This document shows, piece after piece, positions 1 to 64,000 of a stretch of 64,000 nt of DNA. Position numbers and translations under genes: made by a program. Source of the stretch: Bacteroidales bacterium (lineage in GTDB: Bacteria; Bacteroidota; Bacteroidia; Bacteroidales; UBA3663); NCBI GenBank assembly GCA_017618715.1, contig JAFZTS010000054.1, forward strand, positions 37,298 through 101,297, in the 5' to 3' direction. Every line of letters begins with the position of its first letter. The first letter of the stretch is position 1. The notes under the pieces were generated by a model, which did not search any database, was not told the DNA's origin, and saw only the letters and a list, made by a program, of their open reading frames with translations.

Positions 1-588
1 CATCGAGCCACGCCAGATGGTGGCCGAATTGGGATCAATGAAGAAACCTACCGAAAGGATCTTTACGCCATATTGCTCGGCTGGAACGAGCAGGTCGCGC
101 CCATCCTTCTGAATGGCGTATGCCTGGAAGTTGTCGAGGCCGAACATTTTGGGTATCGATGGGCCGAAGATATCGGCATCGAGCAGACCCACCTTATAGC
201 CGAGCATCGAAAGACCTACAGCCAGATTGGCAGCAACGGTGCTCTTTCCCACGCCGCCCTTGCCTGAAGCGATGGCGATGATGTTCTTCACATTGGGCAA
301 CAGCTTGTCAGGCTCTGGCCGTGGAGCCTGTTTCGTCTTCACCTTTATTTCGGGTTCGACTTCCTCGCCCACCATCTGGCAAGCATGCTTGATGTTGGCT
401 TCGGCAGCGCGAAGCACCGACTTCATAAAGGGGTCGGTCTGCTTGTCAAAGATGAGGCTGAAGGAAATATGCTTCCCTTCGATACGCATATCATCGGCTA
501 CCATCTCGCTCTCCACGAGGTTCTTCTTGGTGCCAGGATAGATGACCTGTGCGAGGGCATCTAAGATTAGTTTTGGATATAGTGCCAT
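1..588 (-). CDS. mrp: Mrp/NBP35 (ApbC) Fe-S carrier ATPase, 3' end outside the window
   Basis: Translated by hand from ATG at 588: MALYPKLILDALAQVIYPG...NIIAIASGKGGVGKSTVAANLA...LLDADIFGPSIP...WRGSM; deviant Walker A and DADIxGPS motifs. Absent from the ORF track because it has no stop in the window. Confidence 0.93.
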   Translation of the reverse strand, partial: MALYPKLILDALAQVIYPGTKKNLVESEMVADDMRIEGKHISFSLIFDKQTDPFMKSVLRAAEANIKHACQMVGEEVEPEIKVKTKQAPRPEPDKLLPNVKNIIAIASGKGGVGKSTVAANLAVGLSMLGYKVGLLDADIFGPSIPKMFGLDNFQAYAIQKDGRDLLVPAEQYGVKILSVGFFIDPNSATIWRGSM

Positions 589-600
589 TTATTTTGTTTT

Positions 601-653
601 TCTGATTACTCGGAGTACTCCGATTATTCCGATGACTCGGAAATTCCGATCAC
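601..653 (+). repeat. 9-bp TCnGAnnAy minisatellite, 6 units (one is 8 bp), intergenic trmB-mrp
   Basis: tctgattac tcggagtac tccgattat tccgatgac tcggaaat tccgatcac. Confidence 0.85.
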
Positions 654-1465
654 ACATGCTGCTCCAGCGAGCTGCGTTTGTCGCGATTATACGAACGATA
701 GTCGTCCAAGGGTATTTCGACATCGGGTTCCACCCAATTGATATCGGGTTGCAGGCGAAGGAGCATATACTTGATGTCTTTGCCTCGGGCAATCCATTGC
801 TTTTCGTAGGCGGTCTGGATGGTGCGGAGGGCTTCCCAATCGATGAAACCTTGGAGATCGGAGTTATCGGAGGATTCGGAATTGTCGGAGGAGAGGTCAA
901 ATGCGTACAGGTCGCGTGTTGAGGCCAACACCTCTAGGTGGTTGTCGCGCGCCATCTCTTCGGTATAGGTGAAGAGGAAGTTCGAGTCGCACTTCAAGTG
1001 AATCAATCCACCGGGTTGCATGATGTGGGAATAACGATTCATGAACCGCGTGCAGGTGAGGCGCTTGTTGACCTTCTTCATCTGCGGGTCACAGAAGGTG
1101 ATCCAAATCTCCGACACTTCATTTGGTGCGAAGAACTGCTCGATGAGTTCAATATGTGTGCGCACAAAAGCCACATTCGAAAGCTCCTCCTTCAGTGCAG
1201 CCGTGGCGCCCGTCCACATGCGTGCTCCCTTGATGTCGATACCGATGAAGTTCTTGTCACGATAGCGCCGAGCTAGCCCCACCGTATATTCGCCCTTGCC
1301 GCATCCCAGTTCGAGAACGATGGGATGCTGGTTGTGGAAGTATTCTTCGTGCCAACGTCCTCTGAGTGGGAAACCTTTCTCCTGTAATTGTTCGAACGAA
1401 TATTGCAGGCAGTTCGGATAGGTTTCCATGTCGGCGAACTTGGCCAGTTTGTTTTTTGTTGACAT
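650..1465 (-). CDS. trmB: tRNA (guanine-N7)-methyltransferase
   Basis: VLELGCGKGEY SAM-binding motif, GIDIKGAR, IWITFCDPQMKK; carries a short SDNSESSDNSD insert. Confidence 0.93.
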   Translation of the reverse strand: MSTKNKLAKFADMETYPNCLQYSFEQLQEKGFPLRGRWHEEYFHNQHPIVLELGCGKGEYTVGLARRYRDKNFIGIDIKGARMWTGATAALKEELSNVAFVRTHIELIEQFFAPNEVSEIWITFCDPQMKKVNKRLTCTRFMNRYSHIMQPGGLIHLKCDSNFLFTYTEEMARDNHLEVLASTRDLYAFDLSSDNSESSDNSDLQGFIDWEALRTIQTAYEKQWIARGKDIKYMLLRLQPDINWVEPDVEIPLDDYRSYNRDKRSSLEQHV

Positions 1466-1466
1466 T

Positions 1467-2888
1467 TTACAAGCGTAGAATCTGTAATAAGAAGTTCCAG
1501 AACTTTGCGACGCTCTCTATTTCGACGCTCTCCTGGGGCGAATGCGGGTGATGGATGGTTGGTCCTACCGAAATGATCTGCATATCGGGATAAATCTCGG
1601 TGATGACGCCACATTCGAGGCCACAATGCACCTTGTCGAGCTTGAGGTTCGGATTGGCGCGAAGTGCTTTCTGCACCATCGGGGCATCCTTCTCGATGTT
1701 CCAAGCGCCATAGCTTGCTGCAAAGTCCACACGGAAGCCTCCAAGCAGGAAGGCCGACTGGATGGCGCTCGCACAGGCACGTTTCCTTTCTTCGTTCATG
1801 CTGCGCACCATGAGCAGCACTTCGGCTTCTCCATCGACCGTGGTCTGGACATGTGCCATGTTCGAACTTGTATCGACATACCCCTCTCCCATCGTCCACA
1901 CGCCGTCGTGGCAGGCTTCGATGGCATTCAACAGGTCGTCCTGTATCTCTTCGGGGATGAGTGCGCCGGGCATCGGCACGGCCTTGGCCGTAAAGCTGAG
2001 GCCGGGTTCGCTCTGTCGGTATTCTTCGCGGAAAAGGTCGTTGTAATACTGTACCTCTTCGATTACTTCATCGACGATTTCCTCGGGAACCGTAATCACC
2101 GCTAATGCTTCACGTGGGATGGCATTGCGCAGCGTTCCGCTATTGAAGCTCCCCAGTCGTGCCTCGAAGTTTACGACGATGTGCTTGAGGAAACGATTCA
2201 TGAGCTTGCAGGCATTTGCACGGCCAAGGTGGATGTCCATGCCGCTATGTCCTCCTTGCAAGCCTGTGAGGCAAAGCAAGACAGCCGCATCGCCTTCTGG
2301 TATGTCGGCATCCATCTTGTACTTCAGCGAAGCCGTCATGTTGACCGCCCCAGCACACCCCGTCATCAGCACGCCTTCCTCCTCGCTGTCGAGGTTGATA
2401 AGTTGGCGCGACTTGATCCAATCGGCACTGAGTTTACGAGCGCCTTGCATGCCCGTCACTTCGTTGGCCGTGAACAGGAATTCCAGAGGCATTTGGGCAT
2501 ACTTTTCGTTCGTATTCTCCGCGTCGATAAGCGCAAGCATGGCAGCCACGCCGATACCATTGTCGGCACCGAGCGTCGTGCCCGTAGCCATCACCTCGTC
2601 ACCCACGATTCGAAGCTGCAAGGGGTCCTTGGTGAAGTCAAACTCCACCTCGTTATCCTTCTGCGGGACCATGTCATAATGGGCTTGCAGACAGATTTCG
2701 GGAGTGTCGCCCATCCTTACCAGTATATTGCCAGCTTCATCCACAAGTGTCTCGAATTGGTGTGCCCGTGCCGTATCGACGATGAATTGACACAAGGCAT
2801 CGAGGCAACCACTGGGATGTGGAAGCTGCGAAATGTTGACAAATTGTCTCCAGACGGTTTTCGGTTCAAGGTTAGTGATTTGCTTCAT
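1467..2888 (-). CDS. pepD: Aminoacyl-histidine dipeptidase (M20 family, PepD-like)
   Basis: Likely start MKQITNLEPKTVW at 2888 (ATGA overlap with the upstream stop); QAHYDMV, TTLGADNGIG, NLDSEEEG, GGHSG, HCGLECG and HSPQE motifs. Confidence 0.88.
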   Translation of the reverse strand: MKQITNLEPKTVWRQFVNISQLPHPSGCLDALCQFIVDTARAHQFETLVDEAGNILVRMGDTPEICLQAHYDMVPQKDNEVEFDFTKDPLQLRIVGDEVMATGTTLGADNGIGVAAMLALIDAENTNEKYAQMPLEFLFTANEVTGMQGARKLSADWIKSRQLINLDSEEEGVLMTGCAGAVNMTASLKYKMDADIPEGDAAVLLCLTGLQGGHSGMDIHLGRANACKLMNRFLKHIVVNFEARLGSFNSGTLRNAIPREALAVITVPEEIVDEVIEEVQYYNDLFREEYRQSEPGLSFTAKAVPMPGALIPEEIQDDLLNAIEACHDGVWTMGEGYVDTSSNMAHVQTTVDGEAEVLLMVRSMNEERKRACASAIQSAFLLGGFRVDFAASYGAWNIEKDAPMVQKALRANPNLKLDKVHCGLECGVITEIYPDMQIISVGPTIHHPHSPQESVEIESVAKFWNFLLQILRL

Positions 2889-3904
2889 GAAGGATTGTTC
2901 TTTTTGAGTGCCACGGCGATAAATGCGTAGAGTCCCATCAGGAGCACGAATGCCTGTTCGATGATCCATGCCACGACGGCAAAAATGATGGCGTGCTGGT
3001 TGTCGATGCCATATTGCAAAAGCGCAAAGATAACCATGGCTTGCCATGCGCCAAGGCCTCCTTGGATGGGCAGAAGTTGCGACATCGTTCCCATAACGAA
3101 GACCGAAAGGCAGGCCAGGATGCCCAGATGGCTTGTGAAATCGAAGAAGTAGAACTGTGTCAGCGTGTTCAGGAAATAGAAGAACCAGATGAGGGCCGAC
3201 CAGCCGATATAGCTCCAGATGTTGGGCAGGTCCTTCAGCGAAAGGAAGCCCTTCCACATATTCTGCCCGATGCTGACAAACTTCTGATAGAAACTCATCC
3301 TTTTAAGCTTGGGCCGGAATATCCAAAGCAGGATAAGCACTACCACCAGCACCACCAGCACCCAAAGCCAAGCGGGAATAGTCGTTGTCGTTTCGGTCTT
3401 TATCGTCCCTCCTGCCGCCTCAATGGCTTCGGCTTTGCTTCCGTCATCGAAAAAGAATTTGAGCAATACCTTGCCTTCAAGGATTAGGGTGAGCAGGATA
3501 ATCGATGCGCTGCAAAGGATGTCGCAGAGACGTTCTGAAAGGATTGTGCCTGCAATGGTCGAGAAAGGCTTGTGGTTATTTTGAGCGATATAATTGCAAC
3601 GCCAGAATTCACCCAATCGTGGAAAGACCAGGTTCATGCCGTAATTACCAAAGAAAGAGATGCTCATCTCATGGAGCGAGGGGTTGACACCAACAGTACG
3701 TAATTGTTGGCGCCAACGAATGCCGCGAAACACATTCGCCATCAATGCGAAGAACCAAGAGATAACGACCCAAGTCCAGTTGATACCGCTTTTGATTGTG
3801 TCGAACAACAATTGCATATCGACCTTCTGGAGAATGAACCAAACAATGCCGATACCAAAGGCCAGGGGCAGCAGGAACTTGATTATTTTTTGTATTTTTC
3901 TCAT
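2885..3904 (-). CDS. Lysylphosphatidylglycerol synthase TM / flippase-like membrane protein (UPF0104)
   Basis: Multi-TM protein with RGIRW, NLVFPRLGE, ER..D and PIQGGLG motifs. Confidence 0.8.
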   Translation of the reverse strand: MRKIQKIIKFLLPLAFGIGIVWFILQKVDMQLLFDTIKSGINWTWVVISWFFALMANVFRGIRWRQQLRTVGVNPSLHEMSISFFGNYGMNLVFPRLGEFWRCNYIAQNNHKPFSTIAGTILSERLCDILCSASIILLTLILEGKVLLKFFFDDGSKAEAIEAAGGTIKTETTTTIPAWLWVLVVLVVVLILLWIFRPKLKRMSFYQKFVSIGQNMWKGFLSLKDLPNIWSYIGWSALIWFFYFLNTLTQFYFFDFTSHLGILACLSVFVMGTMSQLLPIQGGLGAWQAMVIFALLQYGIDNQHAIIFAVVAWIIEQAFVLLMGLYAFIAVALKKNNPS

Positions 3905-3913
3905 GCTGAACCG

Positions 3914-5431
3914 TTAGTCTTTTGGAACCTTCTGACTGAATGCGTGATAGGCACCCATTACCTGGTTGACATAGTTGATGGTAAAGGCACCGTTGAACTT
4001 GCCTTGTTTTACTACCGACATACGGTAGTATTGCGGGTCGGCTTTCAGACGCAGGCAATGCTCGACGTTGTTGGGCCATACGTTGGCCTTGTATCCCAAC
4101 GTTTCAGCCAGTCGGATTGCATCATATACGTGGGCAATGCCGGCATTGTAGCCAGCCAGCGATAAACACATCAGGTCTTCATCCGAAACACCTGGGACAC
4201 GCTTGCGTAATCTGTCGGCAATGCGTATATAAAGTTTGCATGCCAGGTCGATGTTCAATTCTGGATCGAGCACTTCCTCCGGGTCATGTCCGAAGATTCT
4301 GGCCGTTTGCGGCATCAGCTGCATCAGTCCTATGGGACCTTTGGTGGAGATGACGGCATGATTGAAGCGGCTCTCGATATAGGCGATACCAGCCAGCATA
4401 CGCCAGTCAAGGTTGTATTCCTTGGCTTTCCGCTTAAAGATATCATCATAAGGCGAGATGGCACCGTCCTTCATCTTGAAGCTGTTTACTATCAGCGGAC
4501 GCTTGCGTTTCGTATCTTTCTTGCGTCGGGCAACGATGGTATAATGTGGCGTCTGGCTGTCCAGCTGTTCGGTAGTGATGGAGTCGATTTTGTGTTTCAA
4601 GGTATCCGACACGTTGGTGACCGCCCAAGCCAGCGAGTCGATGCTGTTGGGGATGGTGTCCGAAACGACGAGCGTGGGATAATAGTCGCGCATAAGTCGA
4701 GCCACGTTGCAGCGCAGCATAACAGCTTCGGTAAGGCCGACAATCATCGAATCGGTCAGCAATTCCGTATTCAGGCTGTCATTTGGAATCGTGTCGATAA
4801 CGTAGGGCCGGAAATCGAAAAGTTTCTGAATCTTTCGGTCTTTATAGATATTCCACTGGTGCGAGCCCTCGATAAGCGACAGTTTGTACTTTGGTAGTTC
4901 GGCCAACATACTGTCGGTAAGGAGCGAATCCTTGTAAGCCTCGGTTTTCAATTTGCGTGCCGACGCAATACATTGTCCATCGGCCCAGCGCGGTCCTGTG
5001 GGACGGAGGTACCAATAACTCTCCATCACACTATAGGCTATTGGCCAAATAGCTACGTCGGCCGCGCCATAGAAAAGGCTGTCGATAAGGGCTTCCTCGC
5101 TTTTCACGAGCATGATGTTCAGCTTCAAACCCAGCGCTCCGGCCACGGTCTTGGCATTCTCGTACTCGTTTCCGTACCAACGTCCTCGGTATTCGAAAGC
5201 CGAGAAACTGGTTTGTAGTGTTACAACATTCAGCGTGTCCGAGGCCACGATTTCCGACCAGGTGCGCGACTTGGGCGAACGCTCGATTTCGATGACTTCA
5301 ACCTTCTGGTTTACCTTGTGCCAAAGGAAACCTACAAGCAAGAACAGTCCAATCGCCAGCACAGTTCGCAGGCGATCGTACAATTTCTCCGATTTCGTTT
5401 TGGGTCGGGTATTACCAGATAGTTTGGTCAC
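3914..5431 (-). CDS. MltF-like lytic transglycosylase (SBP-like N-terminus plus SLT domain)
   Basis: N-terminal TM segment; ISPYD...DWRMLAGIAYIESRF, GLMQLMP and AGYNAG SLT motifs. Confidence 0.85.
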   Translation of the reverse strand: MTKLSGNTRPKTKSEKLYDRLRTVLAIGLFLLVGFLWHKVNQKVEVIEIERSPKSRTWSEIVASDTLNVVTLQTSFSAFEYRGRWYGNEYENAKTVAGALGLKLNIMLVKSEEALIDSLFYGAADVAIWPIAYSVMESYWYLRPTGPRWADGQCIASARKLKTEAYKDSLLTDSMLAELPKYKLSLIEGSHQWNIYKDRKIQKLFDFRPYVIDTIPNDSLNTELLTDSMIVGLTEAVMLRCNVARLMRDYYPTLVVSDTIPNSIDSLAWAVTNVSDTLKHKIDSITTEQLDSQTPHYTIVARRKKDTKRKRPLIVNSFKMKDGAISPYDDIFKRKAKEYNLDWRMLAGIAYIESRFNHAVISTKGPIGLMQLMPQTARIFGHDPEEVLDPELNIDLACKLYIRIADRLRKRVPGVSDEDLMCLSLAGYNAGIAHVYDAIRLAETLGYKANVWPNNVEHCLRLKADPQYYRMSVVKQGKFNGAFTINYVNQVMGAYHAFSQKVPKD

Positions 5432-5435
5432 GGCC

Positions 5436-6047
5436 TTATTTATTGATTAAAAGATGCTGGATGAATTCCTTCAACACATTGATGGCAACGGAATTCGAAC
5501 CGCCCTGAGGAACAATCAGGTCGGCATAAGCCTTGGTGGGCTCGATGTGGAGATTGTGCATGGGTTTGATGATCGTCTGGTAGCGATTGATGAGGTCCTC
5601 AATCGTACGTCCACGTTCAACGACGTCGCGGCGCAGCACGCGAATCAGGCGTTCATCACTATCGGCATCCACGAAGACCTTCATATCGAGGATGGCGCGA
5701 ATGGACGGATCAACGAGGGCCATGATGCCTTCGAGGATGATGACCGGACGCGGCTCGATACGCACGGTTTTCGAGAGTCGAGAACATGTAGTGTAATCAT
5801 AGACGGGCTCGTCGATGGCTTTGCCTTCACGCAAAAGGGCAAGGTGTTTGTAGAGCAGCTCCCAATCGAAGGCGCGCGGTTCATCGAAGTTTTGCGCGCG
5901 ACGCTGTTCCCACGGCAGGTGCGAACTATCCTTGTAATAACTGTCCTGTGAAACTACTGCAACACTTCCATCAGGAAGACTTTCGATAATCTTGCGGACC
6001 ACAGTGGTTTTTCCAGATCCTGTGCCGCCTGCAATACCAATGATCAT
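5436..6047 (-). CDS. udk: Uridine kinase
   Basis: MIIGIAGGTGSGKTT P-loop, QDSYYKD, NFD.P.AFD, RRDVVERGR; ATG at 6047. Confidence 0.95.
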   Translation of the reverse strand: MIIGIAGGTGSGKTTVVRKIIESLPDGSVAVVSQDSYYKDSSHLPWEQRRAQNFDEPRAFDWELLYKHLALLREGKAIDEPVYDYTTCSRLSKTVRIEPRPVIILEGIMALVDPSIRAILDMKVFVDADSDERLIRVLRRDVVERGRTIEDLINRYQTIIKPMHNLHIEPTKAYADLIVPQGGSNSVAINVLKEFIQHLLINK

Positions 6048-6065
6048 GATACTATATTTTTGGGG

Positions 6066-6166
6066 CAAATTTATAAAAAATCTGTGATATTTCGTTCTTT
6101 TTTACCCGAAAAAATGCATGTTGACACTAAAATACTTGTTTTTTTGGTGTTTTTACCCTAATTTTG
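6066..6166. promoter_or_regulatory. Divergent Bacteroidetes -7 promoter elements (udk operon / TrmH-family gene)
   Basis: TAAATTTG on minus strand (6066-6073) and TAATTTTG on plus strand (6159-6166) match TAnnTTTG. Confidence 0.7.
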
Positions 6167-6187
6167 CAGCGTTAAATACACAGTTTG

Positions 6188-7051
6188 ATGCAGATTCTGA
6201 CAAAAAACAAAATCAAGGAAATACGCGCTTTGGAGCAACACAAGGGGCGCCGAGAGCAGCATGCATGGCTTGCTGAGGGCAATCGTATGGTGGGTGATCT
6301 GCTGGCTTCCGATGCCTTCGAATGTCGCAAATTAGTGGCTACCCGCTCGTGGTGGGAAAGCCATCCTGAGTATGCCGAAAAGGCCGAGGAATGCTACGAA
6401 GTGACGAGCGCCGAGATGCAACGCGTTTCCCTCCTTCAAGCTCCCCAAGACGTCCTCGCCGTCTTCGACATGACTCGGAAAGATGCCACCTCTTCCGAGA
6501 CCTCGGAATACTCAGAATCCTCCGAGTACTCTGAATATTCCGATTACTCCGATTACTCCGAGAATTCTGATCACTCTGAGCCCTCTACCACTCTCTCCCT
6601 CCTCCTCGACGAGGTGCAAGACCCGGGCAATCTCGGCACAATCATCCGTACCGCCGATTGGTTCGGTGTGCGCGACATCTATTGTGCACCCGGCACGGCT
6701 GACTGTTTCAATGCGAAAGTAGTGCAAGCTACGATGAGTGCGCTTGCCCGTGTGCGTGTGCATTATTTCACATCGAAGGACGATGTTTGCGATTGGCTCC
6801 GTCATTGTCAATGTCCCATCTATGGCACCTTCCTCGAAGGAGAGAACTTCTACGCCTCACAGCTTCAGACACCCGCTGTCCTCGTCATGGGCAACGAGGG
6901 GCGCGGCATCTCGTCCGAAGTGGCTGCCCTGGTCACCCACAAGCTGCTCATCCCCCACTTCTCCTCTGATGGCCAGCACGTCGAATCCCTCAATGTCAGC
7001 GTTGCCACCGCCATCTGCCTGAGCGAGTTGAGGCGGAAATTATCTGTGTGA
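6188..7051 (+). CDS. TrmH/SpoU family RNA methyltransferase with an in-frame S-[DE]-x repeat insert
   Basis: DEVQDPGNLGTIIRTADWFG, VMGNEGRG and ESLNVSVA SPOUT motifs. Confidence 0.92.
   Translation: MQILTKNKIKEIRALEQHKGRREQHAWLAEGNRMVGDLLASDAFECRKLVATRSWWESHPEYAEKAEECYEVTSAEMQRVSLLQAPQDVLAVFDMTRKDATSSETSEYSESSEYSEYSDYSDYSENSDHSEPSTTLSLLLDEVQDPGNLGTIIRTADWFGVRDIYCAPGTADCFNAKVVQATMSALARVRVHYFTSKDDVCDWLRHCQCPIYGTFLEGENFYASQLQTPAVLVMGNEGRGISSEVAALVTHKLLIPHFSSDGQHVESLNVSVATAICLSELRRKLSV
6494..6583 (+). repeat. 9-bp minisatellite, 10 units, coding SETSEYSESSEYSEYSDYSDYSENSDHSEP
   Basis: tccgagacc tcggaatac tcagaatcc tccgagtac tctgaatat tccgattac tccgattac tccgagaat tctgatcac tctgagccc. Confidence 0.9.
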
Positions 7052-7093
7052 ATCTGAGTAAATCTGTGACCTTAAAACCTACCTCTGTTAACC

Positions 7094-9328
7094 ATGAATA
7101 GAAAAATCTCATATTTGTGTGTCTTCTTCGCGAGCATCCTGATGTCCGCCCAAGCGCAGCAGGCCGATACCTTGACCACGGCCGAGCGACGCAGCAGCCA
7201 AAACGTCCTGCTCAACGCCTCTTCCGAATCCCAGCCACGCATCATCTCCCTTGGCATCCCGCAATGGGGCGGTGCCATCATCGACGATGGCCTCCCCTCC
7301 TCGATGTTCAACGATTTCTTCCCCGGTTTCTGGTCATGGCATAGCGGATTGGGCACAGCTTCGCTCGAATTGACACGTCTCGACGAATCCGCTCTCCAGC
7401 TCGGTCATACGGGCTACTACCCCATGTCCGTCTCGCGCGTCGGTGCCGACCGTCCCGAGGGCGCAGTTACCTATACCATCAATCATTACGGCCGCAATCA
7501 GATCGACCTCAATTATGCCACGCCAATGGGGCGAGGTTGGGGCATTGATCTAAATGTCTATCAGGACCTTAACCGAGGTTCAAATCATCTCGACCTTGCC
7601 TATCTTCAGGAACATATCCAATATTATAAGGTAGGACTCTCCAAGAAGTTTGACGACGATAAAGGACGCCTCTTCGCCACCTATCTTTACACCAAGAAGT
7701 TCAACATCAGCGACCCCTATGGCCCCTTCATCTTTGTGGGCGATGGCAGTGTGAAGTCTTACGAGGATTTCGACCTTGGCCGCGACCAGTACCTGCCTTC
7801 CACCGCTGTGTTCGACTATGTCGATATTGCCGACGGACAAACCAAGTCGCGTCGCTTCGTCGATGATGCAGGCATCTTCATCCATCAGTTCACCGCTGGG
7901 CTTGAACGCAAGCTATCGAGCGCTACATTCACGCTCAATACCCGCCTGCGCTTCTGCCATTGCGACCTCACCGAGGCGATGCTCGGCTCCATCGAAGATG
8001 CTGCACGCCAATCAGGCTATACCTACACCGATGGCACGCCCTACCTCGGCAAGGTGCAGACGCGCTATATGTGCTATTATCAATGCGACTGTGACGAATG
8101 GTTCACCACGGCCACGCTAAAGGGACATACTGACCGCTTTGAGTGGACCACTGGTGCCAACCTTTGGTTTGATTGGACCAACGACCATGTGATGACCACC
8201 AATTTCGCCCACGAAGCCAGCAAGAACCCTGCTGCGCTTCGTTATGGAGGCCGCTTGTTCTATGCTCCCAACACCGGTGCTTGGTTCCTCGAAGGACATC
8301 AGAGCCGCTACGCCCTTTTCGGCCAAGGGCAATGGAAACTCTCGCCACGTCTTACGTTGCGAGGAGGTCTGCGTCTCGAATACAGCAATCTCGGTGGCGA
8401 TGGAGCCTTCAACCTTGATGGCAAGGAGAACAACACCCGCACCGAAGGTTGGAACCTCGCAATGCCAGGAGTCACACGCACGCCGTTCTCGGTCAACAAC
8501 TTCAATGGGGCGGCTACCCTCGTCGCATTCTATCACATCAACCGTGCTTGGGGCCTTGAGCTCGATGCCATCGCCACACGCCAGCATGCCGAGTTGTGGC
8601 AGTTTAGCGAAGCCTCCCTCCCCTCCGACAAGCCGAAGAACAATGTGTTGGTGCGCGGCGGCGTCAACTTCAAGAACTCGTGGCTCGACTTCCAATCGAT
8701 GTTATCCTACTATCGGCAGGACAACAACTACTCCACCGCCCTGTGGACGCATGAGCTGACAAAGGCCGTAGGCAGTTATCCTGAAGGCTACAACGAAACC
8801 CTCTACATCGGCTCGGGATACAGCATGGAGGTGTTGGGATGGACCACCGACGTGTTGATCAACGCGGGCGACTTCCATTTCCACGGCCTGCTTACCCTGC
8901 GCAGTCCGCAGTACAGCGACTATCGTTTCCAGCCACGTTTCAGCGACGGATATACCGAGACCTTCGATTTCTCGAACAAGAACATCACCGAATCCCCCTC
9001 CGTTGAGATGGAATTGGAACCTTCCTACAGCCCCGGCAAATGGCGTTTCTGGGTAAGTGCCCGCTACTATAGCCGCCAGTATGTCAACATCACCAACAGC
9101 CTCTATTTCAAACCCCATTGGGAGACCTTCGCCGGCATCGACCTCACCCTCAACGAGAAGGTCCAGTTCGGTGTCAATGTCGTGAACTTCCTCAATCAAA
9201 CCGGCGCAAGTTCCGGCATCCAAGCCGCTTCGCTCGCCACCGATGCCACCCCCTTCAAGAACTATCTCACTTCCGGCACATACCTCCGTCCCTTCACGCT
9301 CGAATTCACTTCGACACTCCGTTTCTGA
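7094..9328 (+). CDS. Outer-membrane beta-barrel, TonB-dependent receptor-like
   Basis: Signal peptide, short plug-like NVLLNASS..QPRIISLGIP segment, amphipathic beta strands, C-terminal Phe (TLEFTSTLRF). Confidence 0.75.
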   Translation: MNRKISYLCVFFASILMSAQAQQADTLTTAERRSSQNVLLNASSESQPRIISLGIPQWGGAIIDDGLPSSMFNDFFPGFWSWHSGLGTASLELTRLDESALQLGHTGYYPMSVSRVGADRPEGAVTYTINHYGRNQIDLNYATPMGRGWGIDLNVYQDLNRGSNHLDLAYLQEHIQYYKVGLSKKFDDDKGRLFATYLYTKKFNISDPYGPFIFVGDGSVKSYEDFDLGRDQYLPSTAVFDYVDIADGQTKSRRFVDDAGIFIHQFTAGLERKLSSATFTLNTRLRFCHCDLTEAMLGSIEDAARQSGYTYTDGTPYLGKVQTRYMCYYQCDCDEWFTTATLKGHTDRFEWTTGANLWFDWTNDHVMTTNFAHEASKNPAALRYGGRLFYAPNTGAWFLEGHQSRYALFGQGQWKLSPRLTLRGGLRLEYSNLGGDGAFNLDGKENNTRTEGWNLAMPGVTRTPFSVNNFNGAATLVAFYHINRAWGLELDAIATRQHAELWQFSEASLPSDKPKNNVLVRGGVNFKNSWLDFQSMLSYYRQDNNYSTALWTHELTKAVGSYPEGYNETLYIGSGYSMEVLGWTTDVLINAGDFHFHGLLTLRSPQYSDYRFQPRFSDGYTETFDFSNKNITESPSVEMELEPSYSPGKWRFWVSARYYSRQYVNITNSLYFKPHWETFAGIDLTLNEKVQFGVNVVNFLNQTGASSGIQAASLATDATPFKNYLTSGTYLRPFTLEFTSTLRF

Positions 9329-9357
9329 AACAAGCTCGACTAATTAATTAGCCAATT

Positions 9358-9888
9358 ATGAACAAAAAAGTTACCTTATTGCCTCTGGAGGAAGATGACC
9401 GCGAGCAGTTCATCGCCGACAACCAGGAAGCTTTCCTTTATGGTGCTACGCAGGAGTTTGGAATGCGTGATGACCACTTCGAGGAGGATGGTGAGATCAT
9501 TTCAAAGGAGACCATCCGCAACGCTATCGACGCCCCTGGTGCCGAGACTTACCGAATCGTATGCGACGGCCAGAAGGTGGGCGGCGTAGTGATAAACTTG
9601 AACTCCGAAACCCAAACTGGCGACCTCGAATTGCTTTTCGTCTCACCCCATGTCCACAGCCGAGGTATAGGTTTCGCCGCGTGGCAGGCCATCGAGCAAA
9701 TGCACCCCGAAATCAGGGTTTGGGAAACAGTTACCCCCTATTTCGAGAAGCGCAACATTCATTTCTATGTCAATCGTTGCGGTTTCCACATCGTCGAATT
9801 CTTCAACAGTCACCATCCCGATCCCCACGACCAGTCATCCGATGATGACGATTCCGATGGCATGTTCCGTTTTCAGAAGGTGATGTGA
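9358..9888 (+). CDS. GNAT family N-acetyltransferase
   Basis: LFVSPHVHSRGIG acetyl-CoA motif A, NIHFYVNRCGF motif B. Confidence 0.88.
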   Translation: MNKKVTLLPLEEDDREQFIADNQEAFLYGATQEFGMRDDHFEEDGEIISKETIRNAIDAPGAETYRIVCDGQKVGGVVINLNSETQTGDLELLFVSPHVHSRGIGFAAWQAIEQMHPEIRVWETVTPYFEKRNIHFYVNRCGFHIVEFFNSHHPDPHDQSSDDDDSDGMFRFQKVM

Positions 9889-9972
9889 CTATTTTTTCAA
9901 AAATATCGACGATTCACCCGCCATTTTTCCCGTTTCACCTCCCTATCACTTTGTGTTTTGACTATATTGTAC

Positions 9973-9980
9973 TACCTTTG
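9973..9980 (+). promoter_or_regulatory. -7 promoter element with no downstream long ORF
   Basis: TACCTTTG with an upstream TTTG. Confidence 0.55.
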
Positions 9981-10066
9981 TCCTCGAAATACAAAGGCTT
10001 TACTTATGACAGACTATTTACGAAATTAATTCGCGAAAGAGACAAGAAGATATGTATTATCTGACC

Positions 10067-10105
10067 AGCAAGCCTGCCTGAGAAGGTCGGCTTGCTCCTT
10101 TTTTT
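10067..10105 (+). terminator. Intrinsic terminator
   Basis: agcaagcc-t-gcct-gaga-aggt-c-ggcttgct followed by cc and T7. Confidence 0.8.
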
Positions 10106-10115
10106 ATAGATCATT

Positions 10116-10163
10116 TACCTAAGCCTCTTTACGCTCGAATTCATCTCAACGCTTAGGTTTTGA
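10116..10163 (+). pseudogene. Relic 3' end of a homolog of the 7094-9328 receptor
   Basis: Translates YLSLFTLEFISTLRF* versus YLRPFTLEFTSTLRF* at 9281-9328 (12/15 identical); in-frame TAG at 10107, no start. Confidence 0.75.
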
Positions 10164-10687
10164 GACGTTACAACAGCAGAAAAAGCAATATAATGTCCCT
10201 TTTTATTGCAAATTCTGTAGTTTTTGTTGTTGAAAAAATGAATCTCACATCAACTAAATGAGCCACATTTGATCGATTTTTCGTCGAAAAATGCAGTTCA
10301 AACATATCTTTTCAGGCCTTTGAGAGGAGTAATTTGCTGAATTCTGAGTCTTTTGCAGGGTTTTGTATGGCAAGAACTAATTAAAAATTATTATATAACA
10401 AGTTGAATTATAATAAATTAGATTTTTTGATGATACGGCTCGCAATCTCAAATCTCAATTAGTTTTTTAGGCATATCCATTCCAGCATCTATTTACTTAT
10501 ATTATTAATTATTAATTAGTTATAAATTTTAAAAAGAGGGTTTCGTCATAGATTGAGACCCATTTTTTTAACTGAGATTTGAGATTTGTGATTTTTGGGA
10601 TTTAACTAATTCCTCTATAAGGCAAGTTATAGCCTCGTCTATTTCGTGCCAGATTTGATTCCATAGAAACATAATTCTATGTTTATC

Positions 10688-11010
10688 GCAAGATGGTACT
10701 GGTTGTGTGCGCATAGTACACCATCGTAGCGAGATGGTACTGCTTGTGAACACTTAATACAATCTACATGGCAAGATGGTACTGCTTGTGAACACTTGAT
10801 ACAATCCACATGGCGAGATGGTACTGGTTGCGAACACATAGTACATTATCGTCGCGAGATGGTACTGCTTGTGAACATTTGATACCATTTTTCGGCGAGA
10901 TTGCATTACTTGTGAACAGATAGTGCAGCATCGTCGCGATGCGGGATTGCTTGTGAACACTTGATGCAACCTATACGGCAATACGGTACTGCTTGTGAAC
11001 AAGGAGTACA
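10688..11010. repeat. Tandem array of 8 imperfect-palindromic 41-42 bp units
   Basis: Core GCGAGATGGTACTGCTTGTGAACAC; units start at 10688, 10729, 10771, 10813, 10854, 10895, 10936, 10978. Confidence 0.92.
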
Positions 11011-11020
11011 ATAGAATAAT

Positions 11021-11054
11021 AAAAAGGCACACCAACTATGCGGCGTGCCTTTCT
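11021..11054 (-). terminator. Intrinsic terminator of the S8 peptidase gene
   Basis: aaaaaggcacacc...ggcgtgcctttct hairpin, T-tract on the minus strand. Confidence 0.7.
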
Positions 11055-11089
11055 AAATCAAAAAGAGGTTATTTGTTTATGGGAATGTA

Positions 11090-13198
11090 TCACTTCACGA
11101 AATACATACGTCCTCCTTTGACATAGATGCCGTGGGTGGGAGTGTTTACGCGGCGGCCTTGCAGGTCGAAGATTTCATCGGCGTGGCTTTCGGGTGTAGC
11201 TTGAATACCTCTAAGGTCTGAATGTGAAAGGATGTATTCGATGCCTTGGGCGGCATTGATCTTACCATAGCCCCAGCGGATGGGATCGTGGGCGGTGAAG
11301 TCGTCGTTGACCGATGATTGGCGGATGACTTCCTTCACGTCTTCCAAGGTAAGGTTGGGATTTGCTTGCAACCAGCAAGCTACGATGCCGCTCACCACGG
11401 GACATGCCATCGACGTACCGCTCTCGGCTCCATAAGGATAGCCCTGCCATTGCATCTCATCGAGTACGGTTTCACTAGGAGACAGGCAGTAGTGGCTCCA
11501 TGACGAAACGACGTTGACACCAGGAGCACTTACCACCGGCTGGGTGATGTCGTTGAATGAGGTGCCATAGCTTGAGAACCAAGCGTAGTCGTTGAGGGTG
11601 TATTCCTCTTCTTCTTCGTCTTCGAGCGACGAACCATCATAGCTGCGGTATTCGGTATTGGCGCAATAGGCACCAACGCTGATGACGCCGGGGATGCATG
11701 TCCAGTCGCCTGCCGACATCTCGCTGTCGCCTATGACGTAGCCCGGGAACTCGAAGATGTTGAAGCCGCCGAGGTTGTCCCACATGTCGATTTCTGTGCC
11801 GGCTGAGCCGGAAACGGTGAGCATGAAAAGGCAAAGGCTCTTGAATGTGCCATCGGTGTATGTAGTGATGCTCAGCGTGCCGTCGCCGTTGTCACAAGCG
11901 ATGAGATCCACCTCGCCACTGAAATAGGACGACAGGGTGGCGTCGTCGCCATCGTTGAGAGTGATATACTGTGTCTCGCCGCCCAAGGTTGCCACGCATT
12001 CTTCGCTGCTCCACACCTCGCGGAGCCTACCTGAAAACTGATTGACGGTGAGCAGGCTGACCTTAACGCTCACACGATCGCCGCAGCGGGTGTAGCCAAC
12101 TGCATCGTCAGTGATGACATAGTCGCCGTTATCATCCTGAACGAGTGCCAGAAGGGTCTTGAATGAAGAGCTGTTTTCGGTGAATTGTCGATAAAGATGG
12201 ATGGGATAGCCGCCCTCGTTGCCAGCTGAAAAGACGGGAATGATGGTGTTTGATGCAGCCTGAATGGCTTCGGGCACGGTTCCCGTACCGTTGTGCCGAC
12301 CACTATGGCTGTTGAGGCTGCCGCTGAACACCAGTGGTTGACCACTCTTCTGAGCGTAAGCCGTAGCAAAGGCGAGGACGAGTTCCATGACATCGTTCTC
12401 ATCGTCAATATACTCGGCCAACTCCTCTTCATCAACTTCTTCGTTAATGCCGATAAATACGATATCGGCCTCGGGCGCCATGCCGCCGAATCCCATAGGC
12501 GTGAGGGAGCCTGCTGCAATGCCTGCGGTATGCGTGCCATGATACTCATTGGGGGCATCGGTGGTCAGGGTGGCGATAAGTTCGGGAGTGTCATAAACGG
12601 AGCCTGGGAATTCGATCGTGCCGGCCTCGGGGTCATCGATAGTGAACTTGTTGCCGTTGTAGTCTCCAATCAAGAAGACACATTTGATGCGCGAGTTTCC
12701 GTCGGCATCCTTGAACGCGGGGTGCTGGAAGTCTATTCCGCCGTCGAATACACAGACGGTGACACCACGCCCCGTATAGGGTGTCTCGATGGTGGCAGAG
12801 GTGCCGTTGATAAGGTTGATGCCCGTTTCACGGCGCGTCACGTCGGTCTTCCTTTTGCCCTTGTGGCCGTTGTCGATGCGTACCACTCCTTCTATCTTGT
12901 TGAGGGCATCCACCTGGTCGACTGGAATGCTGATGATGGCTTGCTGGCCGATTTTGCCTTGAATCGTGGCACCAGCCTCACGAAGCTGGGCGTAGGTTTC
13001 GCGTGCGTTCTGCTCGGCCACTTTCACCACTAATCTCATGGTTTGCTTGGCGGGTGCCATGGTTTTGCCATGGCTCACCTTCTCGGCTCTTGCCTTGTGT
13101 TGAGCGATTTTCAACTGAGCTTGAGGAGTGAGTTTCACTTGTGCCATCGTCGTCAGGACGAAGGTGCACAGCATAAGAATCGTTAATAGTCTTTTCAT
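11090..13198 (-). CDS. Subtilisin-like S8 serine peptidase with T9SS C-terminal domain
   Basis: Start MKRLLTILMLC (signal peptide); triad VFDGGID, HGTHTAG, GTSMACP; IFDLQGRRV..GIYVKGG CTD. Confidence 0.92.
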   Translation of the reverse strand: MKRLLTILMLCTFVLTTMAQVKLTPQAQLKIAQHKARAEKVSHGKTMAPAKQTMRLVVKVAEQNARETYAQLREAGATIQGKIGQQAIISIPVDQVDALNKIEGVVRIDNGHKGKRKTDVTRRETGINLINGTSATIETPYTGRGVTVCVFDGGIDFQHPAFKDADGNSRIKCVFLIGDYNGNKFTIDDPEAGTIEFPGSVYDTPELIATLTTDAPNEYHGTHTAGIAAGSLTPMGFGGMAPEADIVFIGINEEVDEEELAEYIDDENDVMELVLAFATAYAQKSGQPLVFSGSLNSHSGRHNGTGTVPEAIQAASNTIIPVFSAGNEGGYPIHLYRQFTENSSSFKTLLALVQDDNGDYVITDDAVGYTRCGDRVSVKVSLLTVNQFSGRLREVWSSEECVATLGGETQYITLNDGDDATLSSYFSGEVDLIACDNGDGTLSITTYTDGTFKSLCLFMLTVSGSAGTEIDMWDNLGGFNIFEFPGYVIGDSEMSAGDWTCIPGVISVGAYCANTEYRSYDGSSLEDEEEEEYTLNDYAWFSSYGTSFNDITQPVVSAPGVNVVSSWSHYCLSPSETVLDEMQWQGYPYGAESGTSMACPVVSGIVACWLQANPNLTLEDVKEVIRQSSVNDDFTAHDPIRWGYGKINAAQGIEYILSHSDLRGIQATPESHADEIFDLQGRRVNTPTHGIYVKGGRMYFVK

Positions 13199-13209
13199 AA
13201 ATAGTTTTT

Positions 13210-14310
13210 TCAAAGTCCAAGGTCGCTGTATTTCTTGATTCCTTTCTTGTAGTATTTCCAAACGATGCTGAACTGCTGCTGCAGGAAGCTCTTGGCCGTT
13301 CCGAAGCCCACAAGTTCTCTGACAGTGTATTGACTATCAATCATCTGCTCTGCTTCGCGATGAGCGTCATATACGGCCTTGAAGTTTCGGAACTCTCCGC
13401 GTCGGAGGAAGTTGGCGGCCGCTACCCCATCGAGCAGTTTGCGTCGGCGGATAAGGTGCCTGTATTGTTCGATTGGCAGGTTCTTCCACATCATCACGAT
13501 GCTGTTGCGGAAGTTCAGTTTCGTCTTCTTCGGGTTGCCTTGCGGCAAGCTGGCACCTCCCAGATGATACACTTTCGACTGGGGTACACAAGCGATATCG
13601 TAACCCATACGACGGAGCCTCCAACAAAGGTCAATCTCTTCCATGTGGGCATAGAAACGTCGATCCAGGCCGCCGGCTTTCATATAGAGCTCTGTGCGTA
13701 TCATAAGGCAAGCGCCCGAAGCCCACATCACGGGCCACGCCTGGCCGTCGGGCAGGTCATATTGCCCCAGGTCCTCCTCCACCGTGTCGAAGATACGGCC
13801 ACGGCAATAGGGGAAGCAAAGGTTGTCGAGGTATCCGCCGCAAGCGCCTGCATATTCGAACAACTTCTCGTTGCCGTCCTTGAGGATTTTGGGCTGAAGG
13901 GCAGCGCAATTCGGATGACTGTCCATGTAGCGAATCATCGGTTCGAGCCAACCCTCGGGCACCCTCACGTCGTCGTTGAGCAGGACGGCATAGTCGGGCG
14001 ATTCCATTCGATGTACCTCAAAGACGTTGCCTGTGGGGCTCCGCCGTTCTTCCTGCTTGAGCACCGTGATGATGTCGATGGCCTGGTTGTATCCCTCGGC
14101 AAAGCCAAAGTTTTTTTCGAGCTTGATGACATTCACCGAAGGAAACTCTTCCCTAAGGAGCTTGAGGCTCTTGTCGGTCGATCCGTTGTCAGCCACCACC
14201 ACCTCGGCAAGTTCCTCAGGCGTGTTCTTGACCACCGAAGGCAGGTAACGACGCAGCAGGCCTTTCTGTTCGCCGTTCCAATTGAGTATGATAACTGCTG
14301 TTTTTGACAT
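13210..14310 (-). CDS. GT2 family glycosyltransferase
   Basis: MSKTAVIILNWNG, ADNGSTD, NFGFAEGYN, LLNDD, WASGAC, HMEEIDLCWR. Confidence 0.92.
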   Translation of the reverse strand: MSKTAVIILNWNGEQKGLLRRYLPSVVKNTPEELAEVVVADNGSTDKSLKLLREEFPSVNVIKLEKNFGFAEGYNQAIDIITVLKQEERRSPTGNVFEVHRMESPDYAVLLNDDVRVPEGWLEPMIRYMDSHPNCAALQPKILKDGNEKLFEYAGACGGYLDNLCFPYCRGRIFDTVEEDLGQYDLPDGQAWPVMWASGACLMIRTELYMKAGGLDRRFYAHMEEIDLCWRLRRMGYDIACVPQSKVYHLGGASLPQGNPKKTKLNFRNSIVMMWKNLPIEQYRHLIRRRKLLDGVAAANFLRRGEFRNFKAVYDAHREAEQMIDSQYTVRELVGFGTAKSFLQQQFSIVWKYYKKGIKKYSDLGL

Positions 14311-14329
14311 CAGAATCCTTCTTAACAAG

Positions 14330-16930
14330 TTAGAAACTCAGCACGATGGTGGCCTGTGCACCATTCTTTCGGATGCCCGGATGGTCGAGGTAGGTCAGAC
14401 GACGTATGTACTCTATTCTCAGCACCTTGAAGATGTTTTCGAGGCCGAAAGCTACCTCCATGTAAGGCGTGTTGCCCAAGCGATAGACGGTGCCGTTGCT
14501 GGGCAGGCGGAAAAGGTTGGGGTTCATCAGCGAGCCGTCGGGGTTGAGTGCATCAGGGTCATTCTTCTCCGAAAGATTTCCATAGACGCCACGGAAGGTC
14601 ACCACCTCACGCCACTTCAGGTGACGCACGTATGGGATGTTGTTGAACATCAGGCCAAGCATACGCCAAGCCACATTCCAATGGGCATACTGGTCGTAAA
14701 CGAACTCCATCGACTGGAGCTGTGAGAATGCGCCAAGCTGAATGGTGTAGCCCGTGTTGGCGTTAGGCATATAGAGCAGCGTATAGGGCGTGTTGCCTGT
14801 CCAGATCTTGCCCAGGTCGATATTGACGGTGGCATGTCCGAGTACGTTGAGCCAGAAGCGCTTCTCGAACGAGAACTCCGTGGCTTGATAGTCGAAGTCG
14901 GAACCCATGAATCCGTTGTGAGCCATCTTGTGCGTTAGTTCGAAGACGGGATGGCGATGATCGACACGCACACGCGAGGTCTTGTTCTCGGCAAAGGCCT
15001 CCTTGGGTGCCCAACGCAGCGAGGCCGTGGCCATCGCCATGTCGTAGTAGCTTTGCTCCATGCCCGTGCCCGCCAGCTCGAACTTGCCGAGACGTGTCTG
15101 GTATTCGCGGCGCAGGTCGCCCTTCAGTTTCAGGCTGACGTGGTTCCAGAACTCGAGCGTATAGAGCAGCGAATTGCTGCGGACGTAGATGAACTTCGGT
15201 TGGTCGGCCTTGCGGAACGAAGTGATGAAGTTATCGCGGTTGGTTTCGAGCACGAGGCCCAGCTCCTTCGAGTCGTAAGTACTTTCGAACTTGAGCGAAT
15301 GGATGGGGAATTCGTTGGCGTATTTCTTCTTGCGACGGAACGAATACTCGAGAGCCGCATCGTATTTCCACTTGTGGTCTTCGATGGCATAGACGGCGTA
15401 TCCCGAACCGAAGAGGTGATGGTTGAGATTGGCCGTAGTGATGCCGCCCACACGGAGACGGATGTGTTCGAGACTGTTCCACGATACAGAGGTGTTGATG
15501 GGGCCATAGAGGAACTTGGCGCGCTCCTCAATCTTGTCGTCGATGGGCACAAAGCCCTTGAAGAGCCAGGTCAGCACTTTTTCTCCATATTTGTAGAAGG
15601 GCACGCGACGCATTTCGTTCATCATCGCCTGTACCGACTTATCGGGATCGTAGCCTGTGGTGGGGCGATGGGTGTCCCAATATGCCAGGTCGGTCGAATT
15701 GAAGGCCAGCTGGGGCGAATCGCTCTTGGGTGCTGCGCCGAAGATTGATTTGTCGAGGGGCGCGTCGCTGAAGTCGCTGTAGCGTATCATGCGTTGGGCA
15801 TAGAGACCCAGCGAACCTGCCGTCACGTTCAACTCCGAATAGAAACTCTTGCCCAGAACGACACGCGTGCTGTCGGGCAGTCGTCCGTTCTCGAATTCCA
15901 CGTGCAGATTTCGCACGAAGTTGAGGTTGATATCGGGAGGAATATTCAATTCGGCGCGCTTTACCCAATAGGTGCTGTCGAGGCTGACGTACAAATGTCC
16001 GACGAAGCCGAACGATTGCGGCATGGCGGGGGCAAAACCCAGGTCAATGTATTTCAAGCCGTCGTCCAGCTTGAGCGTGTCAAGGATGTAGTACTTGTAG
16101 AACGTTGGACCGAACGACGAGACGGGCGAAACGAACTTCTTGCGATAGAGGTAGATATTGTCCTCGTTGAGGTCCATCTCGGGGAATACTTCCGTCTTGA
16201 GCAGAGCCACCAGCTGTTCGGGCATCATGTCGTCCATACCGGCATGTTGTTCGGCCTCGGTGACGGTGCGGTTAAGGTTACCAGCGTTCCTCCAATAATG
16301 CTTCTCGACGCGCTCGTCGGTCGAAACAGGCAGCACGGGCGTACCCGTCACGATGGCCGTGTCGATATAGTTTTCGATGAACTTGAACTTCTTCTTCCAA
16401 CGTGCCAGATGGCTGTCGCTGAAGTTGTTCAGCGAATAGGTCATGTTGTCGTAGCGCGTTTCGCTGAAGAAATCGTTGCTCTTGGGCGAATTGTCGTTCT
16501 TGTGGGCGATGACGTTGCGTATCAGGATTACGGCAGGGTTCTCCTTGCGGCGATAGCGTTCACGCTTGGGTTTCACCACCACCTCGCTCAGTTGCACGTC
16601 CTGCGAAACCATTTTGATGGTCACGTTCATTCGGCGATTGCCGGCCACTATCGTCTTGGTGTCGTAGCCGAGATAACTGAACTGGATGGTGCTTCCCGGA
16701 CGGGCGAGCATCGAGAAGTCGCCCTCCGTATTGGTGATTGTGCCGTTGGTGGTTCCCTTTTCGGCAATGTTCACGAAGTCAAGGGGCAAGCCGGTGATAC
16801 TGTCCAAAACCGTGCCCTGCACCGTGATACGTGTCGGCGTTTTGCTTTGAGCAGTTAAGGTTGCAGGTATCGACTCCCACAGGAGGAAGATGAATACGAA
16901 AAGATACAAATGACGTATTGCTTGCTTCAT
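14330..16930 (-). CDS. Outer-membrane protein with CarboxypepD_reg-like N-terminus and DUF5686-type barrel
   Basis: GTVLDSITG.PL...GTITNTEG.F...SYLGY, RYRRKENPA, C-terminal Phe. Confidence 0.78.
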   Translation of the reverse strand: MKQAIRHLYLFVFIFLLWESIPATLTAQSKTPTRITVQGTVLDSITGLPLDFVNIAEKGTTNGTITNTEGDFSMLARPGSTIQFSYLGYDTKTIVAGNRRMNVTIKMVSQDVQLSEVVVKPKRERYRRKENPAVILIRNVIAHKNDNSPKSNDFFSETRYDNMTYSLNNFSDSHLARWKKKFKFIENYIDTAIVTGTPVLPVSTDERVEKHYWRNAGNLNRTVTEAEQHAGMDDMMPEQLVALLKTEVFPEMDLNEDNIYLYRKKFVSPVSSFGPTFYKYYILDTLKLDDGLKYIDLGFAPAMPQSFGFVGHLYVSLDSTYWVKRAELNIPPDINLNFVRNLHVEFENGRLPDSTRVVLGKSFYSELNVTAGSLGLYAQRMIRYSDFSDAPLDKSIFGAAPKSDSPQLAFNSTDLAYWDTHRPTTGYDPDKSVQAMMNEMRRVPFYKYGEKVLTWLFKGFVPIDDKIEERAKFLYGPINTSVSWNSLEHIRLRVGGITTANLNHHLFGSGYAVYAIEDHKWKYDAALEYSFRRKKKYANEFPIHSLKFESTYDSKELGLVLETNRDNFITSFRKADQPKFIYVRSNSLLYTLEFWNHVSLKLKGDLRREYQTRLGKFELAGTGMEQSYYDMAMATASLRWAPKEAFAENKTSRVRVDHRHPVFELTHKMAHNGFMGSDFDYQATEFSFEKRFWLNVLGHATVNIDLGKIWTGNTPYTLLYMPNANTGYTIQLGAFSQLQSMEFVYDQYAHWNVAWRMLGLMFNNIPYVRHLKWREVVTFRGVYGNLSEKNDPDALNPDGSLMNPNLFRLPSNGTVYRLGNTPYMEVAFGLENIFKVLRIEYIRRLTYLDHPGIRKNGAQATIVLSF

Positions 16931-16961
16931 TATGTTATCAAAGAAATTGAAAACCATTGAG

Positions 16962-17699
16962 TCAGGATTTTTCTAAAATACTGGCGGCTTTTTCCAGGGC
17001 TTCGGGTTTGCCGCAATCAACCCAGGCTGTTCCAAAGACGTTCACGCCGGTAAGGGCTATGCTTTGGCAAATGTCCAGGTAGAAACCAATGATGGGGAAG
17101 GCATCCTCTTCCTTCGCGCTCAAATAGGGGAAGAGGTTCGGGTCGATGACCTGTATTCCCGCGTAGGCAAACTTCTCTCCCATCATGCCCTTCACCTCGC
17201 CTGTCTTGACGTTGGTCCATCCGCAAATGTACTTCTGGGCATCGAACATCAGATAGCGCGAGGTTGTCCGCTCATGGATGGCAAGGGTGGCGCCCAGCTT
17301 ACGTGTAAGGCTGTTTTCGACTTGTTCCACATGCTGTCGATAGAGTTCGCCCAAATCGATGTCGGAGATGATATCGACGTTATGTACCAGGATGGGACCG
17401 GGCTCGTCGAACAAAGGGAAAGCGCGCTTGAGGCCTCCGCCGGTATCGAGCAGCATCTGGCGTTCATCGCTCACCTTGATGTCAATGCCGAAATTATCGT
17501 GCGCATCGAGGAAGCTGATGATCTGCTCACCGAAGTGATGGATGTTCACCACGAGGTGGTCGAAACCTGCGTTTTTCAGCTTGGTGATGTTGTGCTCGAG
17601 CAAGGTCTTGCCGTTCACCTCCACCAGCGCCTTCGGCCTATCGTCGGTCAGCGGTCTCAGTCTTGTACCGAGGCCTGCTGCGAATATCATTGCATTCAT
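16962..17699 (-). CDS. Sugar-phosphate nucleotidyltransferase (MurU-like)
   Basis: AMIFAAGLGTRLRPLTDDRPKALV, LLDTGGG, HNVDI, WVDCG. Confidence 0.88.
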   Translation of the reverse strand: MNAMIFAAGLGTRLRPLTDDRPKALVEVNGKTLLEHNITKLKNAGFDHLVVNIHHFGEQIISFLDAHDNFGIDIKVSDERQMLLDTGGGLKRAFPLFDEPGPILVHNVDIISDIDLGELYRQHVEQVENSLTRKLGATLAIHERTTSRYLMFDAQKYICGWTNVKTGEVKGMMGEKFAYAGIQVIDPNLFPYLSAKEEDAFPIIGFYLDICQSIALTGVNVFGTAWVDCGKPEALEKAASILEKS

Positions 17700-17700
17700 A

Positions 17701-18495
17701 TCACATTATTGCGATGCTCACGCCGTTGCGGGTCTCCTCCTCCTCCTCGCCATATTCGAACTGGTCGAGCGTCATCTCGCCTTCTTCGTCCATCACGGCG
17801 TAGGAGAAATGCTTGATCCAGTCGCCCAGAATCATGATGCGGCTCGAACGGCTCAGCATCAGGTCGAGCATGATGTGGCGGTGTCCGAAGATGAAATAGT
17901 CGGGCTCGAAACCTTCCTGTATCTTCTTCTTGGCAAACTGTACGAGATGCTCCTTTTCCTCGCCCATATATTCGGGGAACTCATTGCCCCCCAGGCGGCT
18001 CTTGCGGCTCCACCAATGCGCGAATTTGGTCGAAAGGTCGGGGTGAATCCAGCGGTACATCTTCTGGCAAATCCGATTGTGGAAGAAGCCCGTCATGAAT
18101 TTCAGCGCCTGCGAATCCTCGCCGAGGCCGTCGCCATGCGCCAGATAGAGCTTGCGTCCGCGCCGTTCAAACACCTCAGGGCCCGTATGCAAAGTGCAAC
18201 CGATTTCCTCGGGCAGATAATCGAAGATCCAAATGTCGTGATTGCCCGTGAACCAATGTATCTTGATGCCCTTGTCGGCCATCATGCCTAGCTTGCCCAG
18301 GAAGCGCGTGAAACCTCTGGGCACCACCTCCTTGAACTCAAACCAATAGTCGATGATGTCGCCCAACAGGATGAGCTCTTCGCAGTCATCCTCGATAGAA
18401 TCAAGGAAACGCACCACCCTCCGTTCGTAATCCATCGGATGGTCGAAAGTGCCCGCGCCCAAATGGCAGTCGCTGATGAAATATATCTTTCCCAC
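17701..18495 (-). CDS. lpxH: UDP-2,3-diacylglucosamine diphosphatase
   Basis: SDCHLG, LGDIIDYW, GNHD, HGDG and GHRH metallophosphoesterase motifs; GTG start. Confidence 0.85.
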   Translation of the reverse strand: MGKIYFISDCHLGAGTFDHPMDYERRVVRFLDSIEDDCEELILLGDIIDYWFEFKEVVPRGFTRFLGKLGMMADKGIKIHWFTGNHDIWIFDYLPEEIGCTLHTGPEVFERRGRKLYLAHGDGLGEDSQALKFMTGFFHNRICQKMYRWIHPDLSTKFAHWWSRKSRLGGNEFPEYMGEEKEHLVQFAKKKIQEGFEPDYFIFGHRHIMLDLMLSRSSRIMILGDWIKHFSYAVMDEEGEMTLDQFEYGEEEEETRNGVSIAIM

Positions 18496-18597
18496 TATGT
18501 CTTTTTTTCTGTCACGAATTGTCGAATCTTCGAATTGTTTTCGTCCGAAATCGGCCCGCTAATATTCTTAAATCCGTCAATTCGGGAGAATGAACCA

Positions 18598-18918
18598 TTA
18601 CAACATCCCCAATTCGAGCTTGGCTTCCTCAGTCATCATGTCCTGGTTCCACTCGGGCTCGAAGGTCAGCTCGACGTCGCACGACGACACTTCGCGCAGG
18701 CCCTCCACCTTCATGCGCAAGTCCTCCATGAGGAAATCGCCCTCGGGGCAGGTAGGCGCTGTGAGCGTCATTTTGATGTGCACGTGGCCGCCCTCTTCCA
18801 CCTCGACGCCATAGATGAGGCCGAGGTCATAGATGTTCACGGGTATCTCGGGGTCATAGACGAGCTTGCACACGTCAACGACCTGTTTTTGTATTTCTAA
18901 AACTTCGTTTTCTGTCAT
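18598..18918 (-). CDS. DUF59 Fe-S cluster assembly protein (SufT-like)
   Basis: VYDPEIPVNIYDLGLIY, MTLTAPTCP, FEPEW; start MTENE at 18918. Confidence 0.9.
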   Translation of the reverse strand: MTENEVLEIQKQVVDVCKLVYDPEIPVNIYDLGLIYGVEVEEGGHVHIKMTLTAPTCPEGDFLMEDLRMKVEGLREVSSCDVELTFEPEWNQDMMTEEAKLELGML

Positions 18919-18939
18919 ATTTACTATTATTTTCGGGCG

Positions 18940-19018
18940 CAAAGATAATAAAAAAAACTGATAAGCCCTCTTTTTTTATTTAAAATGTGTGTTCTTCTCA
19001 AAAAAAACGCTATATTTG
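18940..19018. promoter_or_regulatory. Divergent -7 promoter elements (sufT operon / argS)
   Basis: TATCTTTG on minus strand (18940-18947); TATATTTG on plus strand (19011-19018). Confidence 0.72.
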
Positions 19019-19038
19019 CGCCAAAATTTTAACTGTAT

Positions 19039-20904
19039 ATGGAAATCGAACAGCAATTATCGGCCGCAATCAAGGCCGCAGTCAAGTCACTTTATGATAT
19101 CGAACTTGCCGACAAGCAGGTTCAATTGAGCCCCACACGCAAGGAGTTCGAAGGGCATCTCACCCTTATGGTTTTCCCATTCATGAAGCAGACTCCCGTC
19201 CGCAATCCCGAGCAGCTCGGTCAGGCCATCGGCCAATGGTTGGTCGAAAACGAGCCCCTCGTCGCCAAATATAACGTCATCAAGGGATTCCTCAATCTCA
19301 GCATCAACGCTGGTTCGTGGGTCGAGAAGCTCCAGGGCATCTACAGCAAGGAGAACTACGGCATCCAGCCCGTCGGCGAAAATGCCCCGCTCGTGATGAT
19401 CGAGTATTCTTCGCCCAACACCAACAAGCCCCTCCATCTCGGCCATCTTCGCAACATCCTGCTCGGCTGGTCGCTCTCGAAGATTGTGGCTGCTTGCGGC
19501 AACAAGGTGGTGAAAACCAATATCGTCAACGACCGTGGCATCCACATTTGCAAGTCGATGCTGGCTTGGCAGAAGTGGTTCGATGGCGCCACGCCCGAAA
19601 GCACGGGCAAGAAGGGCGACCACCTGATCGGTGACTGCTATGTGGCTTTCGATAAGCATTACAAGGCCGAGCTCAAGGATTTGCTCGCCAACGACCCTGA
19701 GATACAGGGCATCCACGTCTTCAAGGACCAGCTGCCCGACGGCACTTTGCCCGAAGATGTGGAGCGTACCGCCGAAGCTCGCAAGGGTGTTGCTGAGATG
19801 AAATCCACTTTGATGAAGGAGGCCCGCGAAATGCTTCGCAAGTGGGAGGCCGGCGACCCCGAAGTGCGCGCACTTTGGGCCAAGATGAACGAATGGGTCT
19901 ATGCCGGTTTTGACGAGACCTATCGCATGATGGGCGTTGGCTTCGACAAGATTTACTACGAATCGAACACCTACCTGGAGGGCAAGGAACTTGTGCTCGA
20001 AGGTCTCGAAAAAGGGCTTTTCTTCCGCAAGGCTGATGGTTCCGTTTGGGCCGACTTTACAGCCGAAGGTCTCGACCAGAAGCTCCTGCTCCGCAAGGAC
20101 GGCACTTCGGTCTATATGACGCAGGATATCGGCACGGCCAAGCTCCGTTATCAGGACTACCCTATCGACAAGATGATCTACGTAGTGGGTAACGAGCAGA
20201 ACTACCACTTCCAGGTGCTTTCGCTCCTCCTCGACCGCCTCGGCTTCAAGTGGGGCAAGGATCTCGTGCATTTCTCCTACGGTATGGTCGAGCTGCCCAA
20301 CGGCAAGATGAAGAGCCGCGAAGGTACCGTCGTGGATGCCGACGACCTGATGGCCGCCATGATCGACGATGCGCGTGAGGCAAGCTCCGAGCGTCTGGCC
20401 GACCTGAGCGATGAGGAGAAGCAGAACGTCTATCGCATCATCGGTCTTGGTGCGCTCAAGTACTTCCTCCTTAAGGTCAATCCCGTAAACAACATGGTGT
20501 TCAATCCCGCCGAGTCAATCGACTTCAACGGCAACACCGGACCCTTCATCCAATATACACACGCCCGCATCAAGTCGGTACTCCGCAAGGCTGCTCCCGA
20601 AGAGCTTACCGCCGAGGGTCTCGAAGGTGTCGAGATTTCCGAAAAAGAGCAGACTCTCGTACAGAAGTTGCTCGACTTCGAACAGGTTGTCAAGCGTGCC
20701 GGCACCGACTACTCCCCCGCGCTCATCGCCAATTACACCTACGATCTCGCCAAGGAGTACAACCAGTTCTATCACGACACTTCCATCCTCAAGGAGGAAG
20801 ATGCCCGTAAGCGCCAGTTCCGCCTCGTCCTTAGCACTTGCGTGGCTCGCGTCATCAAGACGGCCATGGATCTCCTTGGCATCGAAGTGCCCGAGCGCAT
20901 GTAA
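19039..20904 (+). CDS. argS: Arginine--tRNA ligase
   Basis: EYSSPNTNKPLHLGH (HIGH-type), KMKSREG, GNTGPFIQYTHAR, C-terminal LGIEVPERM. Confidence 0.97.
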   Translation: MEIEQQLSAAIKAAVKSLYDIELADKQVQLSPTRKEFEGHLTLMVFPFMKQTPVRNPEQLGQAIGQWLVENEPLVAKYNVIKGFLNLSINAGSWVEKLQGIYSKENYGIQPVGENAPLVMIEYSSPNTNKPLHLGHLRNILLGWSLSKIVAACGNKVVKTNIVNDRGIHICKSMLAWQKWFDGATPESTGKKGDHLIGDCYVAFDKHYKAELKDLLANDPEIQGIHVFKDQLPDGTLPEDVERTAEARKGVAEMKSTLMKEAREMLRKWEAGDPEVRALWAKMNEWVYAGFDETYRMMGVGFDKIYYESNTYLEGKELVLEGLEKGLFFRKADGSVWADFTAEGLDQKLLLRKDGTSVYMTQDIGTAKLRYQDYPIDKMIYVVGNEQNYHFQVLSLLLDRLGFKWGKDLVHFSYGMVELPNGKMKSREGTVVDADDLMAAMIDDAREASSERLADLSDEEKQNVYRIIGLGALKYFLLKVNPVNNMVFNPAESIDFNGNTGPFIQYTHARIKSVLRKAAPEELTAEGLEGVEISEKEQTLVQKLLDFEQVVKRAGTDYSPALIANYTYDLAKEYNQFYHDTSILKEEDARKRQFRLVLSTCVARVIKTAMDLLGIEVPERM

Positions 20905-20913
20905 GCTTTTTCG

Positions 20914-22125
20914 TCAAACTTTCAAGCATATAGATAGTTTGCCCAGCAGCCAGGTGATGGCGATGCAGAGGGCAGAGAAGAGGATGCACTTGACGATGCC
21001 GAAAGGCTCTGGAATGCCGTACGACCACGCCCATCCTATCGACAAGGAGATGAGCGGATAGAGGAAATAGGGCACCAGATAGCATGTCAGAGTCGCGGTT
21101 CCTGCTGGCCGGATGGCGTTCAACCATCCGGCCTTTCCTTTTGCTACAAGCACGTCGAGTAAGGCGTAAAGGAACAGGCCGATGGCAAGGGTATAGAATA
21201 TCCAGGGCAGCGTGCCGATAATCTTCGAGGTAATGAACAGCCGATGGGAAACGATGGCCACGATGAGGCAGGCGATGGCGAGGACAAGGGTTGACGTGGC
21301 TTGTCGCGAATTGGTGTAAAGCTCCGTCCTTTTGAGGAAAATGCCCGAGAACAACACTCCGCTCATGACCAGAAGGTGACTCGACGCATTCCCGATTTGC
21401 AGTATTGAAAGGGTGAGATCCACGATATTGGGTGTCGAAAGCGCGAGGATGGGCTTCCCTGCAAACTGCGAGTCGGGCGAGGTTCTGGTACAAAAGAGAC
21501 AGATGGCAAAGAGCAAGAACCACACCAGAACCTGCACCTTGACCGTCTTCGAAAGTGCATAGACGAGGGCGCAAAAGAGATATGCCCAGCCTATCAAGCC
21601 GAGGATTCCCCACCAGTAGGGATAGAAGGTGCGGCCCTCGGGGCTGCGTGAGGTGATGAGGAGGAACAGCAATATGGCCCATCCCAGGCCCTTCAGGCAT
21701 CGCACGAGCCAACCAGATTGCTGATAGCGGTTGTAAATCAGGAAGAAGGCGGTGGCCATCAGAAGGCAATAGATGTTGCGATTGTAGCCGATTGCTGGGT
21801 CGATTCCCTGTTCATAGTTGCAAATGAAGGCGCCCATCAGAATCAGGGCAAACGAACGTGAGAGGATATGGCGTATCACATCGCCCTCGCTCCTCCCCTT
21901 TCTTCGCATGGCCGTGATGGCGTAGGGTATGGAGAGTCCAACGCAAAAGAGGAACGTCGGGAAGACGATGTCCGAGAAGCCGAGCATGTCCTCGCTCGCT
22001 GCGGCATGTCCCATCCAATGTGGAATACCCGAAACCGACCAGAAGTCATTTACCACAATCATTACGGCCATCGTAAGTGCCCTGAGCAGGTCGATGGCGG
22101 CATTACGTTTTTCAAGATAGCTCAT
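20914..22125 (-). CDS. DUF5009 / HGSNAT-like (NagX-type) membrane protein
   Basis: RNAAIDLLRALTM..MI.VND, DIVFPTFLFCVG, WWGILGLIGWAY; about 10 TM helices. Confidence 0.8.
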   Translation of the reverse strand: MSYLEKRNAAIDLLRALTMAVMIVVNDFWSVSGIPHWMGHAAASEDMLGFSDIVFPTFLFCVGLSIPYAITAMRRKGRSEGDVIRHILSRSFALILMGAFICNYEQGIDPAIGYNRNIYCLLMATAFFLIYNRYQQSGWLVRCLKGLGWAILLFLLITSRSPEGRTFYPYWWGILGLIGWAYLFCALVYALSKTVKVQVLVWFLLFAICLFCTRTSPDSQFAGKPILALSTPNIVDLTLSILQIGNASSHLLVMSGVLFSGIFLKRTELYTNSRQATSTLVLAIACLIVAIVSHRLFITSKIIGTLPWIFYTLAIGLFLYALLDVLVAKGKAGWLNAIRPAGTATLTCYLVPYFLYPLISLSIGWAWSYGIPEPFGIVKCILFSALCIAITWLLGKLSICLKV

Positions 22126-22131
22126 TTTCGC

Positions 22132-23157
22132 TTATTGTTTTTCCTTCAGCAAATGCCAGACGGTTCTGCTCAAGGTGAAGTTTTCGTCATCGTTGTCCGA
22201 ATCCCAATACATGCCGCCCCGCAGACCTTTTTCGAGAATATATTCGCATTTATGGGCGATGGAGTTGGCGTTCTCGTAAGCCAAAACCATCTTCCCATCC
22301 TTGTCCACGAGGTAAGGGACGCAGGCGGTCGAATCCCATCGCTCGACGTAGAGGTCGTCAAGGATCATCTCACCGAACGAACGTGGCCGCTTGTAGTCCT
22401 TGCTCGCCCTTCCATAGAACGGCATGCCCATCACGAGCTTCGAACGGGGAACACCGGCCTCAAGATGATGGTCGATGGCTTCGACCACACAAATGGGACC
22501 AGCGATGTCGGAACGGTATAAAGCCGAATGGTGGTACGGCGGATCGGCCATATCGTAGGTCATCAGGTTGACGAAATCGATATAGGGCATGACGGCACGA
22601 TAATCGACGTAGGTCGTGTCGGCATAATCGGCGAAGGTGAGCAGATAATCGGGGCCAAGAGCCTCGCGCAAATCGCGCATCAGCAAGGTGAAATTCCGGG
22701 TGTCGTCCGGAGAGGACGAGATACCTGCCGCGTTCGACGTGGGATATTCCCAATCGATGTCGATGCCATCAAGGGAGTATTCGTCTATCGCCTCACGGCA
22801 ATGGCGGGCGAACGACTGGCGAAACTCCGGGTTGGCAGCCATTTCGGAGAATCTGCCACTCCCCCAACCTCCGACGCTTAGCATGACGCGCAGATTTGGA
22901 TTGGACGCCTTCAAAGCCACCATCGAGCGCAGACGTTCGGGGTTGTCTATCCGTACGCTCTCGAAGCTCTCGGCGACGTGTCCGAAGGCATAGTTTAGAT
23001 GCGTGACCAATTGAGGATTGGGAATCCTGTCGCCCCACGAAGTGATATAGCCGACCACCACTTTGTCGGGTTCGATGTCGGTCTCCACGGGTTGCGGCGT
23101 TTGACTTTGGCAGGAGATGAGCAGCAGGGCTGCGAGGGTCAGTAATAAAGGTCTCAT
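22132..23157 (-). CDS. GH18 chitinase-like lipoprotein
   Basis: Lipobox LISC, SVGGW, DGIDIDWEYP (DxDxE), MTYD. Confidence 0.92.
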   Translation of the reverse strand: MRPLLLTLAALLLISCQSQTPQPVETDIEPDKVVVGYITSWGDRIPNPQLVTHLNYAFGHVAESFESVRIDNPERLRSMVALKASNPNLRVMLSVGGWGSGRFSEMAANPEFRQSFARHCREAIDEYSLDGIDIDWEYPTSNAAGISSSPDDTRNFTLLMRDLREALGPDYLLTFADYADTTYVDYRAVMPYIDFVNLMTYDMADPPYHHSALYRSDIAGPICVVEAIDHHLEAGVPRSKLVMGMPFYGRASKDYKRPRSFGEMILDDLYVERWDSTACVPYLVDKDGKMVLAYENANSIAHKCEYILEKGLRGGMYWDSDNDDENFTLSRTVWHLLKEKQ

Positions 23158-23170
23158 TTTGTTCGTTCGG

Positions 23171-26100
23171 TTATTTGATCAGCATCTTCTTGCCGCCACG
23201 GATATAGAAGCCCTTCTGGACGGGCTTGCCGCTTAGGCGGCGACCATCGAGGGAATAGTAGGGGTGGTCGGAGTGATCGGAGTACTCTGAGTAATCCGAG
23301 TAATCCGAGCTCTCCGAAATCGAGCGGATCCCGCTCTCCTCGTCGCCGAAGTTGAGGACGAAGGCCTTGATGGTCTGGCCTTCCGTGGTGGTGGGCTCTC
23401 CTGCTGTGATGCCCTTCAGCTGGAAAGCGGCGCGACATGCGCCGATGGTCATGGCAGCATTGGGATAGAAGATTTGGTCACCGGCACCGAGGTAGAGAAT
23501 CGTCTGGTCCTTCCCTTCTATTTCGAGGGGCGAGTAGAAGCCTTTGAAGTTGACGAAGTCGGTCTCTACGGGTTTGAGCACATCGTAGATGGTCACATTC
23601 TCGAACACGGGTTCGACAAGGTTGCTCGTGCCGTCGCCCTCCCACTTGATGATGAAGGGAGTACCGGCCTTGATGGTCGAAGCTTCGCTGAAGTTAAGCG
23701 TCAACTCGCCTGTCGTGTTGTCGAATTCCGACGAAGTGAGCGTTTTTGCCGAGGCCCCGCTGAGCGGACTGTCATCGATGGTCACGTCGAAGGGCAGGCA
23801 GAGCGTGTTCCACGAGTTGTCCTTGAAGAGCGTGCGTCCTTCGAGGGTGATATTGGTCGTCGTGAGGTCGTTTCTCTCTATGATGGCGCTGTTGTCCTCG
23901 TCATTCTTGAGCAGCGTTGTGGCAAACGTGGTGATGTAAGAGGCCTGGCTCTCGTTGGTGGAATAGAAGTAGGTGCGGAAAAGCAGCAGATCGCCTCCCT
24001 CTTTCCGCCAGGTCCTATCGCTCTGCAACTGATAGTCCTCGGTGTCATTTTTCTTGATCTCGAAGGGCGAACCTGCAAAGAAGTAGCCGTTGCCCACATC
24101 GATGGTATGATCCTCCTGGGGTAACAGCGTGATGTGCTCCTCGGTGCTCAAGGAGATGGCTCCGGCATCGACGATGGCATAGTAGGGTGTCCAGGCATCG
24201 GCGTGCAGGTCGGCTTTCTCTTCAAAGGTCACCTGTGCCACCTCGTCGCTGGTCATCTTCACCTCGGTAGGCTGATAGAGGTGGATGCCGTTGCTGAACG
24301 TCAACGGATAAGGCAGCGAGAAGCAATAGGCCGTGGGTTGGTAAACGGTTTCCTCCACCGTTCGCATTTCGCCGGTAGGGATGCGTTTGCCGTCATCGTC
24401 CAACACAATCATACCTTCCTCATTGGTCAGATAGACGGGATATTCAACGCTGATGGTGCCATCCTCGGGTGCGGTGAGCGTGCGGTCGTATCTCACGCCG
24501 TTGGTGCATTCGATAGTTGCCGTTCCAATGGGTAATTTCTCGAATGCCCAATAGGACAGGTTATCGTCAATCCAAAGCGACGAGGCGGTGAACGAACCGA
24601 AGCGATAGTTGGCCGTTGACCAGTCGTCGTACTCGATTTTCGATGTAGGCGTCAAGGCGTTGGGGCGCGGAGTGGTAAGCGTGGCGGGACGCAGGCTGAA
24701 ATGGTTCACCTTCACTTCGTAGAGGTCTTCGAAGCAGTCGGGCAACGGATACTCGCCAATGCAATAGACCCAATCGTCGAGCCCGAGGTATGGTCCGAGC
24801 ACCAGGAAATTCTTGATAAGCGCAATGTCTAATTCACGCGACTGATATAATGCCGGAACCCAGACTTTCATGCCATGTATCAACACATCGTCGGCAAAGG
24901 TGATACCTGAAGGTGGTTCATAGCCCTTGAACTGCGCGACATCGGAATAGCTTCTTTCAACGCTGGCAGAACCTATGCCGACAAATGGCCCACATGGGTG
25001 GGTATCTATTTCTTCAGAGATAAGTCTTGAGCCTATGATTGCACAATCCTTGATACTTGCATCGTCCGCGTCTCCCACGATACCTCCGGAACCGTCATAT
25101 TGTGTATAAGGATCGTATTCTGAGATTAAATGCACCAAGCCATTTTTTTCCGACACACACTTGTTGAATGTGGTGCTATTGGTGCTTCCCGACATGATGC
25201 CCGCATCTCCAAAACTATACACTTTGCTGTTTTTAACATAGCAATTGGAGATTTCACAGTAGTTGCTTCCCCCTGCAATGAGCCCCACCGATGTGTTTCT
25301 TTCCGAAAAACCTTCCACATATATATTGTCGATACGCAGGTTGGTGACGGTGGCATCGACGATATAATTGAAGAAACCAAGATATTGGTGCGTATTGTTT
25401 TCGTCAGTCGAAATCTTGAGGTTCATGATGGTGTGATGCTGCCCGTCGAATTTTCCTTTGAAATAACCTTGTTTTCCACCGATACCAGAATCCCATACCT
25501 GGTTTTCCATATCGATATCGGCCTCCAATTTGATGATCTTATTGGCGAAGGTTTCTCCATTAACTACACGGTTGCGGAAGTTATTGAGGGCAAGCGGCGT
25601 GCTGATGCCGATGCCCCATTCCGTCTCGTAGTCATTCGACCCCTTCACTTTCGCGAAGTATTGCCAGCCGTCGGGCGTGGTCCATCCTATGGTTTCGTCC
25701 GAGAATGCCGAATTGCGGTAATCGTCAACCTTCGCCATGGGTACATAGAGTGTTGTCTGCTCATTACGGTAGGTCTGTGTGCTGCCGATGCCTCCCTCGT
25801 GGCTGACGAACACATCGTTGTAGTCCCATTGAGGAGGTGTCTCGGCTTGGCAATAGAGGGCATGAAGCTTGGGCAATCCGATGAAGGCACCCGAGGCGAT
25901 ATGCTCGAGTGTGGAAGGCAGCGAAATGTCAACCAGCTCACGGCAGCCCTTGAAGGCAAATTCGTCGATGTGTGTCACGCCCTCGGGCAACTGCACAAAC
26001 GAGATACCGTTGCACAGGCGGAAGGCCATGGACGAAACAGCGGTGACGTTGTAGGTGCTGCCGTTCACGGTGATGGTGGCAGGCACGATGACGCGTCCTT

Positions 26101-26284
26101 TCGAATATTGGGGGATGCAGGCGTTGCGTCCCGAGCCGAGCGATGCCGTTCCGCCGCTGATGGTGTATTCGGCGGCAATCTCTTTGCCGTTGAGCAGCAA
26201 GGTGCCCATCACGGGGTTCGACTGTGCCCATGCGGTGAAGGACACCAAAGCAGACGATAGAAGAATGATGATATGCTTTTTCAT
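23171..26284 (-). CDS. Secreted BspA-type LRR / GLUG-like repeat protein with T9SS CTD
   Basis: Signal peptide; LPEGVTHIDEFAFKGC..L..ISLPSTL LRRs; FKGKFDGQHHTI.NL; WNTLCLPF module; YYSLDGRRL..KP..KG.YI CTD. Confidence 0.8.
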   Translation of the reverse strand: MKKHIIILLSSALVSFTAWAQSNPVMGTLLLNGKEIAAEYTISGGTASLGSGRNACIPQYSKGRVIVPATITVNGSTYNVTAVSSMAFRLCNGISFVQLPEGVTHIDEFAFKGCRELVDISLPSTLEHIASGAFIGLPKLHALYCQAETPPQWDYNDVFVSHEGGIGSTQTYRNEQTTLYVPMAKVDDYRNSAFSDETIGWTTPDGWQYFAKVKGSNDYETEWGIGISTPLALNNFRNRVVNGETFANKIIKLEADIDMENQVWDSGIGGKQGYFKGKFDGQHHTIMNLKISTDENNTHQYLGFFNYIVDATVTNLRIDNIYVEGFSERNTSVGLIAGGSNYCEISNCYVKNSKVYSFGDAGIMSGSTNSTTFNKCVSEKNGLVHLISEYDPYTQYDGSGGIVGDADDASIKDCAIIGSRLISEEIDTHPCGPFVGIGSASVERSYSDVAQFKGYEPPSGITFADDVLIHGMKVWVPALYQSRELDIALIKNFLVLGPYLGLDDWVYCIGEYPLPDCFEDLYEVKVNHFSLRPATLTTPRPNALTPTSKIEYDDWSTANYRFGSFTASSLWIDDNLSYWAFEKLPIGTATIECTNGVRYDRTLTAPEDGTISVEYPVYLTNEEGMIVLDDDGKRIPTGEMRTVEETVYQPTAYCFSLPYPLTFSNGIHLYQPTEVKMTSDEVAQVTFEEKADLHADAWTPYYAIVDAGAISLSTEEHITLLPQEDHTIDVGNGYFFAGSPFEIKKNDTEDYQLQSDRTWRKEGGDLLLFRTYFYSTNESQASYITTFATTLLKNDEDNSAIIERNDLTTTNITLEGRTLFKDNSWNTLCLPFDVTIDDSPLSGASAKTLTSSEFDNTTGELTLNFSEASTIKAGTPFIIKWEGDGTSNLVEPVFENVTIYDVLKPVETDFVNFKGFYSPLEIEGKDQTILYLGAGDQIFYPNAAMTIGACRAAFQLKGITAGEPTTTEGQTIKAFVLNFGDEESGIRSISESSDYSDYSEYSDHSDHPYYSLDGRRLSGKPVQKGFYIRGGKKMLIK
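23264..23317 (-). repeat. 9-bp minisatellite, 6 units, coding SESSDYSDYSEYSDHSDH in the pre-CTD linker
   Basis: Minus strand: tcggagagc tcggattac tcggattac tcagagtac tccgatcac tccgaccac. Confidence 0.85.
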
Positions 26285-26299
26285 AATGGTCTCCTTCCT

Positions 26300-27949
26300 T
26301 TAATCATCTACACTGTTACTGCCGAAGTCTGTCCTCATCTGACTCACCTGTTCCTTGGTGGGATGGACGGGAGCCTTGGCCAACGCCCTGATGGCATCGA
26401 ACTCCTCGATGCCGAGGAAGAACTGACGGCCTGTACCCACATGGTCGTACTGTAACATTCCGCTGGCATGAACCTTGATCACCCATTCGCCGATGGTGTT
26501 TGCGGCGCGTTCGCGGTTCACCTCGGGCACCACGGTGTCATCGTAGCTGTGATAGAGGAACATGGGGTGCTGGGGTTGCCAGCCCATGGTCATGTTGTTG
26601 CTCTCCAGGGCAAGGTGCAGGTCCTCCACCAACCCGCGTTTGGTGGGCAAAGGTATGCCTGTCGCTGAAGTGAAGTTGTACTGGTTGGCGTCGTAGAGGT
26701 TCGTGAAATACGTGAGCGATTCGTATCGCATCATCTTCGAAAGCGTCGAGGTGCCGTCCTCGTTGAGTACGGCATGGTAATAGGTGGGACCGTAGGCACC
26801 TTCGTCATCGGGATCTGATGCCGGCTTGCCGTTCTTATAAAGCTCCTTCCATGCATTCGTGATGTCCTCGGTGGTCTTTTCCTTGTCGTTGAGCCAATCG
26901 AGGATGCCCGTTTCGAGGAACTGTGGCTTGATGTAGTCGCTCACCTTGTGGCTGGTCATGTAGGGATTGCTGTCGCACATACCCTTGAGGATGAGCGGCA
27001 TCACGACGGGCATGCTGAGATTCTTGCCCTGTTTTTCGTTCTTCACATAGTACATTACGGTTGACAAGAGGTCGTAGGGACCGTCGCCGCATACCGAGCC
27101 GGCAAACTGCAGTTCGTCGGTGAGGCCGTTCTGCTCGATGAATCGATGTGTGGCCATGGCCACCGAGCCGCCTTGCGAGTATCCGACGCAGATGCTGCGC
27201 CAACCGTCGCGGAAGGCGTGTCGAATCGAGCTCACCTGGCTGTCCGTCTTGTATAGGCTGATGCCGTAGCGCACGCCATCGACAACCTGTCGGGCTGTCA
27301 GTTCCTGGTAGAGATAGGGATGTGGATGATTGCGTGTCACGCCGTAGCCCTCGTAGTCGGGCAAGATGACCAGGTTGTAGTAAGGCATGTTGCTCTGTGT
27401 CGAATGGATGACCAATCCGCTGCCGGCATGGTTCATCAACATGCTCACATCCGAAGCTGAGCTGCCCTCGGCCGAATAGCTCGACGGGCATTCCTTGTTG
27501 CTCGTGATGGTGACATGGCAGCCGATGATGACGTTGTTGATGTAGTCGCAGTCCTCGTCGGGCATACAGGCCAAGGCCGAAAGCGTCACCGGCTCGCCTT
27601 CGGCGTTGATCGACGGATAGGTGTATTTGAACCACCACATGTCGAGCCACCAGTCGCTATCCTGGTCGTAGAAGCTCGAGGCCTTTGCATGGCGGCGTGC
27701 AGCACGCGCGATTGCGGTGCCCGACTCTGTGTTCCATTCCACGTTCTTGACGGTAATCAGCGTGTCGGCACGCATCGTCAGCGTGTCAACCACCACTTCC
27801 CTGCCCACGGTCATTGTGAGATGCCCCATTGCGGTGATGGTTGCATCGCTGGCATCAACAGGTTCCGGCGAGATTCCGTTCCCGGGTTGTGCGAATGCTC
27901 CCCAGCTGAAAGTAATCAGTATGGAGAGGGTGATCAGAATTTTTTTCAT
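26300..27949 (-). CDS. Secreted lipase-like alpha/beta hydrolase
   Basis: Signal peptide, PDYEGYG, GYSQGG nucleophile elbow, HSYDDTVVP, downstream His. Confidence 0.75.
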   Translation of the reverse strand: MKKILITLSILITFSWGAFAQPGNGISPEPVDASDATITAMGHLTMTVGREVVVDTLTMRADTLITVKNVEWNTESGTAIARAARRHAKASSFYDQDSDWWLDMWWFKYTYPSINAEGEPVTLSALACMPDEDCDYINNVIIGCHVTITSNKECPSSYSAEGSSASDVSMLMNHAGSGLVIHSTQSNMPYYNLVILPDYEGYGVTRNHPHPYLYQELTARQVVDGVRYGISLYKTDSQVSSIRHAFRDGWRSICVGYSQGGSVAMATHRFIEQNGLTDELQFAGSVCGDGPYDLLSTVMYYVKNEKQGKNLSMPVVMPLILKGMCDSNPYMTSHKVSDYIKPQFLETGILDWLNDKEKTTEDITNAWKELYKNGKPASDPDDEGAYGPTYYHAVLNEDGTSTLSKMMRYESLTYFTNLYDANQYNFTSATGIPLPTKRGLVEDLHLALESNNMTMGWQPQHPMFLYHSYDDTVVPEVNRERAANTIGEWVIKVHASGMLQYDHVGTGRQFFLGIEEFDAIRALAKAPVHPTKEQVSQMRTDFGSNSVDD

Positions 27950-28146
27950 TTATAATCTATCAGTTTAGGCGATACTGGAAAAAAAACAATATTCGACTTG
28001 TCGAAAAAGCGCCGCAAAGAACGTAATTATTTCTGAATTTTCCAAATAAATATGGAAAAACATGCCGAAAATGGGGGATAAAAAACGGAATAAATGGCAT
28101 TTCCTTTGGTGGAATGAATAAAATGCCTTATCTTTGAGGCGAAAAT

Positions 28147-28839
28147 ATGGATATACAGCACTATTATATCGAGAAAGGGCAAGGCGAGAATACCATTATC
28201 CTGCTGCATGGAAACGGCGAGGACTGCTCCTATTTCGTGGGGCAGATCGACGAGTTTGCCAAGCATTACCACGTCTATGCCATCGACACGCGTGGACACG
28301 GCAAGACACCACGTGGCAGCGCCCCCTTCACCATCCGTCAGTTTGCCGACGACCTGCTCGCTTTCATGGACCTCCACGGCATCGCGAAAGCCCACATTCT
28401 CGGCTTCTCCGATGGCGGCAACATCGCCATGATCTTCGCCCTTCGGCATCCCGAGCGCGTCGATAAGCTGATACTTAACGGTGCGAACCTTAACGCACGC
28501 GGCGTGAAGTTCATGACGCAGTTCCCCATCGAAATCGGATACCGCATCGCACGACTGTTTGCAAAGCGAAGCGCGAAAGCCAAGGCGAATGCCGAGATGC
28601 TCGGCCTGATGGTGAACGACCCCAACTTGGAGCCCTCTGCCCTATCTGCCATCCAAGCCAGGACGCTGGTGATAGCGGGCACCCACGACATGATCAAGGA
28701 TGCTCACACCCGACTGATTGCGCGGAGCATCCCCGATGCCGAACTCGTACTCCTCAAGGGCTCGCATTTCATCGCCAATGAGAAGCCGGTGGAGTTTAAT
28801 CGAGCCGTGCTGGGGTTTTTGAAACAAGAATCAGCCTGA
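28147..28839 (+). CDS. Alpha/beta hydrolase
   Basis: LLHGNG, DTRGHG, GFSDGG, GTHD, GSH; TATCTTTG promoter element at 28129-28136. Confidence 0.88.
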   Translation: MDIQHYYIEKGQGENTIILLHGNGEDCSYFVGQIDEFAKHYHVYAIDTRGHGKTPRGSAPFTIRQFADDLLAFMDLHGIAKAHILGFSDGGNIAMIFALRHPERVDKLILNGANLNARGVKFMTQFPIEIGYRIARLFAKRSAKAKANAEMLGLMVNDPNLEPSALSAIQARTLVIAGTHDMIKDAHTRLIARSIPDAELVLLKGSHFIANEKPVEFNRAVLGFLKQESA

Positions 28840-28862
28840 GGCCGCGAGGTCCCAGGCTGATT
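28829..28862. terminator. Hairpin terminator between convergent genes; near-copy at 31355
   Basis: aatcagcctg-aggccgcgaggtcc-caggctgatt. Confidence 0.7.
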
Positions 28863-28901
28863 GTTATTGGCGTGGAGTTGTCTAATTTCTTAGGAGTTGC
28901 C

Positions 28902-31136
28902 TTATTTCACGAAGACAACCTTGCGGCCGTTCTGAATGTAAAGGCCATTGGTGGGATTGCCGACGCGACGGCCGTGCAGATCGTAGATGACGCTGGCATC
29001 GGTCGAAGTCGCGTTGTCCACGTTGCGGATGCCGGTAGCTTCCTCGTCGAAATTGAGCACGAAGGCCTTGATGCCCTCGCTCCCTGGATCACTGGCCATG
29101 AGGTCGCCCTTGAGCTGGAAGTAGCCACGGAAGGCATTGATGGTCATCTCACCATCGGGATAATACAACATGTTGTTGCTGCCCAAATAAAGCTTCGTGT
29201 TGTCGCCCTCTTCGCCGAAGGTGACGGGATTGTAGGTGGCGATGAAGTCGATGTACTTGGACGTCATCGGAATGGTCTCAGTATTGCGTAAGGTGACGTT
29301 CCGGAATATGGGGTTTTTCAATTCCTTCTCCTTGCCCGAAACGACATCCCAGCGGACGATATAGGGCCAACCTGCGTTGATCTCCTTGATCTCGCTCTGG
29401 CTGAAGTTCAGCGTCAGGGAGCACGTCTTTGCGTCGAACGATGACGAAATGAGCGTCTTGATGACGGCATCGCCGAGCACGGTGCCTGAAACGTTTTCGA
29501 TGGTGAATGGCAGGCAGAGAGTGTTCCACGAGCCGTCCTTGTAGAATGTGCGTCCATCGAGTGTGACAGTTGCTGTCTGATTGTTCCAAGTCTCGATCAA
29601 CGAGGCGTTGCTGTCATTGTCCTTCAGGCTGAGCAGACCGCAAGGGCAGGTGCCGTCGCTGCCGAAGGTGTGGGCTTCGTCGTTATTGCGCGTACCGCAA
29701 TAGGTGCAGATGCCTCGTGCATGAGTGTTGCCGTCGTTGATGGAATAGATGGAGCCGGTTACGCCAATGTGGTCGCAGGGCTCGATCCTGGCAGCTCCGC
29801 CCGAGTGGCAGCTGCTTTCGCGGTCGGTCCAGATTTCGACCTTGGGGAGGTGCCACTCGTCGGCACCAGCGTTCACCATCATCATGCCAAATTCAATAGT
29901 GCCGGGGTTGCCCGAGCCATATCCACTGCCGATGGCACATCCTCCTTCTGATTCGGAGGGTTTGCAGTTTTTGCCGCAGACGGCGAATACCGTACCACCG
30001 GTAATGATGACTTTGCCGCCATCACCACCGCCGTTGTAATAAGCACCGCCGCCGATGCCGGCTGCCTTAACTCCGCCTCGAGCTGTGACATTACCGCCCG
30101 TGATGATCACGTCGCCACCCTGGCTGCCGCCCGAGCCGCCGCCGATGCCTGCACCGCTGTACGAATCGTCCGGGAAGTGGATGCTCGATTCGTAGCCGCA
30201 TGCCTCGACCGTGCCACCCGAGATCTGCACTTTGCCGCCGATGCCACGGTTCTGGCCTCCACCGATGCCGGCAGCATAGCCACGCGCGTAGGCCTTGACG
30301 TCGCCGCCATAGATGTTGACATTGCCGCCGATGCCTTCGTCACCGCCGCCGATGCCTGCACCGCCGCCGCCGTTAGCGCCCCAATTCTCGTTGAATTTGC
30401 CCGAAGCCTTGATTGTGCCGCCATAGATGTTCACGGTGCCGCCCTGATCGCCCAGGTCGCCGCCGCCGATGCCTGCACCATATACGCCTCCGATGGCTAT
30501 CACTTTGCCTCCGTAGATGTTCACGGTGCCACCGATGCCGCCCTCTTTGCCGCCGCCGATGCCTGCACCGCTATCACCTCCTGTAGTATTTATCAAACCT
30601 CCATACATGGTCAAACTTCCGCTGCTGGCTCCTTTGCCGCCACCGATGCCTGCTGCGTTATCTTTGCCCTGCGCATGGATATTGCCGCCATGGACAATCA
30701 GATTGCCACAGGCAGTATTTCCCGCACTGCCGAGGCCGGCGGTATTTGAGTAATCATTGTTGTAAGCGTCGAGGACACCGCTGTCTTCAGTTTGGCCATA
30801 TACAGTCAAGGAGGCCGATCCTTCAAGTTTCAAACCGCCCGTAAGCGTAATTCTCGCTCCATCGCAAAGGATGAGATGCACGTTACTACCCATGATGTTG
30901 AGGGTCTGATAGGTCACATTCGATCCCTTCACCACATACCAACTGTTGTTCTCCAGGCCAAGCCAGCTGCCTGCATTCTGTCCTGCGATTTCGGTGTAAC
31001 TGCTGCAGGTTTTCACGGTCTCTACGACCTGCTTGTTCTCGGCGTCCCACGAACGCTCGATGTAGCTCACTTGTGCCCGCGTCGTCTGCCCCACGGCGAT
31101 AACAAGGGCGATAGCTAAAATTGTTTTCTTCATCAT
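28902..31136 (-). CDS. Secreted Gly-rich (AGIGGG) beta-helix-like repeat protein with T9SS CTD
   Basis: Start MMKKTILAIAL; about 7 repeats of G.V.I.GG.V.A....AGIGGG; WNTLCLPF module; IYDLHGRRV CTD; TACCTTTG on minus strand at 31179-31186. Confidence 0.78.
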   Translation of the reverse strand: MMKKTILAIALVIAVGQTTRAQVSYIERSWDAENKQVVETVKTCSSYTEIAGQNAGSWLGLENNSWYVVKGSNVTYQTLNIMGSNVHLILCDGARITLTGGLKLEGSASLTVYGQTEDSGVLDAYNNDYSNTAGLGSAGNTACGNLIVHGGNIHAQGKDNAAGIGGGKGASSGSLTMYGGLINTTGGDSGAGIGGGKEGGIGGTVNIYGGKVIAIGGVYGAGIGGGDLGDQGGTVNIYGGTIKASGKFNENWGANGGGGAGIGGGDEGIGGNVNIYGGDVKAYARGYAAGIGGGQNRGIGGKVQISGGTVEACGYESSIHFPDDSYSGAGIGGGSGGSQGGDVIITGGNVTARGGVKAAGIGGGAYYNGGGDGGKVIITGGTVFAVCGKNCKPSESEGGCAIGSGYGSGNPGTIEFGMMMVNAGADEWHLPKVEIWTDRESSCHSGGAARIEPCDHIGVTGSIYSINDGNTHARGICTYCGTRNNDEAHTFGSDGTCPCGLLSLKDNDSNASLIETWNNQTATVTLDGRTFYKDGSWNTLCLPFTIENVSGTVLGDAVIKTLISSSFDAKTCSLTLNFSQSEIKEINAGWPYIVRWDVVSGKEKELKNPIFRNVTLRNTETIPMTSKYIDFIATYNPVTFGEEGDNTKLYLGSNNMLYYPDGEMTINAFRGYFQLKGDLMASDPGSEGIKAFVLNFDEEATGIRNVDNATSTDASVIYDLHGRRVGNPTNGLYIQNGRKVVFVK

Positions 31137-31354
31137 TTTTCTACCTTTATATAGTAAGATTTTCTTCAAATTTGAGCGCAAAGGTACGAAATAAAACAGA
31201 TATCTGGGACTATTAGGGACTAAAAATCAATCGACTCCGAGGTTTATTTCGGCAATTTTATCTTTTTATAATGTACATATTACAATAATAAGGAAAAAAA
31301 GTTTTTCGTCGGTTTGAAGAAGAAATATAGGCTGAAGTGTTGTATTTAGAAAAA

Positions 31355-31386
31355 AATCAGCCTGAGGCCAAGGTCCCAGGCTGGTT
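31355..31386 (-). terminator. Intrinsic terminator, near-identical to 28829-28862
   Basis: aatcagcctg-aggccaaggtcc-caggctggtt with upstream A-tract. Confidence 0.72.
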
Positions 31387-31408
31387 ATTTTGAATAAAGC
31401 AGGAAAAC

Positions 31409-33550
31409 TTACTTCACAAGCACTTTGAGGGTGGTGCCATCGGAGAGCCTGATGATGTTGAGGCCACTCTGTGGAGCCTTGATGAGCTGGCCGGAGACGT
31501 TGTAGCGAACGGTCTCGTTGCCGGCCTTCTCTTCAATGGCGGCGATGCTTACACCCGGGTCTTGCTGGAGAACAACCTCGTCGGCATTGATCACTTCGCC
31601 AGTCGTCTGGTTGATGAGGAAGGCGACAACGCAGAGTTTCTTGTCCTGGATCAGGTCAAGCACAGCCACATGGTCCTCGGGATCTTCGCTCACGCGGTCT
31701 TCACCGATGAGGACGCCGTTGAGGTCGGCTTCAAAGGTGCCGTTGATGGTCTCTCCTATCTTGGCGGGGCCGCTGATGCTGCCATCGACACCATTCAATA
31801 CACCCCATCCTGCAACAGCCACATGGTTGTAGGTCATATCGAGGATGTAGCTGTCCATCCGAGTCAGCTCGCCGAGATATGGGTCATTGCCATACTCTTC
31901 GGCATATTCGCAATAGTAGTTGGCCTGTGCCCAGCTGCGGCCGGTACCCTTCAAGCCGTCGGCAACGAGGATATAGCCGATAGCAAGTGATGGATTTTCG
32001 TCTTCGAAGAAGAACTTCGTCTCGGTGCTGATGTTGATCTTGGTCTTCTCTTCGTCGGCCCATTCAGCCTGCACGGCGATGGCAGCAGGTGCAATGTCAG
32101 CCAGGACGGCTTCCACATCGTTCTTGATGTAATAGGGTTCTTCATAGGGGCTACTGCCATTGTATGGATCGACTTCGGTCAGACGGTTGATGAGCATGCT
32201 TGGGTATCCTTGAATATATTTGCTCTGGACAGACATGTATTCTTCAATCTCCATCGGGTCGCCATTGTGGGAAGCAATGAGGACAATCTCATCGCCGAAG
32301 TCGGCGGCAAGCTTCTCCAATCCTACCCAGCCACGGGTACACCATCCGCACCATGTGCCGGTATATTCCTCGATGAGCGGTTTCATCTTGGCAGTTTCCG
32401 AAAGCACATAGAGGGTGCCCTTGGCAACACTTTCCTTCTCGTTGGCCTCGCCGTTCACCTTGGTGAGAACAAGCTCGATCTTTTGTGTTCCAGCCTGTTC
32501 GCCTGTATTGAAGGAGATATTTACGGTGGCGTAGTCAAGAATGTTGGTGATGGGTCTGTCGAGCGTAATGGTCTGCTCATCGACTTTCGCACCATTGACG
32601 TTCACATCGTAGGTGAAGTTCTGGATGCCATTCGAACCTGAGTTGGTGATGGTAACGGGGAAAGCAACCTCCTGGTTGATGCTGGCATATTTTTCGCCAA
32701 AGTCGGCAAATGTAGCTGCGTTCTTGAGGAACTTGTCGCCGCCGATCAGGGCTTCTGCGCCCAGATAGTAGCCATACTGCGAGTAGTCGAACCAACCCAC
32801 ATATTGCAGATAGGCAGGGTTACCATACATTTCTGCATATTGCGAGTACAGTTCATCCTGATATTTCGATGCGAAGTACATGGAGCCTTCGAACAATTTG
32901 TCACCATAGGTGATTGCAAATGGTTCTGCCTCGGGATGTTCTGCTATCCATGCCAAATATTTCTCATACCAGGCATAGTACTCTGCGGTGGTGGTATAAT
33001 CCTCGGGCGGATAATCGGTCATGTCAATCTTAGAGTCAAAGTAGAAACCAACGTATAGGCCGCCTTCGGGAATCTCGTACTTCTTGTCGAAGAGGACTTC
33101 GTTATATCCCACTTCGAGCGTTTCAACATTCTTGATTTCCAGGTCGTAACCATCGGCATATTTGCCAACCTCGGAAAGTTTGGTCGAAACCCATGCCTTC
33201 GCATTGCTGATTCCGGTCGTTGAGGCCAGATAGAAGCGCATACCGTCGATGGTAGCTCCCTGTCCGGCCACCTTGTTGGGTATGTAAATGGCTAAAGCAT
33301 AGTCGCAGTCGCACATGGTACCCAACGTCGTGATATCAGTATCGTCCCAGTAGCCGAACCAAGCCTGGCCGGGTTCGAGCTCATAGTCCAGCAGGGCTGC
33401 GGGAGCCTTCATCATCTGGGGCATCGTGGCGTGTTTCAAACTGTTTTTGAAGGGACTTTGTTTCGGCAGGCGGAAATCTTTTTGACCTGCTGCGCTGACG
33501 GTTGCTACCAGTGCGAGCAACATCACGATTGAGAGTAGTTTTTTAATCAT
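31409..33550 (-). CDS. Omp28-like thioredoxin-fold (CxxC) secreted protein with T9SS CTD
   Basis: IEEYTGTWCGWCTRG, GYPSMLINR, YNHVA, INA; RYNVSGQLI.APQSGLNIIR CTD. Confidence 0.8.
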   Translation of the reverse strand: MIKKLLSIVMLLALVATVSAAGQKDFRLPKQSPFKNSLKHATMPQMMKAPAALLDYELEPGQAWFGYWDDTDITTLGTMCDCDYALAIYIPNKVAGQGATIDGMRFYLASTTGISNAKAWVSTKLSEVGKYADGYDLEIKNVETLEVGYNEVLFDKKYEIPEGGLYVGFYFDSKIDMTDYPPEDYTTTAEYYAWYEKYLAWIAEHPEAEPFAITYGDKLFEGSMYFASKYQDELYSQYAEMYGNPAYLQYVGWFDYSQYGYYLGAEALIGGDKFLKNAATFADFGEKYASINQEVAFPVTITNSGSNGIQNFTYDVNVNGAKVDEQTITLDRPITNILDYATVNISFNTGEQAGTQKIELVLTKVNGEANEKESVAKGTLYVLSETAKMKPLIEEYTGTWCGWCTRGWVGLEKLAADFGDEIVLIASHNGDPMEIEEYMSVQSKYIQGYPSMLINRLTEVDPYNGSSPYEEPYYIKNDVEAVLADIAPAAIAVQAEWADEEKTKINISTETKFFFEDENPSLAIGYILVADGLKGTGRSWAQANYYCEYAEEYGNDPYLGELTRMDSYILDMTYNHVAVAGWGVLNGVDGSISGPAKIGETINGTFEADLNGVLIGEDRVSEDPEDHVAVLDLIQDKKLCVVAFLINQTTGEVINADEVVLQQDPGVSIAAIEEKAGNETVRYNVSGQLIKAPQSGLNIIRLSDGTTLKVLVK

Positions 33551-33585
33551 GTCTCAAAAAATTAAAGGTTAGTAAATAAAATTGG

Positions 33586-34218
33586 TTATTTGACGATAAT
33601 CTTGCGTGCTGATTTGCTGTCCTTGACGATGTAAACGCCGCGTTTGAGTTGCAGGCGTTCGATGGCATCGGCATTCAGCATGACGGGGCGACCGCTGAGG
33701 TCATAGACGTCGGCGCGGCTCGAAGCATTGGAGATGTTCTCGATGCTCGAAGGCTCGCCGTTCAGGAATTCGATGTAGATGGAAAGCTCTTCGCCCCCAA
33801 CGTTCACGTCGAGTTTGGCAAGCAGGTGTCCCTCCTTGCGAATTGTGTAGGCATCGAATTGTGTTTGGATCTTGCTTCCCGAGAAGGTTTTGTCAAGCTC
33901 GGTGACACTGTTCATCGGGGAACATGCGCCACCCATGCACCATTGCAGGGACTTCGCACGGAAAGTGTGCTCGAGGATCGCCAGGTGTGCCGTACCGCTT
34001 ATTGTACTGCCGTCCTTGCTCACGAGCATCAGTCCCGTTTCGGGAGCCTCGGCTGGATTGGTCTCACATGACAGATCTCCGAAAAGGTCTTCTGCGGCTT
34101 CGATGGAGACGGCGCCATTCTCAAGGGGCTTGCCTTGATACTGGAACTCGAAATTCTGTGCGAAGACTGCCAGAGGTGTGGCAAGAATCATGAATAAGGT
34201 GATAAAGAATTGCTTCAT
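33586..34218 (-). CDS. Small secreted protein with T9SS CTD
   Basis: Signal peptide, QWCMGGAC motif, VYDLSGR...LKRGVYIVK...KIIVK. Confidence 0.75.
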   Translation of the reverse strand: MKQFFITLFMILATPLAVFAQNFEFQYQGKPLENGAVSIEAAEDLFGDLSCETNPAEAPETGLMLVSKDGSTISGTAHLAILEHTFRAKSLQWCMGGACSPMNSVTELDKTFSGSKIQTQFDAYTIRKEGHLLAKLDVNVGGEELSIYIEFLNGEPSSIENISNASSRADVYDLSGRPVMLNADAIERLQLKRGVYIVKDSKSARKIIVK

Positions 34219-34302
34219 AGGCGAATGAATTATGGGTTGTTATTTTGTTAGTCTAAATGTGTCGCTTCTATTATAACAACAAATGAATTCATTGATATTT
34301 TG

Positions 34303-34450
34303 GTGAAAATGGCCTCGTCTCTCGCTCCAATAGCGGAGACTTGGCCGGATGGATTTTATGCCCGAAGGGCAATTTTATGCAGGTATTGGACCTGCTCATT
34401 TTCCGGCAGCCTGGCTCGGCTATTGATGCCAGAGCCGCTGCCATTTTCAC
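34303..34450 (-). other. Structured dyad element, short copy, in the leader of the 34218 operon
   Basis: GTGAAAATGGC...GCCATTTTCAC terminal inverted repeat, 4 internal hairpins; homologous to 37313-37592; TATATTTG on minus strand at 34512-34519. Confidence 0.8.
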
Positions 34451-34758
34451 TCTTCTTTCAAAGTTTTTGGGTCATGTTTTATCGTTTTCGTTTCTATTGA
34501 AATATACGCTGCAAATATACGAAAAATGTTTATGAAATCGGCCTGATTATTGAATTATTGTTAAAACATTCCCCCCCATCGCCGCAATAATGTAACCTTT
34601 TGCTTTACATAGTTGTCAAAATGTTTGCAAAGTATTTGAGGCAATATTGTAAAAAAATGCTGAATTTCTACGAATTAATGATGAAAAAAACGCACAAATA
34701 TTGGATTATTCAAAAAAATGATATATCTTTGCTGCGAGAAAACCAATAAATCAACAAT

Positions 34759-37155
34759 ATGAAGAACCAATCCTTATTCAGAAATCTGGCCGGCATCATG
34801 ATGCTGGGTCTATTCTGCCACGCACAGGGGCAGACCGTCGAGTTCATGACTCCCGACATCGTGCGTATCACCAAGACGGCTGACGGTCAGAAGGTTAAGA
34901 AGCAATCGCTCGTAGTAATTGCCCAACCCGAAGTCGTGAAAGTGAAGGTGAGCGAGGCCAACGGCAAGAAACGCTATCAGTCGAAGGCGCTGACCGTCAC
35001 CGTTGATGAGAGCAACGGCCAGGTCACCTTCTGCAAGCCCGACGAGACCGTTCTGCTCGTCGATGCTGGCAGTAGCTTCATCCCCATCACCGAGGGCATC
35101 GACAAGGGCGCGTACAAGGTGAAGCAATCGTTCGCGCTCGAAAAGAATGAACCCATCTACGGCTTGGGCATGCTGCAGAACGGAAAGATGAATCTGCGCG
35201 GTGAACACCGCAACATGCAGCAGTCGAACCTTGAGGACTATGCCCACTTCTTCCAGAGCATCAAGGGCTATGGCGTATTCTGGGACAACTACTCTCCCAC
35301 CCGTATCGACGACGACGAGCAGCTCACCCTCGTGTCCGAAGTCGGCAAGCTCGTTGACTATTACTTCATCTATGGCGGTTCGGCCGATGGCGTCATCAGC
35401 CGTATGCGTCAACTGTCGGGACATGTTCCGATGCTTCCGCTTTGGACCTACGGCTTCCACCAGAGCCGCGAACGCTACAAGAGCCAGAACGAGCTGCTCG
35501 AAGTGGTGCGCAAGTATCGCGAGCTTAAGGTTCCCTTCGATGGCATCATCCAGGACTGGCAATATTGGGGCAGCAACTACACCTGGAATGCGATGGAGTT
35601 CATCAGCCCTGAATTTTCCCGCGCTCAGGCGATGATCGACGAGGTGCATCAGCGCAATGCCCACATCAGCATCTCCATCTGGGCAAGTTTCGGACCGATG
35701 TCCAAACCCTACCGTGAGCTCGACGAGAAGGGCCTGCTGTTCCACTTCAAGACTTGGCCCGAGTCGGGATTGGAGCCTTGGCCACCACGCCTTGACTATC
35801 CTTCGGGAGTGCGCGTCTATGACTGCTATTCGCCCGAGGCACGCGACATCTATTGGAAGCACCTGTCACGCCTGCACCAGATGGGCATCGATGCCTGGTG
35901 GATGGATTCGACCGACCCCGATCACGCCCAGTACAAGGACAGTGACCTCGACGAAGCTTGCGCCATGGGCAGTTGGCGTTCGGTGCGCAACGTATTCCCA
36001 TTGATGACCGTGGGCGGCGTGGACGAGCACCAGCGTGCCGTCGATACGCAGAAGCGACCCTTCATCCTCACCCGTTCGTTCTTTGCCGGACAGCAGCGCT
36101 ACGGTGCCAATACTTGGAGCGGCGACGTGGGCAGTTCGTGGGAGAGCTTGCGCAAGCAGGTGCCGCTTTGCCTGAATTATACGCTTTGCGCCGCGCCCCA
36201 TGTCAACACCGACATCGGCGGATTCTTCGCCAACAGCTATAATCGCCGCAGTGCCGACAACTCGGCCACCAAGAACCCGCAGTTCCAGGAGCTCTATGTG
36301 CGCTGGATGCAGTTCGGCCTGTTCTGCCCCATGATGCGCAGCCACGGCACGGAGGTCTATCGCGAACTCTATTATTACGGCAAGGAGGGCGAGCCCGTCT
36401 ATGATGCGCTGGTTTCGGCCGTCAAGATGCGCTATCGTCTGCTGCCCTACATCTACAGCCAGAGCTGGCAGGTGAGCCGCAACGACGATTCGTTCATGCG
36501 CGCCCTGGTGATGGATTTCGCCAACGACGAGAACGTGTGGAACCTTGGCCGCGAATACATGTTCGGCCACAACCTGCTCGTTTGCCCCGTGGTCGATCCG
36601 CTCTTCACGCAGGAGAAGATTGTGAAGACCGACGAGATGTCGGGTTGGGATCAGAAGGACAATGATGAGTATGCCAATGGTTGGCCGAAGGTGGATTGGA
36701 GCCAGAAGAAGGAATTCGAGGTCTATCTGCCGAAGGGTGCCGACTGGTACGACTATTGGACCGGGACCAAACTGCAGGGCGGGCAGAAGCTCTTGGCCGA
36801 TGCGCCCCTCGCCCATTCCCCACTCTACGTCAAGGCTGGTTCGATTCTTCCGATGGGACAGGATTTGCAGTATTCCAACGAAAAGCCGTGGGACAACATC
36901 ACGCTGACCGTCTATCCTGGACAGAATGCCACGTTCTGCCTCTATGAGGACGAGGGCGACGGCTTCGGCTACCAGCAGGGCCAGTACACCGAAATCCCGA
37001 TGACTTGGAATGAACGCAGCCGCACGCTCACCATCGGTGCCCGCAAAGGCCAGTTCGAGGGAATGCTCGCCCAGCGCACCTTCCTCGTCCGCATGGTCGG
37101 CGGTGAGGCTAAGCCTGTCACCTATTCGGGAAAGAAGGTGAGCATCAAGCTTTGA
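34759..37155 (+). CDS. GH31 glycoside hydrolase (alpha-xylosidase-like)
   Basis: IIQDWQYWG, WWMDSTDP nucleophile motif, WSGDV, TDIGGF, RSHG, LYEDEGD; TATCTTTG at 34724-34731. Confidence 0.92.
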   Translation: MKNQSLFRNLAGIMMLGLFCHAQGQTVEFMTPDIVRITKTADGQKVKKQSLVVIAQPEVVKVKVSEANGKKRYQSKALTVTVDESNGQVTFCKPDETVLLVDAGSSFIPITEGIDKGAYKVKQSFALEKNEPIYGLGMLQNGKMNLRGEHRNMQQSNLEDYAHFFQSIKGYGVFWDNYSPTRIDDDEQLTLVSEVGKLVDYYFIYGGSADGVISRMRQLSGHVPMLPLWTYGFHQSRERYKSQNELLEVVRKYRELKVPFDGIIQDWQYWGSNYTWNAMEFISPEFSRAQAMIDEVHQRNAHISISIWASFGPMSKPYRELDEKGLLFHFKTWPESGLEPWPPRLDYPSGVRVYDCYSPEARDIYWKHLSRLHQMGIDAWWMDSTDPDHAQYKDSDLDEACAMGSWRSVRNVFPLMTVGGVDEHQRAVDTQKRPFILTRSFFAGQQRYGANTWSGDVGSSWESLRKQVPLCLNYTLCAAPHVNTDIGGFFANSYNRRSADNSATKNPQFQELYVRWMQFGLFCPMMRSHGTEVYRELYYYGKEGEPVYDALVSAVKMRYRLLPYIYSQSWQVSRNDDSFMRALVMDFANDENVWNLGREYMFGHNLLVCPVVDPLFTQEKIVKTDEMSGWDQKDNDEYANGWPKVDWSQKKEFEVYLPKGADWYDYWTGTKLQGGQKLLADAPLAHSPLYVKAGSILPMGQDLQYSNEKPWDNITLTVYPGQNATFCLYEDEGDGFGYQQGQYTEIPMTWNERSRTLTIGARKGQFEGMLAQRTFLVRMVGGEAKPVTYSGKKVSIKL

Positions 37156-37312
37156 AGATAGAGTTTTTTCACGTCGAAAACCGCCTTTTTTGACCATTTG
37201 CTGCATTTTTTTCCAAAAGAATTTGGAATTAATCCGATTTTGGCATATATTTGCAGTGCAATTTCGACAAAACTCGAAACACATAACCGATAATAATACT
37301 TCGTAACTCAAG

Positions 37313-37592
37313 GTGAAAATGGCAGACAACCTCGGCCCAATGGCCTGGTTGTTTCTGCCGGAAAATGAGCAGGTCCAATACCTGCAAAAAATTGCTGCGC
37401 AGAAAATCCATCCGGCTCCAAACAATTCAGGGTGTAGTCCCCAAAAAACTTGACCGTGTAGTCCCTAAAACAGCTTGACCGGAACCCGCATTATTTTCTG
37501 CACGAAGTGCAATTTTCTGCTGCCATTGAGGCAGCACATTTTCCGGATTTAGAGACGGGCTATTGAAGCCCACGTCTCAAATCCATTTTCAC
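37313..37592 (+). other. Structured dyad element, full copy, in the leader of the LRR gene
   Basis: GTGAAAATGG...CCATTTTCAC terminal inverted repeat, nested stems and side hairpins; TATATTTG at 37246-37253. Confidence 0.85.
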
Positions 37593-37652
37593 AAGGATAT
37601 CAAAAAAATAAACCGCCAAAACTACAAACCTAAAAATAAAAACCAAATTATT

Positions 37653-38495
37653 ATGAAAAACTTTACATGTTCAATCGTGAAAGCCGCAGGCATCGCAATG
37701 GCCTGCTGGTTCCTCCCCTCTCTGGGCTTGGCCTCCGTCGAGGTCAATGGAGTGTATTATGATCTGGATGAGGCTGACCAGACTGCCGTCGTGGTTGCCA
37801 ATCCCGACAAATATGTCGGCACTGTGAACATCCCCGGCGACATCACCGTCGATGGCAAGACCTATCTCGTTACCGCCATCGCCGACTGTGCCTTCATCGA
37901 CAACTACGACCTCGAACAGGTCTATATGGAGTCCTCCAATCTGACTAAAATCGGCTTCAGCGCCTTCGAGCGTTGCTACTCGCTGAACAGCGTCACACTA
38001 CCCGAGGGCTTGAAATTCTTCAACTACGAAGCCTTCAAGGACTGCCGCAGCCTGGAGCGTGTCCAGCTGCCCAGCACGCTGGAGCACATCGGCGGCCGCT
38101 CGTTCATGAATTGCGTCAGCCTGACAAAGATCAATGTCCCCGAGTCAGCCGCTTATCTCGGCAACAAGTGGTTGTATGACTGCCCCTTGATCGTCCTCGT
38201 AGCCGATAGCCAGGAACCTCTGAAACTCAAGGAAGACCCCTTCGAGGGACTCGACAAGGATGCCTGCATCCTCAGCGTACCCGAGGGCTGCAAGGAAGCC
38301 TATCAGGCAGCAAAAGTCTGGAAAGACTTCCTGATCTTCGAGAACTATGACGAGGGTGGCACCACCGCCATCGAAAGCATCAGCGACCAGAGCCCCGCTT
38401 CCCGTCAGATCTTCGACCTCCAGGGCCGTCGCCTGAACAATGCTTCCCGCCACTCGATCATCATCGAGAACGGACGGAAGCGCATTGAGTGGTAG
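37653..38495 (+). CDS. BspA-type LRR protein with T9SS CTD
   Basis: Start MKNFTCS; VEVNGVYY.L, IPGDITVDGKTY.VTAI, LPEGL..F...AFKDC, IFDLQGRRL. Confidence 0.85.
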   Translation: MKNFTCSIVKAAGIAMACWFLPSLGLASVEVNGVYYDLDEADQTAVVVANPDKYVGTVNIPGDITVDGKTYLVTAIADCAFIDNYDLEQVYMESSNLTKIGFSAFERCYSLNSVTLPEGLKFFNYEAFKDCRSLERVQLPSTLEHIGGRSFMNCVSLTKINVPESAAYLGNKWLYDCPLIVLVADSQEPLKLKEDPFEGLDKDACILSVPEGCKEAYQAAKVWKDFLIFENYDEGGTTAIESISDQSPASRQIFDLQGRRLNNASRHSIIIENGRKRIEW

Positions 38496-38521
38496 GAATA
38501 TATAAAGATTCGAGAATAAAC

Positions 38522-38551
38522 AAAGGCCCGCACCAATTGGTGCGGGCCTTT
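38522..38551. terminator. Bidirectional terminator (perfect 30-bp palindrome)
   Basis: aaaggcccgcaccaattggtgcgggccttt between convergent genes. Confidence 0.85.
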
Positions 38552-38613
38552 TTATTTCGCCTCCCAGTGCCCCGTTTTTTTCTAAGCAACCGTCGGTCAC
38601 CACCACGTCACCA

Positions 38614-39393
38614 TCACACCAGCCCTGGCCATTCGCCGCGGATAGGCTTGCACATGGTATAGGTGGCGGGGCATCCATTCACGACGTAGAGATCGTTGTC
38701 GTAGGTCTTGAGGACCTGGACGCCACGCTGTCGGGTGTCCCAACCATCGGCGATGATCACGAGGAAGAAGTGCTTGCCGTTGTACATCGCCGACTCGGTG
38801 TCCTCGTTTGCTGCGTGCTCGATGCGGACGGTGTAGGGGGTGTTGGGGGTATAGGCATTCATGTTCGAGGCACCCTGAAGCAGCGCGGCAGGAAGATAAC
38901 GCTGGCAATAGGAGTCGTTGGGGCGTCCGAACTTTTCCTTGAGGATGCGCAATATCTCACTCACTGCCAATGAGGAGCAGAAGGCGGCAAAGCACTTCTC
39001 CCCTTCCTGGCGATCGCGGGCATAGATTTCCATAGCCATCGGGATGAGGGCAGGCACGGTGTATTCGCTCTTACCCAACAGGTTGCGATAAACCTGCTTC
39101 AACTCCTCCGCGTCCGAGGGGATATTAGTGAACGAGACGAGCACCGCATCCTCGTCCTTCCTTACCGTGTAGTTGTGACCGTTGATCGAGATCGTCTCGG
39201 CCTTCGCTTCTGTCTTCGCTTCTGCCTTTTCTTCGTCTTTCACTTTGTCAAGCTCTTCCTGCGCAGCGGCCGATGCCGTCTTCAGGATTTCTTTAAAGCC
39301 CTTGGTCAGGTCCTCAAGGTTTTTGGGGGCGTCTTTGCTGCCGCCCATCATATTGGCAATCGTCTTGGCGATGTCCTTGAAGTTCAGATTCAT
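38614..39393 (-). CDS. Hypothetical protein (charged helical N-terminus, YLPAALLQGA..NAYTP..PY core)
   Basis: Host-like codon usage; TATATTTG on minus strand at 39499-39506. Confidence 0.7.
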   Translation of the reverse strand: MNLNFKDIAKTIANMMGGSKDAPKNLEDLTKGFKEILKTASAAAQEELDKVKDEEKAEAKTEAKAETISINGHNYTVRKDEDAVLVSFTNIPSDAEELKQVYRNLLGKSEYTVPALIPMAMEIYARDRQEGEKCFAAFCSSLAVSEILRILKEKFGRPNDSYCQRYLPAALLQGASNMNAYTPNTPYTVRIEHAANEDTESAMYNGKHFFLVIIADGWDTRQRGVQVLKTYDNDLYVVNGCPATYTMCKPIRGEWPGLV

Positions 39394-39645
39394 AATGATT
39401 GTCTTTTGGATTATTCACTCGTTATTGTCATTCACTTTTGTTTTCGGCATGCAAGGTATTCTTGTCGATGGATGTCCTGCTTTTCTTGATTGTTGGTGCA
39501 AATATAGTTATTTATTTCGGGATATGCAAGTATTTTTGGGGAAAATGTGGAAATTTTTACTCCACTACGTGGAAGCTTAGCTCCGTGCGCACGGTGTCCA
39601 TCTCGCAAATCTGTTGCGCAAGGAGATGTAAAGAATTTGCGAATA

Positions 39646-41016
39646 TTACTTGATCAGCACCTTGCGGCCGTTGTGGATGTAGAGGCCTTTGGTCGAGGGT
39701 CTGGAGGAGAGACGGCGGCCATCGAGGGTGAACCATGAGTTGAGGGATGGGGTGTTGTCGGTGTGGTCGATGGTGGGGATGGCAATGGATGCTTTGGCAA
39801 TGTAGTCGGACTCGAGGTATGAGATCTTGCTTATGATATTCAAGACGAAGTTCATGGCTGCTTCGACGTGGAGGCCTTGAGTGGTATAGGTTTCGAGCCT
39901 GTCGTCCCCGATGCCGCACTCGTCGCGCAGGAAGTCGCGCATGTGCTCCATGTTGAAGTATGGCACAATCTCGTCGTTGCGGGAATGATAGAGGAAGAAG
40001 CGGGTGTCGGGATTGGGCGTCCATCCGGAACAGAGGGAGTTGTTGTAGAGCGTCTGGAAATAGGAATCCATGGCGGGGTTGGTACGGGAGAGGTTATCGG
40101 TGCGCAACATCCTACTGACCAGAATGCCTGTGGAGTGATCGCCTCCGATGTAAGCGAAGATGGAGTCGTTGATTTCGTCGGCAGAGAGTGCCTTGCTGTC
40201 GTTCCATTCGACGAGCTTGGTGTCGAGGGGTGCCTGGAAGATGTCGCTATAGCTGATGTCGAGGTTTGCTCCCTCGATCTGACCTTCGACGATGAGGGAA
40301 ATGGCACAAGGATAGGGATAGGTGGCACCGGGAATGAGCAGTGTGTCGGTCATGGCGTTGAGGTCGTAGGGACCGTCGCCACAAAGGGTGTAGTCGATGC
40401 GGGAGATGACTTCGGGATCGACTTCATGGGTGTCGAAATAGCGCTGAACGGCCATTGAGGAGAATCCGCCCTGTGAATAGCCGAACTGTGCAAAGAGGTC
40501 GCCCACGGAGTAGTCCATCTGCTTGAGCAGACGGCGAGCGGCACCCACGGCGTCGATGTGGTTGACGGCGGTGGCGTCGGCAATGAGGTAGGCCTGGGGC
40601 TTGTCGTCGGTGACTCCGAAGCCGTAGCTGTCGGGGCTGACGATGATGAAGTCGGGGCCGAGGGTTGCGAATGGGCCTTCGATCTGAAGGTTATCGGTGA
40701 CGGTGGGCGCTTCGTTTCGTTTGGTGATGGTGTAGTGGTTGTTGAGCACGAGGCCGCAGGCGTTGAATTGCTTGTCGCCGATTTCGACCATCTTTGTGCG
40801 CTCGAAGATGCCCTGGGGGAAGATGAGCGCGGAGGAGAGCGTGACGGGAGTGACACCGTCGGGGGCCACGCTCTCGTAGGTGTAGTTGACGCGATAGTAG
40901 GGCATCTGTCCTAACAGGGTGAACGTCATCTGCGTGGTGTCGGTGATGACTTCTTCGGCCGAAAGGCTCAGGGTGCACGCCATGAGGAGTGCGGAGAGGT
41001 AGATTTTTGGGTTCAT
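39646..41016 (-). CDS. Secreted lipase-like alpha/beta hydrolase with T9SS CTD
   Basis: Start MNPKIYL; PDSYGFG, GYSQGG, CGDGPYDL, HSRNDEIVP; WFTLDGRRL CTD; paralog of 26300-27949. Confidence 0.78.
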   Translation of the reverse strand: MNPKIYLSALLMACTLSLSAEEVITDTTQMTFTLLGQMPYYRVNYTYESVAPDGVTPVTLSSALIFPQGIFERTKMVEIGDKQFNACGLVLNNHYTITKRNEAPTVTDNLQIEGPFATLGPDFIIVSPDSYGFGVTDDKPQAYLIADATAVNHIDAVGAARRLLKQMDYSVGDLFAQFGYSQGGFSSMAVQRYFDTHEVDPEVISRIDYTLCGDGPYDLNAMTDTLLIPGATYPYPCAISLIVEGQIEGANLDISYSDIFQAPLDTKLVEWNDSKALSADEINDSIFAYIGGDHSTGILVSRMLRTDNLSRTNPAMDSYFQTLYNNSLCSGWTPNPDTRFFLYHSRNDEIVPYFNMEHMRDFLRDECGIGDDRLETYTTQGLHVEAAMNFVLNIISKISYLESDYIAKASIAIPTIDHTDNTPSLNSWFTLDGRRLSSRPSTKGLYIHNGRKVLIK

Positions 41017-41036
41017 GACATCCTTGTTTTGGGGGG

Positions 41037-41138
41037 CGCTGCGCTCAAAATCCAACAAAATAAATATTAAAATCTTACAATGGCTTCGTCCTTCTTGATG
41101 GATTTTTGATAATATTTAGAGAGATTTTGAGCGAAGCG
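41037..41138. other. About 100-nt imperfect hairpin in the 5' leader of the 41016 gene
   Basis: cgctgcgctcaaaatc...taaatatt / aatattta...gattttgagcgaagcg; TATATTTG on minus strand at 41177-41184. Confidence 0.6.
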
Positions 41139-41356
41139 ACCACTCATGATATTTCGGCTTGTCGAAATGGACGGGGCAAATATAACTATTTTTTTTGAAA
41201 ATAGGTGCAATTAGGTTATAAAAATGCGAGAATTTTGCTTGAATGAGCTATTTTGAACACGAATTAGCATGTAATTTACATGAATAAAAGACTGAAATTT
41301 GGATTGGAATGAAAAACAACGTACCTTTGCGGCCAAGAACACCTTTACATTTATAT

Positions 41357-44300
41357 ATGAGACACATTTTGAATAGAATTGCGGAAAGGCTGCTCGTGCT
41401 TGTGGTGAGCATGTTTTGTTGTCTTGAAGCGATGGGACAAGCTCAGCACTTTTTTACGTCCGATAGACTGTCGAGCAATCAGATCTCGGTGATCTGCCAG
41501 GACACGACGGGTTATATATGGGTGGGAACGGAATATGGCCTGAATAAGTATGACGGTTACCGGTTTACCAACTATCTGCACGAACAGGGCAATCCGACGA
41601 CAATAAGCAGTAACATCATCTCCTTCCTGTTTGTCGATCTGCAAGGCCAGCTTTGGGTGGGTACGCAGAAAGGTCTTGACCTGTATGATGCAGCCAGTGA
41701 CCAGTTCCGATATGTGAATCTGGAAGGTGCCAAGGACGTGCCTCGAATCAACTATATCATTCAGGAAGACGACAACCACCTGCTGGTAGGAACGGCGGGA
41801 TACGGCTTGTTCAGGCTCGACAATCGGACGCTACAATCGCAGCAACTGGAGGGCTATGCCATGGCCGACAACAACTACTTCAGCTATGTCCATCTGGACG
41901 ATGAGGGCAATTTCTGGAAGTCGGGACACGGCAGCAGCATCATCCGACGCGACAAGAAGGGTGAACTGCAGGAGTTCCAATCGCCTTTCGGCACCGTGAC
42001 GGGTTTCGTGAATTACGAACGCGGTGTGCTGATGATTTGCAGTCACGGTCTGCTATACTATCGTGACGGCACGATGCATACCGACTATTTCGACACGAGT
42101 GACCTGGGCGGAAAGGACCTCCTGTTTCGCACCGCCATGAAAGACAAAAGGGGAAACCTGTATCTGGGAACGCTGGGCAGCGGACTCGGCTGGCTCCCCA
42201 AGGGCGAACGCAAGCTGCGGAGATATGAATATTCGAGTGCGACATTCGACCTCAATACCACGAACGTATGGGCGCTGTACGAAGACGATCAGGATAACCT
42301 GTGGGTGGGCTGTCAGCAGCGCGGACTCCTGCTCCTCCCCCAACGGAAACCACAGTTCCAGACGTGGAAGTTTGCCGACCTGCACGTGAATACCGGTGGC
42401 TCGCTGACTTCGATCTGTATGGGTGACAATGGCATGACATGGTGTGCCGTTCAGAACAACGGTATCTTCGGTCTTGATGCCAATGGACGTCTGGTGGCCC
42501 ATCCTTCCTCGCCGAAAGGCACATATATCATCTATCGCGACAAACAGGGCGGCTACTGGGTCGGCACGAACAATGGACTTTACAGTTACAATCCGACCAC
42601 CGGTCAAGCCGTGCGCAAGGTGGAGTTCAACAACGGTTTCGTGAACACCATGGCTGACGATGGACAGGGTAATCTGTACTTTTCGGTATTCTCGGAAGGC
42701 TTCTGCTCGTATAATACCAGGACGGGCGAATTGCGCAGATTCAATATGCACCAGCTTGATGAAAAACGCGGCAGACTGCACAACGACTGGATACTGCGAA
42801 TGTATATGGACAGCAAGGGGAATCTGTGGCTCTGCACGGCTTCGGGCGTGAACTGCTATGACCCAAAGGCCGACAATTTCTTCCCTTACGGCTGGGAGGT
42901 GATACACGACTACAATACCGTGGTTTCGGTTTATGAGACCAGCAATCATCAGATATTTCTCGGTTCGAACACCGGCCTTTACTACTACGATACACGGCAG
43001 GACAGCGTCGTCATGTTCCCAGGGGCCGAAGTGCTGAGCAATAAGGTGGTGGAAGGTATCGTCGAAGACCGTGAGGGCGACTTGTGGCTTAGCACAACGA
43101 TGGGTATCTGGCGTTATCAGGCTGACAAGAAGACCTTCGTGAACTATCTGCATGGCAATGGCCTGGGCACCCGGGAATATATCAACGGCGCGACGATGCA
43201 GACTCCCGATGGGCGTATATGGTTCGGGTTCAGCGACGGCATCACCTCGTTCAACCCTTCGTCCATGCGTGTTAATAGTGGTGTCGGAGGCGACGTCCAT
43301 CTTACAGGATTGTTTATCGGAGGAATGGCCGTGAATAGTCTGACGCTTTCGGATGGCGAGCGTGTGGTGGATGGCCCGATGTCGGAAAGCCGAAACTTCA
43401 ACCTTTCGTATTCCGACAACTCGTTCACGATGGAGTTCTCGTTGCTGAACTTCTCGAATTCGGAGAATACGATCTACGAGTACCGCCTGGATAATTCGGA
43501 AGTCTGGACCAGAACGACTGCCGGCAGCAATTCCATCACGTTCAACCACCTGCAGCCAGGATCTTATTCCATTGAGGTTCGCGCCTACGACAACGGGTTC
43601 TATACCGATAGTCAGACCTACAATATCGTGGTGCGTGCTCCCTGGTATCGCTCAACGTGGGCATACCTTATTTATATATTAGGAGCAATGGCGATACTCG
43701 GCACCCTGCTTTGGATCTATCTGCGTCGTCGGCGCCAGGAACTTGAAGAGGAAAAGATGAAATTCCTGATCAACGCGACCCACGACATCCGTTCGCCGCT
43801 GACGCTTATCATGAGTCCGTTGCATAAATTGCTGAAGCGCGATCTGGATACGGACATGAGAAACGACCTGAAGACCATCGAGCACAACGTGGAGCGTGTG
43901 AAGAATCTGGTGAGCCAGATACTCGATATCCGCAAGATTGACAAGCAGCAGATGCACCTTAAATGCCAGGAAACGAATCTTGTACAGTATGTGGGCAATC
44001 TGCTGAAGACGTATGAATATACGGCCAATGAGCGCGGCATCGCGTTCAAATATTCGCCTGCCATTGATAACCTGAATGTCTGGATTGACCGCAAGGCTAT
44101 TGACAAACTGGTGGACAACCTGTTGTCGAATGCCTTCAAATATACCTTCGACAATGGCGAGATAGAAGTTCGTGTAGGTCAGACCGATAAGGGTATGGCA
44201 CAGCTCCAGGTGATAGACAATGGCATGGGCATCAAAGGCGACGTACACAAGCTGTTCGAACGCTTCTATCAAGGCAGTACCTCGCGTTCGCTGCATATCG

Positions 44301-45295
44301 AGGGAACGGGCATCGGGCTCAATCTCTGCAAGATGATTGTCAATATGCATCATGGAACCATCGAAGCCGCCAACCGCGAGGATGTGCAGGGCAGTATCTT
44401 TACGGTCTGCCTGCCGTTGGGCAACAGCCATTTGACCAAAGAAGAGATTCTCCAGCCGACGGAAGATGAGACCAAGGCTCCGAAGGTCAAATCGCAGTCA
44501 AAGTACCGCGTGCTGATTGTGGATGACGACGAAGAGATCGGCGGTTTCGTGAAGCAGGAACTTGGCGCATACTACCATATCACGGCGGTGACCCGTGCCC
44601 GCGAAGCTTTGCAAAAACTGCTCGATTCGGAGCCCGACAAGCAATATGACCTGGTGGTGAGCGATGTGATGATGCCCGAGATGGATGGCTTCACTTTCCT
44701 GCGTATCGTCAAGACCAATCTCAACCTGAACCATATTCCTGTGGTCATGCTGACCTCGATGGCCGACGTTGCGAACCGATTGGAGGGATTGGAGAAGGGT
44801 GCCGATGCCTATCTGGCCAAACCTTTCGATATGGACGAGCTGCACGTGGTGATCAACAACCTTATCAATAAATCGCTTCGCCTGAAGGGGAAGTATTCGG
44901 GTACCCAGCAGCAGAAGGACAAGGTGGAGGAAAAGACGGTGAAGGGCAATGACGAGATACTGATGGAACGTATCATGAAAGTGATTAACGAGCATCTTTC
45001 TGACTCTGACTTCAGCGTGGAAGACCTCACTACGGAAGTGGGAATCAGCCGCGCCCAGCTGCATCGAAAGATGAAGGAAATGACCGGACTTCCCGTCAGC
45101 GAATTCATCCGAAACATCAGGTTGGAGCAGGCTGTCAGGCTGCTGAAGGAGCAGAAGATTAATGTGACACAAGTGGCATATACCGTCGGATTCAGCAACC
45201 TGGCGCACTTCTCGACGGTGTTCAGAAAGCAGTTTGGAGTATCGCCAACCGAGTATATTGAGCGAAATTTGTCGGAAGATACAAAAACACAATAA
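41357..45295 (+). CDS. Hybrid two-component sensor/regulator (beta-propeller, Y_Y_Y, HisKA, HATPase, REC, AraC)
   Basis: Reg_prop WVGT repeats, THDIRSPL H-box, NLLSNAFKY, GTGIGL, SDVMMPEMDG, AraC HTH; TACCTTTG at 41322-41329. Confidence 0.95.
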   Translation: MRHILNRIAERLLVLVVSMFCCLEAMGQAQHFFTSDRLSSNQISVICQDTTGYIWVGTEYGLNKYDGYRFTNYLHEQGNPTTISSNIISFLFVDLQGQLWVGTQKGLDLYDAASDQFRYVNLEGAKDVPRINYIIQEDDNHLLVGTAGYGLFRLDNRTLQSQQLEGYAMADNNYFSYVHLDDEGNFWKSGHGSSIIRRDKKGELQEFQSPFGTVTGFVNYERGVLMICSHGLLYYRDGTMHTDYFDTSDLGGKDLLFRTAMKDKRGNLYLGTLGSGLGWLPKGERKLRRYEYSSATFDLNTTNVWALYEDDQDNLWVGCQQRGLLLLPQRKPQFQTWKFADLHVNTGGSLTSICMGDNGMTWCAVQNNGIFGLDANGRLVAHPSSPKGTYIIYRDKQGGYWVGTNNGLYSYNPTTGQAVRKVEFNNGFVNTMADDGQGNLYFSVFSEGFCSYNTRTGELRRFNMHQLDEKRGRLHNDWILRMYMDSKGNLWLCTASGVNCYDPKADNFFPYGWEVIHDYNTVVSVYETSNHQIFLGSNTGLYYYDTRQDSVVMFPGAEVLSNKVVEGIVEDREGDLWLSTTMGIWRYQADKKTFVNYLHGNGLGTREYINGATMQTPDGRIWFGFSDGITSFNPSSMRVNSGVGGDVHLTGLFIGGMAVNSLTLSDGERVVDGPMSESRNFNLSYSDNSFTMEFSLLNFSNSENTIYEYRLDNSEVWTRTTAGSNSITFNHLQPGSYSIEVRAYDNGFYTDSQTYNIVVRAPWYRSTWAYLIYILGAMAILGTLLWIYLRRRRQELEEEKMKFLINATHDIRSPLTLIMSPLHKLLKRDLDTDMRNDLKTIEHNVERVKNLVSQILDIRKIDKQQMHLKCQETNLVQYVGNLLKTYEYTANERGIAFKYSPAIDNLNVWIDRKAIDKLVDNLLSNAFKYTFDNGEIEVRVGQTDKGMAQLQVIDNGMGIKGDVHKLFERFYQGSTSRSLHIEGTGIGLNLCKMIVNMHHGTIEAANREDVQGSIFTVCLPLGNSHLTKEEILQPTEDETKAPKVKSQSKYRVLIVDDDEEIGGFVKQELGAYYHITAVTRAREALQKLLDSEPDKQYDLVVSDVMMPEMDGFTFLRIVKTNLNLNHIPVVMLTSMADVANRLEGLEKGADAYLAKPFDMDELHVVINNLINKSLRLKGKYSGTQQQKDKVEEKTVKGNDEILMERIMKVINEHLSDSDFSVEDLTTEVGISRAQLHRKMKEMTGLPVSEFIRNIRLEQAVRLLKEQKINVTQVAYTVGFSNLAHFSTVFRKQFGVSPTEYIERNLSEDTKTQ

Positions 45296-45392
45296 TACGA
45301 AACATACGTGAAAGCCTTGTTAGTAATAATCGTATATCTTTGCACCCAAAATCTACACATTTTACGTATTATTAACTAACAAAATTACACGT

Positions 45393-48300
45393 ATGAGTTT
45401 CAAAGCAAAGAAAACAGCCTTGTGTCTCGGATTGTGCTTCATGGGCATGATCTCTGCACCACAGGCATGGGCTGTACCTCAGTCAACAGCTGCCGTACAG
45501 CAAACGAGGGTGGCAACAGGTCATGTGAGCGACTCGCAAGGTCCGCTGATCGGTGCCACGGTCATGGAGAAGGGCACCAGCAATGGTACCATCACCGATA
45601 TTAACGGTGACTACTCGCTTAAGGTCAATCCCGGTGCCACGCTCGTCATCTCCTATGTGGGCTATGAGACCCAGGAGGTATCGGCAGGAACGGGAACACG
45701 CGTGGACCTGGAAGAGGACGGACACGTAGTGAATGAAGTTGTGGTGATCGGTTACGGTACCCAGCGTCGTGAAGCCGTCACGGGTTCGGTTGCCAACATC
45801 GCCGGTGACAGGCTGAACCAGGTAGCAGCTACCAATGCTGCCCAGGCACTCCAGGGACGTGTTGCCGGTGTGCTCATGACACAGACATCGTCGAAGCCAG
45901 GTGCCGAGATGCAGATCCGCATCCGTGGCCAGCGTTCGTTGAGCGCAAGCAACGACCCACTGATCGTGCTCGACGGAATCCCGTTCATGGGCCAGCTTTC
46001 GGATATCAATCCTACCGACATCAAGTCGATGGATATCCTGAAGGATGCATCGGCCACCGCCATCTACGGTTCCCGTGGCGCCAATGGTGTGATCATCATC
46101 ACCACGACGAAGGACAACCAGGGCGCTCCCGCCAAGGTTTCGTACAGCAGCTATGTAAGCTTCAAGAAGGTATTCCATAAATACCCGATGATGGACGGCC
46201 CCACATTCTCAAAGTTCCGCAAGTATGCAGGCAAGTATCAGAACACGCTCGACGAGAATGACAACACCAATACCGATTGGCAGGACCTCTATTACAAGAC
46301 AGGTCTCAGCTATAATCATGACGTGAGTGTTGCCGGTGGCACCAATGGCGGCAGCTACAGCTTTGGTGCAGGTTACTACCACGACGAGTCGGTCGTTCCC
46401 ACCGAGGGTTACCAGCGTATTTCCATTCGTGGTAACTTCAATCAGGGTGTCGGCAAATACTTCCGTTTCGGTTTGAACACCACCAACAGCTATCACAAGA
46501 CAGAGGGCGTGAACAACATGTACACCGTTTTGAGCATGACGCCACTGGCTTCGCCATACAATGAGGATGGCACTCCCAAGCGTGTCATCATCCAGCCTGC
46601 CGATGACTCTTATGTGATTACCCGCGACGTAGTGGAGAGCCTCGAAGACAGCTGGCTCAGCAATAACAAGGGTATCGGTTCCTACAATACACTCTTCGGA
46701 GAAGTGAAGTGCCCATGGATCGAAGGTCTCAGCTATCGCATCAACGTTGGTCTGAACTTCCGTTCTTCGAAGTCGGGCTCATTCACGGGTACCGGCGTCA
46801 ACAACAAGGATGAGAACTCTGTGAACAGCGGTTCGGTATATGAGAACCAGACCTATAACTGGGCAGTTGAGAACCTGATCACCTATGACCATGCCTTTGG
46901 TAAACATAATGTCAACGTTGTAGGTATGTACTCTGCCGAGCAGACCACTTTTGAACAGAGTGGCGGTTCGGCTCAGGATATTCCTGCCGACTATTTCCAG
47001 TACTATGCACTTGATAAGGCTACCGGTGAGGCTAACCTCGTTGGTTACAATTACTGGCAGAGTGGCCTGATCTCGTGGATGGGTCGTGTAATGTACTCCT
47101 ATGATAATAAGTATATGCTTTCGGCTGCCCTTCGTTCGGACGCATCATCGCGCCTTGCCGAGGGTCACAAGTGGCATACCTATCCAGCTGTCAGCGTAGG
47201 TTGGAACATCGCCCGCGAAGGCTTCATGGAGGGCACCAAGTCTTGGCTCGACAACCTCAAACTGCGCGTAGGTTACGGTGAGACCTCTAACCAGAGTATC
47301 AACCCCTACTCCACCCTCGGTGGTCTGGCTACCCGCAACTACAACTTCGGCGAAACCTACAAGGCAGGTTATTATGTAAATGCATTGCCTAACCCCGACC
47401 TTGGTTGGGAGTACTCGAAGACCTGGAACTACGGTATCGACTATTCGCTGTTCAGCGGACGCATCTCCGGATCGTTTGAATACTATGTTCAGAAGACCAA
47501 CGATATCCTTCTCGACGTCAGCCTCCCCTCTACCTCGGGTGTGAGCAGCTATACCGGCAATATCGGTAACACCGAAAACAAGGGTTGGGAGTTTACCATG
47601 AATGCTGTCATTTTCGACAACAAGAATGGCTGGAACTGGGATGCAGGATTCAACATCTACCAGAACCGCAACAAACTGACGAAGCTGACAGGTGCCCTTG
47701 ACGAAGATGGCAAACCTGCTCCTGACGAGGGTAACCGCTGGTTCCCCGGTCATCCGATTGACGTAATCTATGACTATGAGTACGAAGGTCTGTGGAACGA
47801 GAGCGACCTTGTCTATGGCCCTGATGGAAAGAGCAATCTGGACGTCCTGGTACCTGGTGGCAACCTGGGTATGATCAAGGTGAAATATACGGGCGACTAT
47901 GATGCCAACGGCATGCCAACCCGCGCCATTGGTCCCGAGGACCGTCAGATCATGAGCATGGAACCCGATCTCATCGGTGGCTTCCACACTACCGTAGGTT
48001 ACAAGGGCTTTGACCTGAACGTCATCGGCGCCTTCCAGGTCGGCGGCAAACTTATTTCGGCTATTCATTCTTCGAGCGGTTACCTGAATATGCTCACCGG
48101 TCGTCGTAACAACCTTGATGTTGACTACTGGACCGAGCAGAATACGGGAGCCAAGTATCCGAAACCAGGCGGCATCCAGGATGGTGACAACCCGAAGTAT
48201 GGTTCCACCCTTGGCTATTTCGACGCAAGCTATCTGAAGATCCGTGCCATCACCCTTGGCTACAACTTCCATAACCTGAGAGCCGTCAAGGACTTCGGCA

Positions 48301-48518
48301 TCAGCAACCTGCGCCTCTACGCAACCATTCAGAACCCGATTGTTCTCTTCTCGCCTTTCACCGACGAGAGCGGACTTGATCCCGAGACCAACTCCTGGGC
48401 CAACGAGAATACTGCAGTAGCCGTTTCGGGTTACACAGGCAAGCACAAAATGCCAATCGTAGGTTATAACACACCTTCCACCCGTAACTTCATGTTCGGT
48501 CTCAATGTGACATTCTAA
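45393..48518 (+). CDS. susC: SusC/RagA TonB-dependent transporter
   Basis: VVVIGYGTQ, ALQGRVAGV, LKDASATAIYGSRGANGVIIITT, C-terminal GLNVTF; TATCTTTG at 45335-45342. Confidence 0.96.
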   Translation: MSFKAKKTALCLGLCFMGMISAPQAWAVPQSTAAVQQTRVATGHVSDSQGPLIGATVMEKGTSNGTITDINGDYSLKVNPGATLVISYVGYETQEVSAGTGTRVDLEEDGHVVNEVVVIGYGTQRREAVTGSVANIAGDRLNQVAATNAAQALQGRVAGVLMTQTSSKPGAEMQIRIRGQRSLSASNDPLIVLDGIPFMGQLSDINPTDIKSMDILKDASATAIYGSRGANGVIIITTTKDNQGAPAKVSYSSYVSFKKVFHKYPMMDGPTFSKFRKYAGKYQNTLDENDNTNTDWQDLYYKTGLSYNHDVSVAGGTNGGSYSFGAGYYHDESVVPTEGYQRISIRGNFNQGVGKYFRFGLNTTNSYHKTEGVNNMYTVLSMTPLASPYNEDGTPKRVIIQPADDSYVITRDVVESLEDSWLSNNKGIGSYNTLFGEVKCPWIEGLSYRINVGLNFRSSKSGSFTGTGVNNKDENSVNSGSVYENQTYNWAVENLITYDHAFGKHNVNVVGMYSAEQTTFEQSGGSAQDIPADYFQYYALDKATGEANLVGYNYWQSGLISWMGRVMYSYDNKYMLSAALRSDASSRLAEGHKWHTYPAVSVGWNIAREGFMEGTKSWLDNLKLRVGYGETSNQSINPYSTLGGLATRNYNFGETYKAGYYVNALPNPDLGWEYSKTWNYGIDYSLFSGRISGSFEYYVQKTNDILLDVSLPSTSGVSSYTGNIGNTENKGWEFTMNAVIFDNKNGWNWDAGFNIYQNRNKLTKLTGALDEDGKPAPDEGNRWFPGHPIDVIYDYEYEGLWNESDLVYGPDGKSNLDVLVPGGNLGMIKVKYTGDYDANGMPTRAIGPEDRQIMSMEPDLIGGFHTTVGYKGFDLNVIGAFQVGGKLISAIHSSSGYLNMLTGRRNNLDVDYWTEQNTGAKYPKPGGIQDGDNPKYGSTLGYFDASYLKIRAITLGYNFHNLRAVKDFGISNLRLYATIQNPIVLFSPFTDESGLDPETNSWANENTAVAVSGYTGKHKMPIVGYNTPSTRNFMFGLNVTF

Positions 48519-48553
48519 GAATGAAGAAAAGAAATAAAGAAACAATTACAGTT

Positions 48554-50509
48554 ATGAAAACCAATAGTATCAAATATATCCTTGCTGCGGGTATCGTTTG
48601 CTGTGGTCTTTCCACTACGATGACATCATGTAATGATATCCTCGACGAACAGCCACGCAGCCAGTTCGACCCCACATTCTTTACCGAGAAGAAGGGTATT
48701 GAGGGAGGTTTGACATCACTCTATGCCCACCTGCGCTATATCTATGGCAATGGATATTATCTGAATAGTCTTGAGACCGGTACCGACGAATATACCTATG
48801 CACAGTCGGCGGACGGAAACTTCAAGGATGCCGACCTCTCGGGTGTGGGTTCCATGACCGCTACCAACAGTATTGCCGGCGGATGCTGGGGAACTGCATT
48901 TGCCAACATCAATACAGCCAGTGGTATCATCGAAAATGGCGGTGAGGCCGGTATCGATGCCTCTCTGCTTGCCGAGGCCTATTTCTTCCGTGCCTTCGAC
49001 TACTTTATCCTCGTACAGACCTATGGCGGCGTACCGTTGGATCTCGGTGCAGGTGAACTGATGTTCAACACCTCTACCGTTCGTACTTCGGTCCGTAACA
49101 CCGTGGCTGAGGTCTATACCAAGTGTATCTTCCCCGACCTGGAGAAAGCTGTCAACGACCTGCCTGAGAATCCTCGTCTCACGGGCACCGTGACCAAGAA
49201 CGTGGCACGCCTCTACCTGGCAAAGGCATACCTGACCTATGCATGGTGGCTTGAGAACCCCAACAACATTCCTACCTATCCCGAGTGCACCCGCGATGCA
49301 GGACAGGCTCAGAGCTACTTCCAGAAGGCTTACGACATGGCCCAGCAGGCTATCAACAATCCCGGCCCTTATGGACTGCAACCCACATTCTACGATGTTA
49401 ACGTGGCAACAAACGACCGCAACTCCGAAATCATGCTCTATGCCGATCATGACGAGAACGAGAAATATGGCAATGGCGGTAGCGGTTATGGTTACGGCAG
49501 CGGTGGCTCGCCCGATAACTTCGCCTATTGGATGACTACCTGGAACTACACCGAGATGATTGCCAAGGCTGCTTCGGGTGCCATCATCAACCCCGTTCAG
49601 CGTGAGGCCGTTCAGGCTTATGGTCGTCCTTGGACCCGTATGGCTCCTATTGCCGATAACTTCATGGAAGGTGGTGTGTGGGAAGATGCCGTTAAGGCTA
49701 TCGACTCGCGTTATGATGCAACCTTTACGCTGCGCTATCATACCAACTATCATAAGGCTGGCAGCTCGGAGCCTTACGTATTCGGTGCAAACGGCATGCA
49801 GGTAGGTCCCGATGAGATCTATTTCAGCTGGGTTCCTGAGAGCGAGGATAGTAAGATCAACTATACCGGTGCCGATGGCAAGCTGGGCTTTGGCGAAATG
49901 GCCGATCGTGCTGACTTCGTGGTAGCCGTCAACCACATCAGCCGCAAGAAGTTCCCCATCAACTGGAAGATTGGCATGTATCGTACTGACAACGGTTCTG
50001 GCCTGGGTTCGGGCAAGGTGAACGGTGGTAGTCCACGTCCCTGGAACATCGCCAAGTTCTCGGAGCTTTACCTGATTGCTGCCGAGGCTGCCGTGAAACT
50101 CAACAGGAATGCTGAGGCCCGCACATTGGTGAACGTACTGCGTGAGCGTGCCGGTAAGCAGACCTTCAGCCAGAACGACAACGTGGCTGTCAGCGTCGAT
50201 AATTCTGCCGCCATGCTGGCCGCTACTCCTGCAACGATTACCATCGACTATATCCTTGACGAGCGCAGCCGTGAGTTCTGGGGTGAGGGATACCGCTGGT
50301 TTGACCTCGTTCGCACCCAGAAGTGGGGTGAGCGTGCCACCACTTACAGTATCGCTGGAAATAACCCAACAGACAAGGATCTGGAGACCTTCACCCGTAA
50401 CATTCCTCTCGATTATTACATCCGTCCTATCCCACAGGCACAGCTCGAAGGTATGATGATGTCGAAGGAAGAAAAGACAGCCTATCAGAATCCTGCTTAC
50501 AGGAATTAG
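48554..50509 (+). CDS. susD: SusD/RagB lipoprotein
   Basis: Lipobox MTSC, AEAYFFRA, SELYLIAAEA, ILDERSREFWGEGYRWFDLVR, QNPAY. Confidence 0.95.
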   Translation: MKTNSIKYILAAGIVCCGLSTTMTSCNDILDEQPRSQFDPTFFTEKKGIEGGLTSLYAHLRYIYGNGYYLNSLETGTDEYTYAQSADGNFKDADLSGVGSMTATNSIAGGCWGTAFANINTASGIIENGGEAGIDASLLAEAYFFRAFDYFILVQTYGGVPLDLGAGELMFNTSTVRTSVRNTVAEVYTKCIFPDLEKAVNDLPENPRLTGTVTKNVARLYLAKAYLTYAWWLENPNNIPTYPECTRDAGQAQSYFQKAYDMAQQAINNPGPYGLQPTFYDVNVATNDRNSEIMLYADHDENEKYGNGGSGYGYGSGGSPDNFAYWMTTWNYTEMIAKAASGAIINPVQREAVQAYGRPWTRMAPIADNFMEGGVWEDAVKAIDSRYDATFTLRYHTNYHKAGSSEPYVFGANGMQVGPDEIYFSWVPESEDSKINYTGADGKLGFGEMADRADFVVAVNHISRKKFPINWKIGMYRTDNGSGLGSGKVNGGSPRPWNIAKFSELYLIAAEAAVKLNRNAEARTLVNVLRERAGKQTFSQNDNVAVSVDNSAAMLAATPATITIDYILDERSREFWGEGYRWFDLVRTQKWGERATTYSIAGNNPTDKDLETFTRNIPLDYYIRPIPQAQLEGMMMSKEEKTAYQNPAYRN

Positions 50510-50540
50510 TAGTTAAGTGTATATGTGTGTGTAATTGTTT

Positions 50541-50576
50541 TGCTCGGATGCTCACTCCAATTTGGGCATCCGGGCA
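50541..50576 (+). terminator. Intergenic hairpin between susD and GH115 (partial terminator or stabiliser)
   Basis: tgctcggatgctca-ctccaatt-tgggcatccgggca then ttttt. Confidence 0.65.
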
Positions 50577-50591
50577 TTTTTCATCATTACT

Positions 50592-53069
50592 ATGAAAAGA
50601 ATACTTTTGTGTGGGTTGTTCCTGGCAGCCATTTCGCAGGGCATATCGGCACAGCCATCAAAGTCAGAGTTTGTCAGCTTTTCGCCCGATTCCGAGGGAG
50701 TGCCGCTTGTCCATGCCACGATCGGCTATAGTCAGCAGGAAGATGAGGGCGTGAAGATTGCCATCCAAAACCTGCAAAACGACATGCAGGCCGTTCTGGG
50801 GGATTGCCCGTCGCTGATGGAAGGTCAGGAAACAACCACAATCCTTGTAGGTACGATTGACAGAAATCCTGCCATTGCCAAATTGAAACTGCCGGACTTG
50901 AAGGGAAATCGTGAAAAGTATATAATTACGACTGTTGGCAAACAAATCGTCATCGCCGGTAGTGACCGTCGCGGCACCATCTATGGAATATACGAATTGA
51001 GTCGTCAGCTGGGCGTGTCACCCTGGTACTGGTGGGCAGACGTGCCGATAGAGAAGCATGAATGGGCTTGTGTGAAGCCGGGGGTTTTTACGGATGGTGA
51101 GCCTGCCGTAGAGTTCAGAGGCATCTTTCTGAATGACGAGGCCCCCTGTCTGAGCACATGGGTCTGGAACACCTTCGGCACCCGATATGGTGGTCATGAG
51201 TTCTATGAGAAAGTCTTTGAGCTGATTCTCCGTCTGAAGGGCAATATGATGTGGCCTGCGATGTGGATGTGGTCATTCTATGCCGATGACCCCGAAAACG
51301 GCAAGCTGGCTGACCGTATGGGCATCATGATGGGAACTTCGCACCATGAGCCGATGGCTCGCAACCATCAGGAATATGCCCGTCGTCGTCAGGAATGGGG
51401 CCCGTGGGACTATCAGAAGAATCAGAAGAATCTGGACCGTTTCTTCCGTGAAGGTATTGAGCGCATGAAGGGTACCGAAGACATCGTGACCATTGGTATG
51501 CGTGGCGATGGTGATGAAGCCATGAGCGATAAAGCCGATACGAAACTGATGGATCGCATTATCGCCAACCAACGCAAGATCATCAAGGGAGTGACAGGCA
51601 AACCTGCCGAGAAAACCACGCAGGTATGGGCACTCTACAAGGAGGTTCAGGATTATTATGATGCAGGTCTGGAAGTGCCCGACGACGTCATGATCCTTAT
51701 CAGCGATGATAACTGGGGCGATATACGCCGTGTACCCGTCACCGCCAAGGAACGCAGTCGCAAAGGCGGTTGGGGCATCTATTATCATGTCGATTATGTC
51801 GGTGCTCCACGCAATACGAAGTGGCTCAATGTCACGCAGTCACAGCAGATGTTCGAGCAACTATCGCTGGCCTATGATTTTGGCATCCAGCGTATGTGGA
51901 TCTTGAATGTGGGTGACCTGAAACCGATGGAATACCCCATCCAACTCTTCATGGATATGGCCTGGAACCCGAAGGAATATACCCAACAGACGGTCACCGA
52001 TCATACCCGTCGCTTCTTCGAAGGAGTGTTGGGTGCTTCTGTCGCTGAGGAAGCCGCCGACATCTACAACCGCAATTGCCAGTATATGGCCCGTGTCACG
52101 CCAGAGATGCTTGATGCACGAACATATAACCTTGAGACTGGCGAGTGGCGGAAAGTGGCCGATGACTACCAACGCCTTGAAGTGCGTGCCCTACGCCTGT
52201 ATCAGGACATCTCGGATGAAAGTCGTGACTTCTATCGCCAAATCATTCTCTTCCCTGTGCAGGCCATGGCCAACCTTTACGACATGTATTATGCTCAAGC
52301 AATGAACCAACATTTGGCCAAGATGGGCAACCCGGATGCCAACGAGTGGGCCAATCAGGTGAAGCGTTGCTTTGAGCGAGACTCCCTGCTCTGTGCATCC
52401 TACAACAAAGATATAGCTGGCGGCAAGTGGAATGGTATGATGATCCAGAAACACATCGGATACACCTCCTGGAACGACGATTTCCGTTTTGACAAACTCC
52501 CGGCTACCACTGAGGTTCCCGACAACGTTTCGGGATATACTTTCCAGCATGGAGATGGATTTGTTGCGATGGAAGCCGAACATTACTATCGTGCCGAGGC
52601 CTCGCAGGGAACACAATGGAGTGTATATCCCTATTATGGACGCACACGAAGTGCTGTTGCGTTGACCCCATACACACAGCCCGTTGGCGATGCTGCGTTG
52701 ACCTATCGCTTTACTTTGCCCAAAGATACAAAGCGTGTGAAGGTACACATCGTCGTCAAGTCAACTCTCGACTTCTTGAATGTAGGTGGACATGAGTGCA
52801 TGGTAAGCCTCGATGGTCAGCAGCCGCAGACCATCAACTTCAACAAGACGCTCCTCGATCGACAGCCTTATGTGTATTCCGTATTCTACCCGACCGTGGC
52901 TCGCCGCGTCATTGAGAAAGTGGTGGAGTTTGACGTAAATGAAGGGAACTTCCACGAACTGACATTACGGCCACAGCATCCTGGGATTGTCTTCGAGAAA
53001 GTGGTGGTTGACTTTGGTGGCTATAAACCCTCCTATCTGTTTATGGAAGAGTCAAACTTACAGCAATAA
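50592..53069 (+). CDS. GH115 alpha-glucuronidase
   Basis: Start MKRILLCG; GSDRRGTIYG, GVSPWYWWAD, RGIFLNDE, GTSHHEPM, GMRGDGD, YYHVDYVG, NVGDLKPME. Confidence 0.93.
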   Translation: MKRILLCGLFLAAISQGISAQPSKSEFVSFSPDSEGVPLVHATIGYSQQEDEGVKIAIQNLQNDMQAVLGDCPSLMEGQETTTILVGTIDRNPAIAKLKLPDLKGNREKYIITTVGKQIVIAGSDRRGTIYGIYELSRQLGVSPWYWWADVPIEKHEWACVKPGVFTDGEPAVEFRGIFLNDEAPCLSTWVWNTFGTRYGGHEFYEKVFELILRLKGNMMWPAMWMWSFYADDPENGKLADRMGIMMGTSHHEPMARNHQEYARRRQEWGPWDYQKNQKNLDRFFREGIERMKGTEDIVTIGMRGDGDEAMSDKADTKLMDRIIANQRKIIKGVTGKPAEKTTQVWALYKEVQDYYDAGLEVPDDVMILISDDNWGDIRRVPVTAKERSRKGGWGIYYHVDYVGAPRNTKWLNVTQSQQMFEQLSLAYDFGIQRMWILNVGDLKPMEYPIQLFMDMAWNPKEYTQQTVTDHTRRFFEGVLGASVAEEAADIYNRNCQYMARVTPEMLDARTYNLETGEWRKVADDYQRLEVRALRLYQDISDESRDFYRQIILFPVQAMANLYDMYYAQAMNQHLAKMGNPDANEWANQVKRCFERDSLLCASYNKDIAGGKWNGMMIQKHIGYTSWNDDFRFDKLPATTEVPDNVSGYTFQHGDGFVAMEAEHYYRAEASQGTQWSVYPYYGRTRSAVALTPYTQPVGDAALTYRFTLPKDTKRVKVHIVVKSTLDFLNVGGHECMVSLDGQQPQTINFNKTLLDRQPYVYSVFYPTVARRVIEKVVEFDVNEGNFHELTLRPQHPGIVFEKVVVDFGGYKPSYLFMEESNLQQ

Positions 53070-53072
53070 ATG

Positions 53073-53112
53073 ATATCCATCAAGTTGAGTAAATGCTCAA
53101 CTTGATGGATAT
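53073..53112. terminator. 17-bp-stem hairpin between convergent genes
   Basis: atatccatcaagttgag-taaatg-ctcaacttgatggatat. Confidence 0.75.
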
Positions 53113-53131
53113 TAGCAATCCTTTAGAATCA

Positions 53132-53569
53132 TCAACTCTTGTTCGTTGGCTTGGATTTCAGTTTTTGATATTCCAGGTCCAATCCCTCTTCATACGATGT
53201 ACCTGCAAAACCGCCCCAGGTGCGGATGACCAGGCGCTCCTTGGTCAGTTCGTGGAGAGCGTAGTATTGCATATCCACACTGGCCGCTTCTTCGGCGTAG
53301 GATCTGATGCCCAACGTACCGTCGATGCCAACCTCCAGCTCGCCCCACGGGGTTTCTGAATAGGCGCCATTGAGATTTCTTTGCCACGATTTGATTTTGC
53401 CATCGTTCGCGAAATAGAGACCGGTTGAGGTTTCGAAATGCGCACCCGTATTCAGCCAATAGCCGAAGATGGGATATTTGTCGGGATTGACGATGTAGTT
53501 GTCGTCATCGCTGCTGCATCCTGCGGTTAGGAGCAGAAGCAAGGTCATCAGCAATGCTTTTGTCTTCAT
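53132..53569 (-). CDS. Hypothetical lipoprotein
   Basis: MKTKALLMTLLLLLTAGC lipobox followed by SSDDD. Confidence 0.75.
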   Translation of the reverse strand: MKTKALLMTLLLLLTAGCSSDDDNYIVNPDKYPIFGYWLNTGAHFETSTGLYFANDGKIKSWQRNLNGAYSETPWGELEVGIDGTLGIRSYAEEAASVDMQYYALHELTKERLVIRTWGGFAGTSYEEGLDLEYQKLKSKPTNKS

Positions 53570-53652
53570 GTTGTGTATGGGTTTTGAACTTGGAAATTAA
53601 TGATTTCTGTCCTTAAAGTCCAGTTCATGACGATTCCTTGCATCGTGAACCG

Positions 53653-55485
53653 TTAAAAATCGTGAAAGACCTTCTTGACCAGAGGACCTTGACGTATGAT
53701 GTAGATGCCGGCGGGGAGGTTATTGAGGTCTGTTCCGAGCGGTTGGCCGCTGAGCGAATAGACGCTGTAGGGACGGCTGAAATCGATTTCGTCGGAATCG
53801 TGGTCGGAGATGATGTCGATGCTTTCGGGAACGTAGGTGTAGCCCAGTTTGTTGTCCATCCATTCGATACGCTTGCGCATGTAGCTGCGCACATTTTCGA
53901 CCTCGGCAGCATAGCTTCCCCATATCCTGGGGTTCTGATGCACTTTCCTGTTCATGATGGGCCAACGGATGAAGTTGAGCTCCTGCGACTGTTGTAACTC
54001 CTCCTCCATCGCGTCGATGAAGGCCACGAGGTGGTCTTCATCGATGCCGTTATGTCGTGCCTTGTCCCAGATGTCGAGCAGCTGGTCTTTTGTGCTTGGG
54101 GTATAGACGATAATCTTATCGACGAAATTACGCATATTGCCGGCATAGCTTCCTCCCGAACGATAGACGTAGTCGCTCATGTCGTTGGGGTTCCTGATGC
54201 GCCCGTCGTTGTAGAAGGCGAGGTCGAAGTCCCAGACGGGCCCGGTGTAGATGGTATCGTTCGCGCGATGCTTGTACATGAAGACGCTCCAGTAGGTGTC
54301 GATGTTGCCCGAGAGTTCGCCCACGAGGAAATGGCGAAGGAAGGTGTTCAGGTCGAGGTAACGGCTCCAGTCGCTCTCCATCTTGTTGAAGTGCGACTTG
54401 ATATAGTTCTTCTGCGCGTTGGTAATGCTGTCCTCGTCGGGCGACTTGATGGAGACGGGCGTCCATTTCGAGGAATAGAAATAGGACTTGTCTCGGTCGG
54501 CGTAGGCATCAATCTCGAAGAAATAGCCTCCCGTGAGCTCGATGCCGCTGTTGTCGCGTGGCGTCATCTCCTCGATTTCTACACGATTCTTATGGACCTG
54601 CACGTGGTCGCAAAGCTGGTAGCAGCCCTTGTATTCGCCGTTGAGGAGCACATCGACGGCACGTCCGTAGGGCGTGTAGGGCATTCCGAACCGTTCACTC
54701 AGCTCGAAGGCCAAGAGGTTGCGCATCAGCGTCTTGTCGCCGTAGTTGTTGATGAGTGTCCACTTCCTGGCATGGGCGGGCGCGTCGAGCACATGCTGCT
54801 TCTTGTCGAAGTTGATGCGCCAGGGTTTCTTCGGGAAATCGCGCGAGGCGTTGCCGCGTTCGCGGATGGTGCCGGTTTCGGAAAGCAGGGGATTGCCTTC
54901 GTCGCTGATGATGGTGAATTGCCCCTCTATTTCGTGTATCTTGTCGTAGGGGATTACGCCGTCCTTCGTGTGGATGGTGACGGTGGGCAGGTTGGTGATG
55001 CGGTAGAGGTTCGAATGGTCGCCCATGCCCTCGTGCCCGTAGAACTCGAGTTCGGCAACGTGCGCGAAACTGGTCGATGGGCCTACATAGCGCACATAGC
55101 GGAACCCTTGCGAACAGCTCACCTCGGCGTAGCTCATCTCCCCGGGTTTGCCTACCTCGCTGGTGCTGTGGATGATGGCGAGGGGCAACGCGTCCATGAA
55201 GTCGGGGCTGTTGGCACCTTCGAACACGCCGAGGACCATGCGGCTGGGGACGTTGTCGCGCGGCATCCACCCTACCCTGGTGATGACGTGACGGCTGCCC
55301 AGGTCGAGGCCTCCCCATGCGTAATTCGCCTTGGTCGCAGAGAAATAGGTGGCTGGATCGCCGTCGAAGGCCTTGTCGGCGTTATTGAGGATTGTGCCCG
55401 ACAACAAACCATCGTCTGCCTGAGACATTGCACAGGCGGCAAACATTAGGAATAGCGTGATGTATGATTTGATAGACGTACTCAT
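53653..55485 (-). CDS. CotH-family kinase with discoidin-like N-domain and T9SS CTD (paralog 1)
   Basis: Start MSTSIKSY; RGNAS..FPKKPWRI, KWTLINNYGDKTLMRN, NGEYKGCY, GPVWDFDLAF; VYSLSGQ CTD; TATCTTTG on minus strand at 55513-55520. Confidence 0.88.
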   Translation of the reverse strand: MSTSIKSYITLFLMFAACAMSQADDGLLSGTILNNADKAFDGDPATYFSATKANYAWGGLDLGSRHVITRVGWMPRDNVPSRMVLGVFEGANSPDFMDALPLAIIHSTSEVGKPGEMSYAEVSCSQGFRYVRYVGPSTSFAHVAELEFYGHEGMGDHSNLYRITNLPTVTIHTKDGVIPYDKIHEIEGQFTIISDEGNPLLSETGTIRERGNASRDFPKKPWRINFDKKQHVLDAPAHARKWTLINNYGDKTLMRNLLAFELSERFGMPYTPYGRAVDVLLNGEYKGCYQLCDHVQVHKNRVEIEEMTPRDNSGIELTGGYFFEIDAYADRDKSYFYSSKWTPVSIKSPDEDSITNAQKNYIKSHFNKMESDWSRYLDLNTFLRHFLVGELSGNIDTYWSVFMYKHRANDTIYTGPVWDFDLAFYNDGRIRNPNDMSDYVYRSGGSYAGNMRNFVDKIIVYTPSTKDQLLDIWDKARHNGIDEDHLVAFIDAMEEELQQSQELNFIRWPIMNRKVHQNPRIWGSYAAEVENVRSYMRKRIEWMDNKLGYTYVPESIDIISDHDSDEIDFSRPYSVYSLSGQPLGTDLNNLPAGIYIIRQGPLVKKVFHDF

Positions 55486-55883
55486 GAAAACTGATAATTC
55501 CTTTTCGATTTGCAAAGATAAGGAATTTTACCGGGAAAGCATTCATGTCGTGAACATGTTCCCGTGAAAGCTGTACAAAAAGTGCAAAATTGCAAGGGTT
55601 AGATTGCAAAAATGTGGTTATTTGGTCAAAAAGGTTTGAATAAACCTGTTTTTCTTGAATGCGCTTGTTTTAGCAGGAACAATTGCATACATTTGCAGTC
55701 ACAAGATAGGTAAATACTCAAATTCTCTACCTAAACAAATTACTTTCATCCGCATCATGAAGCTACCAACTATACTTCTTGAATTGCTCCTGGTCGTGAC
55801 TGGCGAACATGAACAATGTCGCAAGCACGCCTTGGAGACGGATGCTCCGACGAACCTCTCTAATTTAATCCTATAATTTTATT

Positions 55884-56045
55884 ATGAAAAAGACCTACAA
55901 CACACCCCGATTCATCGTTCGGCAAGTGAAGGCGGCGGACATTATCGTCACGTCTGACCCTCAACTTACCGATGATCCTTCGGACGGTGGCCAGCAGCTG
56001 GCTAAGCCCAGGGGTGGCAGTTCCTGGGATGAATACAATCAGTAA
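55884..56045 (+). CDS. 53-aa small peptide, MKKxYNTP family (copy 1)
   Basis: MKKTYNTPRFIVRQVKAADIIVTSDPQLTDDPSDGGQQLAKPRGGSSWDEYNQ; AT-rich initiation region; TACATTTG at 55688-55695; homologous to 61903-62061. Confidence 0.75.
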   Translation: MKKTYNTPRFIVRQVKAADIIVTSDPQLTDDPSDGGQQLAKPRGGSSWDEYNQ

Positions 56046-56136
56046 TTCCCTCGAAAGAGACTATATAGTTTTCTGAATCGCCTGGAGCACCTTTGCTTCA
56101 ACAAGTTTTATTCATCATCAATTATTATCTTTTGAC

Positions 56137-58743
56137 ATGAAAAAGTTTTGTGTCGGTTTATTTCTCTTTATTTCAGCAAGCGCGACGGCACTTGCTGACG
56201 ATAACCTTTTGTCTGGTACCGTGCTCAATGGCTCGGAAAATGCTTTCGACAGCAAATCGAACACCTATTACGCAGGCTCTGCGGCGGATTACGCATGGAC
56301 GGGTCTTGATTTGGGCCAAAGCTACGTTATTACCAAGGTAGGTTGGATGCCGCGCAGCGGATATACCAGCCGCGTGCTATTGGGTGTATTCGAGGGAGCA
56401 AACAGTCCCGACTTCATGGACGCCTTGCCCCTTACCCTGATTCGCCAGGCGGGAACGGCGGGCAAAATGAAATATGCCACGGTGAGCTGTTCGCAAGGTT
56501 TTCGCTATGTGCGCTATGTGGGCCCTTCGGGAAGTTACGGCAATGTTGCCGAATTGCAATTCTACGGTCACGAGGGCGAGGGCGATATGTCGAACCTTAC
56601 CCGCATCACCAACCTGCCGACCGTCACCATCCACACCCTCAATGACGAGATTCCCTACGACAAGGAGCATGAGGTCAGAGGCCGATTCACCATCATAGGC
56701 GAAGAGAGCAGCTCATTCATTTCGGAGGAGGGTTCGTTCCGTGAACGCGGCAATGCTTCGCGCCATTGGGACAAAAAGCCCTGGCGTATCAAGTTTGACA
56801 AAAAGCAGCGCGTGCTCGACGCTCCGGCAAAGGCCAAGAAATGGACGCTCATCAACAACTATCCCGACAAGACCTTGATGCGCAATATGTTGGCATTCGA
56901 GCTAAGTCGCCGCATGGGCTTGTCGTTCACCCCCTACGCCCGGTCGGTCGATGTGCTGCTCAACGGCGAATACAAGGGCACCTACCAGCTCAGCGACCTG
57001 GTGCAGGTGAACAAGCATCGTGTCGAAATCGAGGAGATGACGCCCCAGGACGATAGCGGCGACGAGCTCACCGGAGGTTATCTGATTGAAATCGACGCTT
57101 ACGCCACGTTGGAGAAATCGTATTTTATCTCGGAGAAGAATACGCCTGTCACAATCAAATCGCCCAATGATGATTCGATCACCACGAATCAGAAAGAGTA
57201 CATCCAGGCGCATTTCAACAAGCTGGAGAACGACTGGAAACGGTACCTTGACCTGAACACATTCCTTCGCCATTTCCTCGTGGGCGAATTGTCGGGCAAT
57301 ACCGATACGTATTGGAGCGTCTTCATGTACAAGCAAAGGATGGACGATACCTTCTACACGGGGCCCGTGTGGGACTTCGATATCGCTTTCGAAAACGACT
57401 ATCGCACCTACCCCATCAACGAGAAGAGCGACTTCGTGTATCGTAGCGGAGGAAGCTGCACCGGCAATATGAAAAACTTCGTGGACGATATCGTCATCAG
57501 TAATGACAGCGCCTTCCAGATACTCACGGATATTTGGCAGGAAGCGCGTCATACGGGACTCGATGAAGACAACCTCGTCACATTCATCGACTCAATCGAG
57601 ACGGAACTGCAGGAGTCGCAAGAGCTCAACTTCACGCGTTGGCCCATCATGAACAAGAAAGTGCAGGAGAATCCCGAGGTTTGGGGCAGCTATACCGCCG
57701 AGGTGGAGAACGTCCGCAGTTTCCTTCGACAGCGTCTCAGCTGGATGGACAATCGTCTTGGAGTCGTGATTGATCCTCCCATCTTCGCCGAGCAACCTTA
57801 CTTTGCCAACGACAACAACATTTACGAGGATGACCTGAACTTGCACTTTGCCCTCAAGAACGAATCGCAATATACCTCGAATCTCAATATCTATTATTCT
57901 TTGGATGCCGACCAGAACTCTTGGAATGGCAGAAACATTTACAATGAAATGTCGTCGGGCGAAGTTCTGAACGGCAAACTGGATTTCGCCCAGACGCTCG
58001 TCGGCCTTGCCGGAGATTTGACGCCTGACAAGACCTATACGATGAACTTCTTCACCAACAAGTTCAAAACCAAGCCTTTCAACTACCCGTCTGTCACATT
58101 CACCTATCGCGACAAGCTGACGTTGGATTACAGTATCGGTGTCGCCGGCTATGGTACACTCATCCTGCCCTTCGACTACGAGCTGCCCGAGGGGATGAAG
58201 GTATTCAGTTGTCCCGGTATTGATGAGAATGGAATCTTGACGCTTGTTGAAGAAGAAAGCATTGCGCGCAACACGCCTTATATCGTAACTGCACCCGCTG
58301 GCTTCAATCATCAATTCGTTGGGCCCAAAGCGATTGATGCCGATAAGCCATCGTTCACCAGCGGCGCCCTTGTCGGCGTCGTAACCAACACCGTTCCGCT
58401 TATCGCCGGTACGGACTACATCATGCAATTGCAGAACGGCAGGGTCGCTTTCTTCAAATATTCGGGTACTCCATCGGCCAATGCTTCGGAGAATGATGAA
58501 AACGGAAACCGTCTGGCTACTCCTTTCCGCGCCTTCATGCGCCTCGATGGTGCCAACATGGCGAAGCTCTCTCTTCCCAATCAGTCCTGGGATGAAACAG
58601 ACGGCATCGAAGAGATTGGAGCCGATAGTGTACTTTCCGCCGGCATCTACTCCATCGACGGCAAGCGTCATTCAGAGCTGCAAAAGGGTCTGAACGTGAT
58701 TGTCCTCGACGATGGCACCACTCGGAAAGTGTATGTCAAGTAA
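56137..58743 (+). CDS. CotH-family kinase with long C-terminal module and T9SS CTD (paralog 2)
   Basis: RGNAS..WDKKPWRI, DKTLMRN, GPVWDFDIAF; YGTLILPF module; IYSIDGKR..LQKGLNVI CTD. Confidence 0.88.
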   Translation: MKKFCVGLFLFISASATALADDNLLSGTVLNGSENAFDSKSNTYYAGSAADYAWTGLDLGQSYVITKVGWMPRSGYTSRVLLGVFEGANSPDFMDALPLTLIRQAGTAGKMKYATVSCSQGFRYVRYVGPSGSYGNVAELQFYGHEGEGDMSNLTRITNLPTVTIHTLNDEIPYDKEHEVRGRFTIIGEESSSFISEEGSFRERGNASRHWDKKPWRIKFDKKQRVLDAPAKAKKWTLINNYPDKTLMRNMLAFELSRRMGLSFTPYARSVDVLLNGEYKGTYQLSDLVQVNKHRVEIEEMTPQDDSGDELTGGYLIEIDAYATLEKSYFISEKNTPVTIKSPNDDSITTNQKEYIQAHFNKLENDWKRYLDLNTFLRHFLVGELSGNTDTYWSVFMYKQRMDDTFYTGPVWDFDIAFENDYRTYPINEKSDFVYRSGGSCTGNMKNFVDDIVISNDSAFQILTDIWQEARHTGLDEDNLVTFIDSIETELQESQELNFTRWPIMNKKVQENPEVWGSYTAEVENVRSFLRQRLSWMDNRLGVVIDPPIFAEQPYFANDNNIYEDDLNLHFALKNESQYTSNLNIYYSLDADQNSWNGRNIYNEMSSGEVLNGKLDFAQTLVGLAGDLTPDKTYTMNFFTNKFKTKPFNYPSVTFTYRDKLTLDYSIGVAGYGTLILPFDYELPEGMKVFSCPGIDENGILTLVEEESIARNTPYIVTAPAGFNHQFVGPKAIDADKPSFTSGALVGVVTNTVPLIAGTDYIMQLQNGRVAFFKYSGTPSANASENDENGNRLATPFRAFMRLDGANMAKLSLPNQSWDETDGIEEIGADSVLSAGIYSIDGKRHSELQKGLNVIVLDDGTTRKVYVK

Positions 58744-58786
58744 TAACCTGATATATTTGTTCTCATTCACCTTATAATTCTTAATT

Positions 58787-61700
58787 ATGAAAAATCTTTA
58801 CAAATGTTTGGCATTGATGCTGGCATTGACGACCAATGCCGTCATGGCTCAAGAAGTGAGTGTCGATGAGGCACAAAACCGTGCCGTCGAATTCCTGAAG
58901 AAACATGATGTTGCTGCGAAACGGGCCAAGGGGACGGAGGCCGTCCCACAACTCTCGCTTGCCTATACCTCGAAGAGTGAGGGCAGGACTTGTTTCTACA
59001 TTTTCAATACGAACGAAGACGATGGCTTCGTCATCGTGGGTGGCGACGAGGTTGCCCATGAGATCCTCGGCTACTGCGACCATGGCTCGTTCGACTACGA
59101 CAAGGCTCCCGACAACTTCAAGTGGTGGCTCGGCCAATATACCGAGCAGATTGCTCGGGCAGATGCTTCTGCTGTTGGAATGCGTAGAGCGAAGGCTGCA
59201 ACGTCTTCACGTGCACAAATTGACCCATTGATCCAGACGAAATGGAGTCAAGAGGAACCTTATAATAGTAAAATTGTTGGAATCTCTGCTGATAATCAAG
59301 AATCTACGGGTTTTGTAACTGGTTGTGTAGCTACTGCCATGGCTCAGGTGATGAAGTTTTGGGAGTGTCCGACCCAGGGCCAAGGTAGTTATAGTTATGA
59401 AAATGATGGCCTCACTTTCTCGGCAAATTTCGGCAACACGACCTATGACTGGGGAAATATGCTTCAAACCTATAACGGAAACGAGATCGGAGCGACCGCA
59501 GATGCAGTGGGAACCTTGATGTTCCATGCAGGTGTGTCGGTTAACATGAATTACGGAGTTGATGGTTCAAGTGCCAACTTCGGAGAAATCGGATATGCGC
59601 TGGCCACCTACTTTGGTTACGATAAATCGGCGCGCAATGAATCCCGCGGCTGTTATTCTGATGAAGCTTGGGAAGATCTTGTGTATGATGAACTGAAAGC
59701 TGGACGCCCCGTTCTCTATAGTGGACAAGCAGATAATGGCGGCCACGAATTCATTTGCGATGGTTATAACAAATCATACGAAATGTTCACGTTCAACTGG
59801 GGCTGGAATGGATGGTGCGACGGATGTTATCCACTGACTGGCACCGATGCTCTGAAACCCAATGGTAACGGCATCGGTGGCGCTGGCGAGGGCTCTGCCT
59901 ACACGGGCGATCAGATGATAACTATCAATGTAAAGCCAAATCAAGGAGGCTCAGACGTTGTTCATTTGGTTCAACATGATCAATCTTATCGTGGTTGTGA
60001 TAATCATATGTTTCTGGAAGTAGGCAGCAATACTTATGATACAAATTATGATTATACCCATTCAACAAATAGTCAGGCCTTTTACCTGTATTCTACATAT
60101 CAAAATGTCAGTTGTATCGCGACAAAATTTGAGATTGGTGTAAAGGCTTTTGAAAAGACTACTGGTATCTGCTATTATTGGGAAAGTGATAGTGATGAAC
60201 TCGAAAGAGGTCATTTTTGGTACGATCCTCAATGGTTCGTTTTTTATCCCAAAGATCTCACTTATAATGGCGTTTATGAATTACGTCCTGTATGTCGTGT
60301 AGAAGGCGGCACAGATGCCGACTGGAATGAGATAGATATTCTAACATTTGAAACATATCCGACCCTAACAGTTTCGGGAGCTATGGATCCTGAGCCCGTT
60401 GACATTACCTTCTCTATTGATGAGAATACTGTTGAGGTGGCAAGAACCCTCCAAATCACTCATAACTCCAACTATACGGGTGCTATCACATATTCTTCAA
60501 GCAATCCGAATGTAGCTACCGTAGATGAAAACGGCATTATTACGGGCGTTTCTGTGGGTAGCGCAACAATCACAGTCCATGGGCAACAAGAAGGTTTTTA
60601 TAATGAAACGATTACCACGTTTGATATTACAGTTACTGCTTTGGTGAAGGAAGATGTAACCTTTACCATCAGCAACACAAGCGTGAAGCAGAATAAGACA
60701 CTCCAGATTAGTTGGACTGAGGACTATGACGGTACTCCACAATTCTCCAGCAGCGATGAATCGATAGCTACTGTTGACGAATCTGGCATTGTAACTGGTA
60801 TCGGTGATGGTACTGTAACTATCACCGCAACAGCACCTGCTACCACGTTCTTCAATGAGGCCGTACAGCAGTTCACAGTCACAGTTGTAAGTGGAGGAAT
60901 TGTAATGGTCGAAGAACCTTATTTCAATAATGATAATAATGTGTATGAAGATGATCTTGTTTTGCATTTCAAGATCATGAATGCTACTGCAGAAGCAACA
61001 AAAATTAAACTTCATTATCTTCTTGAAGTTTACATTCCCGAGACTTCAACTACCCATTCATTGAGGTATAATTATTATATTTCTGCAGAACCTGATGAGG
61101 TGATATCGGGTACTCTTGACCTTTCCATCTGGCCCGCTAATTATGAGCAAATTCATTTCACGCCCAATGCGGAATATACCATTAAATTATATAAGGGAGA
61201 GGAAGAAACCGAAGATAACGAATACGAATATCCATCAGTCACCTTCACCTACCGCAACAAGCTGAACATCTCCGATTATCAAGTATGTCCTGCCGGCTAC
61301 GGCACCCTCATTCTGCCATTCAATGCCGAAGTACCTGATGATATGACCGTATATCTTTGCACAGATGTCGATGAAAATGGTGTCCTGACTTTGGTTGAGG
61401 ATGAGAGCATCCGTCGCAACGTGCCTTACATTGTAAAGGCTACACCCTACAAAGACTACTCCTTCGTTGGTCCCGAGGCTATCGATGCTGACAAACCTTC
61501 ATTTGACGAAGGCATTATGGTGGGAGCTGTTGCCGATAATGTTTCACTCAAAGCCAATACCGACTATATCCTCCAGATGCAGGGAAATGAGGCAGCATTC
61601 TACAAATATACGGGCACTCCTGCTGACCGTAAGGCCGCACAGTTCCGTGCCTTCATTCGAATGCCTTCCGGTGCTTCAGCAGCTCCAAGCTTTGCTTTGC

Positions 61701-61861
61701 CTGACACCAACGGAGAGGAAGGCATCGAGATGATCAATGTTGATAAGTTGCTCCCCACTGGCATCTACTCCATCGACGGCAAGCGGTTGAACGAGTTACA
61801 GAAGGGCATGAATGTGATTGTCCTGGATGATGGCACTGCTAAGAAAGTGTTTGTCAAATAA
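58787..61861 (+). CDS. C10 (streptopain-family) cysteine peptidase with prodomain, two Ig-like (Big_2) repeats and T9SS CTD
   Basis: GFVIVGGD prodomain; TGCVATAMAQVM (Cys), GGHEFICDGY (His), NWGWNG; SSNPNVATVDENG-type motif twice. Confidence 0.92.
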   Translation: MKNLYKCLALMLALTTNAVMAQEVSVDEAQNRAVEFLKKHDVAAKRAKGTEAVPQLSLAYTSKSEGRTCFYIFNTNEDDGFVIVGGDEVAHEILGYCDHGSFDYDKAPDNFKWWLGQYTEQIARADASAVGMRRAKAATSSRAQIDPLIQTKWSQEEPYNSKIVGISADNQESTGFVTGCVATAMAQVMKFWECPTQGQGSYSYENDGLTFSANFGNTTYDWGNMLQTYNGNEIGATADAVGTLMFHAGVSVNMNYGVDGSSANFGEIGYALATYFGYDKSARNESRGCYSDEAWEDLVYDELKAGRPVLYSGQADNGGHEFICDGYNKSYEMFTFNWGWNGWCDGCYPLTGTDALKPNGNGIGGAGEGSAYTGDQMITINVKPNQGGSDVVHLVQHDQSYRGCDNHMFLEVGSNTYDTNYDYTHSTNSQAFYLYSTYQNVSCIATKFEIGVKAFEKTTGICYYWESDSDELERGHFWYDPQWFVFYPKDLTYNGVYELRPVCRVEGGTDADWNEIDILTFETYPTLTVSGAMDPEPVDITFSIDENTVEVARTLQITHNSNYTGAITYSSSNPNVATVDENGIITGVSVGSATITVHGQQEGFYNETITTFDITVTALVKEDVTFTISNTSVKQNKTLQISWTEDYDGTPQFSSSDESIATVDESGIVTGIGDGTVTITATAPATTFFNEAVQQFTVTVVSGGIVMVEEPYFNNDNNVYEDDLVLHFKIMNATAEATKIKLHYLLEVYIPETSTTHSLRYNYYISAEPDEVISGTLDLSIWPANYEQIHFTPNAEYTIKLYKGEEETEDNEYEYPSVTFTYRNKLNISDYQVCPAGYGTLILPFNAEVPDDMTVYLCTDVDENGVLTLVEDESIRRNVPYIVKATPYKDYSFVGPEAIDADKPSFDEGIMVGAVADNVSLKANTDYILQMQGNEAAFYKYTGTPADRKAAQFRAFIRMPSGASAAPSFALPDTNGEEGIEMINVDKLLPTGIYSIDGKRLNELQKGMNVIVLDDGTAKKVFVK

Positions 61862-61902
61862 TTTCCACTTTGTTTTAGAAACAATAATAAAAGGCTACAA
61901 CA

Positions 61903-62061
61903 ATGAAAAAATATTATAACACCCCCGAAATTAGCGTCATCAATATAGAGAACCTTGAAGTCATTTCGACATCGGGCGAACCTAAAATGTCGAACAATTC
62001 CGCTGATGGGAGCCAGCAATGGGGCAAACATCGCGCGAGCATCTGGGATGACGAAGAGTAA
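61903..62061 (+). CDS. 52-aa small peptide, MKKxYNTP family (copy 2)
   Basis: MKKYYNTPEISVINIENLEVISTSGEPKMSNNSADGSQQWGKHRASIWDDEE; lies between the C10 stop and the operon terminator. Confidence 0.75.
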   Translation: MKKYYNTPEISVINIENLEVISTSGEPKMSNNSADGSQQWGKHRASIWDDEE

Positions 62062-62085
62062 CTGCGTTCTTCTCCTATCTATCAT

Positions 62086-62120
62086 AAAGCAGCCTTGACC
62101 AATTTGGCCAAGGCTGTTTT
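62086..62120. terminator. Bidirectional terminator
   Basis: aaagcagccttgacc-aattt-ggccaaggctgtttt. Confidence 0.78.
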
Positions 62121-62121
62121 T

Positions 62122-62511
62122 TTACGGGTTCTTCTTCATATACGCACGGGGAGAGTCGCCCATCACATCACGGAACTTCAGGAAAAATGCTTTTTTCGAT
62201 ACGAAGCCCGACTCGGCAGCAACATTTTCCAATGACATGTTCGGATGCTCCCTCATTAACTGGATGGAGTATTCGATGCGTTTTCGGTTGATGTAACTGG
62301 TAAACGAGATTCCAAAGGACGAATTGATCGCCCTGGAAACATACAAGCGGTTGGTGGCAAGCTCTTTGGCAACATCCTTGATAGTTAGGTCTGGGTTGCG
62401 GTACAGTTGCCAGTCTTTCATAGAAGCTTCGATACGTTGTATCAGATCATCCATACGTGATATATTATAAGAGAAGTCAAGAGGGAAAGATATAGGTTTT
62501 GTAGATTTCAA
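62122..62511 (-). CDS. Stand-alone AraC-type HTH protein
   Basis: YRNPDLTIKDVA..LATNR.YVS..IN...G.SF..YIN..RI, SGF.S...F...F...G.SP; start uncertain. Confidence 0.85.
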   Translation of the reverse strand: MKSTKPISFPLDFSYNISRMDDLIQRIEASMKDWQLYRNPDLTIKDVAKELATNRLYVSRAINSSFGISFTSYINRKRIEYSIQLMREHPNMSLENVAAESGFVSKKAFFLKFRDVMGDSPRAYMKKNP

Positions 62512-62793
62512 TTATCCGATGCAAAAATATACCTTTTTTCTCAATAATACAAATTCCTGCTATATTACGGCTATATATTTAACTTTTTTTAAGAAATGGG
62601 GGGGGTAAAATTGAAAGTTAATTCATTAATTATTCTATTCAGATAGTCTTTTAGCTTATTAATTCTTTGTAAAAACAACAACAAGGACCACAAAGCATGA
62701 AAAAATTGGTACGAATAGCATTTTTTTCAACCTAAATTAGGTTATATGAAAAAAAAGCTTTACCTTTGCGCCAAACAAACCACAAACATTGCA

Positions 62794-64000
62794 ATGAAAT
62801 CCATAACGCTACCAATCTTGTTCTTATGTTGTGTTGTGCCCTTCCTAACCTTCGGGCAAACCAAACCGCTTCCCAAATGGGCAACCACCAACCCGATATC
62901 TACAGCCACCGTCAAGAAGGCCGTTGCCTCGGGAGCGACACTTGACGAAGCCCGACACAACGCCGTCAACATTCTGGTCAGCCAGAAAGCAACCAACCGA
63001 TACGAAGAAGGTTCTTACCAGTACACGCTCATCGAACGTGGGCAGTCACCCGTGGAACAACATTCCGCATTGGTGAAGATTGCCGAACAGAGTGCCTATT
63101 TCAAGACCGTCAAGACTTTCGAAGCGGATGATCAGAGCTACATTTCCTGTGAGATTTCCGACCAGGACTATCGGGCATTCTGCGACTCGTTGTATTCGTC
63201 CACGGTTCAGATTGCCGATTCCATGGCCATGCGTGCCGAGGCTTTGAAGCAGGCAGGTGAGCTCTTCACGGCCGCCGATGTCTATTGCAGGGCACTTCAG
63301 CAGCTGGTTCCCATACTACACAAGCAGATTATCAGCCGCGATTTCGATTTGGTCGAAGTGCTGCATCAAGGGTATCTGCACAGCATGGACAGCATCATCT
63401 GGACTTTCGACAGAAAGACCTGCCCCATGGTGCCTGGCGAAGATATTCCCGTGGCCATTTATGCTACTGCTACCTATAACGGCAGGCCTGTGCCCGGATT
63501 GCCTGTCTCCTTTACCCTCAGCGATGGTGGAAAATTGAACAGTTCGCCCATGACCGATGCATCGGGAAAGGCCAAAGTCCACATCACCGAAGCACCCAAT
63601 AAAGATAATGCCACGTTGACCGTTAGCCTGAACAAACAGTCGCTCCTTGACTTGCCCAAACATATTTTCTCAGGCGAGCTGCCATTGAGGCTCATGGAGC
63701 AGCTGCGTACCGCCCAACTTACGCTGAAAACATTCGACCCAACGCCATTCGTTTATCTGGACCTTTCGGAAGAGGATTTCGCCACCATTGGTGATTCCTT
63801 GATGTTTATCATTGAAAGGAATGGATATAAATGCATCAAGGATCGCGGAGCCGCCGATCTCGAGCTCAAATCAAAATGCATACTGGAACGCGATGGCTCC
63901 CCCACTACTGGAAAATACCAGATGCAATATCACCTTTGTGGCATGACCGTTGCGTTTTACGACCATCGTTCGGGCCAAACGCTTACTACATGTAGTAAGA
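62794..64000 (+). CDS. Secreted hypothetical protein (LPP20-like N-terminus, Ig-like segment), runs off the window
   Basis: Open from MKSITLPILFLCC... to the window end; P.W...EARHNA, GLPVSF...TDASGKA; TACCTTTG at 62761-62768. Confidence 0.65.
   Translation, partial: MKSITLPILFLCCVVPFLTFGQTKPLPKWATTNPISTATVKKAVASGATLDEARHNAVNILVSQKATNRYEEGSYQYTLIERGQSPVEQHSALVKIAEQSAYFKTVKTFEADDQSYISCEISDQDYRAFCDSLYSSTVQIADSMAMRAEALKQAGELFTAADVYCRALQQLVPILHKQIISRDFDLVEVLHQGYLHSMDSIIWTFDRKTCPMVPGEDIPVAIYATATYNGRPVPGLPVSFTLSDGGKLNSSPMTDASGKAKVHITEAPNKDNATLTVSLNKQSLLDLPKHIFSGELPLRLMEQLRTAQLTLKTFDPTPFVYLDLSEEDFATIGDSLMFIIERNGYKCIKDRGAADLELKSKCILERDGSPTTGKYQMQYHLCGMTVAFYDHRSGQTLTTCSK

Follow-up and report, generated by a model that had tools for sequence, protein, structure and literature searches.

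A hairpin-rich dyad behind a -7 promoter box of a Bacteroidales genome as the probable payload of an ORF-less IS110-type cassette

The window analysed here is a stretch of Bacteroidales DNA of 64,000 nucleotides. We found that a hairpin-rich dyad within it (copy B) is quite probably the non-coding payload of an IS110-type cassette of about 246 bp that has no open reading frame and lies at 34264-34509 on the minus strand. The repeat family to which the dyad belongs (F1), the constant frame around it, the homology of the frame's ends to those of an insertion sequence (IS), the empty sites in sister species and the covariation of guide and target in the IS clade were all observed directly. The cassette contains neither an ORF nor a recombinase nor a bridge RNA, and F1 occupies the place of the bridge RNA. 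Since it lacks a DEDD recombinase, it is classed as an IS110 derivative and not as an IS; its ends are homologous to those of the IS, and its insertion is site- and orientation-specific, with neither terminal inverted repeats nor a long target duplication.

Copy B is a shortened version of the dyad at 37313-37592 on the plus strand (copy A), and the window holds a further cassette with a payload of a second, unrelated dyad family (F2). The features are as follows.

34512-34519, minus strand: -7 promoter box TATATTTG, the resident promoter of copy B, followed by CA at 34511-34510 (sequence; consensus TAnnTTTG from the accessible text of PMC7366714)
34451-34509, minus strand: left end (leader, LE) of the cassette, a diverged IS110-type copy with a 5' hairpin and the presumed core GC at 34509-34508 (nhmmer E 0.0013; canonical LE in the orthologous slot of sister species G015)
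34303-34450, minus strand: F1 dyad in its short form, copy B (sequence, fold and module comparison)
34450-34441, minus strand: 5' half of the closing stem of copy B, GTGAAAATGG (sequence)
34440-34407, minus strand: hairpin 1 of copy B, type c
34406-34398, minus strand: linker of copy B, CCGGAAAAT
34397-34378, minus strand: hairpin 2 of copy B, with the loop CCAAT at 34389-34385
34370-34360, minus strand: hairpin 3 of copy B, GCCCTTCGGGC
34348-34345, minus strand: CCGG junction of copy B
34344-34313, minus strand: distal hairpin 1 of copy B, type d
34312-34303, minus strand: 3' half of the closing stem of copy B, CCATTTTCAC
34264-34302, minus strand: right end (RE tail) of the cassette, ending ..TTGTTATAATAGAAGC, that is the RE box plus one extra A (the box also ends IS110 copies and 6 other F1 cassettes)
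34219-34263, minus strand: resident 5' leader of the gene downstream of copy B, up to the ATG at 34218
33586-34218, minus strand: first gene after copy B, encoding a secreted protein of 210 aa whose T9SS sorting tail scores below threshold (TIGR04183, 21.7 bits; cut-off 23)
37246-37253, plus strand: -7 box TATATTTG, the promoter before the long copy
37256-37312, plus strand: diverged LE-like leader of the long copy (likeness by eye alone; missed by nhmmer at E 0.01)
37313-37592, plus strand: full-length F1 dyad, copy A, with a proximal arm of type a and a distal arm of type b
37593-37652, plus strand: tail of a second type, AAGGATATC..AAATAAACC, without RE box, then the ATG at 37653 of an LRR_5 protein
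41017-41184, minus strand: third cassette of the window, with F2 payload (-7 box 41184-41177; LE 41174-41142; F2 dyad 41141-41034; ATG 41016)

The structural description of the two dyads in an earlier note, made from the letters of the window, was borne out. Both copies begin with GTGAAAATGG and finish with CCATTTTCAC, copy B being read on the minus strand, and the three blocks claimed to be common to them, GTGAAAATGGCAG, a 32-nt CTGCCGG..ACCTGCA and AAAATCCATCCGGC, are present in each. Hairpin 1 of copy B indeed has a different stem with the loop ATCAATA, hairpin 3 reads GCCCTTCGGGC as claimed, and the arms of the last hairpin are swapped around an ATTG loop (GTCTC..GAGAC in copy B versus GAGAC..GTCTC in the long copy). 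Each dyad is preceded by a TAnnTTTG box and followed by an ORF, and the two point outward around the GH31 gene. The internal deletion that the note had placed between CCGG sites also holds up, as copy B matches the expected remnant and a full-length copy elsewhere in the genome (C18:19667-19912) has two CCGG sites; its proximal arm finishes ..CCATCCGG and its distal arm opens with CCGG followed by CCAAGTCTCC.

The predicted RNA fold of copy B reached -71.7 kcal/mol (z -6.5; 0 of 200 shuffles equal), and that of copy A gave a z of -7.2; by this model, the stability of the dyad is far beyond chance. A search against Rfam returned no match at gathering score in the 64-kb window and none on the dyad at E up to 10. 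A described cis-regulatory RNA or riboswitch was rejected as a candidate, the dyad having no match to any curated covariance model. The terminator scan found only weak sites of a hairpin plus ATTTT, and those on the sense strand were confined to the distal arm of the long copy. Target-like or donor-like words within F1 were merely look-alikes with 1-2 mismatches, such as TATTGAAGC in a loop.

We searched the assembly from which the window comes (G000; 3.01 Mb, 87 contigs, 78% complete) with the long copy as the query. The 54 matches fell into 23 clustered loci, or 24 after one tandem pair was split, and several of the copies are located at contig ends. Copies within one genome are 85-97% alike, which would point to a recent spread. 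Each arm runs in the order GTGAAAATGG, hairpin 1, CCGGAAAAT, hairpin 2, AAAATTGC, hairpin 3 and AAAAT, and the second arm is its mirror image. Among the modules of G000 and its relatives, we counted 39 distinct arms, 27 distinct hairpin-1 sequences and 18 distinct hairpin-2 sequences, and by their sequences the hairpins appear to be interchangeable modules. Hairpin 2 occurs with six stem types, each fully Watson-Crick, around a constant YCAAT loop. Because the alignment of hairpin 2 put stems of 7 and 8 bp out of register, pairs were counted on per-sequence folds. G.U pairs were absent from hairpin 2 on either strand and numbered 3 versus 6 on the two strands in hairpin 1; no strand appears to be selected in the F1 stems, which is weak evidence given the small numbers and the relatedness of the copies.

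Two known classes of dispersed repeat were tried as a home for F1 and rejected. A classical MITE does not fit, as F1 has 10-bp inverted termini but no consistent flanking target duplication (24 loci, by eye), and a REP/REPIN system with a RAYT was discarded because PF01797 (Y1 transposase) had 0 matches in G000. The presence of a Y1 transposase does not track F1 in the genus either: G015, G010, G013 and G023 lack it, and G024 has it, as do 13 more genomes of the genus in which F1 was not found or not searched for. An F1-plus-flanks query matched 6 of the 24 other species of the genus, one of these (G012) in the promoter part only, and none of 16 genomes from other families of the order.

The earlier note had seen the dyads between a promoter and a T9SS operon. 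The secretion part of this claim is weakly backed: among the five neighbour proteins scanned, one, the 210-aa protein, matched Por_Secre_tail at 21.7 bits, below the cut-off of 23, and the C-terminal tail motif of the others was recognised by eye. A link to T9SS does not extend to the rest of the family, the neighbours of which include GH115, pectate lyase, GH28, alpha-amylase, U32 peptidase, ACP/ketoacyl synthase, aldose epimerase, DUF3836 and LRR_5 proteins. Two further copies were located after rpoC and between convergent NUDIX and DUF697 genes, respectively. F1 would not be a regulator of T9SS genes; its fold in the 5' UTR may still affect the downstream mRNA. The proposal that the left arm plus the terminal stem forms a minimal unit also fails, since halves with the proximal arm alone and halves with the distal arm alone both exist.

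F1 sits in a constant frame. On its promoter side there is a TAnnTTTG box, which is the Bacteroidetes -7 promoter consensus according to the accessible text of PMC7366714, followed by CA and a conserved leader of about 55 nt that opens with GC(G/A)TCCATTTCGA-N4-TCGAAAAC. On its gene side there is a conserved tail finishing ..TTGTTATATAGAAGC, the box of which can also be given as ..TATATAGAAGC. A loose scan with a leader motif gave 353 mostly chance matches; in its stead, an nhmmer profile built on box and leader found 39 copies in G000. The box was in register at 28 of these 39 leaders, a count that is partly circular because the box was in the profile, and 11 were without it. In the non-repeated DNA upstream, TTTG stood at the -33 distance in 11 of the 28 in-register leaders versus 3.5% of random 12-nt windows. 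The leaders are followed by F1 in 17 of the 39 cases and, by pattern, by F2 in 13; a few have both and some neither.

The further copies are random in neither place nor orientation, and the conserved leader reads into 17 of the 24 F1 loci. Scored across the genomic copies, the polarity of F1 agreed with that of the leader at 13/13 loci, these being the loci where both could be scored; the leader-facing arm is in every case the arm of the GCAGGT-CCAAT-ACCTGC hairpin. The tail (RE) box lay on the far side of F1 in 6/6. The orientation bias had been taken as a sign of RNA function; it follows instead from the orientation-specific insertion of the whole cassette (LE, F1 and RE) behind the -7 box. 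Tandem RE-LE junctions were found in the chromosome at C25:18399 and C62:37595. In the window, the frame of copy B gave a weak LE match (E 0.0013) and has one extra base in its RE box, and copy A has no RE box and an LE that nhmmer did not reach.

Five loci of G000 were set against their counterparts in two sister species, G015 and G024; the GH31 protein of these species shares 94% identity with that of G000. At the amylase promoter, G015 and G024 both read TATCTTTGCA and then CC.. directly into the gene's own leader, and G000 has 341 extra nt, from GCGTTCATTTCGA to ..TATATAGAAGC. At the C61 promoter, G015 shows the empty site ..TTTTTGCAGCG joined to TATTATTAACC (TATTATT..), and G000 has 391 extra nt from the identical point, which include a second, truncated leader past the tail box. 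The slot at the GH28 promoter is filled in three species, with leader and F1 in G000, leader and F2 in G015, and leader, another F2 and an F1 remnant in G024. The promoter of copy B carries three F1 versions in the three species: G000 has types d..c, G024 has another proximal arm, and the 127-nt version in G015 has only one central hairpin, a chimera in which two stem types meet in the loop. At the C87 locus, G024 is without 327 nt comprising the promoter, 108 nt upstream, the leader and F1, and the boundaries differ. The loci were thus polymorphic in 5/5 cases, with two clean empty sites (left boundary behind the -7 box), two cases of cassette turnover and one larger rearrangement.

Around copy A, G015 lacks the entire block 37156-38514 of the window (promoter, long copy and LRR gene), and G024 has other DNA in its place. 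From these comparisons of sequence, simple insertion at a resident promoter does not account for every copy, the C87 locus and the copy A block being the exceptions. The 210-aa protein of the copy B operon was not found beside GH31 in 19 loci of other species, and copy B therefore has no empty-site comparator. The contigs of four public runs (X3, X7, X18 and X20) revealed neither an empty site nor a circle junction nor a decisive joint. These contigs break inside F1, their depth was heaped on the repeat, and the joints, from mixed metagenomes, link modules shared by both copies.

A full-length relative of the cassette was found in G015, where a 452-aa ORF of IS110 type lies within an F1 that follows promoter and leader. 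This ORF scored 3.8e-22 with PF01548, 2.3e-7 with PF02371 and 200.8 bits with NF033542, 'IS110 family RNA-guided transposase' (cut-off 140). This IS carries an LE of its own that is homologous to the leader; the leader hairpin TTTCGA/TCGAAA is TTGCCA/TGGCAA there and thus covaries, and the right end of the IS closes with ..TTGTTATATAGAAGC (the ..TTATATAGAAGC box), as in the cassettes. By tblastn, an IS110 recombinase of this clade was not found in G000, the genome of which is 78% complete. Within the genus, the same recombinase occurred in G015 alone, 1 of 39 genomes, a count to be read with the frequent loss of such repeats from MAGs. Ideas of an integron-like element or an invertible switch were dropped upon recognition of the IS110 ends.

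We then used 80 related IS loci fetched from public genomes. A model of the leader alone matched the start of the IS in L117 (E 8e-12; blastn 88% identity over 51 nt) and L143 (E 1e-4), and more weakly in L142 and L148, and the RE box ..TTATATAGAAG(C) ends both IS copies and cassettes. In the clade with 61-67% identity, all seven IS copies inspected (L138 and L141, from the record of a Prevotella lacticifex isolate, L140, L142, L143, L144 and L148) lie directly behind TAnnTTTG(C/T)AGC (TAnnTTTGCAGC), and a gene starts within tens of bases past their right end. Two more contigs, L117 and L139, open at TTTGCAGC. The RE of the clade ends TATATAGA, which is a spoiled TAnnTTTG box. F1 was absent from the 79 other IS-bearing loci, and four IS loci run against Rfam gave no relevant match.

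The left ends of these IS copies behave as if they encoded a guide. The LE of each copy has a variable stretch ahead of a conserved ..TGGnnCC, about 130 nt before the start codon. We entered 37 loci, of which 9 (L109, L118, L122, L127, L132, L133, L135, L136 and L137) were dropped for want of the anchor. In 17 of the remaining 28, the 9 nt before ..TGGnnCC differed from the left flank of their own copy at no more than one position, 5 of these 17 being exact matches, and several of the misses were cut contigs or had a wrong anchor; cross pairs of guides and flanks matched at this level in 49 of 718, none exactly. Examples of guide and flank are TTACTGAGT, TCGGACAGT and CTCGAAGT, and L142 has TTTGTAGC versus TTTGCAGC in its relatives. 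In the G015 IS, the guide AATGCGTAGG matches by eye the insertion site ..TTTTGCGTAG inside F1.

A donor-like ..TATAGAAG.. in the LE matches the RE box, and both change to TATGGAAG in L128 and L135. RNAalifold on 16 left ends gave 21 pairs, 16 of them with compensatory changes; of the two stem-loops of the fold, the first holds the variable guide and the second the donor-like stretch. The accessible text of PMC11208160 describes the IS110 bridge RNA as arising from a long LE, with target and donor loops, a short core and short subterminal inverted repeats. Judged from sequence covariation, the IS clade appears to be guided in the manner of a bridge RNA.

On this basis, a mechanism can be proposed for copy B. 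As in the relatives, a DEDD recombinase together with a bridge RNA would integrate such elements. The target guide of the clade, ..TTTGCAGC, is the tail of the -7 box plus CAGC, so that the element would land in one orientation between the resident promoter and the gene, with GC as the probable core dinucleotide. Guide-directed integration behind ..TTTGCA-GC would be the reason why the dyad lies behind a promoter, turns the same arm towards it and is transcribed in the 5' UTR. We infer that a full-length relative moved the cassette in trans, with F1 as a passenger, a set of perfect hairpins prone to internal deletion and module exchange.

Several observations sit uneasily with a cassette: no movement was seen, G000 gave no recombinase of the clade, copy B has no empty-site comparator and both its ends deviate, copy A has no RE box, the C87 locus and the copy A block have other boundaries, F1 is absent from the 79 other IS-bearing loci, and 11 of the 39 leaders are without an in-register box.

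Foremost among the alternatives, and in our view unlikely, is that F1 is a separate palindromic mobile repeat of MITE or REP type, with machinery of its own, that nests in IS110-type frames at ..TGAAAAT. Such a repeat would be in keeping with the 10-bp inverted termini, with the single (G/A)TGAAAAT retained by the F1-less frames C14:12086 and C51:24157, with the F1 pieces at C10, C12:24446 and C12:88044 that have no detectable LE, and with the lack of F1 in any other IS locus. However, no target-site duplication was seen, G000, G015, G010, G013 and G023 have no Y1 transposase, and no orthologous site was found at which F1 alone is present or absent in an unchanged frame. The orientation of F1 is moreover fixed against LE and RE in 13/13, which the independent insertion of a near-palindrome would not yield.

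Somewhat less probable again is an RNA-level explanation, in which F1 is a cis-acting element of the 5' UTR under selection in the transcript, as a stabiliser, a processing site, a protein platform or a partner in CCAAU/AUUGG loop-loop contacts. F1 is always on the transcribed side of the promoter, its predicted fold is very stable, hairpin 3 on the sense strand is often CUUCGG, and the stems vary (six types of hairpin 2) while the YCAAT loops persist. Contigs from two RNA libraries also contain F1 modules (X18 record 3; X20 records 9 and 13), possibly through DNA carry-over. The comparative data argue the other way: orthologous promoters in sister species are empty or filled with F2, the neighbouring genes have no common function, and the 85-97% likeness within a genome speaks for recent spread. 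Furthermore, the element has no Rfam match, its stems consist almost wholly of Watson-Crick pairs on either strand, G.U pairs not being in excess on the sense strand, and the orientation is already accounted for by integration.

A DNA switch, in which the dyad would invert or shuffle to give phase variation of surface proteins, is very improbable: the inverted termini, the module combinations that vary among copies and species, and the ability of bridge recombinases to invert DNA, reported in the accessible part of 10.1101/2025.05.14.653916, would allow it, but the promoter lies outside the inverted repeats, a single polarity faces it in 13/13, and the 'opposite strands' joints connect modules shared by two copies in mixed metagenome contigs. 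The invertible promoter switch of Bacteroidales was rejected as a model for the same arrangement, as the repeats do not flank the promoter and the polarity is single (13/13).

Returning to copy B as the payload of an IS110-type cassette, its closest precedent by analogy would be MITEPpu9 of P. putida KT2440, in which an sRNA gene lies between ISPpu9-like ends and which is proposed to hitch-hike on the IS110-family ISPpu9 (PMC12288879, as far as its accessible text goes). The two are alike as small non-autonomous units with IS110-like ends and a non-coding payload, found beside the IS or alone and thought to be moved in trans (PMC12288879). They differ in payload and target: MITEPpu9 has the ssr9 sRNA gene and goes to REP sequences (PMC12288879), whereas the cassettes studied here have a palindrome of several hairpins, F1 or F2, and go to the -7 promoter box of Bacteroidetes. 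Moreover, the cassettes here far outnumber the full-length copies, with 39 leaders in G000 versus no recombinase gene.

The IS clade resembles the IS621/IS110 group in its DEDD recombinase (PF01548 plus PF02371) and in a long LE with a two-loop target/donor RNA (PMC11208160, PMC11208158), as well as in having short subterminal inverted repeats and inserting site- and orientation-specifically about a short core (PMC11208160). IS621, as described in the accessible part of PMC11208160, differs in targeting REP and in rebuilding a promoter across the RE-LE junction of the circle. In the clade studied here, the RE TATATAGA spoils the box, and the inserted element would instead be set behind the -7 box of the host. 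The copy B cassette, unlike IS621, has neither recombinase nor bridge RNA.

REP/BIME elements of enterobacteria, served by RAYT transposases, are dispersed intergenic palindromic mosaics that lie mostly 3' of genes and are frequent targets of the IS110 family. F1 is like them in its mosaic of palindromic modules, but G000 has no Y1 transposase, and F1 has a fixed polarity behind promoters and IS110-type ends. Correia elements of Neisseria are short inverted-repeat elements of 5' regions that are co-transcribed, form long hairpins, are flanked by TA duplications and can create promoters. Here, in contrast, the promoter is resident and the insertion point lies at a fixed distance behind it. Our literature search found no paper on IS110 elements that target the Bacteroidetes -7 box or on this dyad; the supplementary target tables of bridge-RNA studies may list such elements.

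A wider picture, which we offer tentatively and consider doubtful as a whole, is that, in this rumen Bacteroidales lineage, an RNA-guided IS110-type system uses the universal -7 box of the phylum as its landing site, so that the promoter-gene interval becomes a 'cassette slot' in which ORF-less F1 and F2 cassettes are inserted, tandem-stacked and exchanged between species. F1, as a perfect-hairpin module and no mere junk, might then let a cassette sit in the 5' UTR without killing the gene and offer a landing pad for a re-targeted IS, as seen once, in G015.

The idea of a riboregulator of secretion genes is hereby replaced by a testable mobile-cassette mechanism. The natural target of one bridge-RNA recombinase clade is, by this analysis, the Bacteroidota core promoter element. 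At the same promoters, the cassettes differ between sister species. Should they be active, the 5' UTRs of dozens of genes would be remodelled (the 3-Mb draft has 39 leaders), and the cassettes would offer rumen Prevotella-like bacteria an inexpensive means of varying expression, besides being a frequent cause of broken MAG contigs. The table of guides and targets of natural copies provides raw material on natural guide re-programming, and the G015 copy indicates that F1 can itself act as a landing site for a re-targeted IS.

Other guide words (the guide being the left-end stretch compared with a copy's own left flank) were found in relatives of the same IS110-family recombinase in public MAG records (loci L110-L116, L120, L121, L125, L126, L129 and L130). 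These relatives were inserted behind guide-matching, non-promoter flanks, for example ..TTACTGAGT| and ..TCGGACAGT|. Together they form a natural series of re-programmed guides. One full-length copy was nested in F1, the modular palindromic dyad, in the sister species G015:

L106 (G015:C63:12952-16386), about 925-2937: full-length IS110-family element, ORF at 1432-2790

Within its F1 cassette this element lies in the distal arm, and its guide stretch agreed with the F1 site that it occupies. The F1 palindrome has thus been used by a re-targeted copy as its landing site.

Unusual leader and cassette arrangements were observed in the window's own genome assembly (G000):

C25:18300-18610 (-), C45:25811-26210 (+) and C62:37459-37824 (+): tandem cassettes
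C12:36954-37131 (-): promoter, leader and half an F1, just downstream of rpoC
C14:46694 (+), C76:56698 (+), C53:47661 (+) and C44:5211 (-): short leaders lacking both dyad and right-end box

The tandem cassettes contain chromosomal right-end|left-end junctions, ..ATAGAAGCG|TCCATTTCGA.., which correspond to the junction expected in a circular form. The promoter, leader and half F1 near rpoC face a convergent gene at its 3' end and are followed by no ORF, so this copy would yield a stand-alone small transcript. The four short leaders consist of a -7 box, a 5' hairpin resembling TTTCGA-N4-TCGAAA and an A-rich stretch, with the start codon immediately after it; they may be either worn-down left ends or native leaders mimicked by the element.

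F2, a second and unrelated dyad family, is present in cassettes at about 13 leaders in G000, and it also occupies a cassette in the window:

41017-41184 (-): third promoter-proximal cassette of the window, with a -7 box, a short leader and then the F2 dyad

The termini of this dyad are GGTCGCTTCGCTCAAAAT.. and ..ATTTTGAGCGCAGCGCC, and the cassette is directly followed by the ATG (41016) of a 456-aa secreted protein.

F1 modules were also found on short contigs of two metatranscriptome libraries (X18 and X20), aligned to window positions 34342-34407 and 37509-37567. One of these contigs matched over 61 nt without mismatch. The contigs of both libraries may stem from DNA carry-over.

The long F1 copy of the window lies in a block next to a terminator-like hairpin:

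37156-38514: block of promoter, long F1 copy and LRR_5 gene
38522-38551: 13-bp hairpin resembling a bidirectional terminator, its loop reading CAAT or ATTG depending on the strand

The sister species G024 has ~310 nt of different, repeat-rich DNA in place of this block. The hairpin separates the LRR gene from a convergent 259-aa gene and is kept in G015, which lacks the block and where the GH31 stop is followed by ~12 nt and then the equivalent terminator.

What the first reader, a model, noticed from the sequence alone, without database searches (positions are those of the whole stretch)
37313..37592. Dyad-symmetric, covarying multi-hairpin element in the leader of a T9SS cargo gene
Seen: each end, read inward on its own strand, follows GTGAAAATGG-[hairpin, CAAT loop]-CCGGAAAATG-[hairpin, YCAAT loop]-GCAxAAAATTGC-...-GCAGAAAAT. 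The linkers pair across the element (37313-22/37583-92, 37358-67/37537-46, 37384-95/37509-20 with one mismatch, 37399-407/37493-501). The side hairpins differ in stem sequence (gcaggt/acctgc vs gctgcc/ggcagc) but keep pairing and loop motif. A single strand would form a rod of stacked four-way junctions with CAAU loops on one side and complementary AUUG loops on the other. It lies 60 nt after a TATATTTG promoter element and 60 nt before the LRR gene ATG. Inference: a structured 5'-UTR/ncRNA, possibly multimerising through kissing loops, or a non-autonomous ssDNA-recognised mobile or invertible element. I do not recognise it as a described family.
Basis: partly seen in the sequence, partly recalled or inferred. 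Interest (0 to 1): 0.88.

Follow-up and report, generated by a model that had tools for sequence, protein, structure and literature searches.

The report
Hairpin repeat riding an IS110 shell
The 280-base dyad is real, but it is one copy of a multi-copy mobile DNA repeat of one rumen Bacteroidales genus, sitting behind a promoter inside the worn ends of an RNA-guided (IS110-type) insertion sequence, and not a dedicated regulatory RNA of the LRR gene.

Summary
Window 37313-37592 is a dyad of two ~100-nt arms. Each arm reads GTGAAAATGG, hairpin 1, CCGGAAAATG, hairpin 2, AAAATTGC, hairpin 3, GCAGAAAAT, with CAAT loops and covarying stems. It matches no Rfam family.

It is not specific to this gene. 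The MAG holds 27 full and 7 partial arms at 22 places. The motif occurs in 63 loci of 8 rumen assemblies, in at least 9 of 39 genomes of the genus, and in none of 397 sampled genomes from other genera.

Close relatives have empty sites. Downstream genes are unrelated in function.

Most doublets lie between a ~55-nt leader ('alpha') that starts 3 nt after a TAnnTTTG promoter box and an end reading ..GTTATATAGAAG. Both are the left and right ends of IS110-family insertion sequences found in rumen metagenomes. The non-coding RNA of one subfamily carries a guide, UUUGCAG, matching that promoter box. A sister subfamily is found twice inserted in the hairpin-3 loop of an arm.

So the element is passenger DNA of a non-autonomous, promoter-targeted IS110 derivative. 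This copy has lost its right end, and it is co-transcribed as 5' leader.

How the arms themselves arose, and why their stems are kept, remains open. I rate it a new variant of a known kind, of moderate interest.

The parts
37157..38497 (+). Cassette (promoter, alpha leader, doublet, LRR gene) that is missing between the GH31 stop codon and the shared terminator in two close relatives
   Evidence: In G015:C47 and G024:C9 the flanks align at 91-95% identity but this stretch is absent. G015 has 52 nt there. G024 has 311 nt of a different repeat.
37246..37253 (+). Bacteroidota-type -7 promoter box TATATTTG. It is followed by C-AG (37254-56), the position where alpha-type IS110 elements and their derivatives begin.
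   Evidence: 24 of 26 alpha-flanked arms are preceded by TAnnTTTGCAG. The -7 consensus itself is recalled knowledge.
37257..37312 (+). Alpha-like leader: a diverged remnant of the left end of a promoter-targeted IS110-family element
   Evidence: It is 62% identical to the left end of the autonomous alpha-type IS (L184). Other copies are 57-83% identical, median 72%. The left end of the IS was read.
37313..37412 (+). Left arm: terminus GTGAAAATGG; hairpin 1 at 37323-57 (5'-side bulge, CAAT loop); CCGGAAAATG; hairpin 2 at 37369-85; AAAATTGC, hairpin 3 at 37393-401, GCAGAAAAT
   Evidence: nhmmer with the family profile, E 1e-23. Structure.
37413..37488 (.). Central spacer, unique to this copy, with an imperfect 24-nt direct repeat (37420-43 / 37444-67)
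   Evidence: D2. BLAST of the spacer finds only itself in the genome and one 22-nt chance-level match in the 63 foreign loci.
37489..37592 (-). Right arm. It has the same architecture read inward on the minus strand, with different stem sequences (hairpin 1 of the ATTTGAGAC type, hairpin 2 of the GCTGCC type).
   Evidence: nhmmer E 2e-26.
37593..37613 (+). Remnant of the 'beta1' outer flank (AAGGATATCAAAAAAATAAAC). The ..GTTATATAGAAG right end that follows it in canonical copies is missing here.
37653..38495 (+). Downstream gene: 280-aa secreted-looking BspA-type LRR protein
   Evidence: Pfam LRR_5, E 3e-22; translation. Paralogues in G043:C29 and G045:C59 have the alpha-like leader without the doublet.
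34265..34519 (-). Second, canonical family member in the window. On the minus strand it reads promoter (34512-19), AG, alpha, full arm, hairpin-1-only arm, and a right-end-like terminus (..TTGTTATAATAGAAG, two differences from the consensus). It lies upstream of the 210-aa gene 34218-33586.
41035..41190 (-). Alpha leader behind a promoter, here carrying a different passenger: the REP2 inverted-repeat element with TIR GGTCGCWTMGCTCAAAAT (41035-41142)

Best explanation
The dyad is a copy of a dispersed, genus-restricted DNA repeat, which I call a 'doublet': two inverted ~100-nt arms built of conserved linkers and covarying hairpins.

In its canonical form the doublet is the passenger of a ~340-nt non-autonomous derivative of an IS110-family (DEDD, bridge-RNA) insertion sequence. 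That unit has the first ~55 nt of the IS left end ('alpha') on one side and the last ~12-40 nt of the IS right end (..GTTATATAGAAG) on the other.

Shown: the unit is inserted without target duplication, with AG at both junctions, exactly behind the -7 promoter box (TAnnTTTGC-AG|). This is the site that matches the left target guide (UUUGCAG) in the non-coding RNA of the autonomous alpha-type IS.

Inferred: the unit is moved in trans by that recombinase and its bridge RNA, and copies then decay by deletion.

In the window, the LRR gene's leader carries such a copy. The promoter, the AG and a diverged alpha are retained, and the right end is lost. Shown: the doublet separates promoter and gene. 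Inferred: it is transcribed as a strongly folded 5' leader, leaving a 60-nt A-rich unstructured stretch before the ATG.

The arms also provide the natural landing site of a sister IS110 subfamily ('gamma'). Its guide matches the hairpin-3 region, and it is found inserted in that loop in two independent doublets (shown).

Why the stems are maintained is inferred only. Either they must extrude as hairpins to be recognised, as a target stem-loop is for ISPpu10, or they are kept by the template-switch repair that any palindrome undergoes. I do not think the element has a function dedicated to the LRR gene.
For: Copy number. There are 37 BLAST matches at 22 places in the 3.0-Mb MAG. Exact GTGAAAATGG occurs 36 times against ~5.7 expected, and 32 of the 36 are followed by family hairpins. 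The profile search finds 27 full and 7 partial arms. The exact motif occurs in 63 loci of 8 rumen Bacteroidales/Prevotellaceae assemblies, which hold 143 arm hits. These make 61 doublets, median length 239 nt, and 43 single arms.

Patchy, narrow distribution. Arm matches occur in at least 9 of 39 genomes of the genus. In the order-wide sample, 2 of 401 genomes match, both of the own genus, and 0 of 397 genomes from 235 other genera match.

Empty sites. At the C18 locus, 4 of 4 relatives with both flanks (G015, G024, G010, G045) read TAnnTTTGCA|CC.. where G000 has 341 nt of alpha, doublet and ..TTATATAGAAG. At C12:123602, G045 and G010 have a 95-nt promoter-to-ATG stretch, while G015 and G024 have the same alpha shell with a different passenger. 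At C14:12081, G000 keeps a solo alpha plus GTGAAAAT where 5 of 5 relatives have none. The window cassette is absent in 2 of 2 relatives. Three of 4 paralogous LRR leaders lack the doublet.

IS110 link. An LE-like flank (alpha or gamma) is present on 40 of 61 doublets, the right-end motif on 27 of 61, and neither on 14 of 61. 24 of 26 alpha flanks follow TAnnTTTGCAG, and they are 57-83% identical to the left end of the autonomous alpha-type IS. Three autonomous copies (L182-184) sit at three different TAnnTTTGCAG sites. The transposase has DEDD_Tnp_IS110 and Transposase_20 domains. The ..GTTATATAGAAG end is shared by 37 of 39 IS copies inspected.

Guides. In 11 of 13 IS copies, the 7-mer at a fixed position of the 5' non-coding RNA equals the 7 nt to the left of the insertion. 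This holds across six different target 7-mers. The other 2 copies differ by one base. That is the behaviour published for the left target guide (PMC11208160, section 7, passages read).

Landing pad. The gamma-type IS is inserted at the same position, the hairpin-3 loop of the right arm, in two different doublets: L072/L100 and L179.

Downstream genes are unrelated: ketoacyl synthase, GH115, GH28, U32 peptidase, alpha-amylase, GDSL lipase, DUF3836, the LRR protein, and 3 without any family.
Against: This particular copy lacks the ..GTTATATAGAAG end, and its alpha is the most diverged class (62%). Its IS110 ancestry is therefore by homology to the family, not shown directly.

The LRR paralogues differ from it by the doublet alone. 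That fits independent gain or loss of the doublet as well as it fits decay of a whole unit.

No alpha-type or gamma-type transposase was found in G000, which is 78% complete. The alpha type was found in none of the 39 genus genomes. It is known only from metagenome contigs of unknown host. MAGs usually lose multi-copy IS elements, so this is weak evidence either way.

14 of 61 doublets have no recognisable shell.

Nothing in the IS110 mechanism requires the passenger to be a hairpin array. The conserved CAAT loops, the GAAAAT linkers and the constant 5'-side bulge of hairpin 1 point to a recognising factor that I did not find.

Mobilisation in trans, circle formation and transcription were not observed. 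RNA-library contigs contain arms, but with no enrichment over DNA runs.
Confidence: 0.7

Rival explanations
1. The doublet is an independent mobile element: a foldback MITE or REPIN-like repeat with ~100-bp structured terminal inverted repeats. An unidentified transposase moves it by recognising the hairpins (as ssDNA or cruciform) or the repeated GAAAAT sites. Its frequent position inside IS110 shells is secondary, from insertion preference or hitch-hiking. This is compatible with the main explanation for the shell; the two differ only on what moves the doublet.
For: The termini GTGAAAATGG/CCATTTTCAC are perfect inverted repeats and contain TG..CA. The doublet occurs in alpha shells, in gamma shells, next to REP2 ends, and with no shell in 14 of 61 cases. 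The LRR paralogues differ by the doublet alone. Shells without a doublet exist at C51:24141 and C14:12081. At one orthologous promoter, three relatives carry three different passengers in the same shell. Loops, linkers and the bulge position are conserved while stems vary. G-T pairs are commoner on the arm's own strand: 32 against 12 in hairpin 1.
Against: I saw no consistent target-site duplication at doublet ends (by eye, not counted). No pair of arms encloses a transposase other than the IS110 that had inserted into an arm. A Y1/RAYT gene was found in 1 of 5 doublet-bearing genomes, and it is flanked by unrelated GC-rich hairpins. The hairpin-1 type is linked to the type of outer flank, as expected if flank and arm spread together. 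The G-T asymmetry counts related sequences and is absent in hairpin 2, at 2 against 2.
Confidence: 0.2
2. The arms are functional RNA: a cis-acting leader or an sRNA-like module whose CAAU-loop hairpins bind a protein or another RNA (a sponge, kissing-loop multimers, or a stabiliser or processing site). Selection on the RNA keeps the stems.
For: LE-side arms always lie just downstream of a promoter and in the sense orientation. The fold is very stable, z -8.1. Stem covariation with conserved loops is strong. G-T pairs on LE-side arms are 11 on the transcribed sense against 3. Contigs of two RNA libraries contain arm sequence.
Against: Downstream genes share no function. Copies lie after stop codons or between convergent genes. 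Close relatives show presence and absence at the same site. The element is restricted to part of one genus. Right arms keep the same architecture and CAAT loops on the non-transcribed strand, and their G-T counts are not reversed (5 against 3). There is no Rfam match. In RNA libraries the ratio of arm depth to flank depth (12-38) is lower than in DNA runs (160-390), and contigs cannot show transcription.
Confidence: 0.08
3. It is an invertible (phase-variable) switch controlling the LRR surface protein.
For: It has inverted repeats next to a promoter of a surface-protein gene, in a phylum rich in invertons (recalled). 'Opposite strands' joints appear in all four runs laid.
Against: The promoter lies outside the inverted repeats, so inverting a near-palindrome would change nothing. 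The joint 37369/37538 reads as an arm with the other hairpin-2 type. Such mosaic arms exist as ordinary family members, for example C32:15053. No recombinase gene lies beside the element (ORF list only).
Confidence: 0.02

Closest known systems
IS110-family bridge-RNA elements and their non-autonomous modules (IS621; ISPpu9 with its ssr9 module; ISPpu10)
   Same: The shell around the doublets has the left and right ends of IS110-family elements. It has no terminal inverted repeats and no target duplication, and the same dinucleotide (AG) stands at both junctions. Insertion is sequence-specific and matches a guide in the IS's 5' non-coding RNA (PMC11208160, passages read). A transposase-less module that spreads on the IS110 enzyme is described for ssr9 of ISPpu9 (PMC12288879, abstract read). 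IS110 elements that land in repeated palindromes, with a target stem-loop as an extra specificity determinant, are described for ISPpu9 and ISPpu10 (PMC12288879 and 10.64898/2026.03.19.712850, abstracts read).
   Different: The target here is the Bacteroidota -7 promoter box, so the integrated element is read from a host promoter. By contrast, IS621 loci express their RNA weakly (PMC13626964, abstract read). The passenger is a 240-280-nt hairpin-array palindrome that carries no guides. That passenger is itself the target of a sister subfamily. No transposition was observed.
REP / REPIN / BIME elements of proteobacteria (recalled)
   Same: Both are short extragenic palindromes present in tens of copies, usually as inverted doublets. 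Both are mosaics of a few module types, confined to a lineage, and favoured targets of IS110-family elements.
   Different: The arms here are ~100 nt with three hairpins and conserved loops, not single 20-40-nt palindromes. They have no GTAG-type 5' tetranucleotide. No associated RAYT was found: 1 of 5 genomes has a Y1 transposase, and it is flanked by other hairpins. They sit mainly in 5' leaders, not 3' ends.
Co-transcribed MITEs such as Correia elements of Neisseria, BOX and RUP of pneumococci, ERIC, and BrickBuilt of Porphyromonas gingivalis (all recalled; only titles of two P. gingivalis genome papers seen)
   Same: They are small, have inverted-repeat ends, occur in many copies, are modular, are inserted between promoter and gene, and are transcribed into a long hairpin that can alter mRNA fate.
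   Different: No target-site duplication and no parent IS with the same ends were found here. The outer shell follows IS110 logic. The side hairpins have conserved CAAT loops.
Integron attC sites (recalled)
   Same: The logic is the same: structure is conserved (imperfect hairpin, bulged bases on one side) while the stem sequence varies freely.
   Different: There are no R/L boxes, no integron integrase nearby, and no cassette array. Membership was not seriously testable and is not claimed.

Membership tests
Any Rfam 15 family | Covariance-model match at or near the gathering score | tested here: not met
   One search scanned 36800-38100 on both strands, up to E 10. The only overlapping hit is PVT1_3 at 11.1 bits (gathering 45), which is noise. 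One search also found nothing for the IS 5' region.
Non-autonomous IS110-family derivative | Ends homologous to the left and right ends of an autonomous IS110-family element | tested here: inconclusive
   For the family this is met. Alpha flanks are 57-83% identical to the left end of L184, and the ..GTTATATAGAAG motif (up to 2 mismatches) lies beside 27 of 61 doublets. For this copy the left end is present (62%) and the right end is absent.
Non-autonomous IS110-family derivative | Insertion without TIR or TSD, same core dinucleotide at both junctions, and an empty site in relatives | tested here: met
   Shown for the C18 copy, which reads TTTGC-AG-[..]-AG-CC, with 4 of 4 relatives empty. The window copy keeps only the left junction (TTTGC-AG).
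Non-autonomous IS110-family derivative | Target matches the left target guide of the cognate bridge RNA | tested here: met
   The alpha-type guide AAUUUGCAG compares with the window's left flank ATTTGCAG. Guide equals target over 7 nt in 11 of 13 IS copies, with six distinct targets.
Non-autonomous IS110-family derivative | Mobilisation by the recombinase (circles, new insertions) | not testable with these tools
   This needs experiments or read-level junction searches.
Bridge RNA (is the doublet itself one?) | Two internal loops carrying guides to target and donor | tested here: not met
   The guides lie in the IS 5' RNA at +161/168 and +215/221. The arms have only 1-3-nt bulges. The family profile finds no arm within the non-coding leader of any of the 80 IS loci; the only arm hit, in L179, lies in the host doublet outside the IS.
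REP/REPIN with RAYT | Inverted doublets of a palindromic unit, many copies, extragenic | tested here: met
REP/REPIN with RAYT | A RAYT (Y1 transposase) gene flanked by the same repeats | tested here: not met
   PF01797 is present in 1 of 5 doublet-bearing genomes, and that gene has no arm within 1.5 kb. The MAGs are incomplete.
Classical TIR MITE | Terminal inverted repeats, under 500 bp, multi-copy | tested here: met
Classical TIR MITE | Target-site duplication, and a parent IS with the same ends | tested here: not met
   I saw no consistent duplication in the flanks (inspected, not counted). No transposase lies between arms except the IS110 that had inserted into an arm.
Invertible promoter switch | Promoter inside the inverted repeats, and both orientations present in reads | tested here: not met
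   The promoter lies outside the repeats. The joints are explained by mosaic paralogues.

The most novel reading that the evidence does not exclude
The arms are a new, Bacteroidota-specific class of structure-recognised DNA modules, a 'complex REP'. They act as hairpin-gated landing pads for bridge-RNA recombinases. They spread through the genome inside a second IS110 lineage whose bridge RNA is programmed to the phylum's -7 promoter box. Together these form a three-tier parasitic network (promoter, then shell, then passenger, then the next IS) that rewrites the 5' leaders of many genes and gives the integrated element host-driven expression of its guide RNA.
Probability: 0.3. Interest if true: 0.75.

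Novelty: new variant of a known kind. Interest (0 to 1): 0.58.

Why it matters
For the LRR gene, the 'structured leader' is an accident of insertion. It should not be annotated as a riboregulator.

For mobile-element biology the family is worth a closer look, for three reasons.

First, it shows natural IS110/bridge-RNA elements whose guide reads the conserved Bacteroidota promoter box. Integration therefore lands the element exactly at a host transcription start.

Second, it shows transposase-less derivatives that have colonised dozens of promoters in rumen Bacteroidales.

Third, it shows a hairpin-array passenger that is itself the programmed target of a sister IS.

Natural guide-target pairs and target-side stem-loops are of practical interest for bridge-recombinase engineering.

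Such insertions also place 250-350 nt of strongly folded RNA into the leaders of glycoside hydrolase and surface-protein genes. That may matter for expression differences between rumen strains.

Tried and rejected
Rfam scans of the element and of the IS 5' region found nothing.

RNAalifold on the MAFFT alignment of 27 arms gave almost no structure, because MAFFT misaligns the different stem types. I did not build a covariance model. I counted pairs in scripts instead, anchored on the loops.

I considered and rejected a small peptide read from the AGGAGGTGAAAATGG start. The arm types put the shared motifs in different frames, and most hit CAATAG stops (read).

I considered an invertible switch and rejected it (see rivals).

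I looked for RAYT/REPIN membership and did not find it.

The G-T strand asymmetry, meant to tell RNA-level from DNA-level selection, was inconclusive. LE-side arms gave 11 against 3, RE-side arms 5 against 3, and hairpin 2 gave 2 against 2.

The shuffle test of single guide matches is weak on its own: 7 of 9 matches are reached by 16-35% of shuffles. The argument rests on the fixed position and on covariation across copies.

Public runs. 20 listed rows hold part of the stretch. The two RNA libraries laid hold arm-containing contigs and low-depth contigs over part of the LRR gene. Contigs cannot show starts, strand or level, and DNA may be present in such libraries. I draw no expression claim from parts without cover.

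The G045 IS110-like gene (L127) has unrelated ends and was dropped.

The C51:24141 shell-without-doublet could not be compared with relatives, because synteny breaks upstream of the promoter.

The G043 match at the C18 locus covers only the left flank, so it was left out of the empty-site count.

Nothing was folded in 3D, and no complex prediction was run.

Literature. Searches found no description of this repeat or of IS110 targeting TAnnTTTG.

Full report
WHAT IS THERE

Two ~100-nt arms face each other across a 76-nt spacer that is unique to this copy. Read inward on its own strand, each arm is:
- GTGAAAATGG;
- hairpin 1, with a lower stem, a 1-3-nt bulge always on the 5' side, an upper stem and a CAAT loop;
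- CCGGAAAATG;
- hairpin 2, with a 6-7-bp stem and a YCAAT loop;
- AAAATTGC, a small hairpin 3, then GCAGAAAAT.

As one RNA strand it folds into the predicted rod with side hairpins. The energy is -108.1 kcal/mol, z -8.1 against 200 shuffles. No Rfam family matches.

The -7-type promoter box TATATTTG lies 59 nt upstream. The ATG of a 280-aa BspA-type LRR protein lies 60 nt downstream. No T9SS C-terminal domain model hit that protein.

IT IS A REPEAT FAMILY

The window lies in a 3.0-Mb, 87-contig MAG that is 78% complete.
- BLAST finds 37 matches at 22 places.
- The exact 10-mer terminus occurs 36 times against ~5.7 expected, and 32 of these are followed by the family's hairpins.
- A profile of the arms finds 27 full and 7 partial arms.
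- The exact three-motif pattern occurs in 63 loci of 8 assemblies, all rumen 'Bacteroidales' or 'Prevotellaceae' MAGs. These hold 143 arm hits.
- Pooled, there are 61 doublets (median 239 nt, range 131-399) and 43 single arms.
- Arm matches are seen in at least 9 of the 39 genomes of the genus (that table was cut, so this is a lower bound).
- In the order-wide sample, 2 of 401 genomes match. Both belong to the own genus. None of 397 genomes from 235 other genera match.

COVARIATION IS REAL, AND THE MODULES ARE SHUFFLED

Arms combine about six hairpin-1 stems, about six hairpin-2 stems and several hairpin-3 stems in many combinations.
- All 66 unique hairpin-1 sequences have CAAT in the loop. 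46 of 52 unique hairpin-2 loops are YCAAT. There are 18 distinct hairpin-2 helices.
- In 49 unique hairpin-2 sequences, 97.3% of stem cells pair, against 57.3 +/- 3.4% after shuffling the 3' halves. None of 2000 shuffles reaches the observed value. The sequences are paralogues, so this is not a probability.
- G-T pairs are commoner on the arm's own strand in hairpin 1 (32 against 12) but not in hairpin 2 (2 against 2).
- Splitting arms by side did not discriminate RNA-level from DNA-level selection.

NOT A REGULON

Genes downstream of promoter-proximal copies are a ketoacyl synthase, GH115, GH28, a U32 peptidase, an alpha-amylase, a GDSL lipase, DUF3836, the LRR protein and three proteins without a family. 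Other copies lie between convergent genes or directly after a stop codon.

EMPTY SITES DEFINE A LARGER UNIT

At the C18 locus, G000 reads as follows:
- ..TATCTTTGCA, then GCGTTCATTTCGA.. (55-nt 'alpha' leader) ..AAAAGGAG;
- the doublet;
- CAGAAATAAAACGTTGTTGTTATATAGAAG, then CCAGT..

Four of four relatives read ..TATCTTTGCA|CCCA.. at the same place, with 83-91% identical flanks. The unit is 341 nt. It has no terminal inverted repeat and no target duplication, and it has AG at both junctions (TTTGC-AG-[..]-AG-CC).

At C12:123602, two relatives have only 95 nt between promoter and ATG. Two others have the same alpha leader and the same right end but a different passenger, the inverted-repeat element I call REP2.

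At C14:12081, G000 keeps a solo alpha plus the first 8 nt of an arm, where five of five relatives have nothing. This is a deletion remnant.

In the window itself, the whole stretch 37157-38497 (promoter, alpha, doublet and LRR gene) is missing in the two relatives that share the GH31 flank. Three of four paralogous LRR genes in G043 and G045 have the alpha-like leader without a doublet. The fourth has a fresh short-alpha, doublet and right-end unit inserted ahead of the old leader.

THE ENDS ARE THOSE OF IS110-FAMILY ELEMENTS

In RGIG7573 (L072 = G015:C63) a 452-aa ORF with DEDD_Tnp_IS110 and Transposase_20 domains interrupts the right arm of a doublet. Its junctions are ..TTTTTTGCGT-AG-[TTCCCATTGCC .. 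TTGTTATATAGA]-AG-CAATTTTC... That is the loop of hairpin 3.

A scan of metagenome contigs returned 80 relatives at 49-98% identity. Of the 39 I inspected, 37 end in ..GTTATATAGAAG. One is cut by a contig end and one differs.

Three subfamilies matter here.
- 'Gamma' (L072, L154, L179, L187) starts TTCCCATTGCC. It sits at ..TTTTCTGCGN-AG sites, twice inside hairpin 3 of a doublet's right arm (L072/L100 and, independently, L179).
- 'r' (L155-160) sits in the terminal repeat of REP2 (..TTTTGAGCGN-AG|CGACC).
- 'Alpha' (L182-184, 63% identical to gamma) sits at three different TAnnTTTGC-AG| promoter sites. It starts CGTCCATTTCGAGAAATCGAAAACAAAAGCGGATAATAACAGGAAGGTG, which is the alpha leader.

The alpha flanks of 26 arms are 57-83% identical to it (median 72%; the window's copy 62%). 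24 of the 26 follow TAnnTTTGCAG. An LE-like flank (alpha or gamma) lies beside 40 of 61 doublets, the right-end motif beside 27, and neither beside 14. The hairpin-1 type goes with the flank type, as expected if flank and arm spread together.

THE IS RNA CARRIES THE MATCHING GUIDES

Durrant et al. (PMC11208160, section 7, passages read) report two things. The left target guide and the left donor guide pair with the bottom strand, so they read like the top strand of the left target or left donor plus the core. They lie on the 5' side of the two loops.

In 13 IS copies, the 7-mer at a fixed place of the 5' non-coding RNA (+161 in alpha, +168 in gamma and r) equals the 7 nt left of the insertion in 11. 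It differs by one base in the other 2. This holds over six different target 7-mers: TGCGTAG, TGCGAAG, AGCGTAG, AGCGCAG, AGCGAAG and TTTGCAG. About 55 nt further on lies AUAUAGAAG or UUAUAGAAG, which is the right end plus core.

Single matches of this size are not rare by chance in 250 nt. The weight lies in the fixed position and the covariation.

The alpha guide, UUUGCAG, is the second half of the -7 box plus CAG. TTTGCAGCG turns out to be a common promoter continuation in this genome: 100 occurrences, most of them behind TAnn.

READING

The canonical unit is a non-autonomous IS110 derivative. It has the first ~55 nt of the left end, a passenger, and the last 12-40 nt of the right end, inserted at the transcription start of host genes.

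The left end begins CG.., like the sequence it displaces. The left junction therefore stays a good target, which may explain the tandem units seen at C62 and in L054, L095 and G043 copy 3. This step is inference.

Movement in trans by the alpha-type enzyme and RNA is also inferred. It is in line with the ssr9 module of ISPpu9 (PMC12288879, abstract). The doublet carries no guides, so it is passenger DNA.

It is also the programmed target of the gamma subfamily. The hairpin next to the cut site recalls the target stem-loop that raises the fidelity of ISPpu10 (10.64898/2026.03.19.712850, abstract).

The window's copy keeps the promoter, the AG, a diverged alpha and 21 nt of the 'beta1' outer flank, but no right end. 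It is an old, decayed copy, or else a doublet gained or lost on its own.

WHAT STAYS UNEXPLAINED

I do not know where the doublet came from or what reads its CAAT loops, GAAAAT linkers and one-sided bulge.

No transposon has the arms as its ends. A Y1 transposase occurs in 1 of 5 carrier genomes, and it is flanked by other hairpins. No alpha- or gamma-type recombinase is assembled in G000. The alpha type is in none of the 39 genus genomes. This is weak evidence, since MAGs lose repeats.

Palindrome-internal template switching could keep stems paired without selection, but it would not keep the bulges.

RNA evidence is thin. Contigs of two RNA libraries contain arms, but the ratio of arm depth to unique flank depth is lower than in DNA runs.

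COMPARISON AND VERDICT

The element works like a co-transcribed MITE or REPIN sitting in an IS110 shell.
- It is not a member of any Rfam family.
- It is not a RAYT-type REP.
- It is not a classical TIR-and-TSD MITE.
- It is not a bridge RNA.
- It is not an inverton.

The shell meets the sequence-level criteria of an IS110-family derivative. I found no description of this repeat, or of an IS110 guide aimed at TAnnTTTG, in six full-text searches. The supplements of the bridge-RNA papers were closed.

I rate it a new variant of a known kind. It is ordinary as a 'regulatory RNA' candidate, but of real interest to people working on bridge recombinases and on repeats of gut and rumen Bacteroidota.

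Noticed in passing
L182:1150-2700, L183:550-2100, L184:460-2010 (metagenome contigs): These are autonomous IS110-family copies inserted at three different TAnnTTTGC-AG| promoter sites. Their 5' RNA carries AAUUUGCAG at +161. This is a natural bridge-RNA element apparently programmed to the Bacteroidota -7 promoter box, so the integrated copy would be read from a host promoter.
   Followed up: partly
L155-L160 (metagenome contigs): A sister IS110 subfamily (88-89% identical to the L072 enzyme) is always inserted in the terminal repeat of REP2 (..TTTTGAGCGN-AG|CGACC). Its guide base tracks the variable base N of the target (T, C or A).
   Followed up: partly
window 41035-41190 (- strand); also G000 C2:43333, C25:18394/18593, C39:113806, C45:25826, C48:33471, C53:50080, C65:20238/35621, C78:7298: This is a second passenger family, REP2 (~110-190 nt, TIR GGTCGCWTMGCTCAAAAT). 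It sits behind the same alpha leader at about ten promoters. Some versions carry a further repeat with CTACGGACTATATGGACT motifs.
   Followed up: partly
window 34265-34519 (- strand): A canonical unit lies upstream of the 210-aa gene 34218-33586. It reads promoter, AG, alpha, full arm, hairpin-1-only arm and right end.
   Followed up: yes
G000 C14:89511-89610; L132:4262-4340 (G043:C29); L179:115-200: In at least three copies, hairpin 1 is split at its CAAT loop by a ~75-90-nt insert containing GGGGCCCCATTCATGGGGACGGCC-like hairpins. This is a third level of nesting at a fixed position.
   Followed up: no
whole G000 genome: TTTGCAGCG occurs 100 times, mostly as TAnnTTTGCAGCG in front of genes. 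This suggests an extended promoter or start-site consensus in this genus, which the IS guide and the IS left end (CG..) both imitate.
   Followed up: no
window 37157-38497 versus L116:2053-2104 and L115 (rc) 2056-2366: The intergenic space after the GH31 gene is a hot spot. G000 has the LRR cassette there, G024 has a 311-nt mosaic repeat, and G015 has only the shared terminator (window 38522-38553).
   Followed up: partly
L135:1250-2150 (G043:C76): A Y1 (RAYT-like) transposase gene is flanked by GC-rich hairpins (CCCCGAAGGGG and GGGGGTGTAACCCCC types). This is a separate, classical-looking REP system in the same genus.
   Followed up: no
G000 C51:24141 (- strand; L236): This is a shell without a passenger. 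The alpha leader runs straight into ..GATGAAAATATAACGTTGTTTGTTATATAGTAGC and is followed by a second alpha-like start. It is a possible minimal form of the non-autonomous unit.
   Followed up: partly
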